A stretch of DNA of 64,000 bases from Mustelus asterias (GCF_964213995.1 NC_135809.1:48856001-48920000), one strand, 5' to 3'; shown: positions 1 through 64,000, counted from the stretch's first letter. A program made the numbers and translations. The notes: a model not told the origin generated them from the letters alone.

Positions 1-365
1 ATGCATACCATCACATCATTTTAATGATTTCAATGAGAGTAGTGCAATTAGTTTATTGGTAGAGAAATAAATACGTGATATAATTTCTTTCATGTAAATT
101 CCGAATTAAACAATAGCAATGTTTTGAGGCTGAAAGGTGAAAATGCTGAAGGTTATTTCAATAATCAACAATAAATTTGCAAAAACTTCACCTGAAACAA
201 ACAAACTAAAGTAACAAAAGTTTGATAAGGAAGGAAGATTGAAAGTAACAAAAGACCAGGTCCTTATTAAGATAGTAGGTAATGAAAAATTCAGCATTAT
301 TTCCACATTGTAGTTGCTGTAAAGGTGAAGATCTCAGCTTTCTCAACACTTTCCCACATCTGTTA

Positions 366-668
366 AAAGTTTATTTATTAGTGTCACAAGTAGGCTTACA
401 TTAACACTGCAATGAAGTTACTGTGAAAATCCTCTAGTCGCCACACTCCGGCGCCTGTTCGGGTACACTGAGGGAGAATTTAGAATGGCCAATGCACCTA
501 ACCAGCACGTCTTTCAGACTGTGGGAGAAAACCGGAGCACCTGGAGAAAACCCACGCAGACACAGGGAGAATGTGCAAACTCCGCACAGGCAGTGACCCA
601 AGCCAGGATTCGAACCCGAGTCCCTGGCACTGTGAGGCAGCGGTATTAACCACTGTGCCATCATGCCG
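366..668 (-). mobile_element. V-SINE with alternative tail (type B)
   Basis: Same head and core as type A, but tail ...GGCGACTAGxGGATTTTCACAGTAACTTCATTGCAGTGTTAATGTAAGCCTACTTGTGACACTAATAAATAAACT. Other copies at 22816-23100 (+), 41300-41594 (-) and 63541-63838 (-). Confidence 0.9.
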
Positions 669-1937
669 CAAGGCTGGAAAGGTGATTGGCTGACATCGTA
701 AAAAATTAATAAATTTTTTGCAAGATTAATGCAAGGGTAGATGTCAGCACCACTTCAGCCTGATTAAACTGGAACATCATTACTTTTCAAAATTTTTGGA
801 ATGTGAATCTGACTATTTTTCACAAGTATTATGGATAAAATAAATTTCATTACAAGAATTGAACCATATTTCTAACCTGAGGTAGTATGAACTGTGCCAC
901 TTAACCAGTTCACTCAATTTGCATACTTGGGGATTTTTACTTTAAATATTGCGTTCATAACCACACAGTGCTCTTGTGGAATTTGGACTTCAATGGCAGG
1001 ATTTTGTGTTTTAGGTTGGAACTGCCGCCAAGGTTAAATGGAGGCCATGACCCTGCGCTGGCCAATTCTAGAAAAGTCACTGATTAGTGGCCAGAAGACA
1101 TGGTTGCTTTCAAATTAGGAGAGGCAGGTCATTCCTCAAAACAGAGGTCCAATCATAGGCCTGCAGTTCAAGGGAGAGAGAAAAGGTGCCTTGAGGCACC
1201 CTCACTCCAATTTCAATTTAAAAAATGACCTCAGCAGCTGGGCCACCATTGTGGAGGGGAAATCCTCCAAAATAGCGGAGAGGCCTTCATAGCCTACCTG
1301 GACCGCTGTCCCCAGTCTGCCACCAGCAGGCCATCTCTGGGCAGCTGGCCTGGTCCCTGAACCACAGGGAACCAGTTGGCTTCTGAGAATAGAACTCAAT
1401 TGGCTTTAAACTCCCCTTAATTGGGTGTACTTGCCACTTACCATTTGTGACCCCCATCCTGCATCTAGGAAAATGACCTGTAGATAGGATGGTGACATGA
1501 AACTGATGCATTGGCTAGCGATGTGAGTTTTCCTGCCCAGCTCCGTACTCACCCCATACGAGGGCAAAAATTCAGTGCAATGTGTAATAACTGGTTGCTG
1601 CTAGTGCAGGATGTTTTGGAGGAACTGAACTGGGAAGCCAATTCGCAAAGTGTAATTTTCCCATAAATTAATATGTTTGAACTACTTTAGTACACGACCA
1701 TAGGTCCTGCAAACAAGAACAAGAGTTCTAGATAAAATAAAACAGTGTAATCATCTTTTCCTCTTGCTATTTGCTATTATATTGTTCCATCAAGGGGTAC
1801 CAAAGGTAGAGTTCAGTAAATATCTAATTTCCATACACCTACTCCTGACCAATAATTCACTGCTTTAATTGATCAAAGAAATACAAATAAAATGTGGTTA
1901 TGCATTAAATTATTTAACATATTAAAATAACATTGAC

Positions 1938-2113
1938 CTTATTCAAAAGATTCTGAATTAGCTTTGGTCCAGTTTCCTTAGCAGCATCAAATTTGTGCCG
2001 AGAAATTGATGCAATGAGCTGTGCTTCTTGTTCCAGGAGTGTGTACAGAGCTGCTTTTCTCTCCGGTCCAGTAAGGGTACGGTTTATGTTACTCAGCTCC
2101 TCTTGTTTCCAAA
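1938..2113 (-). CDS. IQUB: IQUB exon (VWKQEELSNINRTLTGPERKAALYTLLEQE...LLNK); gene continues off the window
   Basis: tatttag|TTTGG...AAG|gtcaat. 176 nt, phase 1-0. Conserved ERKAAL motif. Confidence 0.92.
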
Positions 2114-2286
2114 CTAAATACACATAGACAGAGCACATAAAGACAATCTCATTTTTCAGTCTCACTGCAAGCATGAGCACCAGCAACAAATAATCAAATA
2201 AAATAATCAGAACAAGTATGTAAAATAACAAAAACAGAGCTAGAATTTTGAACTGAAAATGAATGCCGCCTCTGAATTGAGACAAA

Positions 2287-2845
2287 GGGCAAGATTTTCC
2301 TGGAAATTAGCAGCAGGCCGGCACTGTGCAGGAAAAGCAGCATTGAAGCCGCCAACAGCAACTGCGACTTTCTCTGCTGTATATTGCAGGACTGGGAAAA
2401 AAACATCAAGCGGCAGGCGCCACAGTGTATTGCTGAGGGAGCGGCCTCTGATTTGCCTGTCCTACCAGCAGCTCAGTAACACAAAGATCGGGGGCCCCTA
2501 TTTTAAAGGCCACCGAAGTGCAAAGAAGTTCACCCCGGCACCACCCTCTGACACTGACAGGGGCAGAGCCCAGGAAGTGCCAGGGCATGACCCTCTCCCG
2601 CAATGATGCACTCACTTGAACTTCCCTGTGAAGTCTGCGTGCCAGGTGCACGCATTGGGAAACCAGTCTGCATTTCACGCCAACATGCATGGAGTTTCTG
2701 TCTGGGAGGGGATGATTCAGGCATAGCTGCCTATTAATGACCGTAAATAATGTTCCCAATGTTCCCTGACGTGGGGAGGGGACAATATTTTCCACTCTCC
2801 ATCGCCCAACCTACCCGACGTGATCATGGATGGAAAATCCCAGCC
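2287..2845. mobile_element. Non-autonomous TIR element (same TIR family)
   Basis: GGGCAAGATTTTCC...GGAAAATCCCAGCC ends; GC-rich interior. Similar elements at ~995-1578 and 60804-61013. Confidence 0.55.
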
Positions 2846-2946
2846 AAATGTTTTGAATTTAAGCATACATAACATTTATAACAAAAAAAGATGATGCATA
2901 TACTACAGGTGGCATGATCAATGCCTACCTTGAAGCCACAACATAC

Positions 2947-3157
2947 CTTCCAATGCATGAAAAAGGAGATCAAAATCTTCTTTTGTCTTCGGATTCATCC
3001 TTCTTTCATACTGCCTCTTTATGTAATTTTGCTTTTCCAATTTAATTTTCAATTCTTGTTCCTGTTCCCATTGCACCCTCCTATTCTTTTGCATTCTCAG
3101 TTGCTGAACATAATTCTTCGCAGCCCAGCGTCTAAAGTAGGTCTGCAGCACAATTGT
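2947..3157 (-). CDS. IQUB: IQUB IQ-motif exon ([14 protein letters not shown]...[19 protein letters not shown])
   Basis: IQ calmodulin-binding-type motif [11 protein letters not shown] followed by coiled coil. 211 nt, phase 0-1. Confidence 0.95.
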
Positions 3158-3311
3158 CTAAATAAAGAGAAACAAATATAGCTAAGCATCAGATTGTATA
3201 TCAGCAAATTGTAGGTTTCCATTAATGCTGGCATCTCCTAGAATAAGGATTTTGTAAAGGTTTATTTCGATACTGCTATCATAACAACTCATCAGTTGTC
3301 ACAATTCCGTA

Positions 3312-3394
3312 CAAAATCATAGAAAGTTAAGCTACTGAGAAAATTATTAAATTGTTTAATAATTTTCTCAGTAGCTTAACTTTCTATGATTTTG
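3312..3394. repeat. Perfect 40-bp inverted repeat with 3-nt loop
   Basis: 3312-3351 is the exact reverse complement of 3355-3394. Confidence 0.95.
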
Positions 3395-6039
3395 GAGCAG
3401 AAGAGCAACGTTTTGAGAGAACAATTAATACTCGAACACAATTAATAGTACAAATAACACATTAACTTCTCCCCTTCAAATCAAAACTCAAATATAATTT
3501 CACTCTAGAATTTCTCTCTGGTGCCACATTAAAATATAATCCCCCTAATTCATTGAAACAAATCTTCTGAATCAATTTGAATGTAATATATTAAAATGAC
3601 ATAGAGGTACTGAATAAAGTTCAAAAGGGTTGGTATCAGAACTGGGAGATCATAGCTATTGGGATAGATTAAAAAGGTTGAAGTTTGTTTCTTTCGGAAA
3701 GACTTGGTGATGCCAGAAGAGGCCTTTAAAATTATGAATGGGTTTGGACAGGGTCGATCTGGAGAGAATGTTTCCAACAGTGGCAGCATGAATATAAGAA
3801 TGTTAGTAATAAATCCAATAGGGAATAAAGAGATATTTCTTAACTCAGAGTGGTCAGAGTTTGCACTTTCTACCTGGTTGAAATAAACAACTTAACTGCT
3901 TTCTGAAGGAAACTGGACAATGTAAGAGAAATGGGAGTAGAAAGAAATTCTGACTAGTGAGAGGCGTATTAAATAGGAGTGGATTCAGAAAGGGTATATT
4001 AAGTTTGCATTAAGCCTTGGTTAAACAAATGTTGAACAGTTCTGGGCTCCATATTATAAAAAGAACATTGAGGCACAGGAGAAGGTGTAAAAAAGATTTA
4101 CTAGAATTATATCAAAACAGAGAGCTTATAGCTATCAATAAAGGTCAAATAGGCTGGGACACTTTTTTTAGAATAGGTAAGACTGAGGGTGACCTGATGG
4201 AGGTGTTTAAGCTTAATAAAAGGTTTGATAGCATAGATACAGAGAAAATGCTTCCATTTGGAGGCATTTGGGTGGGATTTTCTGGCTGTGCTCGCTCTAA
4301 AACCGGAAAATCCTGCCTGAGGTCAACAGACCTTTGCATGATCCGCCCCGCTACGATTCCTGTGACGGAAGGGTTGGGAAAATTCCCCCCATTTGTGTTC
4401 TTCTGTAAGGCCAGAGCTAAGTGCCATAAATTTTAGATAGTAACACAAATAAATCCAATCGGGAATGCAGGAGAAACCTCTTTACCCAGGCAGTGGTTAG
4501 AATCTGGAACCTGCTATCATAGGCAGTAGACTAGCATTGGTGCATTTAAAAGGAGGCTACGTAAACAATTAAGGGAGAAAGGAATAGAAAGGCATGTTGA
4601 TGGAGTTAGATGACGGAGCTGGAAGGAGGCTCATGTGGAGTATAAACATCAGTGTAAATTTGTTGGATTAAATAGCCTCTTTCTGTGCAGCTTACTTATG
4701 TAATTCTATGTAATATTTAGCAAAGGAACATGAGTAGGTAATTTGACAATTTTAGATTGGGATCTTCTGGTTTTGAACACTCAGAACAGAAAGTTAGTAG
4801 CATGCATGCACCACATAATCCAGAACACACATTGTATAAACTCAAAAGCATATCCTGCCCCTTTGTCTGCTTTTCACAATGTAAATACATTCAGAACTTG
4901 GGATTTAACTCCTAGAATTCGCTCTCTCATTCTAATCTGAACCTTTTGCCACCTATTAATTTTCTGTAAAAATGATCTCTGAACCATACATGCTCCATTG
5001 CAAATATGTCTTTACCGGTGATTTATCCATATTTAGAATAACTTGTTTTGCTTTATGGAAGGAAATTTCCCAAGAATGTGCTGGTATCAAGGAACCAGCA
5101 GCACCTATGGATAAACATCCTCTAGTTCCATTAGCCTTTGTTTCCTTGATGAGTTTCACATATGGAACTTTACAAGAAGTCTTTTGAACTCCAATTGGTT
5201 ATTATTCACTGGATTATGAAATATTGCCCCTTAAGTCCTTCAGATCAACATGGCAGCACACCATATAATGTTGCGAAGTATCTCTTCCACAAATGCTGCA
5301 AAGGTAACTGGACTTAATCTTTGCATTCATGGCTGCAATGTTTCTGGGGTTTTTTAAAACCATTTTTTCTAAAGAATGAAGTTGGAATAAGATTTACTTT
5401 TAGTAATGGCTTTTAAAAAGCTATACAGGCATTATCACGTGTTTAAATAAAAAAGAGGTACGCAGATAAAGGATGGTTAACCTGCTGTTTGAAAGTTGCT
5501 TTTCCCAATAGCTGCTTTTCCCAATAGCTGATCAATAAATGATCCAATAGTTTTCTTGGCTATTTGAAAATCTACCTTTCAGTGTTGTGTTGGAGATCTC
5601 TTAACCTGTGAAAGTGACAAGCTTTTAATACAGATCGAGGGGCGTTTATGATAAGAACTCAAGCACCTGAGAAGGCGGTCAGGCATTTGGAAACAGGCTG
5701 CTGCACTGAGACTCAGGCAGCAAAACACAAAGAGCTGCACAGATAATTGCAGTGGGCACTGATCTCTCCATCCCTGTGCTCTTAGTTTTTGCTTGATATT
5801 TCGCTACATAGACTATTGTTGGCACACTGTGACACAGCACGTTAGAGTATTAACACCCAGAAAACATGTTAAATATAATTTGTGTAACTATTATCCATGA
5901 GGGTTACTTGGTGCAACGAAAACAACAAATTGATATTTTCTTGTCATCTGTGGGACTAGATAAACTAGGAAGTTAGGTATCTGATCTTGAAATTTAGAAG
6001 TCGCTTACAATGTAGCCAGTAAACGTAATTAAAACTCAC

Positions 6040-6195
6040 CGCTTTCAACCTACAGGCATGGTATTCTGCAGCAGTGAAATACTTTCCTGGAGTAATCAAT
6101 TTATCTGTGACATTGGACACATAACAACCAATTTTGGTCATCTGTGTGGAGGTGTGATTTGTTGTTTGTTGACATTGTTTCTTGTTAGAAATTGT
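6040..6195 (-). CDS. IQUB: IQUB exon ([52 protein letters not shown])
   Basis: ctatttag|ACA...GCG|gtgagt. 156 nt. Conserved STQMT/PGKYF motifs. Confidence 0.95.
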
Positions 6196-7435
6196 CTAAA
6201 TAGAAAAGGTAACATTTATTGTGAAATTTGCAAAAAGGTGAAAATAAACATTTATTACAAGAAGTGAAATTTATGGAGAACAAAATCATGAATCCACTTT
6301 TTCTTTTCTCATTAACAGATTACATCTTTGCATATTTCGGCCATTATTAATTATGTTCGTTTATTCTGGAAACAATAGAGCCAATTTCCCAAGACTGTCA
6401 AGCAGCCAGCATATTAATAGTCAAAAGCACACCAAAGAAGAACAAGAGCAACAATTTATATTTATATGACATCTTTAATGTACTAAAACATCCCAAAGAA
6501 CTTCCCAGGACCATTACAAAGCAAAATATGACCAGAGTCACATAAGGTAATATTAGAGCAGACTAGTTAAAGAGATAGATGTTAAGGAATGTCCTAACGG
6601 AGGAAATAGAGGTAGAAAGCTTTATGGAGGGAATCCCAGAACTTAAGAAAAATTACTTTTGCTACAGACCAATAAAAGTATCAATAAATGGACCATTTAA
6701 AGTCAAGTCATTGCTTGTCTGGTGTGACGCTACTGTGCCTTTAAGAAAGATATTTTAATCATGTCCTCTGCAGTTATAAATAGCCTTGTTTTTTTCTTTT
6801 CATTGTGGTACTGAGCTGACCTTGGAGTTTCTGACCTGGATTATAACATTAGGAATCAACATAGATCAATGAGTACAGGGGAGATGGGTGACGAGAAGTG
6901 GTTCAGATTGGGGCATGGGCAGCAATGTTTGAATTACCTTAAGTTTCCCAAAAGTAGATATAGGAGGCTGGCCGGGGGTGCATTAAAGTAACACAGTCTA
7001 GAAATATAGTCTAGAGGCAAGGACAAAGTCGATGATATTACAAAAGGAGAATAAGGTGGTAGGAAGCTCATCGTGTCAAATTAAAATGACAAAGCCTCCT
7101 GTCACCTTATCTATTCCAGTAGGGCAAAAAGCTCTCAACATTTTATTTGCTGGACTTGCACTGGAATACAGCATTTTATCTAGGGAATGGAAAATTTTAA
7201 AACAAATGCCCTCACTACTTTATGTGAATTTCTTGCCACTATTTTAAAAAAGTGTTGAAATTAGCATTGAAACTGCATGCCCATTCCCAAAGAGATTCCT
7301 GATAGGAAAATACTTTTGTAAAGGATGTGGAATTTTTCCTAAAAGTAGGAAACTTTTTACAAAACAAATTGATAAATAAAAGCTTTTCCATTTTTTTAAA
7401 AAAATCAAACATTTTACACAAGTGCTCCATTCTAC

Positions 7436-7611
7436 CTGTGTCTCCCTGCAGAACATCTCTACACGACAGTTTGTTCTCCTTTTGCGTGGAGTCTGTGTTC
7501 CAGCGTGATGGAATTCTGTTCCTGTAAGTTTGTGTTTGAAGCCACCTAGAAAAGGCTTGTGATAGGGAGGTCTTTCAATTTCTACCACCACACAGTAACA
7601 CATCCCGTCAT
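7436..7611 (-). CDS. IQUB: IQUB exon (DDGMCYCVVVEIERPPYHKPFLGGFKHKLTGTEFHHAGTQT...CRETQ)
   Basis: Hallmark IQUB motif KPFLGGFxHKxTGxExHxAGTQT. Canonical splice sites; 176 nt, phase 1-0. Confidence 0.95.
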
Positions 7612-8091
7612 CTACAAGAAATCCATGTTACATTTTTCTTGAAAAGAAGAATTTCCGAATATCCATTTGTTTGCAAATAATCCTTTTTAACCAGTGTGTT
7701 TTTCTCCAATAATTTGGTTTAATGACGTTTGAAAAATAGACATAGTGACTGTATAGTCACTAGGCACCTTAGTTTCTTGTTTTAACTGTAATAAATACCT
7801 CACTACAAATGAAGAACATAAACATACACAAGATTAATTAAGTTCAACACTTGTGCTGTTCATGAAGTCTGAGGGATTGGATCCAGGAGCTGTTGCTCCC
7901 ATCAGTTATGAGCTTCATTTCAGAAACAAATACAAAATGGATAAAGGGCAATTCTTTCCTTGGAAGGGGGGAGGGTGGAGTTAGCCCATCCAAATACGGT
8001 TTCTGTCACCTGATATATTATCCCCCACTTGCATAATAACACACCTAGTTACGTAAGTGGCCCCACGTGCTCATGTTTCATAACCACAGTT

Positions 8092-8424
8092 AGAATCATA
8101 GCATCATAGAATCCCTACAGTGCAGAAGGAGGCCATTCGGCCCATCGAGTCTGCACCGACCACAATCCCACCCAGGCCCTATTCCCATAACCCCACATAT
8201 TTACCATGCTAATCCCCCTGACACTAGTGTCAGTTTAGCATGGCTAGTCAACCTAACCTGAACATCTTTTGAGTGGGAGAGGAAACCAAAGCACCCCGAG
8301 GAAACCCATGCAGACACGGGGAGAATGTGCAAACTCCACACGGATAGTGACCCAAGGCCAGAATTGAACACGGTCCCTGGCGCTGTGAGGCAGCAGTGCT
8401 AACCACTGTGCCACCGTGCCACCC
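8092..8424 (-). mobile_element. HE1-like SINE type A
   Basis: Reverse complement of the 25518 element. Further type A copies at 15216-15540 (-), 37958-38230 (+), 43225-43443 (+, truncated) and 62136-62460 (-). Confidence 0.9.
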
Positions 8425-8989
8425 TATAAAAGTTCTATAAAATAAATTAAAATATTTGGTATTCAATGAATTATATTAACCAAGTACTAGCATTGCAATT
8501 TTCGATCTTCTCCCAAGTTTTTTGTTGGTGCGGCTTGTAGAGTAAAAACTTAACACCTTATGCTGATATAACTATGATGCAATGTTACATGATTAATAAC
8601 AGAGATATGGAGGGAATGGATAGAATGGATTTTCGGAGTCTTTTTCCCAGGGTAGAAATAGCAATTACTAGGGGACATAGGTTTAAGGTAAAAGGGGTTA
8701 AGTTTAAAGGAAATGTGAGGGGCAAATTTTATTTTTACAGAGGGTGGTAAGTGACTGGAATGCACTGCCAGAGGAGGTGGTAGAAGCAGATATAATAACA
8801 ATATTTAAGAGACAGCTTGACATACACATAAATAGGCAGGGAATAGAGGGATACGGGTGGCATAGAGGCAAAAGGTCTTTAGTTTAGAAAGGTGTCATGT
8901 GTCGGCACTGGCCTGGTGGGCTGAAGGGCCTGTTCCAATGCTGTACTGTTTTTGTACATCAGTGGTTCTCTCTCCAGTACCCATACAGA

Positions 8990-9800
8990 CAAAGTGGTGT
9001 TCTGGAATGGTCAGAGTCCTAAAGCCTAGTGAGTCAATTCAAATCTGTGTTTGAATTGATTCAATTAAACAAATCTGTGGAACATGAGATCCATTCGATG
9101 GCAAGAGTGCATGAGTGCCTTGCCAAATTAGCTAAAAGTATCCTATTTATCAAATTAGATATCAACAGCAGCTTTTGGCAGTTGTCTCTAGACAAAGAAT
9201 GCAGACTATTGACCACTTCTTTCATGCCATTTGGTCATTATTGCTTTCATAGATCATCAGTCAGAATTTCTCTGCACCAGAAATATTCCACAGCACAATA
9301 TTTCAGACCCTAGAAGGCACAGAGGGAGTAATATGCATTTGGACAGCATACTTGTACATGGTTCCTCAAGTGGAGAACATGACCGAAGAGTGAAAGCTGT
9401 CCTCATAGTTTTACAGGATGCAGGTTTGACATTGAATGAGAAATGTGAATTTGCAAAGCCTATGATTAAATTCTAGGGCACACTGTACTTGTTTCAGGAA
9501 TAAGAGTTTACCCATAGAAAAGTAAGGTGATTAGAGAGTTAACACCCTCTGTGAAGTCTTGGACTTTGTGGGGAGTTGTAAGAGATGTATACAATTGGCA
9601 TAAGAACTTGTGGGAGATATAGAGTCAAGGGTTAACATCAGAAGCACCTGATACTGATGTAACCATGGTGCAATGTCACATGATTAAGTAACAGCCTGGA
9701 GGGAAGGAGAAGTCCGACCTCATGCAGAGTTACTGAGATGCACATGGAGTTGAAAAATAATGGTAATTTAAACAAACTTCAGTCTTAATTAGTCTTCTTA
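8990..9800 (+). mobile_element. Gypsy/Ty3 reverse transcriptase remnant with LTR-like tail
   Basis: LNKSV...LAKLAKSILFIKLDINSSFWQLSLDKECRLLTT...PFGHYCFHR and HLDSILVHGSS...LQDAGLTLNEKCEF; frameshifted. Confidence 0.85.
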
Positions 9801-10512
9801 GGGAAACAGACAAGCCCGAAAGAACACCATCTAGATCCTGAACAGAAGATGAAGCGCAGCTTGAGCAGGTAAGCGAAACCTATATTTTGATTTTCCCTCA
9901 CCATTCTTCCCTTCAAAAACCAAATGACAATTCAGCTGAGAATGAAAGTTTGAGTGAGAAATTGCAGTACATCTCCTACTATTCCTCAGTACAGCATGTT
10001 TGTACACGAAAACAGCATATGATTGGTTGTTCAAAGACCTTAAGATATCTTTGTGAGACAAAGTGTGCTAACAACCATGGTTCTGAGGCTTCTGGTTCCA
10101 AAATCTACTTTTACTTATACCTGGTCAGATACTTCTGAGCCAGTAACATGGAACAAGCTGTCCACACAGCTTGAATGGAAATGGAGCCAGCAGGTCATCA
10201 TTATAATTTTCAACTCTTTAACAAGAATACTTGCATGAAAATGTGATTGCCCTTTGTAATTAAAATATGGCCTAGTCACAGAATTATTCTCTGTATGCAT
10301 CAAGAATCAAATAAACACAAAACTGATCATATGCCTGCAGTGTCCAGGGTTAAAAAGATACAAAAGGTCAAGAATGAAACAAAAGGTAAATTTTCTCATG
10401 AATTCCTCAAGGATCCTAATTCTTCCATTAAAACATTAATTGCTGTTCAGTTTTGCATTCTTGTACAAATCTAAATCGATTTATCAGGTCTCTAATATCC
10501 CTTTTGCATTAC

Positions 10513-10680
10513 CTGTATGAACTCTGACAGTTATCACATCAGAGGTGGCAGATTCCCGCTGTGGTCTAATTAGTTTGATTGGGAATTTTTCAGGTTCAGT
10601 AGATGCCAGTTCAATCTGAATAGAGCCATGCGGTCTGACTCCTAAATCTACAAGCGTTTCAGAATCCTTAGCCGTTCTGC
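10513..10680 (-). CDS. IQUB: IQUB ubiquitin-like domain exon B (SRTAKDSETLVDLGVRPHGSIQIEL...DVITVRVHT)
   Basis: gttttag|GCAGA...ACAG|gtaatg. 168 nt. ETLVDLGV ubiquitin-like motif. Confidence 0.92.
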
Positions 10681-10860
10681 CTAAAACATAAGAAAATCAA
10701 CACTCAAATTTTCATTAGATGCTGAAGCCTTAGGAATATGTATCAATATGAGGTTCAAAACTTCTGGCATTCATTCAAAATGAAAATTGCACAACATTCC
10801 TAATATAATTAAGAAATGCAAATCCAAATCTTCATGACATTTTAAAAAGTATACGGTTTA

Positions 10861-11180
10861 ACAACTTGTATTTATATAGCACCTTTAACATAATCAAGCA
10901 TCCCAAGGTGCTTCACAGCAGTATTTTAAAGCAAAATTTGACACCATGACACATATGGTGATATGAAGGAGAATGGTCAAAAGCTTGGTCAAAGAGGTAA
11001 GTTTCAAGGAGCACCTTAAAGGAGGAGAGTGGATGAGAGGTTTAGGGAGGAAATTCTGAGCTTAGGGCTTAGGCTGCTGAAGGCAAAGCCACCAATGATA
11101 CAGTCATTAAAATTAGGAATAATATTGGCCTGAATTAGAGGAATGTAGGTATCTCAGAGGATTGTGGGCTAGAGAAGTTT
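10861..11180 (-). mobile_element. Old L2-type 3' end / L2-tailed SINE remnant
   Basis: Minus strand ends ...AAAGGTGCTATATAAATACAAGTTGT. Related tails at ~6449-6650, ~25375-25515 and ~37270-37413. Confidence 0.6.
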
Positions 11181-11389
11181 GGAATTCTGATATGTCATTA
11201 TCTCCAAATAATTTAAGATCATAACATTAAGTCTTTCTAAAGCTTCAGGTTACAAGACCTGTTCCTGTTTGTCTGTAACATGAGAAAGAAGAAATATATA
11301 CTTCAGCCTTCTTCCAGTTATGCCAAGTTTCTTGCACAACAATTTGGCTCTTCAATCAACATATCTCTCAGATTTCTCTGGATACTGGG

Positions 11390-11517
11390 GGGCGGGATTT
11401 TACAGCCTCATTCATTCTGAAACCGTAAAATCACGCTTGAGGTCAACGGGCCTTCTCATTTTCTGCTCCTCGCCTGCTCCGATTCCCGTGGTAGGCGGGG
11501 CGGTAAAATTCCGGCCC
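11390..11517 (+). mobile_element. MITE-like element (Harbinger-type TIRs)
   Basis: TIR GGGCGGGATTTTAC...GTAAAATTCCGGCCC. Homologous copies at 4270-4390 (+) and 20521-20642 (-). Confidence 0.7.
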
Positions 11518-13017
11518 AGGTATCCAAGAATAAAATTGTAGACTTCAACTCTCTAAGCAGTGAAACAGGCATTGGCCTCCGCAACTTCAAACAATCAATA
11601 TCCTGAGCAGAGCTCCATCACAAAACCATCGGTAGGGCAGGCGGGCAAATACTGCCCTGCCAGCAACTCCGAACATTCTTGTACATAAGGTTTACAAGAT
11701 TATGAAAACATCCCACAATAAAGGTAATACTGGGAGGCTGATGGTGCCCATTAGTCAGTATGCCCTCTCCCCACAACAGTGGAGTAACAATCTCTCAAAG
11801 GACTCATTGCAAACTGCTTCAGATCAGATTAAAAAGGCCTCGTTGAAACAGGTAAGCTTCATCCATAAATACATTAAAGAAATCGGGCAGATTTTTATGA
11901 GATTTTTTCTAAGTGTCCGGCTAGCATGAGAACAAGAGAGTTGTTAATCCATTTTTTGGGCGAGTTTTCACTCCCAATTTTATGCACTTAGTATCTGAAC
12001 ATATTGGCTAGTCTGTTTCTAGCCACTAGAGGCTGTGAACGGGGCCTAATTCATCAGATAGCCAGCATCTCAGATCAGAGTCACGAACAAACTGCGCTTG
12101 CACAGAAAAAGCTCAAAAAAGCAGCTCTGCTGAGAGAACACCCCCAGGCCAGATACAGTCTCATCCTCCCACCCCCCCCCCCCCCCTCCCACAGACATTG
12201 GAGGCTCTCCCCCAACATTACTGACCCCCTTACCCACTCCCCCCCCACCCTGGACCGCCTTGCACAAGGCCCCATCATCATCCCCCGGCCCAGATGGCTG
12301 ACAACCCCCTGCCCCACCACCCACCCATCAGTAAACCTGCAAATGCTGACTTGGCTTCATGGTTACAAGGCATGACTGCTTTTAACTCGCTGGAATGCTC
12401 TAACGGGCACCTGACTTGCCCAAACTGTCTGCAGCTGATCTGCCCTAACAAGAGACAGCTCCATAAAAACCCCAAGAATGAACAGGCAGTGCAGGAAGAA
12501 ATGATCTCCAGGAAGACACCTCCCCAGTTTCCAGATGCGGATCTGGCCAGGTTGATGGAGGCAGTGGAGGCAAGGAAGGAAACCCTCTTCCCCCGCCATC
12601 CCAGGGGAAGGGATGGAAATGCAACCTGGGAGGTGGTAGCAGCATGTGTTAGTGCCAGGGCACTGGCCAGGAGAACCGGGAAGCAGTGCTGCAATAAACT
12701 GAATGTCCTAATCATGGCAGCAAGGGTGAGTGTTTTGCCTCATCTAGCATCTTACCCCTAAATGATCCCCCCCACCCCAGCACCCTGCATGCATTCAGCC
12801 CCTGACCCCTCCAAGCACCTCCCCTCTCCCAGCCAAGAGTATCACAACCCTTGCCCTCTGAGGGCCAGCCCCTGAAATCCTGCAGGACTCGTGCCATCAG
12901 ATTTTACATGGCTCCTTTTGTCCCGATGTGGAGATACCGGCGTTGGACTGGGGTAAACACAGTAAGAAGTTTAACAACACCAGGTTAAAGTCCAACAGGT
13001 TTATTTGGTAGCAAATG

Positions 13018-13056
13018 CCACTAGCTTTCGGAACAGGCTGTCCCTTCATCAGATGG
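13018..13056 (-). ncRNA. Minimal type-I hammerhead ribozyme motif (sense to IQUB pre-mRNA)
   Basis: CCAT-CTGATGA-A-GGGACA(GCC)TGTTCC-GAA-AGCT-A-GTGG. Confidence 0.68.
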
Positions 13057-13115
13057 AGTGGAGAAATGCTCACAAACTGTTCGTGAGAATTTCCACTCCA
13101 TCTGACATTTCCACT

Positions 13116-13152
13116 CCATCTGACGAAGGAGCAGCGCTCCGAAAGCTAATGG
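13116..13152 (+). ncRNA. Minimal type-I hammerhead ribozyme motif
   Basis: CCAT-CTGACGA-A-GGAGC(AGC)GCTCC-GAA-AGCT-A-ATGG: helix I CCAT/ATGG, palindromic AGCT helix III, CUA triplet. Confidence 0.72.
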
Positions 13153-14338
13153 TATTTGCTACCAAATAAACCTGTCGGACTTTAACCTGGTGTGGTTAAA
13201 ACTCTTACTGTGTTCACCCCAGTCCAATGCCGGCATCTCCACATCATCCTGTCGCTGACAGCTTGGAGGACTCCCCGGAGGAAGCGGATGAAGAGACCTC
13301 CGAGACCGGTGCCAGTTTTACGTCAGCTTCTACCTCACAACTCACCATCACAGAGACTCTCACATCGGTGGGTCAAGTTAGTGGTGAGGCATCTGGGTCA
13401 CTCTCTGGTGAGCACGACACATGTGCTGATGTACATTGGGTGGAAACGGGAACGTCCGAAGCCTCTGGCATGCGGAGGCCTGCCAGATGCGAGGACTCAG
13501 CTGGCCCCAGGCTACATGCTGGGCCTCTGAGATCACTTCTCCCTCAGCTGCTGGAGATGCAGCAGCAGAGCCAAGGAATGTAGGAGGGGCAGACAGCAAC
13601 ACTGGCTGTTGGGAGGAGTGCCAAAGTTTTCAGGTAGACCAGCTATTGCCTGGATGGTTCCCAGGCCAACACTGCAAGGGTGGCGTCTGTGGTGAAAAGC
13701 CTGGGGCAGGAGATCCTCACCATGAGAGCAGGCTCCAAGCAATGGCCGAGTCACAGAGGGCCACAGCCCAGTCACAGTGGACCACAGCTGAGGGCATCAA
13801 CAGGCTTCTCAAGATTCTGCGGCCCATGGCTGAGAGGCACATGGACTTCAGGGGTTAGATATTTCTCCACCGGTGCATGAAAGGTTTGGTTACTGAACTG
13901 ATAAAAGGCATTGAGAAAATAAAAGGCTAATCTGAAGGCTGATAATGAGAGAGCACAGACTTGAGGTAATCACAGAAATAATTCAATGGAAAGTTAAGAA
14001 AATCAGGTACTTGGAATGTGGAATTCTCTGTCACAAACTGCTATTCCAACACAGTACGTGAGTACTTTCAAAAAGTTTGAAATAATGGGTGGGATTTTTC
14101 TCCCTCTCCGTGGTGTGTTTTGCGGAGGTGGGAGATTGGCAGCAAGATTTTAGCGAGTGTAGTACTCAGAATGCTGGTACAGTAAGTAGTAGTGGGCTTA
14201 GAGAAGGCATATGCCAATAAAAACATTGGCACAAAACCGATGGGGCAAAATGACCAATCTCACAATACCTTTGATAACAATTCAGTAAACACACACACCA
14301 TTTCTTTCACACAATTTCTTTAATTGCTTCAGACTTAC

Positions 14339-14473
14339 TATCGCATGTTATTTGCAATTTTTGCGCTGGCACTTTCAGCTCCTTTCCAAATTGCTGTTTT
14401 AGCTTTCCCGCTGTAAGGCAGATGGGGAGTGCCACGGTCATGACATCACCAGATGGAAGCAGGGCGACTTTAA
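14339..14473 (-). CDS. IQUB: IQUB ubiquitin-like domain exon A (VKVALLPSGDVMTVALP...LQITCD)
   Basis: aatttag|TTAAAG...GATA|gtaagt. 135 nt. Recognisable similarity to the IQUB UBL domain. Confidence 0.9.
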
Positions 14474-14964
14474 CTAAATTTAAAAAAATACACAAAAATT
14501 AGTTTGAGCACCTAAAAAAAATCTGGTAGTGTTTTATTGAATTGCAACTCAAATTACCTATTTATGGTCATTTTGTGTTTATAAACAGTTAATGGTTAAT
14601 ACCAACGCTCCCTCCAAAGATTTGCATATTTAAGAAAAATGTTTTGGTATCAATATTAACTGGAAGGGCACTTCTGTAGAATTCAAAATTCTTCTCTGTA
14701 AATTTTGATCATTGCTTATCAGCTTTCTGATGTGCAGAAGTACAAACAACTTATGAATATTCAGTAGTTCAATGCAAATTCTAAATTTTGACAAATTTTT
14801 CAAACCATTACATACCATTCTGTAGCCAAACATAATACTGGTTAAAATTGTGAAATACAATTATAACTCTTACTGTCAAATCAGTTGATTTTATAAAACA
14901 CATAAATTGAACCACACAACATTTTTCTGGTAATTCGTCAGATCAACCATTTGGCAGTCATTAC

Positions 14965-15099
14965 CTGTGGCTGTACTACTTGCAATGTCTGGTGTTGGGG
15001 TCTTTGGTAGTGGAGGATATGACTGCAGTACTGATCTCTTTTTTAAGTCTCTGTCAGAAGCACTTGGCAGAGTTGGATAAACTAAGCAGTCAGCAGTTC
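14965..15099 (-). CDS. IQUB: IQUB exon preceding the ubiquitin-like domain (GTADCLVYP...DIASSTAT)
   Basis: ctcttgctgtttag|GAAC...ACAG|gtaatg. 135 nt. Ends in SSTAT, matching the SLAT|VKV junction recalled for vertebrate IQUB. Confidence 0.82.
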
Positions 15100-15980
15100 C
15101 TAAACAGCAAGAGGGAGAAAATTTTAGAAGAATGTAATATTTAAAAGATAAGAAGAAACACACAGTTGGTGCAATACAGAGAGATGGGCTCCTTTGATTC
15201 ACATCCTATCTGTTTAGAATCACAGAATCCTACAGTGCAGAAGGAAGCCATTCGGCCCATCAAGTCTGCACCAAGCACAATCACACCCAGACCTATCCCC
15301 ATCACCCCATGCATTTACCCTAGCTAGTACCCTTACACTAAGGGGAAATTTAGCATGGCCAATCTACCTAACCTACACACCTTTGGACTGTGGGAGGAAA
15401 CTGGGGCACCCGGAGGAATCCCACGCAGACACGGGGAGAATGTGCAAACTCCACACAGACAGTGACCCAAGTCAGGAATCGAACCCGGGACTCCGCGCAG
15501 TGAGACAGCAGTGCCACCATGCCACTGTGCCACATGCCACTCGAAGTTTGTATGTCCAAAGATTGTTAGGTATGTGTTGTTTACAACAATCAATTCATAC
15601 ATGTGTCCTTTCAAATTTTAATTGACTGAAATGAATACAAAACCAAGTTCCATTGTATTTGTGTCTTTCTCCTCTCCTGTTTTAGTGAAAGATGTTTTAT
15701 TAGCTATAGTTGACCCCTTGCTGGGTTCTATGTGCACTAGTCACCAACTTCAAATATTGGTACATGAGTCTTGATTAAAAGTTTCAAATGTGCTATTTAA
15801 CTATGGGAGAGAACATGGCTGTGCCTTATACTGGCCTCACCAGATTTTCACATTGTGATCATTGGAAGCCCCAACAGATGCAGGAATCCTGGCTGAATTT
15901 CCCTATTTTTAACCCAGGATTCTATGGACAATTGTAGTGCTTCCGCCATTGGCCTGACTGAAGGTAACTAATGGTAGTCA

Positions 15981-16224
15981 TGATGTGGAGATGCCGGCGT
16001 TGGACTGGGGTAAACACAGTAAGAAGTTTAACAACACCAGGTTAAAGTCCAACAGGTTTATTTGGTAGCAAAAGCCACACAAGCTTTCGGAGCTCTTAGC
16101 CCCTTCTTCAGAGCCAGGGGCAATCTCACCTGAAGAAGGGGCTAAGAGCTCCGAAAGCTTGTGTGGCTTTTGCTACCAAATAAACCTGTTGGACTTTAAC
16201 CTGGTGTTGTTAAACTTCTTACTG
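15981..16224. mobile_element. Penelope-like inverted repeat, second copy, hammerhead motif at 16127-16163
   Basis: Same arm sequence as 12925. CAC-CTGAAGA-A-GGGGCT(AAG)AGCTCC-GAA-AGCT-T-GTG. Confidence 0.78.
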
Positions 16225-17120
16225 AAGGTGACTAAATCAGGAAGGATCAGGGGATCAAACCTGGTACCTCTGGTTTGCAAAAATCAGCTGCTCATTAGAC
16301 CAGTAAAGGCAACACATTTATTTTGCATTCTTAATGATAAAAAAAATTAAACTTTCACTTGGTTAAGAGCAACTACTAAAAAATGTTGAAATTTAATAGC
16401 TATTTCATAATTTGCTTTGAGGCGGACACACAAATTGCTATCAGATGCCAAACTGGCCAGTTCTGATGCATTATTCAACCTTTCCTCCCACTTGTACTGT
16501 ACATAAAGCCTGGCTGCAAATTTTCCAATAAAAATAGAACAAGCTTTGAAAAATCAGGCGTTTTGACAAAACATCTCACTCATCGTTTTTTACCAATGGC
16601 GAGCGAAGTATACATTGGTAAATGTACTGTAATGGGCCAAAGTAACATCATCTACATAAATTTCACTCAATAATGCTTTCATAGACTGTGATTCAAAAGG
16701 GACAGATTAAAAATTCCCTCCCAGAACTACAGCTGTTGTGATTTCTTAACTAATGTGTCAATTTGCAATCTAACAAAAGCATGCACTTCAGGAGCAGGTT
16801 GAATAAAGCAGGACTGACATTCATTTTTGAAAAACTAGTCTGCATGTGCCAAGCTGCTGTGAAGCAGGAGGAAACTGGTTTACATCCACAAGCTAACAAG
16901 TGAACAAAAAACAATTTGTTTGATAATTCTATTCTTTGACATTGCCAGAATGCAGAATAGACTTTGGAATAGGTTACATGCTAACTAATTCATTAGAAAA
17001 TGATGTGTGTATTAGCTAGTTCTAAAAAGAACTTGAAACATGGCGATAAAAATGACTAATGAGCAAAATACTGTTGAGTTGATGTGCAGTAAATTAAAAT
17101 ACTTGAGTCATTTACTTCAC

Positions 17121-17255
17121 CTGTTCCTTTGGAAACTACTTTCTCAGGCTTTTCAGGTTCACTTTTACCGTGCAGTGCCTCTATGGCAGCTATATGTGTT
17201 TCTAGTTTCTCTCTCAATTCTTCACAAGTCAATGAAGGTTCAGTTACCAGGTCTT
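17121..17255 (-). CDS. IQUB: IQUB N-terminal exon (predicted; EDLVTEPSLTCEELREKLE...VSKGT)
   Basis: ttttgccctgcag|AAGAC...ACAG|gtgaag. 135 nt, phase 1-1. Confidence 0.68.
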
Positions 17256-18222
17256 CTGCAGGGCAAAATAGTAGATGATAATATAATGTAACATAGTTTT
17301 AATGAAATTTAACAAAAGGAAGGCAAAGCTAATAGTTGACAATGTAACTAATTTGAGGAACATGGACAAATACAGGAAACCAAAGCAATCCAGCATGTTT
17401 ATCCAAAGAGATGGGTTAACAGATAATATAAAAAAGACCAAAGTCCACCACGGTGTATCAAATCTTACCCAACCAAACAGAGGTATCCTCTAATGCTTTA
17501 TAGTCCGACCATCTCTATTACTCACAAATGACCTAACTGCACTCGTCCAATGTCTTCAGCATTTTAAAACCAACAATCATATCTGCTCTACAACTGGGTT
17601 TCTCTAAAGCAAATACACCTAAACTTTGAAGTCAATAATTATAAATAAGAGCCATAAACTAAGTGTCATTCTAGTCATTCCCCTCTGCATCTTTACCAAA
17701 ACCTATTACCATTCTAGGAGTTGGATCTTTGTGCACCAAATCAGGGTGGGTGACCCAAAAACATGGTGCCGATGTCCTGCCTTCATTCTCACAATCACAG
17801 AATTATTGCAGCACAAAAGGATGCAATTTGGCCCATCGAGTCTGCACCTGCTCTTAAAATGAGTGATTCATCTAGTGCCATTCCCCTGTCTTCTCCATGT
17901 AAATTCTGTCTTTTCAGTTAACAATCTAATTCCCTTTTGAATTCTTCAATTGAATCCACCTCCACCAGAGTTTTAGGCGGACATTCCAGACTATAACTTC
18001 AATTGTATGATCTGATAGATACAGGGTTAATGTGGGACGAGTACAGTACCGTCCACACAGTGATGTAAGGAGGCACATGACCCAGAGCCAGGCTAAAGAT
18101 GTATAACAGCTTAGGATAGACTCATCTCCATACCTGTACCTTCCACTGTATATATTTATATAGTTATCAATTGTTCATAATAAAGACCTGCTGTTAATAT
18201 ACTCAACACCACTTCAGGGTGT

Positions 18223-19359
18223 TTTTTTTATTCATTCATGGGACATGGGCATCGCTGGCTGCCCAGCATATATTGCTCATCCCTAGTTGCCCTTGAGAAG
18301 GTGGTGGTAAGCCACCTTCTTGAATCACTGCAGTCCACTGCTGTGGGTTGATCCAAAATGCCGGGGAGGGAATTCCAGGAATGGCGATATATTTCGAAGT
18401 CAGGATAGTGAGTGGCTTGGAGGGAAACTTACAGGTGGTGATGTTCCCATGCGTCTGCTGCCCTTGTCCTTCTAGAAGGAAGTGGTCATGGATTTGGAAG
18501 ATGCTGTCTAAGGATCTTTGGTGAATTGCTGCAGTGCATCTTGTAGATAGTATACACTGCTGCTACTGAGTGTCGGTAGTGGAGGGAGTGGATGTTTCTA
18601 GATGTGGTGCCAATCATGCAGGCTGCTTTTTCCTAGATGGTGTCAAGCCTCTTGAGTGCTTTGGAGCTGCACCCATCCAGGCAAATGAGGAATATTCCAT
18701 CACACTCCTGACTTGTGCCTTGTAAATGGTGGATAGGCTTTGGGGAGTCTGGAGGTGAGTTACTCGCTGCAGTATTCCTAGCCTCTGACCTGCTCTTGTA
18801 GCCATGGTGCTTATGTGGTGAGTCCAGTTTAGTTTCTGGTCAATGGTAACCCCAAAGATGTTGACAGTAGGGATTCAGTGATGGTAACATCTTGAATGTC
18901 AAGGGCGGTGGTTAGAGTGTCTCTTATTGGTGATGGTCATTGCCTGGCATTTATGTGACGCGAATATTACTTGCCACTTGTCAGCCCAAGTCTGGATATT
19001 GTCCAGGTCTTGTTGCATTTGAACATGGACTGACGGTTTCAGTATCTGAGGAGTTGCGAATGGTGCTGAACATTGTGCAATCATCGGCAACCATTTCCAC
19101 TTCTGACCTTATGACGGAGGGAAGGTCATTGATGAAGCAGCTGAAGATGGTTGGGACTAGGACACTACCCTGAGGGATTCCTGCAGAGATGTCCTGGAGC
19201 TGAGATGACTGACCCTCCACAACCCCAACCATCTTCCTATATACCAGGTATGACTCCAACCAGCAGAGAGTTTGCCCCCTGATACCCATTGATTCCAGTT
19301 TTGCTAGGGCTCCTTGGTCGAATGTGGCCTTGATGTCAAGGGCTGTCACTCTCACCTCT
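18223..19359 (-). mobile_element. L2/CR1-group LINE 3' fragment with 11-bp target-site duplication
   Basis: RT motifs ALDIKATFD, GIPQGSVL, YKAQVRSVMEY; GAATGAATAAAA tail. Flanked by CTTCAGGGTGT/CTTCAGGGCGT. Other copies at ~35880-36395 and ~48150-48850. Confidence 0.85.
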
Positions 19360-19429
19360 CTTCAGGGCGTCCGAAGCAGGATTCTTCAGGGTGGCAGTAT
19401 CCGGATCAAAAACCCTTATCGTCACAAGG

Positions 19430-20197
19430 ATTTGATTTGATTTACTATTGTCACATGTATTAGCATACAGTGAAAAGTATTATTTCTTGTGCACTAAACA
19501 GACAGAGCATAACGTTCATAGAGAAGGAAACGAGAGAGTGCAGAATGTAGTGTTACAGTCATAACTAAGGTGTAGAGAAAGATTAACTTAATGCAAGGTA
19601 GGTCCATTCAAAAGCCTGATGGCAACAGGGAAGAAGCTGTTCTTGAGTGGTTGGTACATGACCTGAGACTTTTGTATCTTTTTCCCGACGGAAGAAGATG
19701 GAAGAGAGAATGTCCGGGGTGCGTGGGGTCCTTAATTATGCTGGCTGCTTTGCCGAGGCAACGGGAAGTGTAGACAGAGTCAGTGGATGGGAGGCTGGTT
19801 TGCATGATGGATTGGGCTACATTCATGACCTTTTGTAGTTTCTTGCGGTCTTGGGCAGAGCAGGAGCAATACCAAGCTGAGATACAGCCAGAAGGAATGC
19901 TTTCTATGGTGCATTTGTAAAAGTTGATGAGAGTCGTAGCTGACATGCCAAATTTCCTTAGTGTTCTGAGAAGGTAGAGGCGTTGGTGGGCTTTCTTAAC
20001 TATAGTGTCAGCATGGGGGGACCAGGACAGGGTATTGATGATCTGGACACCTAAAAACCTAAAGCTCTCGACCCTTTCCACTTCATCCCTGTTGATGTAG
20101 ACAGGGGCATGTTCTCCTCTACGCTTCCTGAAGTGACAGGGGGATGTTCTCCTCTACGCTTCCTGAAGTCGATGACAATCTCCTTCGTTTTGTTGAC
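19430..20197 (-). mobile_element. Rex1/Babar-type LINE 3' fragment
   Basis: KTKEIVIDFRK...ERVESFRFLGVQI...VKKAHQRLY...SGKRY; (AAATC)n tail. Confidence 0.85.
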
Positions 20198-22234
20198 AAA
20201 AGCAGAAAACCTAAGAAAAAGGAGACCTTCAATGGATTCTGAATTGAAACAAACTCCCAACTGAAGTTACAGATGAGCTGAAAATTCACTAGAAAGAAAA
20301 AGTGCCAGAGAGAGAAAAGTCTGGAAGCAAAAAGTAAAAGTTTTACTCTTGCATAAAGACTTCATTGAATTTTCCTTGGAAGTCCAGCTTCAGCACAAGC
20401 CCGCAACGGTGAGATTTATTTTTAAATTGCAGGCCAACCAGTTCTGAGAAACCCTTTTTTACTCAGTCAGAAGTGTCATTTGAAAGACATCTGACTCTAA
20501 ATCAGATCCCAGACTCCAAAGGGGTAACTTTCCCACCCGTCCACCACGGGAATTGTAGCGGGCTGGGACTGGACCATGCAAAGGCCTGTTGACCACGGGA
20601 TGGATTTTCTGGTTTTGGGGAGCGTGGCCAGAAAATCCTGCCAAAAGTCTCACTATCTGGCTCCTGAGTTTGGCAAATAATATAATAATAATTTGGTCTA
20701 CTTTGGATATTTTGCAATCATCCAACTTCCTAAACAGCAAACCTGCGGTTCTTCTCTACACATCCAAATTCACAACATTATACTGCTAATTAAATTGAGT
20801 TGCCAGCCAGCTGACCCATGCAACCATTGCAGACCCTCCTTCAGGCAGGAGCATACCACCATTTTGAAAAGCCCACCAAAAACTGTCAAGCATGGGAAGA
20901 TCCATTTTCAGCAACGAATGGCAACACCATCTTGGAAGCTTTTAATCTCAAAGTTTTACCCACACTTTGGGGTAAAAGTTCCAGTCCGGCCTGCCATGGG
21001 AATTTTTGAAGGCTGGATGGAAAGTTTGATGGGCCAAAGTCCTTGACCTTGGGTGGGAATTTCCGGAAAATCCCGCCCTTTTAAAAATCTTCAAAATGGA
21101 TCACAATTCCACATTTCCAGCTCCACTGGGATTCACCCATGATCCAGACCAGCTAACTGCAAGCTTAAGATGATCTGACCTGGCCTAGACAAAGCACCCC
21201 AACTGGGTAGGCTCTACACGAACAACACAGGACGATCCTAAGGGGAAAAAACACTAATTGGGGCAGAAACCCTAAAATAACCTCAGTCTCATAAACCACA
21301 GAAACACAGGGACCATCCAAATCAAGAAAAGCAACATCTGAACTGCCCAGCAGAGCAACCTTGCCAGCGCTGTAATGCAAAGTACCCTCACAAGGAAGAA
21401 GATCCTGCAAGCACTGCCTAATGTTTCTGCTGCAACCAAGCGGGACATTTTGGAAGACCGTGCAAGTCAAAACCCCAGCACTGCACAAACATCGCAAGGG
21501 TAATCCTTGAGGTCGAGACCCAAGTTCTGAAGACATACAGCCATGTTTATTGGATGTCTTCAGAGAATGCGGTTCTTCATTTTGGAATGTTGACATCCTG
21601 GTAAATGGTTAGCTAACAAGTTTTTAATTAAATCAGGTGCCAGTGACACAGTCCTATCAGTTGAGGAACCATGGCTCTCAAAGCCCTTGAATTCAAACAA
21701 TGGACACTCCATTTTATGGAGCAGTGTCGACATGATCCTTGAACCATTGAATTATAACAACAAAGATCTTTGAGCTGAGATACGTTGTCCAGAATCAAAT
21801 TTTCTCTCTTCTGAGCAAAGATACATGCGCAGTCCTAGATCTCCTCCAGAAGCAGAAAGATGTCATGATTACCCCTGTTGTTAGATAGCCAGAACAGCAC
21901 GGTTCCAAGTCCTCAGACTCTGATTTCACTCTTCTCTTTTTGTGGAAAAAAATCATCCATCTTCATTCAGGTCCTGGAAAATCCCCCATGGTCAGACCAA
22001 CCTACCACAAACGAGATTACCATAGCGCCACTGGTGGAAATGATACCAGAGAAGGATCAACAGTGTGAAGAGCCAACCACTGTGCACACATAACAACCTC
22101 CAGCCAGCGTGCTGGAACCCCACACCAGTCTCACACCATCAACAACGAAAAACAGAGGTGAACATGCTATTCAATCTTCCTGCTACAGGAACACCTTTCC
22201 TCAGCATTGGAGAGCTTTCTGATGGCCTAAATGC

Positions 22235-23567
22235 AAAAAGGTCTTTTTCTGATTGGCATTCAGCGACTAGTGGGGTTCCACAGGGAATCTGTGCTAGGAC
22301 CCCAACTGTTCACATTATATTAATGATTTGGAAGAGGGAACTGAATGTATTATCTCCAAATTTGCAGATGATACAAAGTTGGGTGGGAGGGTGAGCTATG
22401 AAGAGGATGCAGAGATGCTTCAGCGTGATCTGGACAGGCTGAGTGTGTGGGCATCTGCATGGCAGATGCAGTATAATGTGGATAAATGTGAGGTTATCCA
22501 CTTTGGTAGCAATAATAGGAAGCCAGATTATTACTTGAATTATTACTTGAATGAGTGAAAATTGGATATTCGTGCCTCAGTCGCTGAATGTAAGTGCGCA
22601 GGTACAGCAGGCAGTAAAGACAGCAAATTGTATGTTGGCCTTCATAGCGAGAGGATTTGAGTATAGGGATAGGGATGTTTTGCTGCAACTGTATAGGGCA
22701 TTGGTGAGGCACACTTGGAGTATTGCATGCAGTTTTGGTGTCCTTATCTGACGAAGGATGTCCTTGCTATAGAGGGAATACAGTGAAGGTTTACCAGGCT
22801 GATTACTGATTTACTGGGCTGCATGGTGGCACAGTGGTTAGCACTACTGCCCCACAGCTCTAGAGACCCGGGTTCCATTCCTGGCTTGGGTCACTGTCTG
22901 TGAGTAGTTTGAACGTTCTCCCCGCGTCTGCGTGGGTTTCCTCCGGGAGCTCCAGTTTCCTCCCACAGTCTGAAAGACGGGCTGGTTAGATGGATTGCCC
23001 CAAACAGGTGCCGGAGTGTGGCGACTAGGGGAATTTCACAATAACTTCATTGCAGTGTTAATGTAAGCCTTACTTGTGACTAATAAGTAAACTCTTTTCT
23101 TAACTTTGGGATGGCAGGTCTGACATATGAGGAGAGACTAAGTCAGTTAGGATTATATTCACTGGAGTTTAGAAGAGTAAGAGGGTATCTCATAGAAACT
23201 TATATAATTCTAACAGGGTTAGACAGGATAGATTCAGAAAGAATATTCCCAATGGTGGGGGTCTAGAACTAGGGGTCATAGTTTGAGGATAAGGGGTAAA
23301 CCTTCTAGAACGGAGGTAAGGAGAAATTTCTTCACCCAGGGGGTGGTGAATGTGTGGAATTCACTACCACAGAATGTAGTTGAAGCCAAAGCGTTGTCTG
23401 ATTTCAAGAAGAAATTAGATATAGCTCCTGGGCTAAAGGGATCAAGGGATATGGAAGGAAGGAAGGAGGGATCAGGATATTGAATTCGATGATCAGCCAT
23501 GATTAAATGAATGGCGGAGCTGGCTCGAAGGGCCGAATGTCCTACTCCTGCTTCTAGTTTCTATGTT
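22235..23567 (+). mobile_element. CR1 LINE 3' fragment interrupted by a SINE
   Basis: TSGVPQG, ISKFADDTKLGG, RRNFFTQGVVNVWNSLP, CR1 tail. SINE inserted at ~22816-23100. Confidence 0.88.
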
Positions 23568-24875
23568 ACCACCAAATAGGTAATTTTCGTTCACAGTACA
23601 AGGAATAATCAAGAGTAACAACAACCATACATCGCCAAAGCAGCTAGACCAACCAGACTTGGCTTAACATCAAGCAATGGAAGAAACTGATATGAAACCA
23701 AACCTAAATGCCAGTCCAACCTCCAAGCCAACAACAACAGCCAGAGCCACCAGAGCCTACCACTTTCCTGACAGAACGGTGAACAAGATGTGGAAGGGTT
23801 GTAAGGCTTCTAGACCACCTGAGCTGCTCTTAATTTAAGGACTTGAAAGGGGAGTTAGAGGAGTGAGAATGTTGCTAATGTTAATATTGTAATAACAAAT
23901 AATGCTGGAATAGCATTATGGTAAATGCCCAAGACTTATAACAATATAATACAGACTTGACATAAACTGAAGTAACTCTATATTCATGGGGTAAAGATTC
24001 TGGGGGAGGTGTTGCGGGTACTGAGACCCTGGGACTGAGTACACAATCATCCACATGTAAGATGGCACGTGACACAGAGCCTATAGAAGTCTAGAGAATC
24101 TAAAATGAGAGTCACAATTCATCTGACCTGCCTTCGTTCTTGTCTCCACTGGTTCTAATTGAACAGGAAATCCATTTGCATATCAGTTAAGTGCTTGCTG
24201 TGGCCAAGTGGCCAATAGCCTGAGAAACACTCAGTATGTCATTAATAGTTAAATCGGCTTCACGCCCTTTCCAGGCACGAAGTCGATTCCGCCAGCAAAA
24301 TGGGACCAGTACAATTGCAAGCAGCGAAAGTCATGTGAAGCTGATTTTTGGCCTCCCTCAATCTTACTGGTTTATCGCACCAATCAACCTCAGTCACTTT
24401 TTGGGAAAATTCCACTCGATAGTTAAAGGATGAATTTTTAAATAAAATATAATAGAAATTCAGTTACAGACTAGGTTTTTTGCGAAAGTACACGGTTAAG
24501 AATATTGAGCAGATGATAGTGTTTGAAAGGTTTATTTAACAGGCTTCAGCTTCCTTTTATAACAAGTTATAAATAATTTAATTTGGCAAATCTCAACTTC
24601 CTAGCCACTAGAGGTCATCTTCTCCAAGCAACGGAATAGTGTGCATTTTCATCACTGCAGGAAGTGATGTAGTGCTTGTAAGTTGAATCCTAAAGTAAAC
24701 TTGTTTGTTGAGCTCTCCTGTAAATTACATATATCATGTCTTCAAATAAAAGAGTGTACATTTTTGTTCACCAGGCTGTGTACGATTGGTGAGTTTGTGT
24801 GCAGAAAACATTTATCGCAACAGTACCTAATGAACTCAAGAAAATAGCTTGCCTTTAATTAGTATTGTACTTTAC

Positions 24876-24962
24876 CTTTTGACTTCTCACTTGATACCAC
24901 TGGTATAGAGCTTTCTGTTGCACTATACTTAGAACAGTCCAAAATTATAATGTCTTTGTCTG
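24876..24962 (-). CDS. IQUB: IQUB N-terminal exon (predicted; ADKDIIILDCSKYSATESSIPVVSSEKSK)
   Basis: ttttcctattgcactctgacag|CAG...AAAG|gtaaag. 87 nt, phase 1-1. Peptide resembles the 28.3-kb exon. Confidence 0.62.
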
Positions 24963-25517
24963 CTGTCAGAGTGCAATAGGAAAAAAATGTTAATTAAAAA
25001 TAAATGTTCAATAAATTGCTGTTTCAATGTGGTTGTCTTTTATGGACCTGGATATAGCAATGTGATGTCATATCACGAATAAATGGGCTAATACACTGAG
25101 ACAAATTATTTTTTCTTTCCCCCTACATTTATATATCCACTGATCTTTTAATTTCATTGGGCTAGCCATAATAGCCGATTTGAGACCAGAGGGAAAGTTA
25201 ACAAGTGATCTGCATTGTGCCATTCCTGTACAACATTTCTGGAAAATACAGATAGACATCTGACAAAGAATTGGTGCATGGCCAAAGTGGAATTTCTAAA
25301 GCATAAGGCAAAACATAAATCAGAAAACCATCAAAAAAATCCATAAAAGAAACCGATGGACATTTCTAAGAACTCAACAATTATTAACATTTATTTAGCA
25401 CCTTTAACAGAACTCAACTTCCTAACGTGCTATATAAACTGCAGGAACAGTATGAGCAAAAAGTATTTCAAAAACGATTTGACCAAAATACAACATACAA
25501 AATACAACTGTAGATAA

Positions 25518-25860
25518 GGGGCGGCACGGTAGCACAGTGGTTAGCACTGCTGCTTCACAGCTCCAGGGTCCCGGGTTCGATTCCCGGCACGGGTCACTGT
25601 CTGTGTGGAGTTTGCACATTCTCCTCGTGTCTGCGTGGGTTTCCTCCGGGTGCTCCGGTTTCCTCCCACAGTCCAAAGATGTGCGGGTTAGGTTGATTGG
25701 CCAGGTTAAAAATTGCCCCTTAGAGTCCTGGGATGTGTAGGTTAGAGGGATTAGCGGGTAAAATATGTGGGGGTAGGGCCTGGGTGGGATTGTGGTCGGT
25801 GCAGACTCGATGGGCCGAATGGCCTCCTTCTGCACTGTAGGGTTTCTATGATTTCTTTCT
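25518..25860 (+). mobile_element. HE1-like tRNA-derived V-SINE with CR1-type tail (type A)
   Basis: A/B-box head GGCACGGTAGCACAGTGGTTAGCA...GGTTCGATTCC, V-core TGTGGAGTTTGCACATTCTCC, tail GGGCCGAATGGCCTCCTTCTGCACTGTAGGG.TTCTATG. Confidence 0.9.
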
Positions 25861-26056
25861 ATGAACATGCATAATTAGTTTTACAACTAATTAAATGCGA
25901 CCACTAAAACTAAGTGATTCAATTATATTTTGCTAACATATGTACTGAATTGTAAATACAAACGCTTCAGTTGGCCAACTCTACCTCCTGTTTCAGAAAC
26001 TGTATTAAGAATGAGTGACTTTTGGCTCATTATTTGTGGGAGAAAAAAGGAGACGT

Positions 26057-26775
26057 TTGATTTGATTTGGTTTATTTTTGTCACATGTACTGAGATACAG
26101 TGAAAAGTATTGTTTCCTGCTTGCTATACAGACAAAACATATCGCTCATAGAGAAGGGAAGGAAAGGGTGCAGAATGTAGTGTTACAGTCAGAGCTTGGG
26201 TGTAGATAAGGTAGGTCCATTCAAAAGTCTGATGGCAGCAGGGAAGAAGCTGTTCTTGAGTCGGTTGGTATGTGACCTCAGACTTTTGTATCTTTTTCTC
26301 GATGGAATTTGATTTGATTTATTATTGTCACATGTATTAGTATACAGTAAAAAGTATTGTTTCTTGCGCGCTATACAAAGCATACCGTTCGTAGAGAAGG
26401 AAAGGAGGGAGTGCCGAATGTAGTGTTACAGTCATTGCTAGGGTGTAGGAAAAGATCAACTTAATGCAAGGTAGGTCCATTCAAAAGTCTGATGGCAGCA
26501 GGGAAGAAGCTGTTCTTGAGTCGGTTGGTACGTGACCTCAGACCTTTGTATCTTTTTCCCGAAGGAAGAAGGTGGAAGAGAGAATGTCCGGGGTGCGTGG
26601 AGTCCTTAATTATGCTGGCTGCTTTGCTGAGGCAGCAGGAAGTGTAGACAGAGTCAATGGATGGGAGGCTGGTTTCCGTGATAGATTGGGCTACATTCAT
26701 GACCTTTTGTAGTTTCTTGCAGTCTTGGGCAGAGCAGGAGCCATAGCAAGCTGTGATACAACCAGAAAGAATGCT
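26057..26775 (-). mobile_element. Rex1/Babar-type LINE 3' fragment with tandem duplicated tail
   Basis: LPSGKRYKGLRSRTNRLKNSFFPAAIRLLN appears twice, each followed by an (AAATC)n tail. Confidence 0.85.
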
Positions 26776-28246
26776 TGAATGCCAGAAAGATGCAGTGGTC
26801 GGGAAGTTTTGTGGGTTTGAACTCAGTATTTGCAGTTTCCAAGAGGTCCTCTTTAAATTTCTAGGTTTCTTTTTCCCGGCTCGCAGACAGCCAGATTAAA
26901 ATATTTAAATATCGGGCCCATTTCTGGAGATGTGGATGCACTGAACGTGGGTTGGGCTCCAGCTTCCCTTTTTTGAATTTTAAACCATTCCCCTTGCCTG
27001 CTCATGGTGAAGGTTAAAAAAAATCTTCCTCATCACTCTTCCACATGACTGTCTGCTATTCCTACCATAACATGTAATACTTTGATTGAAAGCAGCTGTG
27101 CTTCCGGTTGCTCTCTCACTTCTATGAAAATAATAAAAGGTTCAATTTAGTGGATGTTCCTCACGGTAAAATAGTCGGTTGGATATTAGCATGGTATCAA
27201 TAAAAACTAACAGAAGGAAGGGAAAGGCCATAGTTGTCAGTGTAAATAATTTGAGTAACCTGGACAAACACAGTGAACCAAGGAAATCGGGAGTGTAGTG
27301 TCTTCATCCTAACAAGTGTATTCATAGATAAATAAATATATTAAAAAGGGCAAGTAAAGACTTAAAGTCTATCAAACCTGACCATTAACACAACTTTACA
27401 CCTTCTAGTTCCACAGTCCCTATTCATCTTAAATAAACCAACTCCACTAAATCTAATCACTTTGGCATTTTAAAACTTTAATCGTATCTGCTCTAAGCAT
27501 TTTTTAAAAATCCTTAGTAAATAAGCCAAACCCTTGAGGCTGATGTGCATCAGAGCGAGCCCAGAGGTTGGGTGTCGTTCTGGACATTCCTCTTTGCATC
27601 ATCTCCAAAGCTTTAAGATGCACACATTACCACTTTAGGTCTTGAGCATGTTTTGAGCAATGGGGGAAGAGCAAGTCTAAGAAGTCATTCGATGCAGGAT
27701 GAAAATGAAAATTGCTAGCTAAACCCCTCAATAACTCTCTTGAATCCTCAGCAGCACTCGCACAAAACTGGCCAGAAGCTGGGGAACAGAAAGAAATGCC
27801 TTATTTTTCCTGTTAAAAGCATTTTAAGATACTTCAGATGCAATGAATTCCATTGTCATAGACTGATGTAAGCAAACTGCTTTTTAGAGCGCAGCAAAAT
27901 CTCACCAACAGCCTGAAATGACTGAAGAATTAACCTGTCTCTGGTTGCTGATGTTGGCAAGGGAAGAATGTTGGCCAAGTCACTCATCTCAGAAAATGTA
28001 ATAAAATCTTTATAACCCAATAGATCTGGCAAAATAATATGAATGGGATTCAAGAGTTGACAATAAAGGAACATAAGTTATAAGTTTTATGTTTGGAACA
28101 AAAAAAGTTGAACAGTTGTGACTCAACATAAAGTGCTCACTGCAGACACAAGCTCGCAATTCTTATAAATCTTGGCTAATAATTTGAACTGTACTGAAAC
28201 TGAACAACTTAAAAACACTTAGCTACCAAATAAAATTTTACATTAC

Positions 28247-28366
28247 CTTCTGCCTTCTCATTTGATTGATCAGGAATAGCTGGCAAAGGGCTTTCTGAAC
28301 TTTGAGTGCCCTCTCCCACATCAATTTTGCTACACTCAATAATAATAAGTCCTTCTCTTGCCGTGT
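28247..28366 (-). CDS. IQUB: IQUB N-terminal exon (predicted; DTAREGLIIIECSKIDVG...NEKAE)
   Basis: First AG after a pyrimidine tract; donor GAAG|gtaatg. 120 nt, phase 1-1. Confidence 0.6.
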
Positions 28367-31300
28367 CTTTATTCGCATTCATTGGTTCAAATGAGTTCAA
28401 CAAGAATAAAAAGGGTCAAATGAAAATATTACTTAAAAATAAATGTTGACGAGATACATTTCTGTCAGGATACAGTAAATTCTGATAAACCTGGATCTCC
28501 ATTGAAAACTGATGTGATGTGGCAATGTCACAGATTAATGGGCTGATAGGCTAGTCTGCAAATCATTGATCCCACACTCCATGTTTACTGAGGCTTTTCA
28601 TCTTATTTGGGCTTCATTAATATTAGCCAAATTCAAACCAGGTGATTTTTTAAAAAACACAGGGAAGGAAGGAAAATCAAGGAATGATCTAAATGGTGCC
28701 ATTCTTACACACCACTTGGGAGATAATTTCGTGATAATATAGGTTGATGGTAATACATGACACCTGACAAGAGAATGGTAAATGAATTAAATGGAATTGC
28801 TAAACCACAAGGGAAGAAGATTTTGCGACACAGTGGGTAGTGTTCCTCAGAGCCAGAAGTTCCAAGTTTAAGGTCCACGCCAGGACGTGATGGCCAAGGA
28901 AGGTGCATTTCTAATGTGGTCAAACAGGGTTTAAGATGCTAACTTGCAAATCCTTCCAAACACACCAATAGCTGGTAGTAAGAGGGGAGAGATTCTTGGT
29001 CAGCCTGCTTGATGTGGAGTGGCGTCCTTCAAGTTACAAGCTTCTGATGGCAGACTAGAGACCTGTTCCAGGAATTACCAGCTATGGAAACAGATGCAAG
29101 TCTGCCTTAGTGTGCCACAAGGTGCGGGAAATGAATGGGAATGGAAAACACAAGGAAACATAAGTAAAGCATCCAAGGGTTTCACAACAGGAACATGCAG
29201 TGGTGTGGGGACACTGACTACACTTACTATTAAAGGTCCATAGATAATTTAATGAATCTAGAAAGATTACTTCACCACCATTATGGTTAAAAATATATAT
29301 CAAATAAATATACATCATTAATTGTTCAGCTTCAGGCAATCTGGCTAATAACTTATGAGGTTAGGCATCAGTAACACAGAGCTAGCAAAGATAATTCTTC
29401 TGGAAGCTGCTGCAAGTGTTAGAATCCTTCAAAATGGTTTGCATAATTCAGACACCATTTTTAATACTCTCTTGAGCACCATAAAACTTCTGGTATAGTT
29501 TATTTCTTTGTGTCTTGACAAGTGCACAGTCCTTGGGCCAGGAAAGCAGTGCATTCACCTTAATTAAGAATGGCTGACTGACTCGAATCTTAAACAGTTG
29601 GTCAAATAGTCTATTCAACACAATGTTCTGACTGGGTTGAAAGCAATCTGATACAGCAGTAACTCTTCAAAGGCTGTAGCATCAATATAATAGCAAAATT
29701 ATCTCTTAGTGTCAGGAAATCATTTGAGTTTCTGATATGAAAAATACAATGCTCACAATGGATTTGCATTTATTAACACATTTCGTGAACAAAAGGAAAT
29801 ATGCCCTGTTTGCCAGAGGATGGCAATTTTGTTTCCCTCACTTACCCACAGGATAACTAAAGTTGAAAAGTGTCAACACAAAGATCAATATTAATCAGGA
29901 CTGAATGCAGATGAAGAACTAGTTCGCCAGTTTCAGAACATCTGCCATGGTAAGGATACTGAGAATTTACCTGCACAAAGTTGATGACAGTTTCCTCTCA
30001 ACTTGTTGCATCCTTATCAAGGCCATGTAAAAAGCACCTTTTTCATTGTTCACATGCACCTTCACTCTTCAGCAAGGTGTACTTGTTAATTGCAAATTTG
30101 AATGGGAACTATTGGTACCTAAGCACCCGTACAGTTAAGCTCACAAAGGAACCTTTCATCAATATCTAGTGTCATGATGCAAGTTCATTTGCTCTTGCAC
30201 TCACTGGGATACATTTGGGACTCAGTTGAGTGGCACTTTCAGCACCTTATCACTACTTTTCTGCTTGTAGGACAAGGTAGCACAAAACAGGAGGGAGGAA
30301 GCCTGCAATGGCTATGGAACTTCAAACATTTAAGTTTATTCAAAACTAAATTTTTGGAAGAGCATGGGGATAGCAAAGCCAGAGGCTTCCCTCAAGCTCA
30401 AGGCTGGTAACTATCCTTTTCTTATTAAACACAAGTTTCTCAAGTGTCCAAAGGTGATCGTCAGGAATGACCAACAAAATTGAAGCAAGTTAGCACCTAT
30501 AGCAGCTTCCATCACCCACTTCACTTGTTGGCTTGATGACTCGAACTATGCTATTAAAAAATGGACACCTTGCATACAATAATCACAATATATACTGTTG
30601 CACGAACTGCAACATTGTATTTTGTATGAATTATTATACATTTCAAAGTTAAAACTAAAATTGACTTTGTGATGCCATAACGATTTTGCAGCACACTGGC
30701 ATAGAAGTGTTGACCATTATTTGTATAAATAATTATTAGTTGTCATAATTTATAATATTTGTGGATGACTGTGCACTTGCAAAATCATTGTGGCATGATG
30801 AAGCCAAAATATTTTAAAAGCTTAAAATGTACAATAACTCATGCAAAATGTAATTTTGCAGTTTATGCTACTGCATATATTGTGATTGGTCCCTCATTTC
30901 CTTGTGGCTTAATGACGTCAAAAACAAAAACTGATTTGCCCCAAATTTACCTTCATCTTTTAAGGAGTGGGCGATGGTTTTAAATTATTTCTACTGATAT
31001 TTGGAATGACTCCAACAAGGCTCAAGGTTGGGCTCTTGGAGTATGAGCTCCCTGATTGAGGGTAATGGTTGCCTGCCCAATCAGGGAGTCTCACCCTGAG
31101 GAGTGTCAGGTCCACTGGCATTCCTGATTTTGACTTTGTACCTGAAGCATCTAGGAGTGGAACAGAGATTGTAAATAAAGGGAATCTGCTGAAGGGACAC
31201 TGGCCTCTGAGGAGCTATTTCAATATTTTCCTGATGATGCTAATAAAATGATACACCCACCCCCAAAAATAAACAGGATTTTAAAATCAGCAATAAGAAG

Positions 31301-31463
31301 CAATTGAAAAGATTGTAAAATATATTGTACTCAATACAAAGACAATAGCATGTGCTCTTTGTTACTTAAATGTCACCAGTAATTTGAAAGATAATGAGCA
31401 ACCTGGAAATTGCATTTTTATAGACATGAACACCATGTTACATTGCGAAGATGTCAGCATTAC

Positions 31464-31574
31464 CTGGTGACAGTGCCTCTTGTGTTGCAACATCCTTTAC
31501 TCTCTCTGTTTCATCCATTGTGGCTTCAGCAGTTGGACCTTCCCTTACATCGTAGCCTACAGTTTCAGAATCTT
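31464..31574 (-). CDS. IQUB: IQUB N-terminal exon (predicted; EDSETVGYDVREGP...EALSP)
   Basis: gaacag|AAGATT...CCAG|gtaatg. 111 nt, phase 1-1, acidic. Confidence 0.6.
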
Positions 31575-31937
31575 CTGTTCCAAGTGAATGAGAACAATTA
31601 GATTGTAGTAAATATAGAATAAATGCTGGTTGTTGAAAGCCATTGAGATCAAACATAATCTAACTAAATAAAACCAGACTGATTGGCATGCTGAGTTGTT
31701 GAGCACCTTGTCACAGAAATTAAGAGGATTACATACTTCCCTATTGATTTGTCAGGTACCTTTGTGTCCACAAATCTCTCCATGCTGATTTGCCAATCAG
31801 ATTTCTCTCACATGAAATATGCTTGATTCACTTTTGTGCACATTTTACTTTGCAGCTGCATAAAGGAAGCAAGTCACCTCATTGCTATGTCATTTGAGAG
31901 ATAAGAGTGCCCACCCCTGTTCACCTCAACTCTTTGC

Positions 31938-32372
31938 TTGTCGTATGAGGAACGGTTGAGGACTCTGGGTCTGTACTTGTTGGAATTTAGAAGGATGAGG
32001 GGGGATCTTATTGAAACTTACAGGATACTGCGAGGCCTGGATAGAGCGAATGTGGAGAGGATGTTTCCACTAGTAGGAAAAACTAGAATCAGAGGGTACA
32101 ATCTCAGACTAAAGGGATGATCCTTTAAAACAAAGATGAGGAGGAATTTCTTAGCCAGAGAGTGGTCAATCTGTGGAACTCTTTGCCGCAGAAGGCTGTG
32201 GAGGCCAGTTCATTGAGTGCCTTTAAGACAGAGATAAATAGATTCTTGATTAATAAGGGGATCGGGGTTATGGGGAAAAGGCAGGAGAATGGGAATGAGA
32301 AAAATATCTGCCGTGATTGAATGGCGGAGCAGACTTGATGGCAGAGTGGCCTATTTCTGCTCCTGTGTCTTA
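31938..32372 (+). mobile_element. CR1 LINE 3' end
   Basis: SYEERLRTLGLYLLEFRRMRGDLIETY plus 3'UTR. Other CR1 pieces at ~3590-4710, 8600-8950, 38480-39830, 59800-60800 and 61808-62075. Confidence 0.88.
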
Positions 32373-33555
32373 TACCCCTCCTTACTGGTTCTTTCTAATC
32401 CCAGCCCCCTCTGCCCCTCCCATTATCCTGCTGGGAACTCCATTTACTTTGTAACCTGGAGGTAGGGGATAGAGGAGGTAGATTGTCTCACATCATCAAT
32501 CTAAAAGAAACCTATCATATAGGGGTTAGGGTGCAGTGGATTGACATGCACATACCCAGATTGACTCCTTTGCTGGTTTCCTTGCCAGCCTTCCCACCTA
32601 CAGCCTTCATAAATCTCAGCAAATCCAGAACAGCCCAGCTTGTGTCTCTTACTGCATTAACCCTATAAACCCTTCATTCTATGTCATCAATGGCAGTCTG
32701 CACCAAGATAATTTCAGAATCTTCTGCTCCACCAAGTTAATTTGGAAAAAAATCAGGATCCTTGCACAGTTATAGCTCTGCTGCCCTCAATCTGAAACTT
32801 TTCCAGCCATATATTCCTGTTAAATCCTCCTCTTTGATGTGTTAGGCTGTCCTCTGTACCTCTTTTCTATCAAAGGGCATTGCACTTTTAGTGATAATAT
32901 CTTTGCCCTCTAAGTGGATCCCAGTCAAACAATAGTATATTTCTTTTAGCAAAGAACTCAGAAATAATTCTCAACCAAAGTTACTCCCTCAGATAAGAAC
33001 TCAGCCTTTGAATTGGTGTTAGGAAAAAAAAAACCTATCCCTTCAAACATGACTGAAATATAGCGCAACCTCATCTCAGATAAAAATTATTGAATGATGG
33101 CAGTAAAATCAATTGACAATCAATTACACAGCTCCATTCAGTGTCATAGATTTGAGTCCACAATTCACACAAACTTCTCGTGGACCAACACATTAGGGAG
33201 GAAATAGTCGCAAGAGAGGCCTACAATCTGCCAAAAATAAGGTGAGCTACTTTGAGATGCATCTACCGCAGTTAGCTACTATGTAGTAAGGAAAATATCC
33301 TGCAAACAGCACACTTATCCAGTATCAAATGCGAGTAATGCAAGATATGTGGACTGCAAAAGGATGCAGTGGAAAAAAGTACAAAATGCTGAGAAAATAT
33401 TAATAATAACCATTTCCACGGCAATGCCACATATCTGCAATTAGTACCGATGTATCAACCCACAATCTTAAAATTGAAATGTCAGCAGTAATTTGAAAAG
33501 CAAAACTTTACTAGTTCATGAACAGTAGTTTTATTCTATTAACGAACAACAATAC

Positions 33556-33684
33556 CTGTTGGACCACCAGCAACATCCAGTGACACAGTTTCTGGTGAGA
33601 TTTTATTTGCTGATTCTTCATCATTCAGAGTAGTTACAGATACAGATGTTTCTCCCACATTATATTTTTCCAATTCAGAACTTT
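33556..33684 (-). CDS. IQUB: IQUB N-terminal exon (predicted; ESSELEKYNVGETSV...DVAGGPT)
   Basis: gaatag|AAAGTT...ACAG|gtattg. 129 nt, open in phase 1-1. Confidence 0.6.
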
Positions 33685-34509
33685 CTATTCCAGCAAATCG
33701 ATGCATTTATGTGGTCGCATTGGGCATGAAAAGGAAAAATAAAATTGGTTATCATACACACACATAGGGTGAAATTTATGACTTTTGAAATATATTTGGG
33801 AGAAAAATTGCCCATCCACATAAGAACAAAAAGTTTACTTGTATACTTGGATTGTGTACATACTGTTGGTGGAGTGGCAATATATTATTTATATTTACAT
33901 ACATATGTGTGTGTTCAAATTCACTATAATGTCAAATTTCTTATCTCAGGATGAATGTAAAGAAATTTAATATAAATATAGCTGCTAGAACATTAAGAGG
34001 TAGACCAATAATCTCCTGGTGCTGAAATTCAACGGTTCTACAAAAATTGGACTATGGTGTGAGAATTTTCATGCGACATTTCAATATCACATTTAGGGAT
34101 TCCACAGTTTTTGAACTTGATATCCCTAGAGTTCATTATCAAAAATCACTAATGATCCAAAGTGTTCTTTTGTTCTGCATAATATGTAGTTAAACAATTG
34201 CATGGTTCACAGAACAAAACAAAGAATGCTTACTTTGGAACACTGGCTACTAAAATATGACACATGCCAGCATATAAATTCTTCCTTCTTTATAGATGTG
34301 GATTTTATACAAACTCTATTGAGATGAGGCATAACATTTGGAACCATGTCTAATTAATGTAAAATACAGAAAAATTATCTGTTTTACAGTTTTCAAAGTG
34401 AGAACATAAATATTCTTACACATCTTGATTTATTAAAACTATAAAAATATAATTTTCTTTCTCTTTAAACATATTAAATGCTCTTAGGACAAAAGACCAA
34501 TCATTCTAC

Positions 34510-34548
34510 CTTGATCTTTTGGTGCTATGTTTGCCCTGGCTTTTTCTG
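34510..34548 (-). CDS. IQUB: IQUB N-terminal micro-exon (predicted; AEKARANIAPKDQ)
   Basis: Pyrimidine tract, CAGCAG acceptor, donor CAAG|gtagaa. 39 nt (36 with the distal NAG), phase 1-1. The upstream AG at 34554 would give an in-frame stop. Confidence 0.45.
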
Positions 34549-35637
34549 CTGGTCTTAAAATTACAAAAAATAAACACAGGAAGACTAATTTTGTAAAATC
34601 TTCCCTTAAATCTATGAGGGGGAGACTTTGTCCACTGGCCTTTCAATCAAAGTGGATTCCAGTCAACCAACATTACAGTTCTTTTAGCAAAGAATTCAGA
34701 AATAATTCTCAACCAAAGTTATTCCCTCAGATAAGAATCCAGCCTTTGAACTGGTGTCAGGAAGCTCCCAAATGTTTGCTTAGCTAAGCCCTGTACTGTG
34801 CCAATGAGATAGATTGACATGCTGGACTATCGATTATTGCTAGAAGCCATCATTCCGTCCACCTAATGTCACTAAAAACAGCAACTCAGAAACTTGCCCA
34901 ATTGTAATAAAACAAGGTTCTACTTTTCTCACATAGCTTTCCTTTGTGGATCTCGTGTACCTCCTAGAGGATGAGAAATGGTATATTTGCTTCTGTCCTG
35001 AGTCAGGGAATGATATATTGCATCAAATGGCCAAAAGGAGAGTGAGGAGAAATTACTTGAGAAATAAAAATGAAGGTTCATATCAATTAAGAAAAAGAAT
35101 CTGTCACTACTCCAAAACAATACTTGTGGACACATTAGCACTTATATTATTAATATTCTATCTGGTGGCATGAAGCTAAATAAATTGGTAGTTTTCTATT
35201 GTTGCGCACTGAATTAAATTCCTTTTGCATTCTTTTCTGAGCAGAAGGGTACATGTTTTCACCTATGATTTGCTAAGCTATCGATGGGTAAAGGTGCAAT
35301 GTGTCGCAGTCAATTGTTCCCACAGGTTCATTATTAAAGAGGAAAAGAATAGGAAAGTAAAAAACTTAGCGAATGATCTGCAGGTTGCATTATGTAGAAA
35401 TGTAGGAACATAAGCAGCACATTTTGCTTTGTCAAATTTGTTAAGTTTTGGAAGATCTATCCTTTTAATCCCATCTGCAAACCCATTTCCATTTTTCAAG
35501 TATCTATCTCACTTTTAAACACTTGAATTGATTCCGCGCAGCAGTGAAATAAAATACTTTATCTATCCTAAAAAAAACAGTGAGCTTTAAGTAATAAGTA
35601 AAAGTTAAGTTTTAAGATATTTTATAGTCATTTTTAC

Positions 35638-35824
35638 CTGAAGGCGACTTAACAATATAATACTTCATTGATCCTGTATCGGCTATTCCATCTGCTGGCT
35701 CTTCAGGAGGATGCTCTTCTGTCACTTCATGAGCTTCTGTGGTTTGATCAGATGGGTGCTCCTCTTTCTCAGATGCATCACTTTGTTCTTTAGTTTCCTG
35801 GGTGTTGCTTTCATTTTCGTCCAT
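35638..35824 (-). CDS. IQUB: IQUB first coding exon (predicted; MDENESNTQETKEQ...IVKSPS)
   Basis: Acceptor ttttatgcag|ACAA-ATG (exon edge 35828). Donor TCAG|gtaaaa. 187 nt, ends phase 1. Acidic low-complexity N-terminus; the phase chain runs in frame into the conserved IQUB exons. Confidence 0.7.
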
Positions 35825-36446
35825 TTGTCTGCATAAAATAGGTTAAATCCTTAAGACAACCCTTAAATATTGAGTGCAACCCCATTTTATTTTATTCACT
35901 CAGAGTGTGGACATTTCTGTTTACCCACTCTTAATTGCTTTTCAGGAACTGATGGTGAGTCAGCTTCTTTAACCGCTGTACTTTCTGTGGCAAAGATACA
36001 CCCACAGTCCTATCAGGGATGAAGCTCCAGAAGTTTGATCCAGTTACAGTGAAGTATCACTAATATATTTCCAAGTTAGGATGGTGTGTGAGTTGGAGGT
36101 GAACCTGCAGGTGGTGGTGTTCCCATGTGCCTTTTGACTTTGTTCTTCCAAGTGGTAGAGGTTGCAGGTTTGGAATGTCCTGTCGAAGAAGCTTGGCAAG
36201 TTACAATGACGCATCTGAAAGATTTACACACTGCAGCCATAGTGCGTCAATGGTAGAGGGAAGTGAGTGTTTAAGTTGGTGGATGGGGTACTGATCAAGT
36301 GATATACTTTGTTCTGGATGGTGTCAAGCCTTGCTAGTTTTATTGGAGCTGCACTCACCCAGGCAAAGGAGAGTATTTCACCTTAACCCTGATTTGGAAT
36401 AAACGTGTCAATTCACCTAATGGTACAATACTTTTAAAATGTAGAA

Positions 36447-37192
36447 ACCAGGAATGAGATAGAGAATCTGGTGAACTGGTGCGGCAACAATAATCTCTCC
36501 CTCAATGTCAACAAAACAAAGGAGATTGTCATTGACTTCAGGAAGCGTAAAGGAGAACATGCCCCTGTCTACATCAATGGGGACGAAGTAGAAAGGGTCA
36601 AGAGCTTCAAGTTTTTAAGTGTCCAGATCGCCAATAATCTGTCCTGGTCCCCCCATGCTGACACTATAGTTAAGAAAGCCCACCAACGCCTCTACTTTCT
36701 GAGGAGACTAAGGAAATTTGGCATGTCAGCTACGACTCTCACCAACTTTTACAGATGCATCATAGAAAGCATTCTTTCTCATTGTATCACAGCTTCATAT
36801 GGCTCCTGCTCTGCCCAAGACCGCAAGGAACTGCGAAAGGTCGTGAATGTAGCCCAATCCATCATGCAAACCAGCCTCCCATCCATTGACTCTATCTATA
36901 CTTCCTGTTGCCTCGGCAAAGCAGCCAGCATAATTAAGGACCCCATGCCCCCCCGACATTCTCTCTTCCACCTTCTTCCTTCGGGAAAAAGATACAAATG
37001 TCTGAGGTGGACATTTTGAATGGACTTACCTTGCATTAAGTTGATCTTTCTCTACACCCCAGCTATGACTGTAACACTACATTCTGCACTCTCTCATTTC
37101 CTTCTCTATGAATGGTAGGTTTTGTCTGTATAGCGCGCAAGAAACAATACTTTTCACTGCTTGTTAATACATGTGACAATAATAAATCAAAT
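36447..37192 (+). mobile_element. Rex1/Babar-type LINE 3' fragment
   Basis: WCGNNNLSLNVNKTKEIVIDFRK ORF (36471-37019) and matching tail. Confidence 0.88.
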
Positions 37193-40100
37193 CCAGGAAT
37201 AACTTCCCCAATCCAAACATCTTTAATCATATATTTTCACTGGAATGAAGTCCTACAAGGTCTATTCCAAGGAAGAATCTTCTCCACGTGTTTTGTATAT
37301 TACAACAGTGATTATACTTCAAGAGTGCATCATTAAAGTACTTCATTTATTTTGGTAAAGTGCTTTGGGTCACTCTTGAGGTCATGAAAATTATATAAAT
37401 GCAAGTTATTTTCTTTGTTAAATCTTTTCAAAGTTAATGGATTTAGTAGCATTGCTATCTCAAGTTAGCATGCAGGTGTGTCACCAGTGCTAGGATCACT
37501 GCATAGGAGGAGCCATGAAAGCTCCAAATGACACATCTGACCAGACTAACATGCTTACCACATACACAAGATGTTTTTCTTCTTAAAAACTCTGCTTTTA
37601 GGGATCTTCATAGTCTTTTAGGCAAGCCTCCCATTTGGGTTAAGACACGAGTTTCCTCTTTACTTTGTAAAGGGCAGGGAGATAGCTCTAAAATCAGGAA
37701 TTTGACAGCAATGACTAGAAGATTCCATAACCAAGGATCTGCTTGGATAGGAGTGAAAGCATAACTTCTGGCTTTTCTTTAGCTGAGCTGCCATTCACCC
37801 AGGCCTTCTCAATGGTGAGGATTTCCACTGCAAACCTAATGCCATTTTTTTGGCAAACCCTCAAGACTGCATACCTCATGGCCACAAGTCCAGGAAAAAC
37901 ATGTCAAGGAAAGTCCTTTATCTACACATCATCGTCGTTGGGCCTGCACCTACTGCAGGGGCGGCATGGTGGCACAGTGGTTAGCACTGCTGTGTCACAG
38001 CGCCAAGGACCCAGTTTTGATTCTGATCTTGGATAATGTCTGTGGAGTTTGCACATTCTCCCTGTATCTGCATGGGTTTCCTCTCACAGTCCCAAGATGT
38101 ATAGATTAGGGGGATTTGTGGGGTAATATGTGAGGTTACGGGGATAGGGTGTGGGTAAGATGCTCTGTCGAAGAGTCAGTGCAGACTCAATGGGCCAGAT
38201 TGCCTCCTTCTGCACTGTAGGGTTTGTATGCAGACATACCCCCAGCTCTGTCTCCAGATAAGCTCAAGAAATGATGTGGCAAGACAACGGGGGTCAGAGA
38301 ATCCTTGTTATTGGAATCTTCAACCTTACTCATAAAAGGGAAAGACATTCCCCAGGGAATAAAGTTAGGAAGCTTAATTATTGTTTAACAGCTGCAATAT
38401 AGTTTGGGTTTTAGACATCCCAATGTTTGTCTTCACATAACCCTGATGCCGCACAGCATTTAGCTATCACATTCATAAAATGATACAACACAAAAGGAAC
38501 GCATTTGGCCCATCATACTTCTACCAGATCTTTCAGAAAGATATCCAATTCGACCATTCCACTATCCTTTCCCCATAGGCCTTCAAATTATTCTCCTTTG
38601 CATATATATGCAATTCCCTTTTGAAAGCTATTGTTGAATCAGCTTCCACCACCTTTTCAAGCAGTACATTCCAGATCATAACTCATTGCATTAAAAAATC
38701 CACAAATTGTCTTCAGTTCTTTTGTCAATAACTTTAAATCAGTGTCCTCTGGTTACTGACTCGCTACATCAAAACCGTTTTCGATTTTAAACACCTATGT
38801 TAAATCTTCCCTGCTCTAAAGGAGAACAATCACAGCTTCTCTAGTCTCCCCATCCTGCATCCTGGTGCTGTTCCAGTAAATTTCTTCTATATCTTCTCTC
38901 TAGTTTTGACATCCTTCCGAAGAAGTGCGGTATCTAGAATTGGATATAATACTTGAACTGGAGTCTAACCAATTATTTATAAAGATGAAAATGAAAAAAT
39001 AATTTGCCTAAGTTTCTTAATTATTCTACTCCATGGTTATATTTATAAAGCTAAAGATTCCATATGTTTTTTGACAATCTTCTTACCTTGTCCTGCCATC
39101 TAAGATTCGTGAATTTATGCCCCAGGTATGCATTCCTGCACTACCTTTGAAATTGTGTCATTTAGTTCATATTGCCTCGCCTCATTCTTCTTACCAAAAT
39201 GAATCACTTCACAGTTCCCCATGTTAAATTTCATCTACCATGTGTCTCTTCATTTCAACAATTTATCTATGGCATCCTGAAGTATGTTACTACTCTCCTC
39301 ACTACATTTCTGAGATCCTTGGCATCAGCAAACTTTGAAATTATGCCCTGTACACCCAAGTCCTGGATATCAATAAATAGCTAAAATAGTCATTATCCCA
39401 ATAATAACTCCTCAGGGATTCCTCTGTTTACATCCCTTCAGTGTGAAAAACACCTCATCACCGCTAGTCTGTTTTCCGTCTCTTAATCAATTTGCTATGC
39501 ATATTGTCTCTACCCATGAATCTCAGACTTTAGCTTTGCTAATATTACAATGAAAGAAAGTATTAGAGAAATTAGTTAAACTAGAGGAGGACATGGTGGC
39601 AGAACCTGATTGGATACATCTGAAATCCTTGAAAGCGAGGGGGATGAAACATAGAAGGCCCTAGAGGTTTGATTTCAGAGTGGATGTACACTCAATTATT
39701 TGAGAGTGACAAACATTTTACTGATTTGCAAAAGGGAGACAGAGCTAATCTAGATAATATATGAGCTGTTTGCTTTAACGTCAATGGATACTAATTTTCA
39801 AATCTGTAATTAAATATCAAAATGGATGAAGTATATAGCCTGTCATTATTTTTAACACAGTGAGACTATGCTGCTGTCCTGTTTTATTGGCTTGTGTCCT
39901 TCCCAACCATCTTGACCCCAACATTTGATTACCCCATTGGATCCTAACGATGGTCCCACCTCCAACATAGTTCTAATCCCCTCCAAATCACTCAGACCTG
40001 ACCTCAGCCAAGGCCATTTTATTTTTCTTAAAGTGCTAAAGTCAGCTTATATTAATATTTTCACTGAATGTTTGTTGCCCAGATAGCTGACTTTATGGGA

Positions 40101-40571
40101 TCAGATCAGTGCACTGCTGAACATAAAGCCAACTTATCAACAAGAGATATCTAGCCCGCAATATTGACATCCTTTGTGACTCTGGTGGTTGGGCCTCTTC
40201 CTTGCAGCCACATATTTATTGCAACCTAAGCTCCCTGGCTGCTGACTTAGCTCAAAACCGATGGCACTAAAAGCAGATACTGCACCCTTTGATTTATTGG
40301 CAGCCCAGATGATAGACAGCATAGATCACAAAGCAACAAATGACAGGTTGACTGTTCACTAAGACTGGTCCAGGTGGACCAGTGACTGGTACACAACCCA
40401 GGGCCATGGAAACCAAAATACACCTCGAACCCTAGGTGGTGCAATCCACAGCTCCCTGGATTCCTGAGTGACATAAACCCAGGTCCCAAATTTTCCTGGA
40501 TTCCTGCGTAACACAGCCCTAGACAAAATATATTCCTGGAGCCTTGAGTGTACAACCCCATCCAGGTCATT

Positions 40572-40845
40572 GATATCCCTGGATCTCTGAGTGAGAGAGT
40601 CCCAGATATCCCTGGATCTTTGATTGGGAGAGTCCCAGATATCCCTGGATCTTTGAGTGGGAGAGTCCCAGGTATCCCTGGATCTTTGAGTGAGAGAGTC
40701 CCAGATATCCCTGGATCTTTGAGTGGGAGAGTCCCAGATATCCCTGGATCTTTGAGTAGGAGAGTCCCAGTTATCCCTGGATCTTTGAGTGGGAGAGTCC
40801 CAGATATCCCTGGATCTTTGAGTGGGACAACGCCAGATATCCCTG
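40572..40845. repeat. 33-bp minisatellite, ~8 copies (GATATCCCTGGATCTTTGAGTGGGAGAGTCCCA)
   Basis: Directly visible tandem array. Explains the 11-aa periodic ORFs on both strands. Confidence 0.95.
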
Positions 40846-40899
40846 AGATGAGACAATCCCAAAGCAGCGACCAAACCACAAAGACTGAATGAACTAGCC

Positions 40900-41100
40900 T
40901 GGGGAGGATATTTCCCGCAGTGTTGCTGATCTCGGCCTCCTCTCTGCAGCCGCCGCCGGCCTCGCCTCTCCCGGACCTCAGCTGTTGTCAGTGGAACCAT
41001 GGCAACCGGCACGGCACTAGTGCGCGTGCGCCGAGCAGCTGCGCCTGCGCTCTGCTGACACGTGTCCCATTATGAAGGTGCTGGTCTGAGCGCATGTTTG
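40900..41100 (-). promoter_or_regulatory. Candidate IQUB promoter / first non-coding exon with RFX X-box and NRF1-like sites
   Basis: Local CpG-rich patch. X-box-like GGAACCATGGCAAC at 40993-41006; TGCGCGTGCGC at 41021-41031; TGCGCCTGCGC at 41040-41050; palindromic E-box GACACGTGTC at 41057-41066. Exon donor not securely identified. Confidence 0.62.
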
Positions 41101-44100
41101 CACAGGGGGCAGCCCAGGGGACAATGTCACTGTCCCTCTGCACTCCCAATTTGCCTCATCGAGTCACAGCACTGAGGGTGGCAATGCAGAGCACAATATC
41201 CCTTTGCACTCCCAACTACAACTGACAAGCTACCTCAGAATCACATAGCACACAGGGTGTCTGTGCAAACTCTCCCAAAGAAACAACTTGCCCTTAGTTT
41301 AAAATTTATTTATTAATGTCACAAGTGGGCTTACATTAACACTACAATGAAGTTACTGTGAAAATCCCCTAGCCACCACACTCCAATGTTCAGGTACACT
41401 GAGGGAGAATTTAGCATGGCCAATGCACCTAACCAGCATATCTTTTGGGCTGTGGAAGGAAACTGGGGCACCCAGAGGAAACACACGCAGACACAGAAAG
41501 AATTCCGCACATACAGTGACCCAAGCCAGGGATTGAACCCGGGTCCCTGGCGCGATGAGGCAGCAGTACTAACCACTGTGCCACCATGCTGCCCATCGAG
41601 CCCCTCAACACTGTGCAATTAAGTCTATATTGCCACTCGCTGGTGCATGGTCTACTGAGGGCTGAGAGTTTACAATTTTGAAACACTTCAGTCCCACATT
41701 ACATCCCCTATAACTGCATATTAATGCTCCCATGTCCAGTTGCTCTCAAATTTCTTTGTGAACTAATTCCACCACCCTTTCAAGTCACTTGGCCCTAATA
41801 CTAACAGCTGCATTAAGAAATATCTCACTTCCCCCTCTTAATTCTTTTGCTAATTATTTTAAAACTATAATCTCAGGTTTACCAACCCACTTTTTTTTTC
41901 ATGGGATATGAGCATTGCTGGCAAGCAATGGCGGACTTGCACTTTGTGGGACCCTGCACTCACCTTAATTTCTGCCCCCTGCCCAATGACATTTGCATTT
42001 CAAATGCAAAATAGTTATTGGTCTTACTATAGTCAATGTTCACCCCAGCTGTGAACAAATGATGCCAGAATATTAAAAGAGAATTTAGTACATACCCTCA
42101 ATGAAGGTCCTTTTTAAGTTAATAAGCAACAGTGATCGAACATACCTAATTTCATTAGATAGTAAATGCTAGTGTAAAATGATATTGTGATCCTATACAA
42201 AATGCAGCCTGCAGGCAGCTTTTCAGTACCGTAACATAATCAACAGTAATAATATTCTGAGAGTTTGTCTAATATATCACCAGAGAACACTTGAGCCATA
42301 GGGTGGCCACTCATTTACTTAACTTGCCCTGAAAGTAACGAGATTGGCACAAAAAGCCTCTATCAGGATTATATGCAATTAGCTGGTTCTTTCCTCTGTA
42401 CCACAAACACTAATCCCCAAGAAATACAATGCAGAGAACTGAGGAAAAATAAAATGCTATTCAGTTTCTATCCACTCTTGCATTAAGACACATTTTAGAG
42501 TTACAAGTCAATGCAAACCTAAAATAATCTTTTATCGTTTGCAAATAAAATGGAAAGCCAGGGCGACCTCCTGAAAGATTTCAAACCAGATCATTCTCTA
42601 CTTGCGCCACCAAGCCATGAATCTTGCATCACCGCCACTATCACCCACCCCCCGCCATCTTTGTTTCATCACATTGTTACCCGGGCGACGGCACAGTTGG
42701 CTCAGAGTTTTGCCCTGTATTTTTTTAAAAATTCAATCCAGAGCTTGATGCAGTGCTGGTACACACTTTAGATCACAATCAACTGAACTTTTGCGCACAA
42801 AATATCTCCCAAACATATGCTGAAACTCTTCCCCCACACACACAATCGTCTCAATCTCTCTCCCTCACATACATACTCTTTCATACCCACACAGGCTCCT
42901 CAACAGCTTTCATAGTTACTCGCGTACACACACTTATTCCTCCATTTCCCTCACGCACGCTCACACAACCTCAATCTCTGAACCTCACAAACACACACCT
43001 CAGTCACTCGCACACTTCTCTCAATCTCTATCCCTAACTCAGTTTTTATCGTGAAATCTCTTGGACATTACTCAAACTGTTAAAACACTCCAACAAAGCA
43101 TTGATCCTTAATGAAGTACGCACAGTTAGAAGTCTCACAACACCAGGTTAAAGTCTGACAGGTTTATTTTGAATCACAAGCTTTTGGAGCGCTGCTCCTT
43201 CATTGAAGAATAATCTTTTATTCTCTCCATGTTCGGGTGAGCTTCCTCCAGGTGTTCCGGTTTCCTCCCATAGTCCAATGATGTGCAGGTTAGGTTGATT
43301 GGCTATGGTAAATTGCCCCTTAGTGTCAGGGGGATTAGCAGGGCAAATGTATGGGGTTACAGGGATAGGGCCTGGGTGGAATTATTGTCAGTGCAGGCTG
43401 GATGGGCTGAATGGCCTCCTTTTGCACTGTAGGGATTCTATGAATAATCCTAGCTTCTTCAGTCTCACCAAATACTGACCTCCCTCATCCTCAGCATCAT
43501 CTTGGTAAACCTGCCTTGTACCCTTACCAGAGACTTGACATTCTTCCTGAAATGTGGTGCTCTGTTATACACAATACTCCAGCTGAACCCTTCGGGACTT
43601 GTAAAGGTTTAACAGGACTTCCTTGTTTTTGCATTCAATGCCCCTCTTTACAAAGCTAAGTATCCCATACACTTTCTTACCCACCTCAGCTAGCCCTACC
43701 ACCTTTAAAGTTGTATATGCACCCACAGACTCCTTAGTCCTTGCATTACCTCAAAAAACTATTGAGATATTTTCTACCAGCCCCTTTTCCAAAATATCAT
43801 AAATGCTACCCACCATTGAGCAACACACCTTATAAATGAAAAGCAAAATGCAGCAGATGCTGGAAATAGGAGAAAACAAATTATAAATAAAAACCAGATT
43901 TTTTAGCATACTTTGCAGATAATTGTTTTCTTTACATTTTATCAAAAATTGATGTGGAGAAAATAAAGATTGTAATGTTAAGAGGCACCATAATAAACTG
44001 AAACACATGTAACCCTAAAAATAATTGGGCAGTAGTTTTTGGAAAGACACATGCAATGACAAAATTCCCTTCACCTCTATTCCAGAGCAAAAACTTATTT

Positions 44101-45786
44101 TGTCAGCCTTGTCAAGTTTAGTCAAGAGTTTTGCTAGTTTGAGGTATCAGAACTTTGAGCAAATGTCCATGGCTCTAATTTCAATTGGGGTGCATTTTGA
44201 ACGAATTAAGCTCATACGTTTATAATGCCACAATCTCTATGGGGTTTTCTAAAATGTTTTATAGCCAATGGATTATTTTTGGAAGTACTTAAGTAAAAAT
44301 GACTGCAAATCTGGATATAGTAACAGTCCACAAGAATTCAACCAAGCAAATTCACAGCAGATTGCACTAATGTGATAGAAGTAAAACTCCAGGGAGCACC
44401 GCTTTTATAACCAGTGTGATCAGCCTTCTGCAGTTTCTGTTCAAAATTGCATAATAGGCATCCATCCTAAACTAAGGGTGTTCTAAGATATAGTCAAGGG
44501 CTAGGTCCAGTACAAGATCTTCGAACAGAAAGCCCTTATTGTTCTTTCTTCACAGCATGCCCATGTATATGTTCTGCAGCCTATTTGGGTATGAACAATT
44601 AAAAATGAGCTTGGTTTCCATTTTTCTGCATCCTTTCCACTCTTGAATGATTTGAACTGTGGAATCTTGCACCATTGCTTTTCAGGAAATGATTTATGTA
44701 TGCTAGTCTAGACTTCCCCATAGCCCAATCAGTCTAAGCAGCAAGTAGCGGAATCATACAGATCGAGATGTTTTAATGTTTGCTCCTTCATCTGTAGACA
44801 GTTGGATGGCCTCAAGTAGGCTTGTGGTATGACACCTATAACTGCACTCAAGCCAGAATAGAAGAATGATGCCACATTGCACTTTCTTTGTTTGCAAAAT
44901 GAATAAGAGAGGGGATGGAATTTCCAGAATGACCAGTGTACCCAATTTGCTCCATAGATGCATCAACTGTCAGCGGAAACCATTTAAAACAAGCTAACTC
45001 CTTAATATGCTAATCGGGGCTTAATACCCCAAAGTCAAACTGGGTGCAGAAGGACAAGGCAGGCTTTTTGGTTTTCACTTACCTTCATCTGCAGTTAGAA
45101 AGGGACAGATTCCCATTGTTCCACAGCAATTTTTTTCCCTTCATGTTATCTCCACCACTTTCCCAGGAAATATCTGCAGGACAGTGCAACATCCAAGCTA
45201 AATGATGTTGAGGAGACCCATTACAGTACACGGTTTTGAAAGCCCAGTTGGTGTCTGTAGCTCACTGGTATTATTGAAATACAGTCCAATTTGGAGCAGG
45301 CCATGGAACCCCAACCTTTAGGTCTATATTTCAACACGTCACAAATTTAGGGCTGATTCCCCAAAATAGCCCCCAGCAGCCCTGAGTTTGAGAAAAAAGG
45401 GAAGTCAGAAAAATTCTGAACAGTATTTAGCATTTAAGTGCACCCAGGTACTGTCGAGTGAGAGCAGGATTTGGTTCATGTGCAATGCCCTCCATGGTTA
45501 CCAACAGCAAAAACCCTGCTCACTGTCAACAAAGGAATGACAACTTGGGCAAAATACCAGAGGGGAAAGTGATATCTATATTTATCCAGCTAGAGGTCAA
45601 TGCCTTCCTTCATTAGTTAGGAGAGAGGGCAAGGGGAACAAATTTGCTGAAAGGAAAATGCTGCTTCGTTGTCAAGATGATTATTTTGCAATGTACACAG
45701 GAATAAAAAGGTGCATTTATCATTCACATCAGACATTGTGGCATAGAAAAAAATAAAACTAAGTGAAGAATGGTTCTGAGATTCAT

Positions 45787-45792
45787 TTTAAT
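45787..45792 (-). terminator. Candidate NDUFA5 poly(A) signal ATTAAA
   Basis: ATTAAA ~76 nt after the stop, followed by a U-rich downstream tract. Confidence 0.5.
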
Positions 45793-45867
45793 AACATCAA
45801 TACAGGTTAGAATTGACAGAACAGACAATATGGTTTGCCAAACAAAGCAATGTAATTTACATAAAGT

Positions 45868-45969
45868 TTAAAGTGGCCATTTCCATTGATTGTGAGGGGC
45901 TTCTTCTATTAATGGTTCCCAAGGTTTCCAGTTGACCATTTTATATGCCAGAGAAAGTTCACTCTCAGC
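45868..45969 (-). CDS. NDUFA5: NDUFA5 exon 5 ([33 protein letters not shown])
   Basis: tttcag|GCT...TAA. The five exons sum to 351 nt = 116 aa plus stop, a complex I accessory subunit. Confidence 0.97.
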
Positions 45970-46379
45970 CTGAAATTGAAATATTAATCAGTGTCCAAAG
46001 ATATTCTAATGTCATTCCAAACACAACATTTTAGTATTTCAATTGAGCTTTGCTTTTCAACTCCTGCCCAAATAATTAAGACTAACTGTTCACAATCACT
46101 ACTTAAAAATGATAAGCCTAGAAAGATTTCAGGGATTATGATTAAATTATTTACTATCACCCTCCAGAAGTATTTACAACATATTTAGCCATTCACAAGT
46201 CAGATCTGATAAGGATACTTCTTATTTGAAGCTTCCCAAACAAAAAATAAATGTTCTGCTCCAGCCTAGCAGCTTTTAAAAGCTACTTCACCAAGATTAA
46301 TAACTCAATCTCAAAAAAGCATCACAATGTTGAATAACATTTAAATTATTTTTTCTTTGATCCTGTAATATCTTGCCAT

Positions 46380-46968
46380 TGTAAGGGGAAAATGGAAGGA
46401 AAGCACACTTTAAAATGGCTGCCTGGCACATAAAGAGTTAACTGGGAAAGGAACCATAAAGCAGACACTGGCTTCCACTTATATAAAGATCACTTCAAAT
46501 CAAACCTAACAGACAAGCCATTTCTAAATCACAGACAGTGACTTGAAGTAAACAAACACCTCAGGAAGCCAAGCCAAGGATCGAGACATCTTTTAGATAA
46601 GGAAAAACCCGAGACAAAGGGAATAGATTAGTCATAGGAAGAGCGGGAAAATATGAATGCAGGGAAACCGATTAGCACCTGAATGAGCCGAAACCAACCA
46701 TTGATAGCCACAGACATAGGAAATGTACCCATTCATAAGAACAATACTATGTTAAATGTCTGTATCTGTTTGTATCTGCCTATAACGATGTGATAATGTT
46801 CAAATCACTGGTCCATCTATTGTGTAAAAAGTATAAAGATAGAGCGTTCCCGACATTTTACTGAGAGAAGGTTTGCTACAGACATGTGCCTTGTCTCCCG
46901 GAGCTCCGTTGAATAAATTGTGTTTTTGAATCTCGAGATCTGACTACTAGTGGATTTTTCCCACAACA
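46380..46968 (+). mobile_element. Solo LTR (ERV1/Gypsy-type) in NDUFA5 intron 4
   Basis: TG...CA termini with imperfect inverted ends, 4-bp TSD CCAT on both sides, TATAAA at 46832 and AATAAA at 46912. Confidence 0.8.
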
Positions 46969-48042
46969 CCATTAATAATGAACCTGTGCAGTATGAAGTT
47001 AAAAAGGGGCACAGTTGGGTAAGTGGTTACAAACTAATATGAGGAAATAAGTATTTTGTATTATCAGCTTCCAACATTTTACTGCAATGGTCGTTTTGGT
47101 TATTCTGAATGGGACAGAATTTGCACGTCACACATATACCACGTATTTCCCTTTAACATGGATTCATGAATAAACCTCAAGTGATGCCATCAGTCAACAA
47201 TTCTGTATCATTGTATATAAAGAGTGTTGAATATTTGACCAGCACTGTCACCTCAATACATTACGGAAATAGTTTTTTAAAAAATTTGATTTGGACATGG
47301 ACTGCTTCAGTTACTATGTTGTTGTGAATGGTGCTGAACATTGTGCCATCATCAGTGAACATTCCCACTCTTGACTTTATGATGGAAGGAAGATGGAGTG
47401 GTAATATGTTCTTTCCGAGAGTTGTTGAGACTCGATTAGCCGAATGGCCTCTTTCTGCACTGTAGGAATTCTATGGATTCTATGTTAAAAATTGTGTGTG
47501 GGCTAGACAGAGTAGATAAGGAGAAACTCCTTGCAAAAGGATCGAGGACGAGAGGGTACAGATTTAAAGTGATTTACAAGAGAAGCATGTGATGAGAGAA
47601 AAACCCTTTTTACACGAGTGGTTTGTATTCGGAATGCGCTGCCTGGAAGTCTGGTGGTGGCAGGTTCAATCAAGGCATTCAAGAGGCCATTGGATGATTG
47701 TAGAAACAATGTGCAAGGATCCGAGGAAAAGGCAGGAGAATGGCACTGAGTCATACTGCTCGTTGGAGAGCCGGTGCTGACGTGATGGGCCAAATGGGTA
47801 GGTTGCAAATGTTACAGAATATGTAGTTATATAATCCAAACAGAACTCTACAAACAAAATCTGGACTAAATAATTGTAGACAATGAACATGAGATGCAGG
47901 ATGACAATGATATTGTAGGATGGAGTCCTCTCCATTTTGAGGGGAAATTCGTAACATGGTAATTCCTTTTGTTGCTAGAATTCTGTATTAAATACATTCC
48001 TTATTTTCATCTAGAGCTTTAAATACTTCAGCAGTGACATAC

Positions 48043-48108
48043 CTGTGAAATGACTTCCTCTATCTGCCCACAGTTGATTTTGTCTTCTAATTTTTGAACA
48101 TCACGCTC
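48043..48108 (-). CDS. NDUFA5: NDUFA5 exon 4 (ERDVQKLEDKINCGQIEEVISQ)
   Basis: ttgcag|GAG...CAG|gtatgt. 66 nt. Confidence 0.97.
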
Positions 48109-49328
48109 CTGCAATATATAACACAGAACACTTGTGTACAGGGCCTCACTTCCCGTAGGTATACCAACAGTGCTGTTAGGAAAGATGTTCCAGGATTTTA
48201 ATCTAGTGATAGTGAGGGAATGGTAATATAGATCCAAGTCAGGATGGTGTGAGACTTGAAGGACAACTTGTAGGTGATAGTGCTCCCATGCATTTGCTGC
48301 CCATGTTCTTGTCGGTGGTAGAGATCACAAGTTTGGAAGGTGTTGTTGAAGGAGGTTTGGCAAATTGCTGCAGTACATCTTATAAATGGTGCCCACTGCT
48401 GCCATTGTCCATCGGAGTTGGTGGGGAATGTTTAATGTGGTGGATGGAGTGTTGGTCAAGGAGCTTGTTTTCTCCTCCAAATTCTTGAATGTTTTTGGAG
48501 CTACACACATTCAGGCAAGAGAAGAGTATTTCATCACACCCCTGACTTATGCACTGTGGTTGGTGGTGGGGTTTGGGAAGTCAGGAGGTGAGTTACCACA
48601 AAATTCCAAGCTTCAGATCTTTTGTAGTCATAGTATTTATATAGCTGGTCCAGCTAAGTTTCTGGTCAATGTCAACCACCAGAATGCTGAAGGTTGGAGA
48701 ATTCAGCAATGGCAATGCCATTCAACATTAAGGGAAAATTGAGAGATTCTCTCTTGTTGCAGATGGTTATTGCCTGGCACTTGTGTGGTGAGAATATGAA
48801 TTGTTACTTAACAGCATAAGGCTGAATGTTGTCTTGGTCTTGCACATGTTTGGCTGCTGGGGAATGAAATAAATCTGAACCTATCACAGAGTGTAAAACA
48901 AGACAAGCTAAGTAAAGAAATTCAGAGTGGCTCAGCAAATCACTTACACATATAAAGTATATTTCCAGTAAAATTAGCATTACTATTATGGAAAAACGTT
49001 CCTTAAATATCTTTAGATATAGTTTTCAGTATCACTTTATTAACCTTGATCTCTACAGTTGTCCAAAAGGTATATGCAATATTCAAATGTTTTCTCCCGT
49101 TAAACATTGAAAAAATGCTTTTCATTTGCTGCACAACATGCATTTTCAACTATTTTAATGCCATAAGCTAAGTGATATATCACATTTTTAAAATCAATTC
49201 TGTAAAACTTAAGATTTAAGGGCAGGATTACAGGTCTTGAAAAATACTCAAATGAAACATAACCAATCCACTTGGCAAACAATACACTATCCATTAAAAA
49301 CATAGTCAGTTAAATCAAACTACCTTAC

Positions 49329-49445
49329 CGATTTTACCAAGTTAAACCGTTCATTGATGGTCTGCTCAGTGTACTTCCTATAGGCTGCATCCTGAGGGAT
49401 GGATTGCAGGACAGTAAGAATTCTGGAGTACAAAATTCTCAATGT
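49329..49445 (-). CDS. NDUFA5: NDUFA5 exon 3 (TLRILYSRILTVLQSIPQDAAYRKYTEQTINERFNLVKS)
   Basis: tactttcag|ACA...TCG|gtaagg. 117 nt. AAYRKYTEQ motif. Confidence 0.97.
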
Positions 49446-49749
49446 CTGAAAGTAAACAACACAAAAAACATTGGAGCATTCACTCTCACGTGACTTATTT
49501 CCCTTTCGGTCTTCCCAAACTTTCACTGGCAAGCATGACAGGCTGCAGGGAAGTTCCTGCCAGTCTCATCAGATAGCTGTTTACATCGTTCACTAGTCTC
49601 CAGTTTTCCCTTTTGCCAAGAAACATTCATCTCCTACCTGCTGCCTCCCAGTTTCTGTACCTGTTTGAAATTAGGGGCTATTCCAGTCATATAATTAAGT
49701 TTAAAACTAGTGGCAGCAATAGATTCTATTTAGGTGTGCAAGTTAAAAG

Positions 49750-50455
49750 TAAGTAAAGCAAAGTTTATTTATTAGTCACAAGTAAAGCTTACATTAACAC
49801 TGCAATGAAGCCACCACAAAATTACCCTAGTTGCCACACTATGGCGCCTGCTCGGGTACACTGAGGGAGAATTCAGCATGGCCAATCCACCCAACTGGCA
49901 CGACTTTCAGACTGTGGGAGGAAACCAGAGCACCTGGAGGAAACACACGCAGACACGGGGAGAACATGCAAACTCCACACAGACAGTGACCCAAGCTGGG
50001 AATCGAAACCGGGTCCCTGGAGCTGTGAGGCAGCAGTGCTAACCACTGTGCGGAAGGGAAAACAATGCGGTATGAGAATAAAATATGAAAAGAGGATGAG
50101 GTTAACTGTTAGGAAGTACTTTTTTCAGCGTTATCCATTACTGGGGCAGCACGGTGGTGGCACAGTGGTTAGCACTGCTGCATTACAGCGCCAGGGACCC
50201 AGGTTCGATTCCTGGCTTGGGTCACTGCCTGTCTGGAGTTTACACATTCTGTCTGTGTCTGCGTAGGATTCCTCCGGGTGCTCTGGTTACTTCCCACAGA
50301 AAGATGTGCTGGTTAGGTGCATTGGCCATGCTAAATTTTCCCTCAGTGTACGCAAACAGGCACCAGAGTGTGGCGACTAGGGAATTTTCACAGTAACTCC
50401 TTTGCAGCGTTAGTGTAAGCCTTCTTGTGACACTAATAAATAAACTTAAAAAAAA
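49750..50455. mobile_element. Two type B SINEs in inverted head-to-head orientation
   Basis: 49750-50052 (-) and 50143-50455 (+), ~90 bp apart, in NDUFA5 intron 2. Confidence 0.88.
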
Positions 50456-51242
50456 ACGGTAAGTATGAACTCACTGCAATCGTTCTAAAAGGAATTGGAA
50501 AGGTTCCTGACAGTTGAGGAGATCCCCAGTTACGGATGATAAATGGAGAGGTAGCTGTAATTTCGCAGTTATTTTGAAATAAATTAGCTTACAGTGTCGT
50601 TAACAGGCGAGTATGAAAAATAGCGTTCACAAATTTACGTCTTACCACATTGACACTGCTGCTCTAACGCATTGTGTCTCTATTGGAGACATTTTCTTTA
50701 AAGTCTTAATGAAGGGGCAGCTGCCTTGAATTAAATCCCAAACATTGCCAGTTGAAACCCCAAAATGAAAGCACTCAAACAATTAATGTAGTAACACCAA
50801 GGAATATATTCCAGATACAACAGAACGTTTTCTTGGTAGGGCAGAGCTCCAACATCCAAGCTACCTTACCGTGGCATGCACTAGCTTTTGAATATCATAT
50901 AAATATCAGTCTTTAACTGGGAAGCACACCACTAATTATTCAACAACAGAATTTGGAAAAAAACGAATCCCAATTTCTCACCAACTGCAAAGTCATCTCA
51001 CTATGTTTATCCCATGGACAATCTCTCAGAAAAATTAAATTACAGAATAAATACTTCTTGAAAGTCTCAATGTTAATTTACTGCAAGTCTAACCGCCTAG
51101 ATTAGTTTTTTCCTCCAGCATTATTCTGACCAGAAAGTCCAGTCATTTTCAGTACATCAGAAAAGGTTGTTTTCTCTCTTTCTCTTTAGTCAACACTAAA
51201 GAAATATACTTTTCAAAAGGGAGCTGATGTTTGAATTCCAAT

Positions 51243-52705
51243 CATAGAACATAGAACAGTACAGCACAGAACAGGCCCTTCAGCCCACAATGTTGTGCCG
51301 AGCTTTATCTGAAACCAAGATCAAGCTATCCCACTCCCTATCATCCTGGTGTGCTCCATGTGCCTATCCAATAACCGCTTAAATGTTCCTAAAGTGTCTG
51401 ACTCCACTATCACTGCAGGCAGTCCATTCCACACCCCAACCACTCTCTGCGTAAAGAACCTACCTCTGATATCCTTCCTGTATCTCCCACCACGAACCCT
51501 ATAGTTATGCCCCCTTGTAATAGCTCCATCCACCCGAGGAAATAGTCTTTGAACGTTCACTCTATCTATCCCCTTCATCATTTTATAAACCTCTATTAAG
51601 TCTCCCCTCAGCCTCCTCCGCTCCAGAGAGAACAGCCCTAGCTCCCTCAACCTTTCCTCATAAGACCTACCCTCCAAACCAGGCAGCATCCTGGTAAATC
51701 TCCTCTGCACTCTTTCCAGCGCTTCCACATCCTTCTTATCGTGAGGTGACCAGAACTGCACACAATATTCCAAATGTGGTCTCACCAAGGTCCTGTACAG
51801 TTGCAGCATAACCCCACGGCTCTTAAACTCCAACCCCCTGTTAATAAAAGCTAACACACTATAGGCCTTCTTCACAGCTCTATCCACTTGAGTGGCAACC
51901 TTTAGAGATCTGTGGATATGAACCCCAAGATCTCTCTGTTCCTCCACAGTCTTCAGAACCCTACCTTTGACCCTGTAATCCACATTTAAATTAGTCCTAC
52001 CAAAATGAATCACCTCACATTTATCAGGGTTAAACTCCATTTGCCATTGCAATAACAAAAGACACCGAATTGTGGTCACTATCTCCAAAGTGCTCTCCCA
52101 CAACCAAATCTAACACTTGGCCCGGTTCATTTCCCAGTACCAAACCCAATGTGGCCTCACCTCTTGTCGGCCTATCCACATATTGTGTCAGGAAACCCTC
52201 CTGCACACACTGCACAAAAACTGCCCCATCCGAACTATTTGACCTACAAAGGTTCCAATCAATATTTGGAAAGTTAAAGTCCCCCATGACAACTACCCTG
52301 TGACCCCCACACATATCCATAATCTGCTTAGCAATTTCTTCCTCCACATCTCTATTACTATTTGGGGGCCTATAGTAAACTCCTAACAACGTGACCGCTT
52401 CTTTCCTATTTCTAACCTCAGCCCATATTACCTCAGTGTGCAGATCCCCCTCGAAGTGCCTTTCCGCAGCCGTTAAACTATCCTTGATTAACAATGCCAC
52501 TCCTCCACCTCTTTTACCAGCTTCCCTACACTTACTGAAACATCTATACCCCGGAACGTCCAACAACCATTCCTGTCCTTGTTCTACCCACGTCTCCGTA
52601 ATGGCCACAACATCGTAGTCCCAAGTACCAATCCACGCCCCAAGTTCATCTACCTTGTTCCGGATGCTCCTTGCATTGAAATAGACACACTTCAACCCAC
52701 CTTCC
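51243..52705 (-). mobile_element. Young CR1 (HER1-like) LINE with internal ORF2 deletion
   Basis: APE endonuclease (YFNARSIRNK, VAITETW, VVMGDFNFP, SDHNSV) joined directly to the RT C-terminus (WQMEFNPDKCEV...YRTLVRPHLEYC); (TTCTATG)n tail. Confidence 0.92.
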
Positions 52706-52861
52706 TGTCATATTTGTCTTCTTACATGGGATTTATAGTAAAGAATTTAACATTGACAAATACTGTACTAGATCATACCTCAATCCATACATATACATTT
52801 TACAACACATAGAATCGTACATGGTACAGAACTCAAGACAAAAAAAATAACAAAAACACAC

Positions 52862-52906
52862 CTCATGAGGATTCTGGGCCACAGCAAGACCCACCAACCC
52901 AGTCGT
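52862..52906 (-). CDS. NDUFA5: NDUFA5 exon 2 (TTGLVGLAVAQNPHE)
   Basis: ttctgcag|ACG...GAG|gtgtgt. 45 nt. Hallmark TTGLVGL. Confidence 0.97.
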
Positions 52907-53099
52907 CTGCAGAAAAGAAAACAAATAAGATTAATAGAATCTGATTCCAGAGTCATATTGGACTCGAAACATTAACTATTTCTCTCTCCACAGATTCTGC
53001 GAGACAGTTTTTCCAACATTTGCAGAACTTTATTTTTATTTTAAAATGAATGCAATGTTTCCTCAAAGATATTTTGGCCTCCAAAACATTCCCCATATT

Positions 53100-53770
53100 T
53101 CGCTGTCACCTTCGTCCTACACGTTTCTCTCTCCCATATCCATCTCTCTCCCTCTCTTGCTTTTCTCAATATCTTTCTCTGTCATTCCCACCTCTCGCTC
53201 TGCGCCCTTTATATCTCTTTCCCTTGTTTATTTCCCCTGACTTGTTGCTCCCCTTATATTGCGATCATTTCCCCTATATTTATCCCTTTTTCCCCTCAAT
53301 CTCCATGTTTTTCTTTGCTATATTGTTTTCAAGCTCTCATTCTTCTATATCATTATTCTTGCTTCACAAAAATATATTCTGCTGCTGTCGTTCCAAAATA
53401 TTTTTATTGCTCTATAATTTTCTCTGTCTATCCCCTATGTGTTTATTCCCCCAGATATTCATCACTCTGTCCATCTATCTCCTGCATATTTATTTCTATC
53501 CCAATTTTTCCCTTGTATATTTCTCTCCCCTTCTCTTTCCATTGTATATTTCTATTCCCCTCTCTCTTTCCTCTCCACATTCCCCCTTTATCTCTCTCCC
53601 CCTCTCCATATTTTCTTCTCTATCTATATTTCTTTATATGTATATATTTCAGTGTGTTTCTCTCCCTCTCTGTATTTCTCTCTCCCTTTGTGCCTTTTTC
53701 CCTATAAATATTTCTCTCTCTATCCTGCCCTCTCCCTATATCCATCTATAAATATTTCTCTCCTTGACCT
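53100..53770. repeat. CT-rich low-complexity tract in NDUFA5 intron 1
   Basis: Strong pyrimidine bias (TTTCTCTCTCCC/TATAT iterations). Confidence 0.85.
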
Positions 53771-53778
53771 CCACTCAC

Positions 53779-53799
53779 TTTCTTCAGGACGCCGGCCAT
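53779..53799 (-). CDS. NDUFA5: NDUFA5 exon 1 (MAGVLKK)
   Basis: gcagcaATGGCCGGCGTCCTGAAGAAA|gtgagt, within a CpG-rich region. Confidence 0.96.
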
Positions 53800-54010
53800 T
53801 GCTGCCGCGGTGCACTGTGGGATCGCCTCCAGGCCGGTGAATTGAACACCGAGTTACATCGCGAGATCCAGACTCAATCAGAGGAGCTGGGAGCGCTGGA
53901 GGAGGATCAGCGTCACCGCGCGCGGATCAGAGCTGGAGCAGCGGTGGGGGAGAGGAAGCGGCAAGTGGATCAGAGCCCGAGGCCCGCGGTGCTCAGCGCT
54001 CGCTAATCAG
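53790..54010 (-). promoter_or_regulatory. NDUFA5 CpG-rich promoter / 5'UTR
   Basis: High CpG density immediately upstream of the ATG in an otherwise CpG-depleted window. Confidence 0.75.
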
Positions 54011-54172
54011 CCGCACAGTCTGTCAGACATTGGCAGCAGGAGGAGGCCATTCAGCCCCTCGATCCTGCTCCGATATTCAATAACCGCATGGCGGAGCTGA
54101 TGGTGGCCTCAGCTCCACATTCTGCTGGAACGCTTCAAAAATCTATCTACCTCTGCTCAGTGTACCAGAGAC

Positions 54173-54560
54173 AGGGGGCGCGGCCCTGGGGAAGCGGGGG
54201 CGGGGTCTCGAAGATAGGGAGGCCTGGCAGAGGAGAGGCCCTGGGAGATAGAGGCGGGGCCTCGGAGAGAGGGGGCGGGCCCTGGGAGATAGGGGCGGGG
54301 CCTCGGAGGGAGGGGGCGGGCCCTAGGAGATAGGGGCGGGGCCTCGGAGGGAGGGGCGGGGCCCTAGGAGATAGGGGCGGGCCCTCAGCGGGGGCGGGGC
54401 CTTGGGAGATAGAGGCGGGCCTCGGAGGGAGGGGCGGGGCCCTGGGAGATAGAGGCGGGGCCTCGGAGAGAGAGTGGGGTCTGGGAAGATTGGCCCTGGG
54501 AGAAAGAGGGTGGGGCCCTGGGAGAAAGGGGGTGGGGCCCTGGGAGATGGGGGGTCCGGG
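54173..54560. repeat. G-rich tandem repeat (~39-40-bp unit) with repeated GC boxes GGGGCGGGGC
   Basis: Visible iterations of GGGAGATAGGGGCGGGGCCTCGGAGGGAGGGGCGGGGCCCT. Confidence 0.9.
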
Positions 54561-57500
54561 GTGTGGAGCCAAGGTCAGTGAGGGGGCAAGGTCCAGAGGG
54601 TAGGAGAGGGGTGGGCAAGGTGGGTGTTGAAGGTTTGGTGTGATGGACAATGTACAATGTCTGGTGGGGAGAACAATGGACTAAGACTGAACCTGTCTTT
54701 TGCCTCCAATGCCCCTGACATGTCAGTAACACTGTCTCTGATAGAGGTGCCCCTTAGTGATTGAACCACCCTAGTGCAAACCCTACCTACCTCAAACACA
54801 TCTGACCAGGGCCTCCAGTGAACCTACCTGGTTCTGGCTGAGCTTCCAGAAGAATGTGGCTGACCTTTCTACCCTCTCTTGTGGTTTGTGCAGGAACCTG
54901 CGTGAGCTTTTTATTGCTTCTGTGACACCTAAGACACCTAATTTCCCACGTTCCCCAGTGCTTCGTTAATACATTACTACTTTCACAGATGTCAAACATA
55001 AGCATTTTATAGCCTTCCTTTCCTTGCTCCAGCAGTGTTTTCCTAACCCAAATTAACGCACAGTATTTGTTCCTTAACAGCCTGATGTATTTTTTGTTAA
55101 AGACTCCCTGTACTTCCTTGCATTCTTGGTGTTTTGCAAATGTCTCAAAATGTGCACTGATACAGAGCTTGTGAATGAAGCAATGAATGAATCACAAAGT
55201 CTTGTGCATGCTGAGAATTTGTGGGCCTGCATGGAAAACACCAATGTACATTTGTGTGTTAATGTTAATTGATCTGCTCACTATTTTGACTTCTAATGTT
55301 AGAAACTTTGAAAGTCAATTGCAAGTTGTAAGATCATCTTTCTGTTCATATTAAAATATGCATTATCTTACAAAATAAACTAGTTGTGGCTACAAAGGTT
55401 AATCATCTGTAAGTTAAAAATATGCATTCATGTAGCAACTTTCACAGCCTCCAGATATCTCAGGGGTTTGCTAATTAATTTGTACTTTTGAATTTGAGAA
55501 TAACAAAATCCCACAAACGGAACTGAGATACATTGCGAGATTATCTATTTTGCTGACATTGGTATTGACAACAACACCAATTGACTTGTTCTTTTCCCTT
55601 CCCTTGGTTATTTAAAGATGATATTAAAGAACTTGGCACGTTCACTTCATTATATTGAATCAGAGATTAATTTATTTGAAAACGCAGAAAAGGTTAGCAG
55701 GTGCTAAAACACTTTCCCATTGCCATCAATTGATATAGATGCATTTACAAATAGGAACACCAAATCTGAAGAGCAGAAACATCACACAGCACATTCTCCA
55801 AAGGGAACTACATGCAGTTCATAAAGACTACATCTACTTTAAACAAAAGAGAAAATGTTGGAAAATCTCAGCAGGTCTGGCAGCATCTGTAAGGAGAGAA
55901 AAGAGCTGATGTTTCAAGAGCTGATGTTTCAAGACCAGATGACCCTTTGTCAAAGGGTGCCTATCACAACAGACAATGTTAATGAGCCTGACTTCCCTAA
56001 TTAGGCACAGTTTTGTTTTGCAAATACTTAAGTCTCATAAGGATAGTGATGCCTAGTGTTAGTATCCCAAAGGATGTTTGTTGTGGGATGGCATTTTGTT
56101 AATTGATTATTTGTTTATGTTAAGAATCTCTTAAATAAGGGCATTCATCCATTGTGTAAAGCCAAAACCAGTCTGAAGAACAAAATTTACACAAAATCTA
56201 TACATAAAATGACAATTAACTATCACAGTTTGCTAAGAATCAGAAGTGATGCAGAATTGCTTCCCTACTCTCACTACATATTGTCGGAATTGGAAGGCTT
56301 GTGAAAGTGCACAACAAGATCGTGACACAAAACGTTTGCACTTCAAAAGAGCAAAGTAAAGTGATAAAATGTGATTTTAAAAGTTAGCTAACACATAGTG
56401 GTCATGACAGCAGAAGGGTAGAAATTAAGACAATATTGGTGAGACTACAGTTGAAATTCATGCTGGCTAAGCTAAAACAAAATAAAATGGGGATCAGTCG
56501 TCATCACAGCGAAACTGCCATCATTCTCTCACCTGTGAAACTGACAGCAACTTCTGACATCAGCACAAATGGAATTAAGCACAGAACATAGAAGCTGTTG
56601 TCAGTGCTGCCTTGCTCCTCCGCAGGAAGTGCTGTTGAAGTCTCCATATACATTTTTAGAAGTAATTTAACTGACAAATACATCTCCTTATGTGTTGTAA
56701 TATTGCTATTTTTAAAATCCTGTAAAAGTTATGCCTTAATAATGAGAATTACCATGTCTCAACTATTACTAAGTGACCCCTGTGGCCCTGGAAAACTGAT
56801 TCTATATTTGTGGAATGATAAATTTCTCAATTATGATAATTCCATCTTTTTTAATGTAACTTTTAAAAGTTCCTTTATGGCATTTCAGTTACAAATATGT
56901 TCCAATCTTTATTTTGCTCTCTAATATTTATTTGAAAAAATGAAGGATAATCAGTATATTTTACTTCTTGGTTTGTTGTCTATGAGAATACTTCAATGTG
57001 ATTGGTTTCTTACACTGGTGGGCTCACTGTTTCTGGATGTCAGGAGAACCCATTGACTTGGCACCAGATTCAAATTAAGGTCAAGAAAGATGAAATCCAT
57101 GCCACAGATATCTTTGTGACTTGTCTCTTTGAGGCTACTGACAAATTTCTTTGCCATGGACTGCAAAATCTAGGATGATGTTTAGTAGGATTGTAAATAA
57201 TATTAAAGATAGACACAAATTTTGAAAATAAAATCGAGAAATCCAGTAGGCAGCAGTCTTGAGAGAAGATTGACTGAAGGTTTGCTGGAAATACCTTGAA
57301 TAAGATTAATATTTTTTTCAAATTGATGCACAGTAGCACAAGTGTTAGTCCTTTTGAAAATGACTGGGTTGCTGAAGTCTTGGAACAATAAACTAACAAA
57401 GTTATCAAATAATTACTTCATAATCCTCAACCCAGGAGGCGGAAAATGAAAAATCAGATTCCCAGGAAAGGCAGAATGGAAAAAGGAGAGCAGTAGCAAA

Positions 57501-58924
57501 TAACCTATTTTTGATGGACCAAGCTTCTGTGTCCATCAGGTGATGAAGGAGCAACACTCTGAAAGCTCATGATTCCAAATAAACCTGTTGGACTTTAACC
57601 TGATGTTGTGAGACTGCTTACTGAGTAAATAGAGACAGTGGAGGGATTGAGGTAGATAATAAAGAGATAGGGCCAGTTATTTTGAGAATACATTTGGTAT
57701 TGATCACAAATCCGTGGACGATATCAGCATGGGCAGTATTTGGACAAGGAAGAGGAGGGGGCAGAAATAGATAGTTGGGGGAGCTCCTAATGAAAAGGTT
57801 GCAAAGAGATGGAACTGTTTTGGGTACAATCTGATAGATAAACATGGAATCATGCAAGGGATAGCCCCACTAAGTTGGGTAACATAGGAGAGGCTGTGAA
57901 GGAGGATAGTTTGGTTTTTCATGTCAAAGGTTACAGAGAGGAGAGATAATGCCCATGATTACAATCACAGAGGCTGCAATTTTTGACTGAGTGCCTTTTC
58001 AGTAATGTGACAAAGGCAGAAAGCTCATTGGAGAGATTCATTTGTGGAGTTGAGGAAAAATGGGACATGGATTTGGGAGAGGCCAGCATGTTCAAGAATT
58101 TTGGAGAAATAATGGAAATTGGAGATGAGGGTAGTTTTCAAGAACCAAGGGAGTTAGACTGGAGTTTCTGAGGAACTGGTTATGATGGCATTTTTTAACA
58201 TGGGAGAGGGGGTGCAACACCTGAATTCAGGAAATAACTTACAATATTAGCTTCAAGAGAGGAAACAGGTAGTCAGCAGTTTAGTATAAATAGAGTCAAG
58301 GGAGCAGGGGAGTAAATCACAAGAGAGTGGGCAGAGGAGAAATGGAAACAAAATAGATTCAGAACTAGGGCAAGTGGCAGTCTAGAAGAAGGGTTTTGTG
58401 GGGAAGAAACAGAAGCAGAAAATTGGATGAATGGATGTGTTAAACTTAGTAACAAATTTATTCCATCAGCTCTTTGCACTTTTGGAAGGGTCTGGGACAG
58501 GGTTTATTACTTAAAACTCTGTCTGTCAAAAGCCTCCTCAATGTGTAACTCTTTAACCAACTTATCAGTCATGTTCCATAACTCGTGTTCAATCAATACT
58601 TATCCAGTTATTTTAATTTCTGTTTTGTGCTTTGGAGCATGTTAATATATTAGATGGATATCATTACTGTAAGAAAGGACATCATATAAAACTTTTTAAA
58701 GCGAACTTAAGTTTAAATTGAAGCAGACAGACAGAGGTTCAAAGAACGCTTGAAGAAATTAGGCACAGCTCTTGGGGCTAAAGGGATCAAGGGATATGGA
58801 GGGAAGCCGGGATCAGGAGATAAAATTTAATGATCAAATCATAAAGAAAATGAATAGTGGAGCTGGCTCAAAGGGCCGAATGGCCTTCTCCTGCTTCTAT
58901 ATTCTGTAGAATCACAAAGTCTTG

Positions 58925-59061
58925 AATCACAAACCCACTCACCTGATGAAGGAGCAGTGCTCCAAAAGCTTGTGATACCAAATAAACCTGTTGGACTTTA
59001 ACCCGGTGTTGTGAGACTGCTTATGTGCCCACCCCAGTCCAATGCCGGCATTTCCACATCA
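58925..59061 (+). mobile_element. Single Penelope-like arm with decayed hammerhead (GAAA>AAAA)
   Basis: TCAC-CTGATGA-A-GGAGC(AGT)GCTCC-AAAAGCT-T-GTGA...CCACATC. More decayed copies at 57536-57622 (+) and 43120-43203 (-). Confidence 0.72.
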
Positions 59062-59335
59062 TCTATATTCTATGTTTCTTGGGAGAGAAATTTGGTGAGA
59101 AAGTGAGCTAAGTTTATTCTTAACAAATACAGGCTTATGTAAGCCAAATGGTCTCTTGTTGCTAAAACGTTCTTATTCTAAATGGCCATTTATGATGTCA
59201 GACGACTCCTCAATTGAATTCTAGTTTCATAACTCAATACAGCCATCAATTTACTGATACATAAGTTGACCATTACTCTCTTATTTTATCCCTTGCCTGA
59301 TAGGTCTTAGTGCAGATTCTCCAATTCGCAAGATA

Positions 59336-59448
59336 ATGGATGCAAATACTGATTCAGTCAATGAGCAACTGACACAATATGCAATCCAGCTGAGTATTGA
59401 AGAGAGTATTGAAGCCAATAATAACTCAACATCTCAGTATCATGAAAG
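59336..59448 (+). CDS. ASB15: ASB15 first coding exon (MDANTDSVNEQLTQYAIQLSIEESIEA...HE)
   Basis: Acceptor cctgatag| at 59303; donor AAG|gtaatt. YxIQLSIxESIEA is typical of ASB15; synteny with NDUFA5 and IQUB agrees. Confidence 0.9.
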
Positions 59449-61077
59449 GTAATTGATGCAGAGCAGAATGTGACAAATGACTTCATTTCTCTCTCCAGGT
59501 ACCACGATCTAAGAAGATGTTAGTGACAATGAACTTCCATATATTGGTCCATGGTTATGCTTGGCAAAGTGCAGCAGTGGTCTGCCATTGCCTTCCACAT
59601 GTGGCTGGTCAGGATTCTCTCCTGCTGTTACCACCTGCCACAGGCATGCATTGGCAGGATTTACAAGTTGATATTCAATCTGTTTGGCCATAGTAACAAT
59701 GCATCTTCCTTAGCCATTAAGTCTTGGAGTTGGACAAATACCTAGAGCTTTTGACTCAGAGGCAGGGACACTGCCACAAGACTTCATTTCATTTATCTTA
59801 AAAATGTAAAGTAGCGAGTAAGGGTGAGTGATAGTTATCCAGGTTGGAGAAAGATAGAAAGCAGTGCTCCACAAGAGTAAATATTGGATCCACTATTATT
59901 CCTAATTTACATTAGTGATTCAGATTTAGCAATAAGCTGCTCAATATTAAAAATTGCAGATATTACCAAACTTGAGGGTGTGGCAAACACTGAGGAAGAA
60001 AGCAACATAATACAAAAATATATCAGAAAACTCGTAGATTGGGCTGGGCAGCTAACTGTCAAATGGAGCATTAATATAGGTAAATGGGAGCTGGTTATCT
60101 TTGGGGAAACCTAAATCAAATCTTGGAAAATAAAATAAGAGACTGAATGAGTAGAAGACCAAAGGGATCTCGGGATCCGGTGAAGCAATCGTTAAAAACA
60201 GGTCAGAAGATGCCAGTATAGAATTCAAAAGAAGTGAAGTTTTGTTAAACTTGTGTAGAATCACGGTCAAGTGGCATGTAAGAGTACTGTGCACAGTTCT
60301 GCTTTCCATACTATAAAAAAGGACGTAGAAGCATTGGAGAAAGCGTAAACAATTAAGAATGGGACCAGAACTGAGAGAATACAGTTTTTTGAAGGCTTGA
60401 ACAGATTAGTGGATTGTTCTTTGGAAAAGAGAAGAAGACTTAAACAAGAGATCCTAAAAATCATACATTGGGTGGACAGGATAGAAAGAGAGAGCGTTTT
60501 GGAGAGTTCAAGGCGAGAGACCATAAATATAGGATAGTTACTAATAATTCAACAGGGAAATAAGGAGGAATTATTTTACTCAGAAAGATTTGAATATGGA
60601 ACTGGCTACCACAGGTAGTGGGTGAGGCAAATTTCTTAAAAACCTTTTTGAAAGGAAAGCAGACATGTACATGAAAAGAGGGATTGAAAGATAAGCTGAA
60701 AGGCAAAAATGAGATGGATGGAATGGAAGGAGAATTGAATGGAGTTTTATTACCAGCAGAGACTAGTTGGGCTGAATGGCTTGCTTCTCTCTTGTAAATT
60801 CTATGGCCAGAATTCTCTGGCTGTTCACATCAGCAAGATTCTCTGGTCTTGCCGGTGGGACACCCCCAGCCATGGGTTTCCCGGCAGAGTGGGGTGGCTT
60901 CAATGGAAATTCCCATTGACAGTGGTGGGACCAGAAGATCCCGCTGCCAGTGAACGGCACGCCACCTCCCACTGCCAAGAGAAACGCTGAGGGGAAGCCA
61001 GAGAATCTTGCCCTCTGTAACCATTTTTATCAATCCAGAAACAGGACCTCACTCATCTTGTGCCATTTCATTTATAG

Positions 61078-61130
61078 GTTTTTGCCACCCAGCCAAGAAA
61101 ACAGACAAATAGTGGAATCAATCAGGCAAG
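61078..61130 (+). CDS. ASB15: ASB15 exon (RFLPPSQENRQIVESIRQ)
   Basis: tttatag|G...CAAG|gtacag. 53 nt, phase 2-1. Confidence 0.9.
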
Positions 61131-61296
61131 GTACAGTGTCTGGCCCACACACCATGCATATTTGTAGTATTGTAGTTCTCGATAATATGAACATATGAAT
61201 GAGGAGCAGGAGTAGGCCTTTTGAGCCTTTGAGCCTGCTGCACCATTCCATATGATCATGACTAACAGTAAAAGCTTTGTGATTAATTTTTTCTAG

Positions 61297-61428
61297 GAGA
61301 AATCTTCACTCTACAACAGTTGATAAAACATAAATTCGCTTTTGATGAAGCAGATGAGAAGGGATGGTTTCCATTGCATGAAGCTGCTGTCCAACCCATT
61401 CAACAAGTGCTTGAAATTGTACTGGACT
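61297..61428 (+). CDS. ASB15: ASB15 ankyrin exon ([44 protein letters not shown])
   Basis: ttttctag|GA...GACT|gtgagt. 132 nt. [14 protein letters not shown] ankyrin motif. Confidence 0.95.
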
Positions 61429-63007
61429 GTGAGTTAACATTAGAAACCAGACCATAATGTTTTAATAGAAAGACATTGATAAATGTCTTTCTATTAAAGT
61501 AAAATACAATTCTCATCACACTGCCCTCCCTCCCCCAGCCAATTTCTTGAATCTGATCCCATGGATTGTGATCATCCTTCAGTTTCTTCATCCAATTGGC
61601 CGTTATTGATGTGTGACCCTTGGCAGTGACAACAGGGTATCATGCTATAGAGACCATTGCAGCTTACCTAATCCCAAATGCAATGGATACCCATGCACCC
61701 TCACTTCAAACAAGGGATGCTAGTTATGATTGTGGAGTAGAATTTGCATCAGTTTTTCCAAGGGATGTTGAGGCCGATTACAATACTAACATTGAGTCCA
61801 AAACACATATAGAAACATAGAAACATAGAAACCTACAGCACAAAACAGGCCCTTCGGCCCCATAAGTTGTGCCGAACATATCCTTACCTTTTAGGCCTAC
61901 CTATAACCCTCCATCCTATTAAGCTCCATGTATTCATCCAGGAGTCTCTTAAAAGACCCTATTGAGTTTGCCTCCACCACCACTGACAGCAGCCGATTCC
62001 ACTTGCCCACCACCCTCTGTGTGAAAAACTTCCCCCTAACATTTCCCCTATACCTACACCCCAGCACCTTAAACCTATACAGCCTATTCAACTGATCTGC
62101 ATCAATGTCTAAGATCCCCACAAGCCTCCTTCCATCATAGAATTTCATAGAATTATAGAATGCCGACAGTGCAGAAAGAGGCCATTTGGCCCATCGGGCC
62201 TGCAGCGACAATCCCACCCAAGCCCTATCCCCGAAACCCTACGTATTTACCCTGCTAATCTCCCTGACACTAAGGGACAATTTAGCATGACCAATCAACC
62301 TAACCCGCACATCTTCAGGCTGTGGGGGGAAACCGGAGCACCCAGAGGAAGGCCACACAGACACAAGGAGATGCAAACTCTGCACAGACAGTTACCCAAG
62401 GCCCGAATTGAACCTGGGTCCCTGGCGCTGTGAGGCAGCAGTGGTGATCACTTGCCACCCTCCTTCTTCATCTACCCCAATCAGCATAACCTCCTATCCC
62501 TTTCTCCCTCGTGTGCTTATCTAGCTTCCCTTTAGCTTATGGTATTCACCTTAACTACTCAATAATAGATTAACAACTGCCCAGCTAGCAATAAAGTCAA
62601 CCAGCATGAGAAAGGATTGAGCTTGGGAATGCTGTTCATTACCTGGCTCACGGATCATATTCTACCTCTGAAAAAAAAACACAATTTTAATTTAAATGTG
62701 ACATTTTCCAATCAATTGGGATATCATTATTTGACACCTCTAATTGCACATATCTGTAACTGTCACCCCTATCAATTTGCTGTGAGTATCATAAATGCTG
62801 TGGTGTCGTTTTTACTGGTATTACATAGAGGTCAAAGTCATTGCTAAATCATGGTAGTTGAGTCTGTTCTGTGAATGTTCTTTATTGTACATTCGTTCCC
62901 ACTCAAGCTGATATGAGTCTATACTCATCAGTGGGAATTGTGGTTAGATGAAATGGCAGTTCAGTGTATAAATGTATCTATTTATGTTTCTAAATCGTTA
63001 ATTGTAG

Positions 63008-63166
63008 CATCGTATAAAACAATTTGGCAACAGAGGACCGAAGATGGGAATACCCCACTTACTTTGGCTGCTACTGCTGGAATATTAGGGAATGTGCAAG
63101 CTCTTTTGGAGAAGCGGATCTGTCCCAATGTCACTAACGACCGGGGAGAAACACCGCTACTGATTG
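63008..63166 (+). CDS. ASB15: ASB15 ankyrin exon (SSYKTIWQQRTEDGNTPLTLAA...GETPLLI); gene continues off the window
   Basis: attgtag|CA...TTG|gtaagt. 159 nt. Two GxTPL ankyrin motifs. Confidence 0.95.
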
Positions 63167-64000
63167 GTAAGTAGATTTTTATCCCTTTTGAATCTTAGTT
63201 TGTTGCTTCCCATCCCCTTCTCTCCTGACGCCTTGCTGGGGTATGGATTAAATGCTCAGAGAGGGACACTTCAAACTCTAACCTGATTGTGTTCTCACCT
63301 AACATCCACGCATGAGCACTGCTGGCAGGACAGTAAGGTTGATTTACCTTTTAATTAAAGCTGACAAGAATACCCACCAGAATTAATATCTACAAATTGG
63401 GAGGCAAAAAACACAGTCATTTTATTCTTTCACTGAAGTAGGAACTCCATAGAAAAAGTACAAATGGTCATTTGCATTGCTTCAATAGAGTTTCCTGCTA
63501 ATCTTCTGTCCAAATCAGATCATGAGAAGCCCCATGAAGTTAAAGTTTATTTCTTACTGTCAGAAGTAGACTTACATTTACACTGCGATGAAGTTACTGT
63601 GAAAATCCCTGAGTCGCCACACTTCGGTGCCTGTTCGGGTAAGCTGAGGGAGAATTTAGCATGGCCAATGCACCTAACCAGCACATCTTTTGGACTGTGG
63701 AGGAAAGCGGAGTGCCCGGAGGAAACCCACGCAGACATAGGGAGAATGTGCAGACTCCACACAGACAATGACCCAAGCCAGGAATCAAACCCAGGTCCCT
63801 GGTGCTGTGAGGCATTAATGCTAACCATTGTGTCACCAATCACGAGAAGCTCCACTAAATTCCAGGTGGAAGTAGGGAGCCAACATTTCCTAAACATTTC
63901 CATTGAGGCGAAGTGGATTTACAAAGAGCCCAGGGATCCAGTTGACCCTGGACTGTGTGAGCACTGTATAAAGCAGGTTTGACCCTACACTGAGTTTATG

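Follow-up and report, generated by a model that had tools for sequence, protein, structure and literature searches.

The window analysed here, 64,000 nucleotides of the Mustelus asterias genome, contains at 12925-13245 a 321-bp inverted repeat, with one minimal type-I hammerhead ribozyme per arm. The locus raises the question of whether such a palindrome is itself a mobile, ribozyme-processed unit, as the earlier note had supposed, or a product of the insertion of another element, and of what its ribozymes do. The evidence reported below indicates that the unit very probably consists of two 5'-truncated ends of Neptune-type Penelope-like elements (PLEs) of different subfamilies, placed head to head and likely derived from the fused outer halves of insertions about 325 bp apart, with both hammerheads predicted to be silent. 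By itself, the locus is an ordinary, slightly scrambled Penelope insertion. The comparison with its relatives bears on two wider points: whether the weak minimal hammerheads of PLEs cleave in vivo, and how inverted one-tailed insertions are formed.

Structure of the palindrome

The two arms (12925-13032 and 13138-13245), each of 108 nt, are 92% complementary, and an inner pair (13037-13062/13110-13135) lengthens the inverted repeat. On the plus strand, CCAU (13116-13119) and CUGACGA (13120-13126), followed by an A, provide helix I and the core; helix II (GGAGC/GCUCC, 13128-13140), GAAA (13141-13144), GCUA, the predicted cut after 13148 and AUGG make up the remainder. The minus strand reads CCAU (13056-13053), CUGAUGA from 13052, helix II GGGACA/UGUUCC, GAAA, GCUA, the predicted cut after 13022, and GUGG. 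Both motifs have the features of a minimal type-I hammerhead, namely the CUGANGA and GAAA core, a NUH triplet, an extra base before helix II and the G10.1-C11.1 pair. The palindromic unit with its two ribozymes, as described in the earlier note, was confirmed by inverted-repeat and motif checks; the palindromic AGCU helix III was found in both arms, and the positions given for the two cuts agree with the motif checks. An Rfam search of the region 10000-16000, with E-values up to 10, returned no hammerhead family, the matches being chance hairpin and miRNA models. The motif was seen again in 184 cores among the retrieved loci, and is therefore not a chance occurrence.

Table 1. Features of the palindrome and of its surroundings (positions counted from the first letter of the window).
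Feature	Position	Strand	Basis and remarks
IQUB exon frame downstream of the unit	10487-10696	-	residues 182-236 of 9fqr_Ij, E 6.5e-06
Host repeat, left part	12225-12924	+	weak Myb/SANT-like frame (PF13837, E 0.0016, below cut-off); 13 of the 14 other copies are 76-89% identical
Left arm of subfamily B, helix II GGGACA-GCC-UGUUCC; 3' end comprising pLTR, hammerhead and tail, 5'-truncated	12925-13078	-	97-99% identity over 153 nt to 11 other places
Left-arm tail, about 35 nt	12925-12958	-	two-tailed units rare (3 of 110)
Left-arm minimal type-I hammerhead, predicted cut between 13022 and 13021	13018-13056	-	motif inspection and folding
Central junction: some 10 nt similar to the left-arm end as copied by fold-back, then an 18-nt duplicate of the right-arm start (13089-13106)	13079-13106	+	repeat comparison
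Right arm of subfamily A, helix II GGAGC-AGC-GCUCC; 3' end comprising pLTR, hammerhead and tail, 5'-truncated	13107-13247	+	96-98% identity to arms of L002, L004 and L006
Right-arm minimal type-I hammerhead, predicted cut between 13148 and 13149	13116-13152	+	motif inspection and folding
Right-arm tail, about 35 nt	13212-13247	+	in relatives, the tail runs as far as the ATG that opens the element's reading frame
Host repeat, right part	13246-13480	+	in intact copies, 305-330 bp from the left part
IQUB exon frame upstream of the unit	14310-14498	-	residues 135-181 of 9fqr_Ij, E 0.9 (weak alone, but adjoining the next exon in the protein)

No coding part is present in the unit itself. In its centre lies an 18-nt direct duplication (13089-13106/13107-13124), which the earlier note did not mention. 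Comparable patchwork junctions are found in relatives, such as L004 and L012, and the central junction is likely, judging from its sequence, to be a templated end-joining insertion.

The minus-strand frames on either side of the unit match consecutive residues of the IQUB protein (Table 1), and another frame matching IQUB was found at 2921-3157 (E 5e-18). The protein was identified from solved-structure sequences; a Pfam search, performed on 148 of the 324 frames of at least 60 amino acids, gave no IQUB family. These matches make the location in an intron of IQUB, a gene transcribed from the minus strand, well supported, as the earlier note had proposed. The palindrome is surrounded by the two parts of a host repeat, which we take to be Harbinger-like. 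Reads of three other organisms, compared with the locus, covered the repeats; among the pieces listed none spanned the stretch, so that no allele or orthologue of the window junction was seen.

Parent element and genomic relatives

In a relative, L023, the hammerhead region shared with the left arm is preceded by a frame with matches to reverse transcriptase (PF00078, E 1.8e-05) and GIY-YIG (PF01541, E 4.9e-04), both below the curated cut-offs; the frame stops about 225 nt before the hammerhead. The Penelope origin suggested by the earlier note is borne out by this arrangement. In the translation, GIY-YIG is preceded by a CX4CX2C linker, and two cysteines separate its GIY and YIG motifs. A CX2-5CXXC linker and GIY-YIG cysteines define Neptune/Nematis-type elements in the part of PMC8557442 consulted, and these sequence features place the parent among the EN+ PLEs of Neptune/Nematis type, the two not being told apart by a tree. 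Copies 97-99% identical to the left arm extend inward for up to kilobases. The tail is the outer end of the arm, and in L075 the sequence continues from the ATG at the tail end into an open frame. The outer ends of the relatives fall into two classes, about 70-75 and 105-108 nt past GAAA.

Exact-match patterns, applied to the whole 3.68-Gb genome, found 12,774 places with head-to-head pairs in which both GAAAGCT boxes lie 40-200 nt apart, and 5,770 shorter ones; the reversed control gave 0. The element and the head-to-head layout are already known: an inverted 5'-truncated copy with a 30-40-bp tail was described in PMC8557442, pLTRs placed head to head in PMC3846280, and pairs of minimal hammerheads on opposite strands, 100-700 bp apart, in Schistosoma in PMC4209133.

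A total of 123 loci was analysed. The pair was present in 111 of them, one of which, a duplicate of the window locus, was set aside to leave 110; L093 and L139 are one locus, counted twice. A target-site duplication with a score of at least 10, mostly of 12-14 nt, was found in 79 of the 110 units and in none of 400 mismatched controls. Exactly one arm is tailed in 78 of these 79 duplication-bearing units, as in all 45 unselected units. CAG occurs within 6 nt outside the duplication in the right flank of 48 of the 79 units and in the left flank of 58, over a background of 9%, which suggests a loosely palindromic CTG...CAG as the target of the family. Within a unit, the arms resemble each other: among 32 unselected units, the median number of non-CpG differences is 2 between arms of one unit and 9 between units. 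Subfamily B is paired with B in 302 places, and a looser pattern for B plus another subfamily gave 43 matches, point variants and truncations included. A miniature inverted-repeat DNA transposon was considered and rejected, since in all 45 unselected units the outer ends are unequal by about 35 nt, the inner ends vary, and the arms continue into the reverse transcriptase frame.

Arms ending at the predicted cut site

Minimal hammerheads of PLEs reportedly need a second copy or a protein (PMC4209133, PMC6765202, PMC11167929, all consulted in part). Dimer cleavage is attributed to Luense et al. 2017, as cited in the review PMC6765202, and the part of PMC4209133 consulted describes in vivo evidence as lacking. 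The count that follows covers the short palindromes of the abundant subfamily C, which is neither A nor B of the window unit; their arms were assigned to four position classes, according to where the match to the element stops with respect to the predicted cut, between GCUU and GUG.

The match ends at the predicted cut in 1,044 arms (3 of the 100 listed are point variants that continue), one base short of it in 529 (24 of the 100 listed, by hand count, belong to another subfamily that continues), one base beyond in 215, and two or more bases beyond in 2,023. The fraction of arms stopping is 0.32 at the cut versus 0.14 and 0.10 at the adjoining positions. Chance extension of the cut-site ends alone would produce about 261 ends at +1, where 215 were observed; true ends just beyond the cut must therefore be scarce, and the distribution has the shape of a cliff.

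Forty at-cut loci were retrieved, being the next in listing order among those not yet sampled, with point variants skipped. A duplication is present in 34 and a single tail in 39 of them; their junctions carry inserted bases in 26 cases, are blunt in 5 and show a 1-nt overlap in 9, longer overlaps being absent, and a hand count distinguished 29 different junctions. Over 90 loci, the cut-ending arm is tailed in 36 of 50 cases and untailed in 14 (p 0.003). Its partner extends at least two bases past the cut in 5 of 50 rows; when the arm in question itself runs past the cut, the figure is 72 of 100. These are hand counts on the rows listed, and a general correlation of arm lengths contributes to them. 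For subfamilies A and B, 12 of the 24 arms that reach the cut stop at 0 or +1; six of the 12 are one junction with a 2-nt overlap, so that the support from these subfamilies is weak. Probably only a small part of all arms stop at the cut; among incidental arms found in flanks 34 of 43 continue, a number too low for estimating it.

The accumulation of ends at the predicted cut likely records, as far as sequence patterns can tell, templates cut by the ribozyme in living animals. It could also arise without cleavage, from pausing of the reverse transcriptase at a fold, from a transcription start, from joining guided by overlaps or from the re-copying of a few short units. We regard this as rather unlikely, though several observations fit it: in an unselected short sample ends are also frequent 1-6 nt 3' of the cut, with positions -2 to -7 well filled among 97 arms, a 2-nt overlap accounts for the recurrent A-type junction, and some short junctions recur identically. 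Against it stand the 40 at-cut loci, with their many different junctions, their duplications and their lack of overlaps above 1 nt. Positions -1 and +1, moreover, share the same three end letters, yet hold 529 and 215 ends, and pausing at either helix I or helix III would presumably leave ends to one side of the cut, not on it. Elsewhere along the arms, 27 of 90 end in one 5-nt bin near the front edge of the hammerhead, a tentative cluster, as the reference for this figure is only 11 arms.

On balance we think it probable that the minimal hammerhead of these PLEs cuts the element RNA in the germ line, more than 1000 dated records of which would be preserved here as run-off cDNAs; that a single cut RNA, or a cleaved dimer, serves as the source of both arms of an insertion, the CTG...CAG target being two-fold symmetric; and that a completed palindrome is now and then copied again in its entirety, its tail then changing sides. 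The literature searched, largely from outside subscription journals, yielded no description of Penelope insertions that stop at the hammerhead cut, nor of a CTG...CAG target motif; the parts consulted of PMC6431247 and PMC9977147 had nothing on the cut-site question.

A model for the insertion

The genome patterns, together with the published data on the Poseidon element PAc of the anole (PMC11167929, consulted in part), suggest the following course of events. A loosely palindromic CTG...CAG site would be nicked by the element protein on its two strands, with an offset of about 12-13 nt. The 3' ends so produced may then prime reverse transcription on element RNA, one at the end of the tail and the other about 35 nt earlier, both primings using one RNA or a dimer. 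The two cDNAs would halt early, or at the 5' end of the RNA, and be joined by end-joining with templated insertions. On a template cut by the hammerhead, the cDNA would run off at the cut site, and such run-off is the putative cause of the accumulation of arms at that position.

In PAc, the protein, a predicted dimer, nicks and extends both strands, and starts at two RNA sites which bound the tail; the start sites lie about 60-100 nt 3' of the hammerhead cut, and the template is mainly uncut RNA. These traits resemble those proposed here. PAc differs in using AT-rich ATT sites, whereas the target here is CTG...CAG-like. PAc also gave no RNA-seq read ends at the cut site and required no cleavage in vitro (PMC11167929, same part), which counts against run-off at the cut; in the present genome some short arms end there.

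Self-priming of the first cDNA by fold-back could likewise yield an inverted arm, with no second priming on RNA, as proposed in PMC3846280 (part consulted). This would explain that the two arms are usually of matching subfamily, and that the partner of a cut-ending arm seldom passes the cut. A strict fold-back is nevertheless disfavoured, because the untailed arm is longer on its 5' side as often as the tailed one (37 and 37 units, with 30 equal, although only 11 long reference arms were available); the tail is missing from 14 of 50 cut-ending arms, and the window unit, with arms of two subfamilies, could not be produced in this way at all. We consider this route improbable, and retain priming of both cDNAs on RNA.

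Origin of the window unit

The window unit departs from its relatives in several respects. Its arms show 9 non-CpG differences from each other, and each of them only 1 from its nearest relative in its own subfamily. The A/B pairing, searched as an exact pattern, occurs once in the genome. The unit is among the 3 of 110 with both arms tailed, another being L002, which has two tails and a duplication. L117 repeats three exceptional traits of the window unit, the lack of a duplication among them, and its arms differ along their whole length.

The host repeat offers a way of assessing what was lost. In intact copies, the gap between the two flanks of the palindrome measures 305-330 bp in 13 cases out of 14, and 198 bp in the other. 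At the window unit, about 325 bp of host repeat are gone, and no target-site duplication was found, two features absent from the earlier note. CACAG is found just past the position of the left junction in 11 of the 14 intact host copies. The right junction of the unit has CAG outside, at the usual distance; the outer half-site on the left reads CAT instead of CAG, and on the right the host copies show no inner CTG. Since the inner CTG is absent on the right and the outer half-site is CAT on the left, two complete target sites are not proven.

The fusion of outer halves of two insertions, made at two sites, is the reading we prefer. A single insertion event is a possible though less likely alternative: two element RNAs would have been copied at two nicks about 325 bp apart, and the intervening DNA lost, in the absence of any earlier separate insertions. 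It would agree with the equal youth of the arms, each 1 difference away from its nearest relatives, with the templated duplication in the window junction, as in primary junctions, and with a right site devoid of an inner half-site. Mixed-template single events do occur: units with mixed helices, a duplication and one tail (e.g. L113, L122, L128 and L130) imply that one event can combine two templates. Against it, three of the four half-sites are present or nearly so, and two-tailed units make up only 1 of the 79 duplication-bearing insertions. Furthermore, the mixed units with a duplication have, for the most part, private changes in common downstream of helix II, whereas the window unit and L117 lack a duplication and differ over the entire arm. 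Both arms at the window locus would have been copied through an uncut hammerhead.

Folding of the unit and helix covariation

The folding of the RNA was predicted with proteins and splicing left out. The whole unit reaches -227 kcal/mol on the plus strand and -245 on the minus strand, corresponding to a z of about -26 on either strand, and none of 100 shuffles was equally stable. Helix II of the left arm has a predicted probability of 0.85 in isolation and of about 5e-9 within the whole unit; for the right arm, the values are 0.97 and at most 2e-8. Imposing helices I and II on the fold of the whole unit costs 30 and 45 kcal/mol. The competition between fold-back of the arms and ribozyme folding, anticipated by the earlier note, is thus resolved by the prediction in favour of the fold-back.

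Wherever two arms lie head to head, transcription always reaches the antisense arm before the ribozyme arm. As each strand holds one ribozyme, placed behind its antisense copy, read-through RNA such as the IQUB intron is predicted to bury it: in transcripts of either strand, the IQUB pre-mRNA included, the arm made earlier would zip the ribozyme into a long duplex. Both hammerheads are accordingly modelled as silent at the window locus. A cis-dimer of the two ribozymes was also considered, and rejected, as they lie on opposite strands.

The covariation of the helices claimed for the two arms has to be read differently. The arms come from two source subfamilies, hence their helix differences are differences between subfamilies, and the claim does not stand for the arms compared with each other. 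It does stand at the level of the family, where the aligned sequences point to real covariation across subfamilies. In 12 hand-picked copies 96.8% of the cells are paired and 3 pairs have changed on both sides; none of 500 shuffles reached the cell count, while 191 of 500 reached the pair count, which makes the latter weak. Among the 184 cores, 11 of the 14 recurrent helix II types are fully paired. The extra position is A in 182 of 184 cores, and an equal number have A, U or C at H17; the cores were selected by the core pattern, so that conservation of the core itself is no test.

These results bear on the proposal of the earlier note that the two-armed unit itself is a non-autonomous, ribozyme-processed, retrozyme-like element. 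Both hammerheads are intact, and whole two-armed units sometimes occur twice, with the same junction and different duplications: L063 and L064 show 0 differences in a 59-nt centre, L081 and L102 show 3 in 124 nt, and L099 and L100 were matched by eye. The two copies of such a pair carry the tail on opposite sides. Long shared junctions amount to 2 pairs among 200 units, however, and gene conversion could explain them. With the ribozymes on opposite strands, no transcript holds two of them for a cis dimer or for the release of a monomer, and the one it holds is preceded by its antisense copy, with a helix II probability of at most 2e-8. Same-strand tandem repeats, the definition of animal retrozymes (PMC7229834; 10.64898/2026.07.22.740005, both consulted in part), are absent. 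The pairing of the arms is unique under the exact pattern, the best other full-length match reaching 87% among 40 scored of 3,934 candidates, and no sibling copy with the junction of the window unit was found. We therefore find a retrozyme-like nature of the unit very hard to sustain.

Comparison with known systems

The nearest counterparts are the Neptune/Nematis PLEs (PMC8557442; PMC3846280), with which the family shares the reverse transcriptase, the C-terminal GIY-YIG and the CX2-5CXXC linker (in the relative L023), the hammerhead within the pLTR, the head-to-head inversion and, in the relatives, the tail on one arm and the duplication of about 12 bp. The window copy differs from them in its two tails, two subfamilies, lack of a duplication and host deletion. 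The CTG...CAG preference and the accumulation of ends at the cut site do not appear in the consulted parts of these two papers.

The ribozymes resemble the PLE minimal hammerheads of PMC4209133 in the core letters, the extra base before helix II, the G-C closing pair, the loopless palindromic helix III and the short helix I; while that source, in the part consulted, is without in vivo evidence, the genome counts obtained here may be taken as an indirect in vivo footprint. Animal non-LTR retrozymes (PMC7229834; 10.64898/2026.07.22.740005) are similarly small, non-coding, Penelope-related and provided with a type-I hammerhead, but they are same-strand tandems yielding circular RNA, whereas the window unit consists of two inverted arms, each strand having a single ribozyme. 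A precedent for reading the accumulated ends as cleavage products is offered by R2 (PMC3774820), where the cut of an HDV-like ribozyme sets the 5' junction of inserted copies; ribozyme and element class are different there, and the copies marked by the cut are full-length in R2 and very short in the present family.

The genome contains more than 18,000 short head-to-head units, which makes cleavage in vivo a question that can be approached by counting. Three predictions follow for the in vitro system already established; they concern the step at the predicted cut, the relation of one arm to the other and the symmetry of the target motif. Such a layout further implies thousands of long hairpins, which would give double-stranded RNA within introns.

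Junction sharing and mixed helix II

In three pairs of the two-armed units (Table), the central junction, where the arms meet, is common to both members, while their target-site duplications differ and the tail, an outer extension of about 35 nt, is found on opposite sides. In two of the three pairs the spacing is merely 1.7-1.8 kb. The combination of one junction, different duplications and opposite tails suggests either that entire palindromes were copied again or that gene conversion took place.

Five other units (L113, L122, L123, L128 and L130) carry a duplication and one tail, and their arms differ mainly in helix II; private changes located further 3' are common to both arms. A template switch or a non-identical tandem source is a possible origin.

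Cut-ending junctions and target preference

Among 40 of the subfamily C short palindromes having an arm that ends at the predicted hammerhead cut (L209-L248), the first base past the cut was scored at 29 ends of inserted-base junctions, and was T in 13, C in 11 and G in 5. The extra C may represent an untemplated addition at run-off.

In the 79 duplication-bearing units the duplication is mostly 12-14 nt long and tends to be closely preceded by CTG and closely followed by CAG, a symmetric preference such as a dimeric endonuclease would give.

Genomic surroundings

The studied unit (window 12925-13245) is 321 bp long, close to the 305-330 bp of host DNA replaced, a near-equality probably due to chance. 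The NDUFA5 exons share the strand of IQUB and lie upstream of that gene; the two genes are likewise neighbours in human.

Table. Junction-sharing pairs, repeats and neighbouring exons
Feature	Location	Strand	Remarks
L063/L064 pair	G000:C1:460748 and 462533 (genome)		one common central junction
L099/L100 pair	C1:6759548 and 6761249		one common central junction (by eye)
L081/L102 pair	C1:4677031 and 6839645		one common central junction
Further copy, same Penelope family	window 15982-16224		typical one-tailed subfamily C palindrome with duplication
Further copy, same Penelope family	window 43121-43201
Further copy, same Penelope family	window 57532-57626
Further copy, same Penelope family	window 58935-59060
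LINE fragments	window 18984-20153, 36438-37016, 52033-52707		RVT_1, ALKBH8_N, endonuclease matches
Tandem satellite, roughly 50-bp period	L033:5800-8100 (fetched locus)		adjoins several repeats
NDUFA5 exons	window 48031-48324 and 49323-49565	minus	PF04716 match
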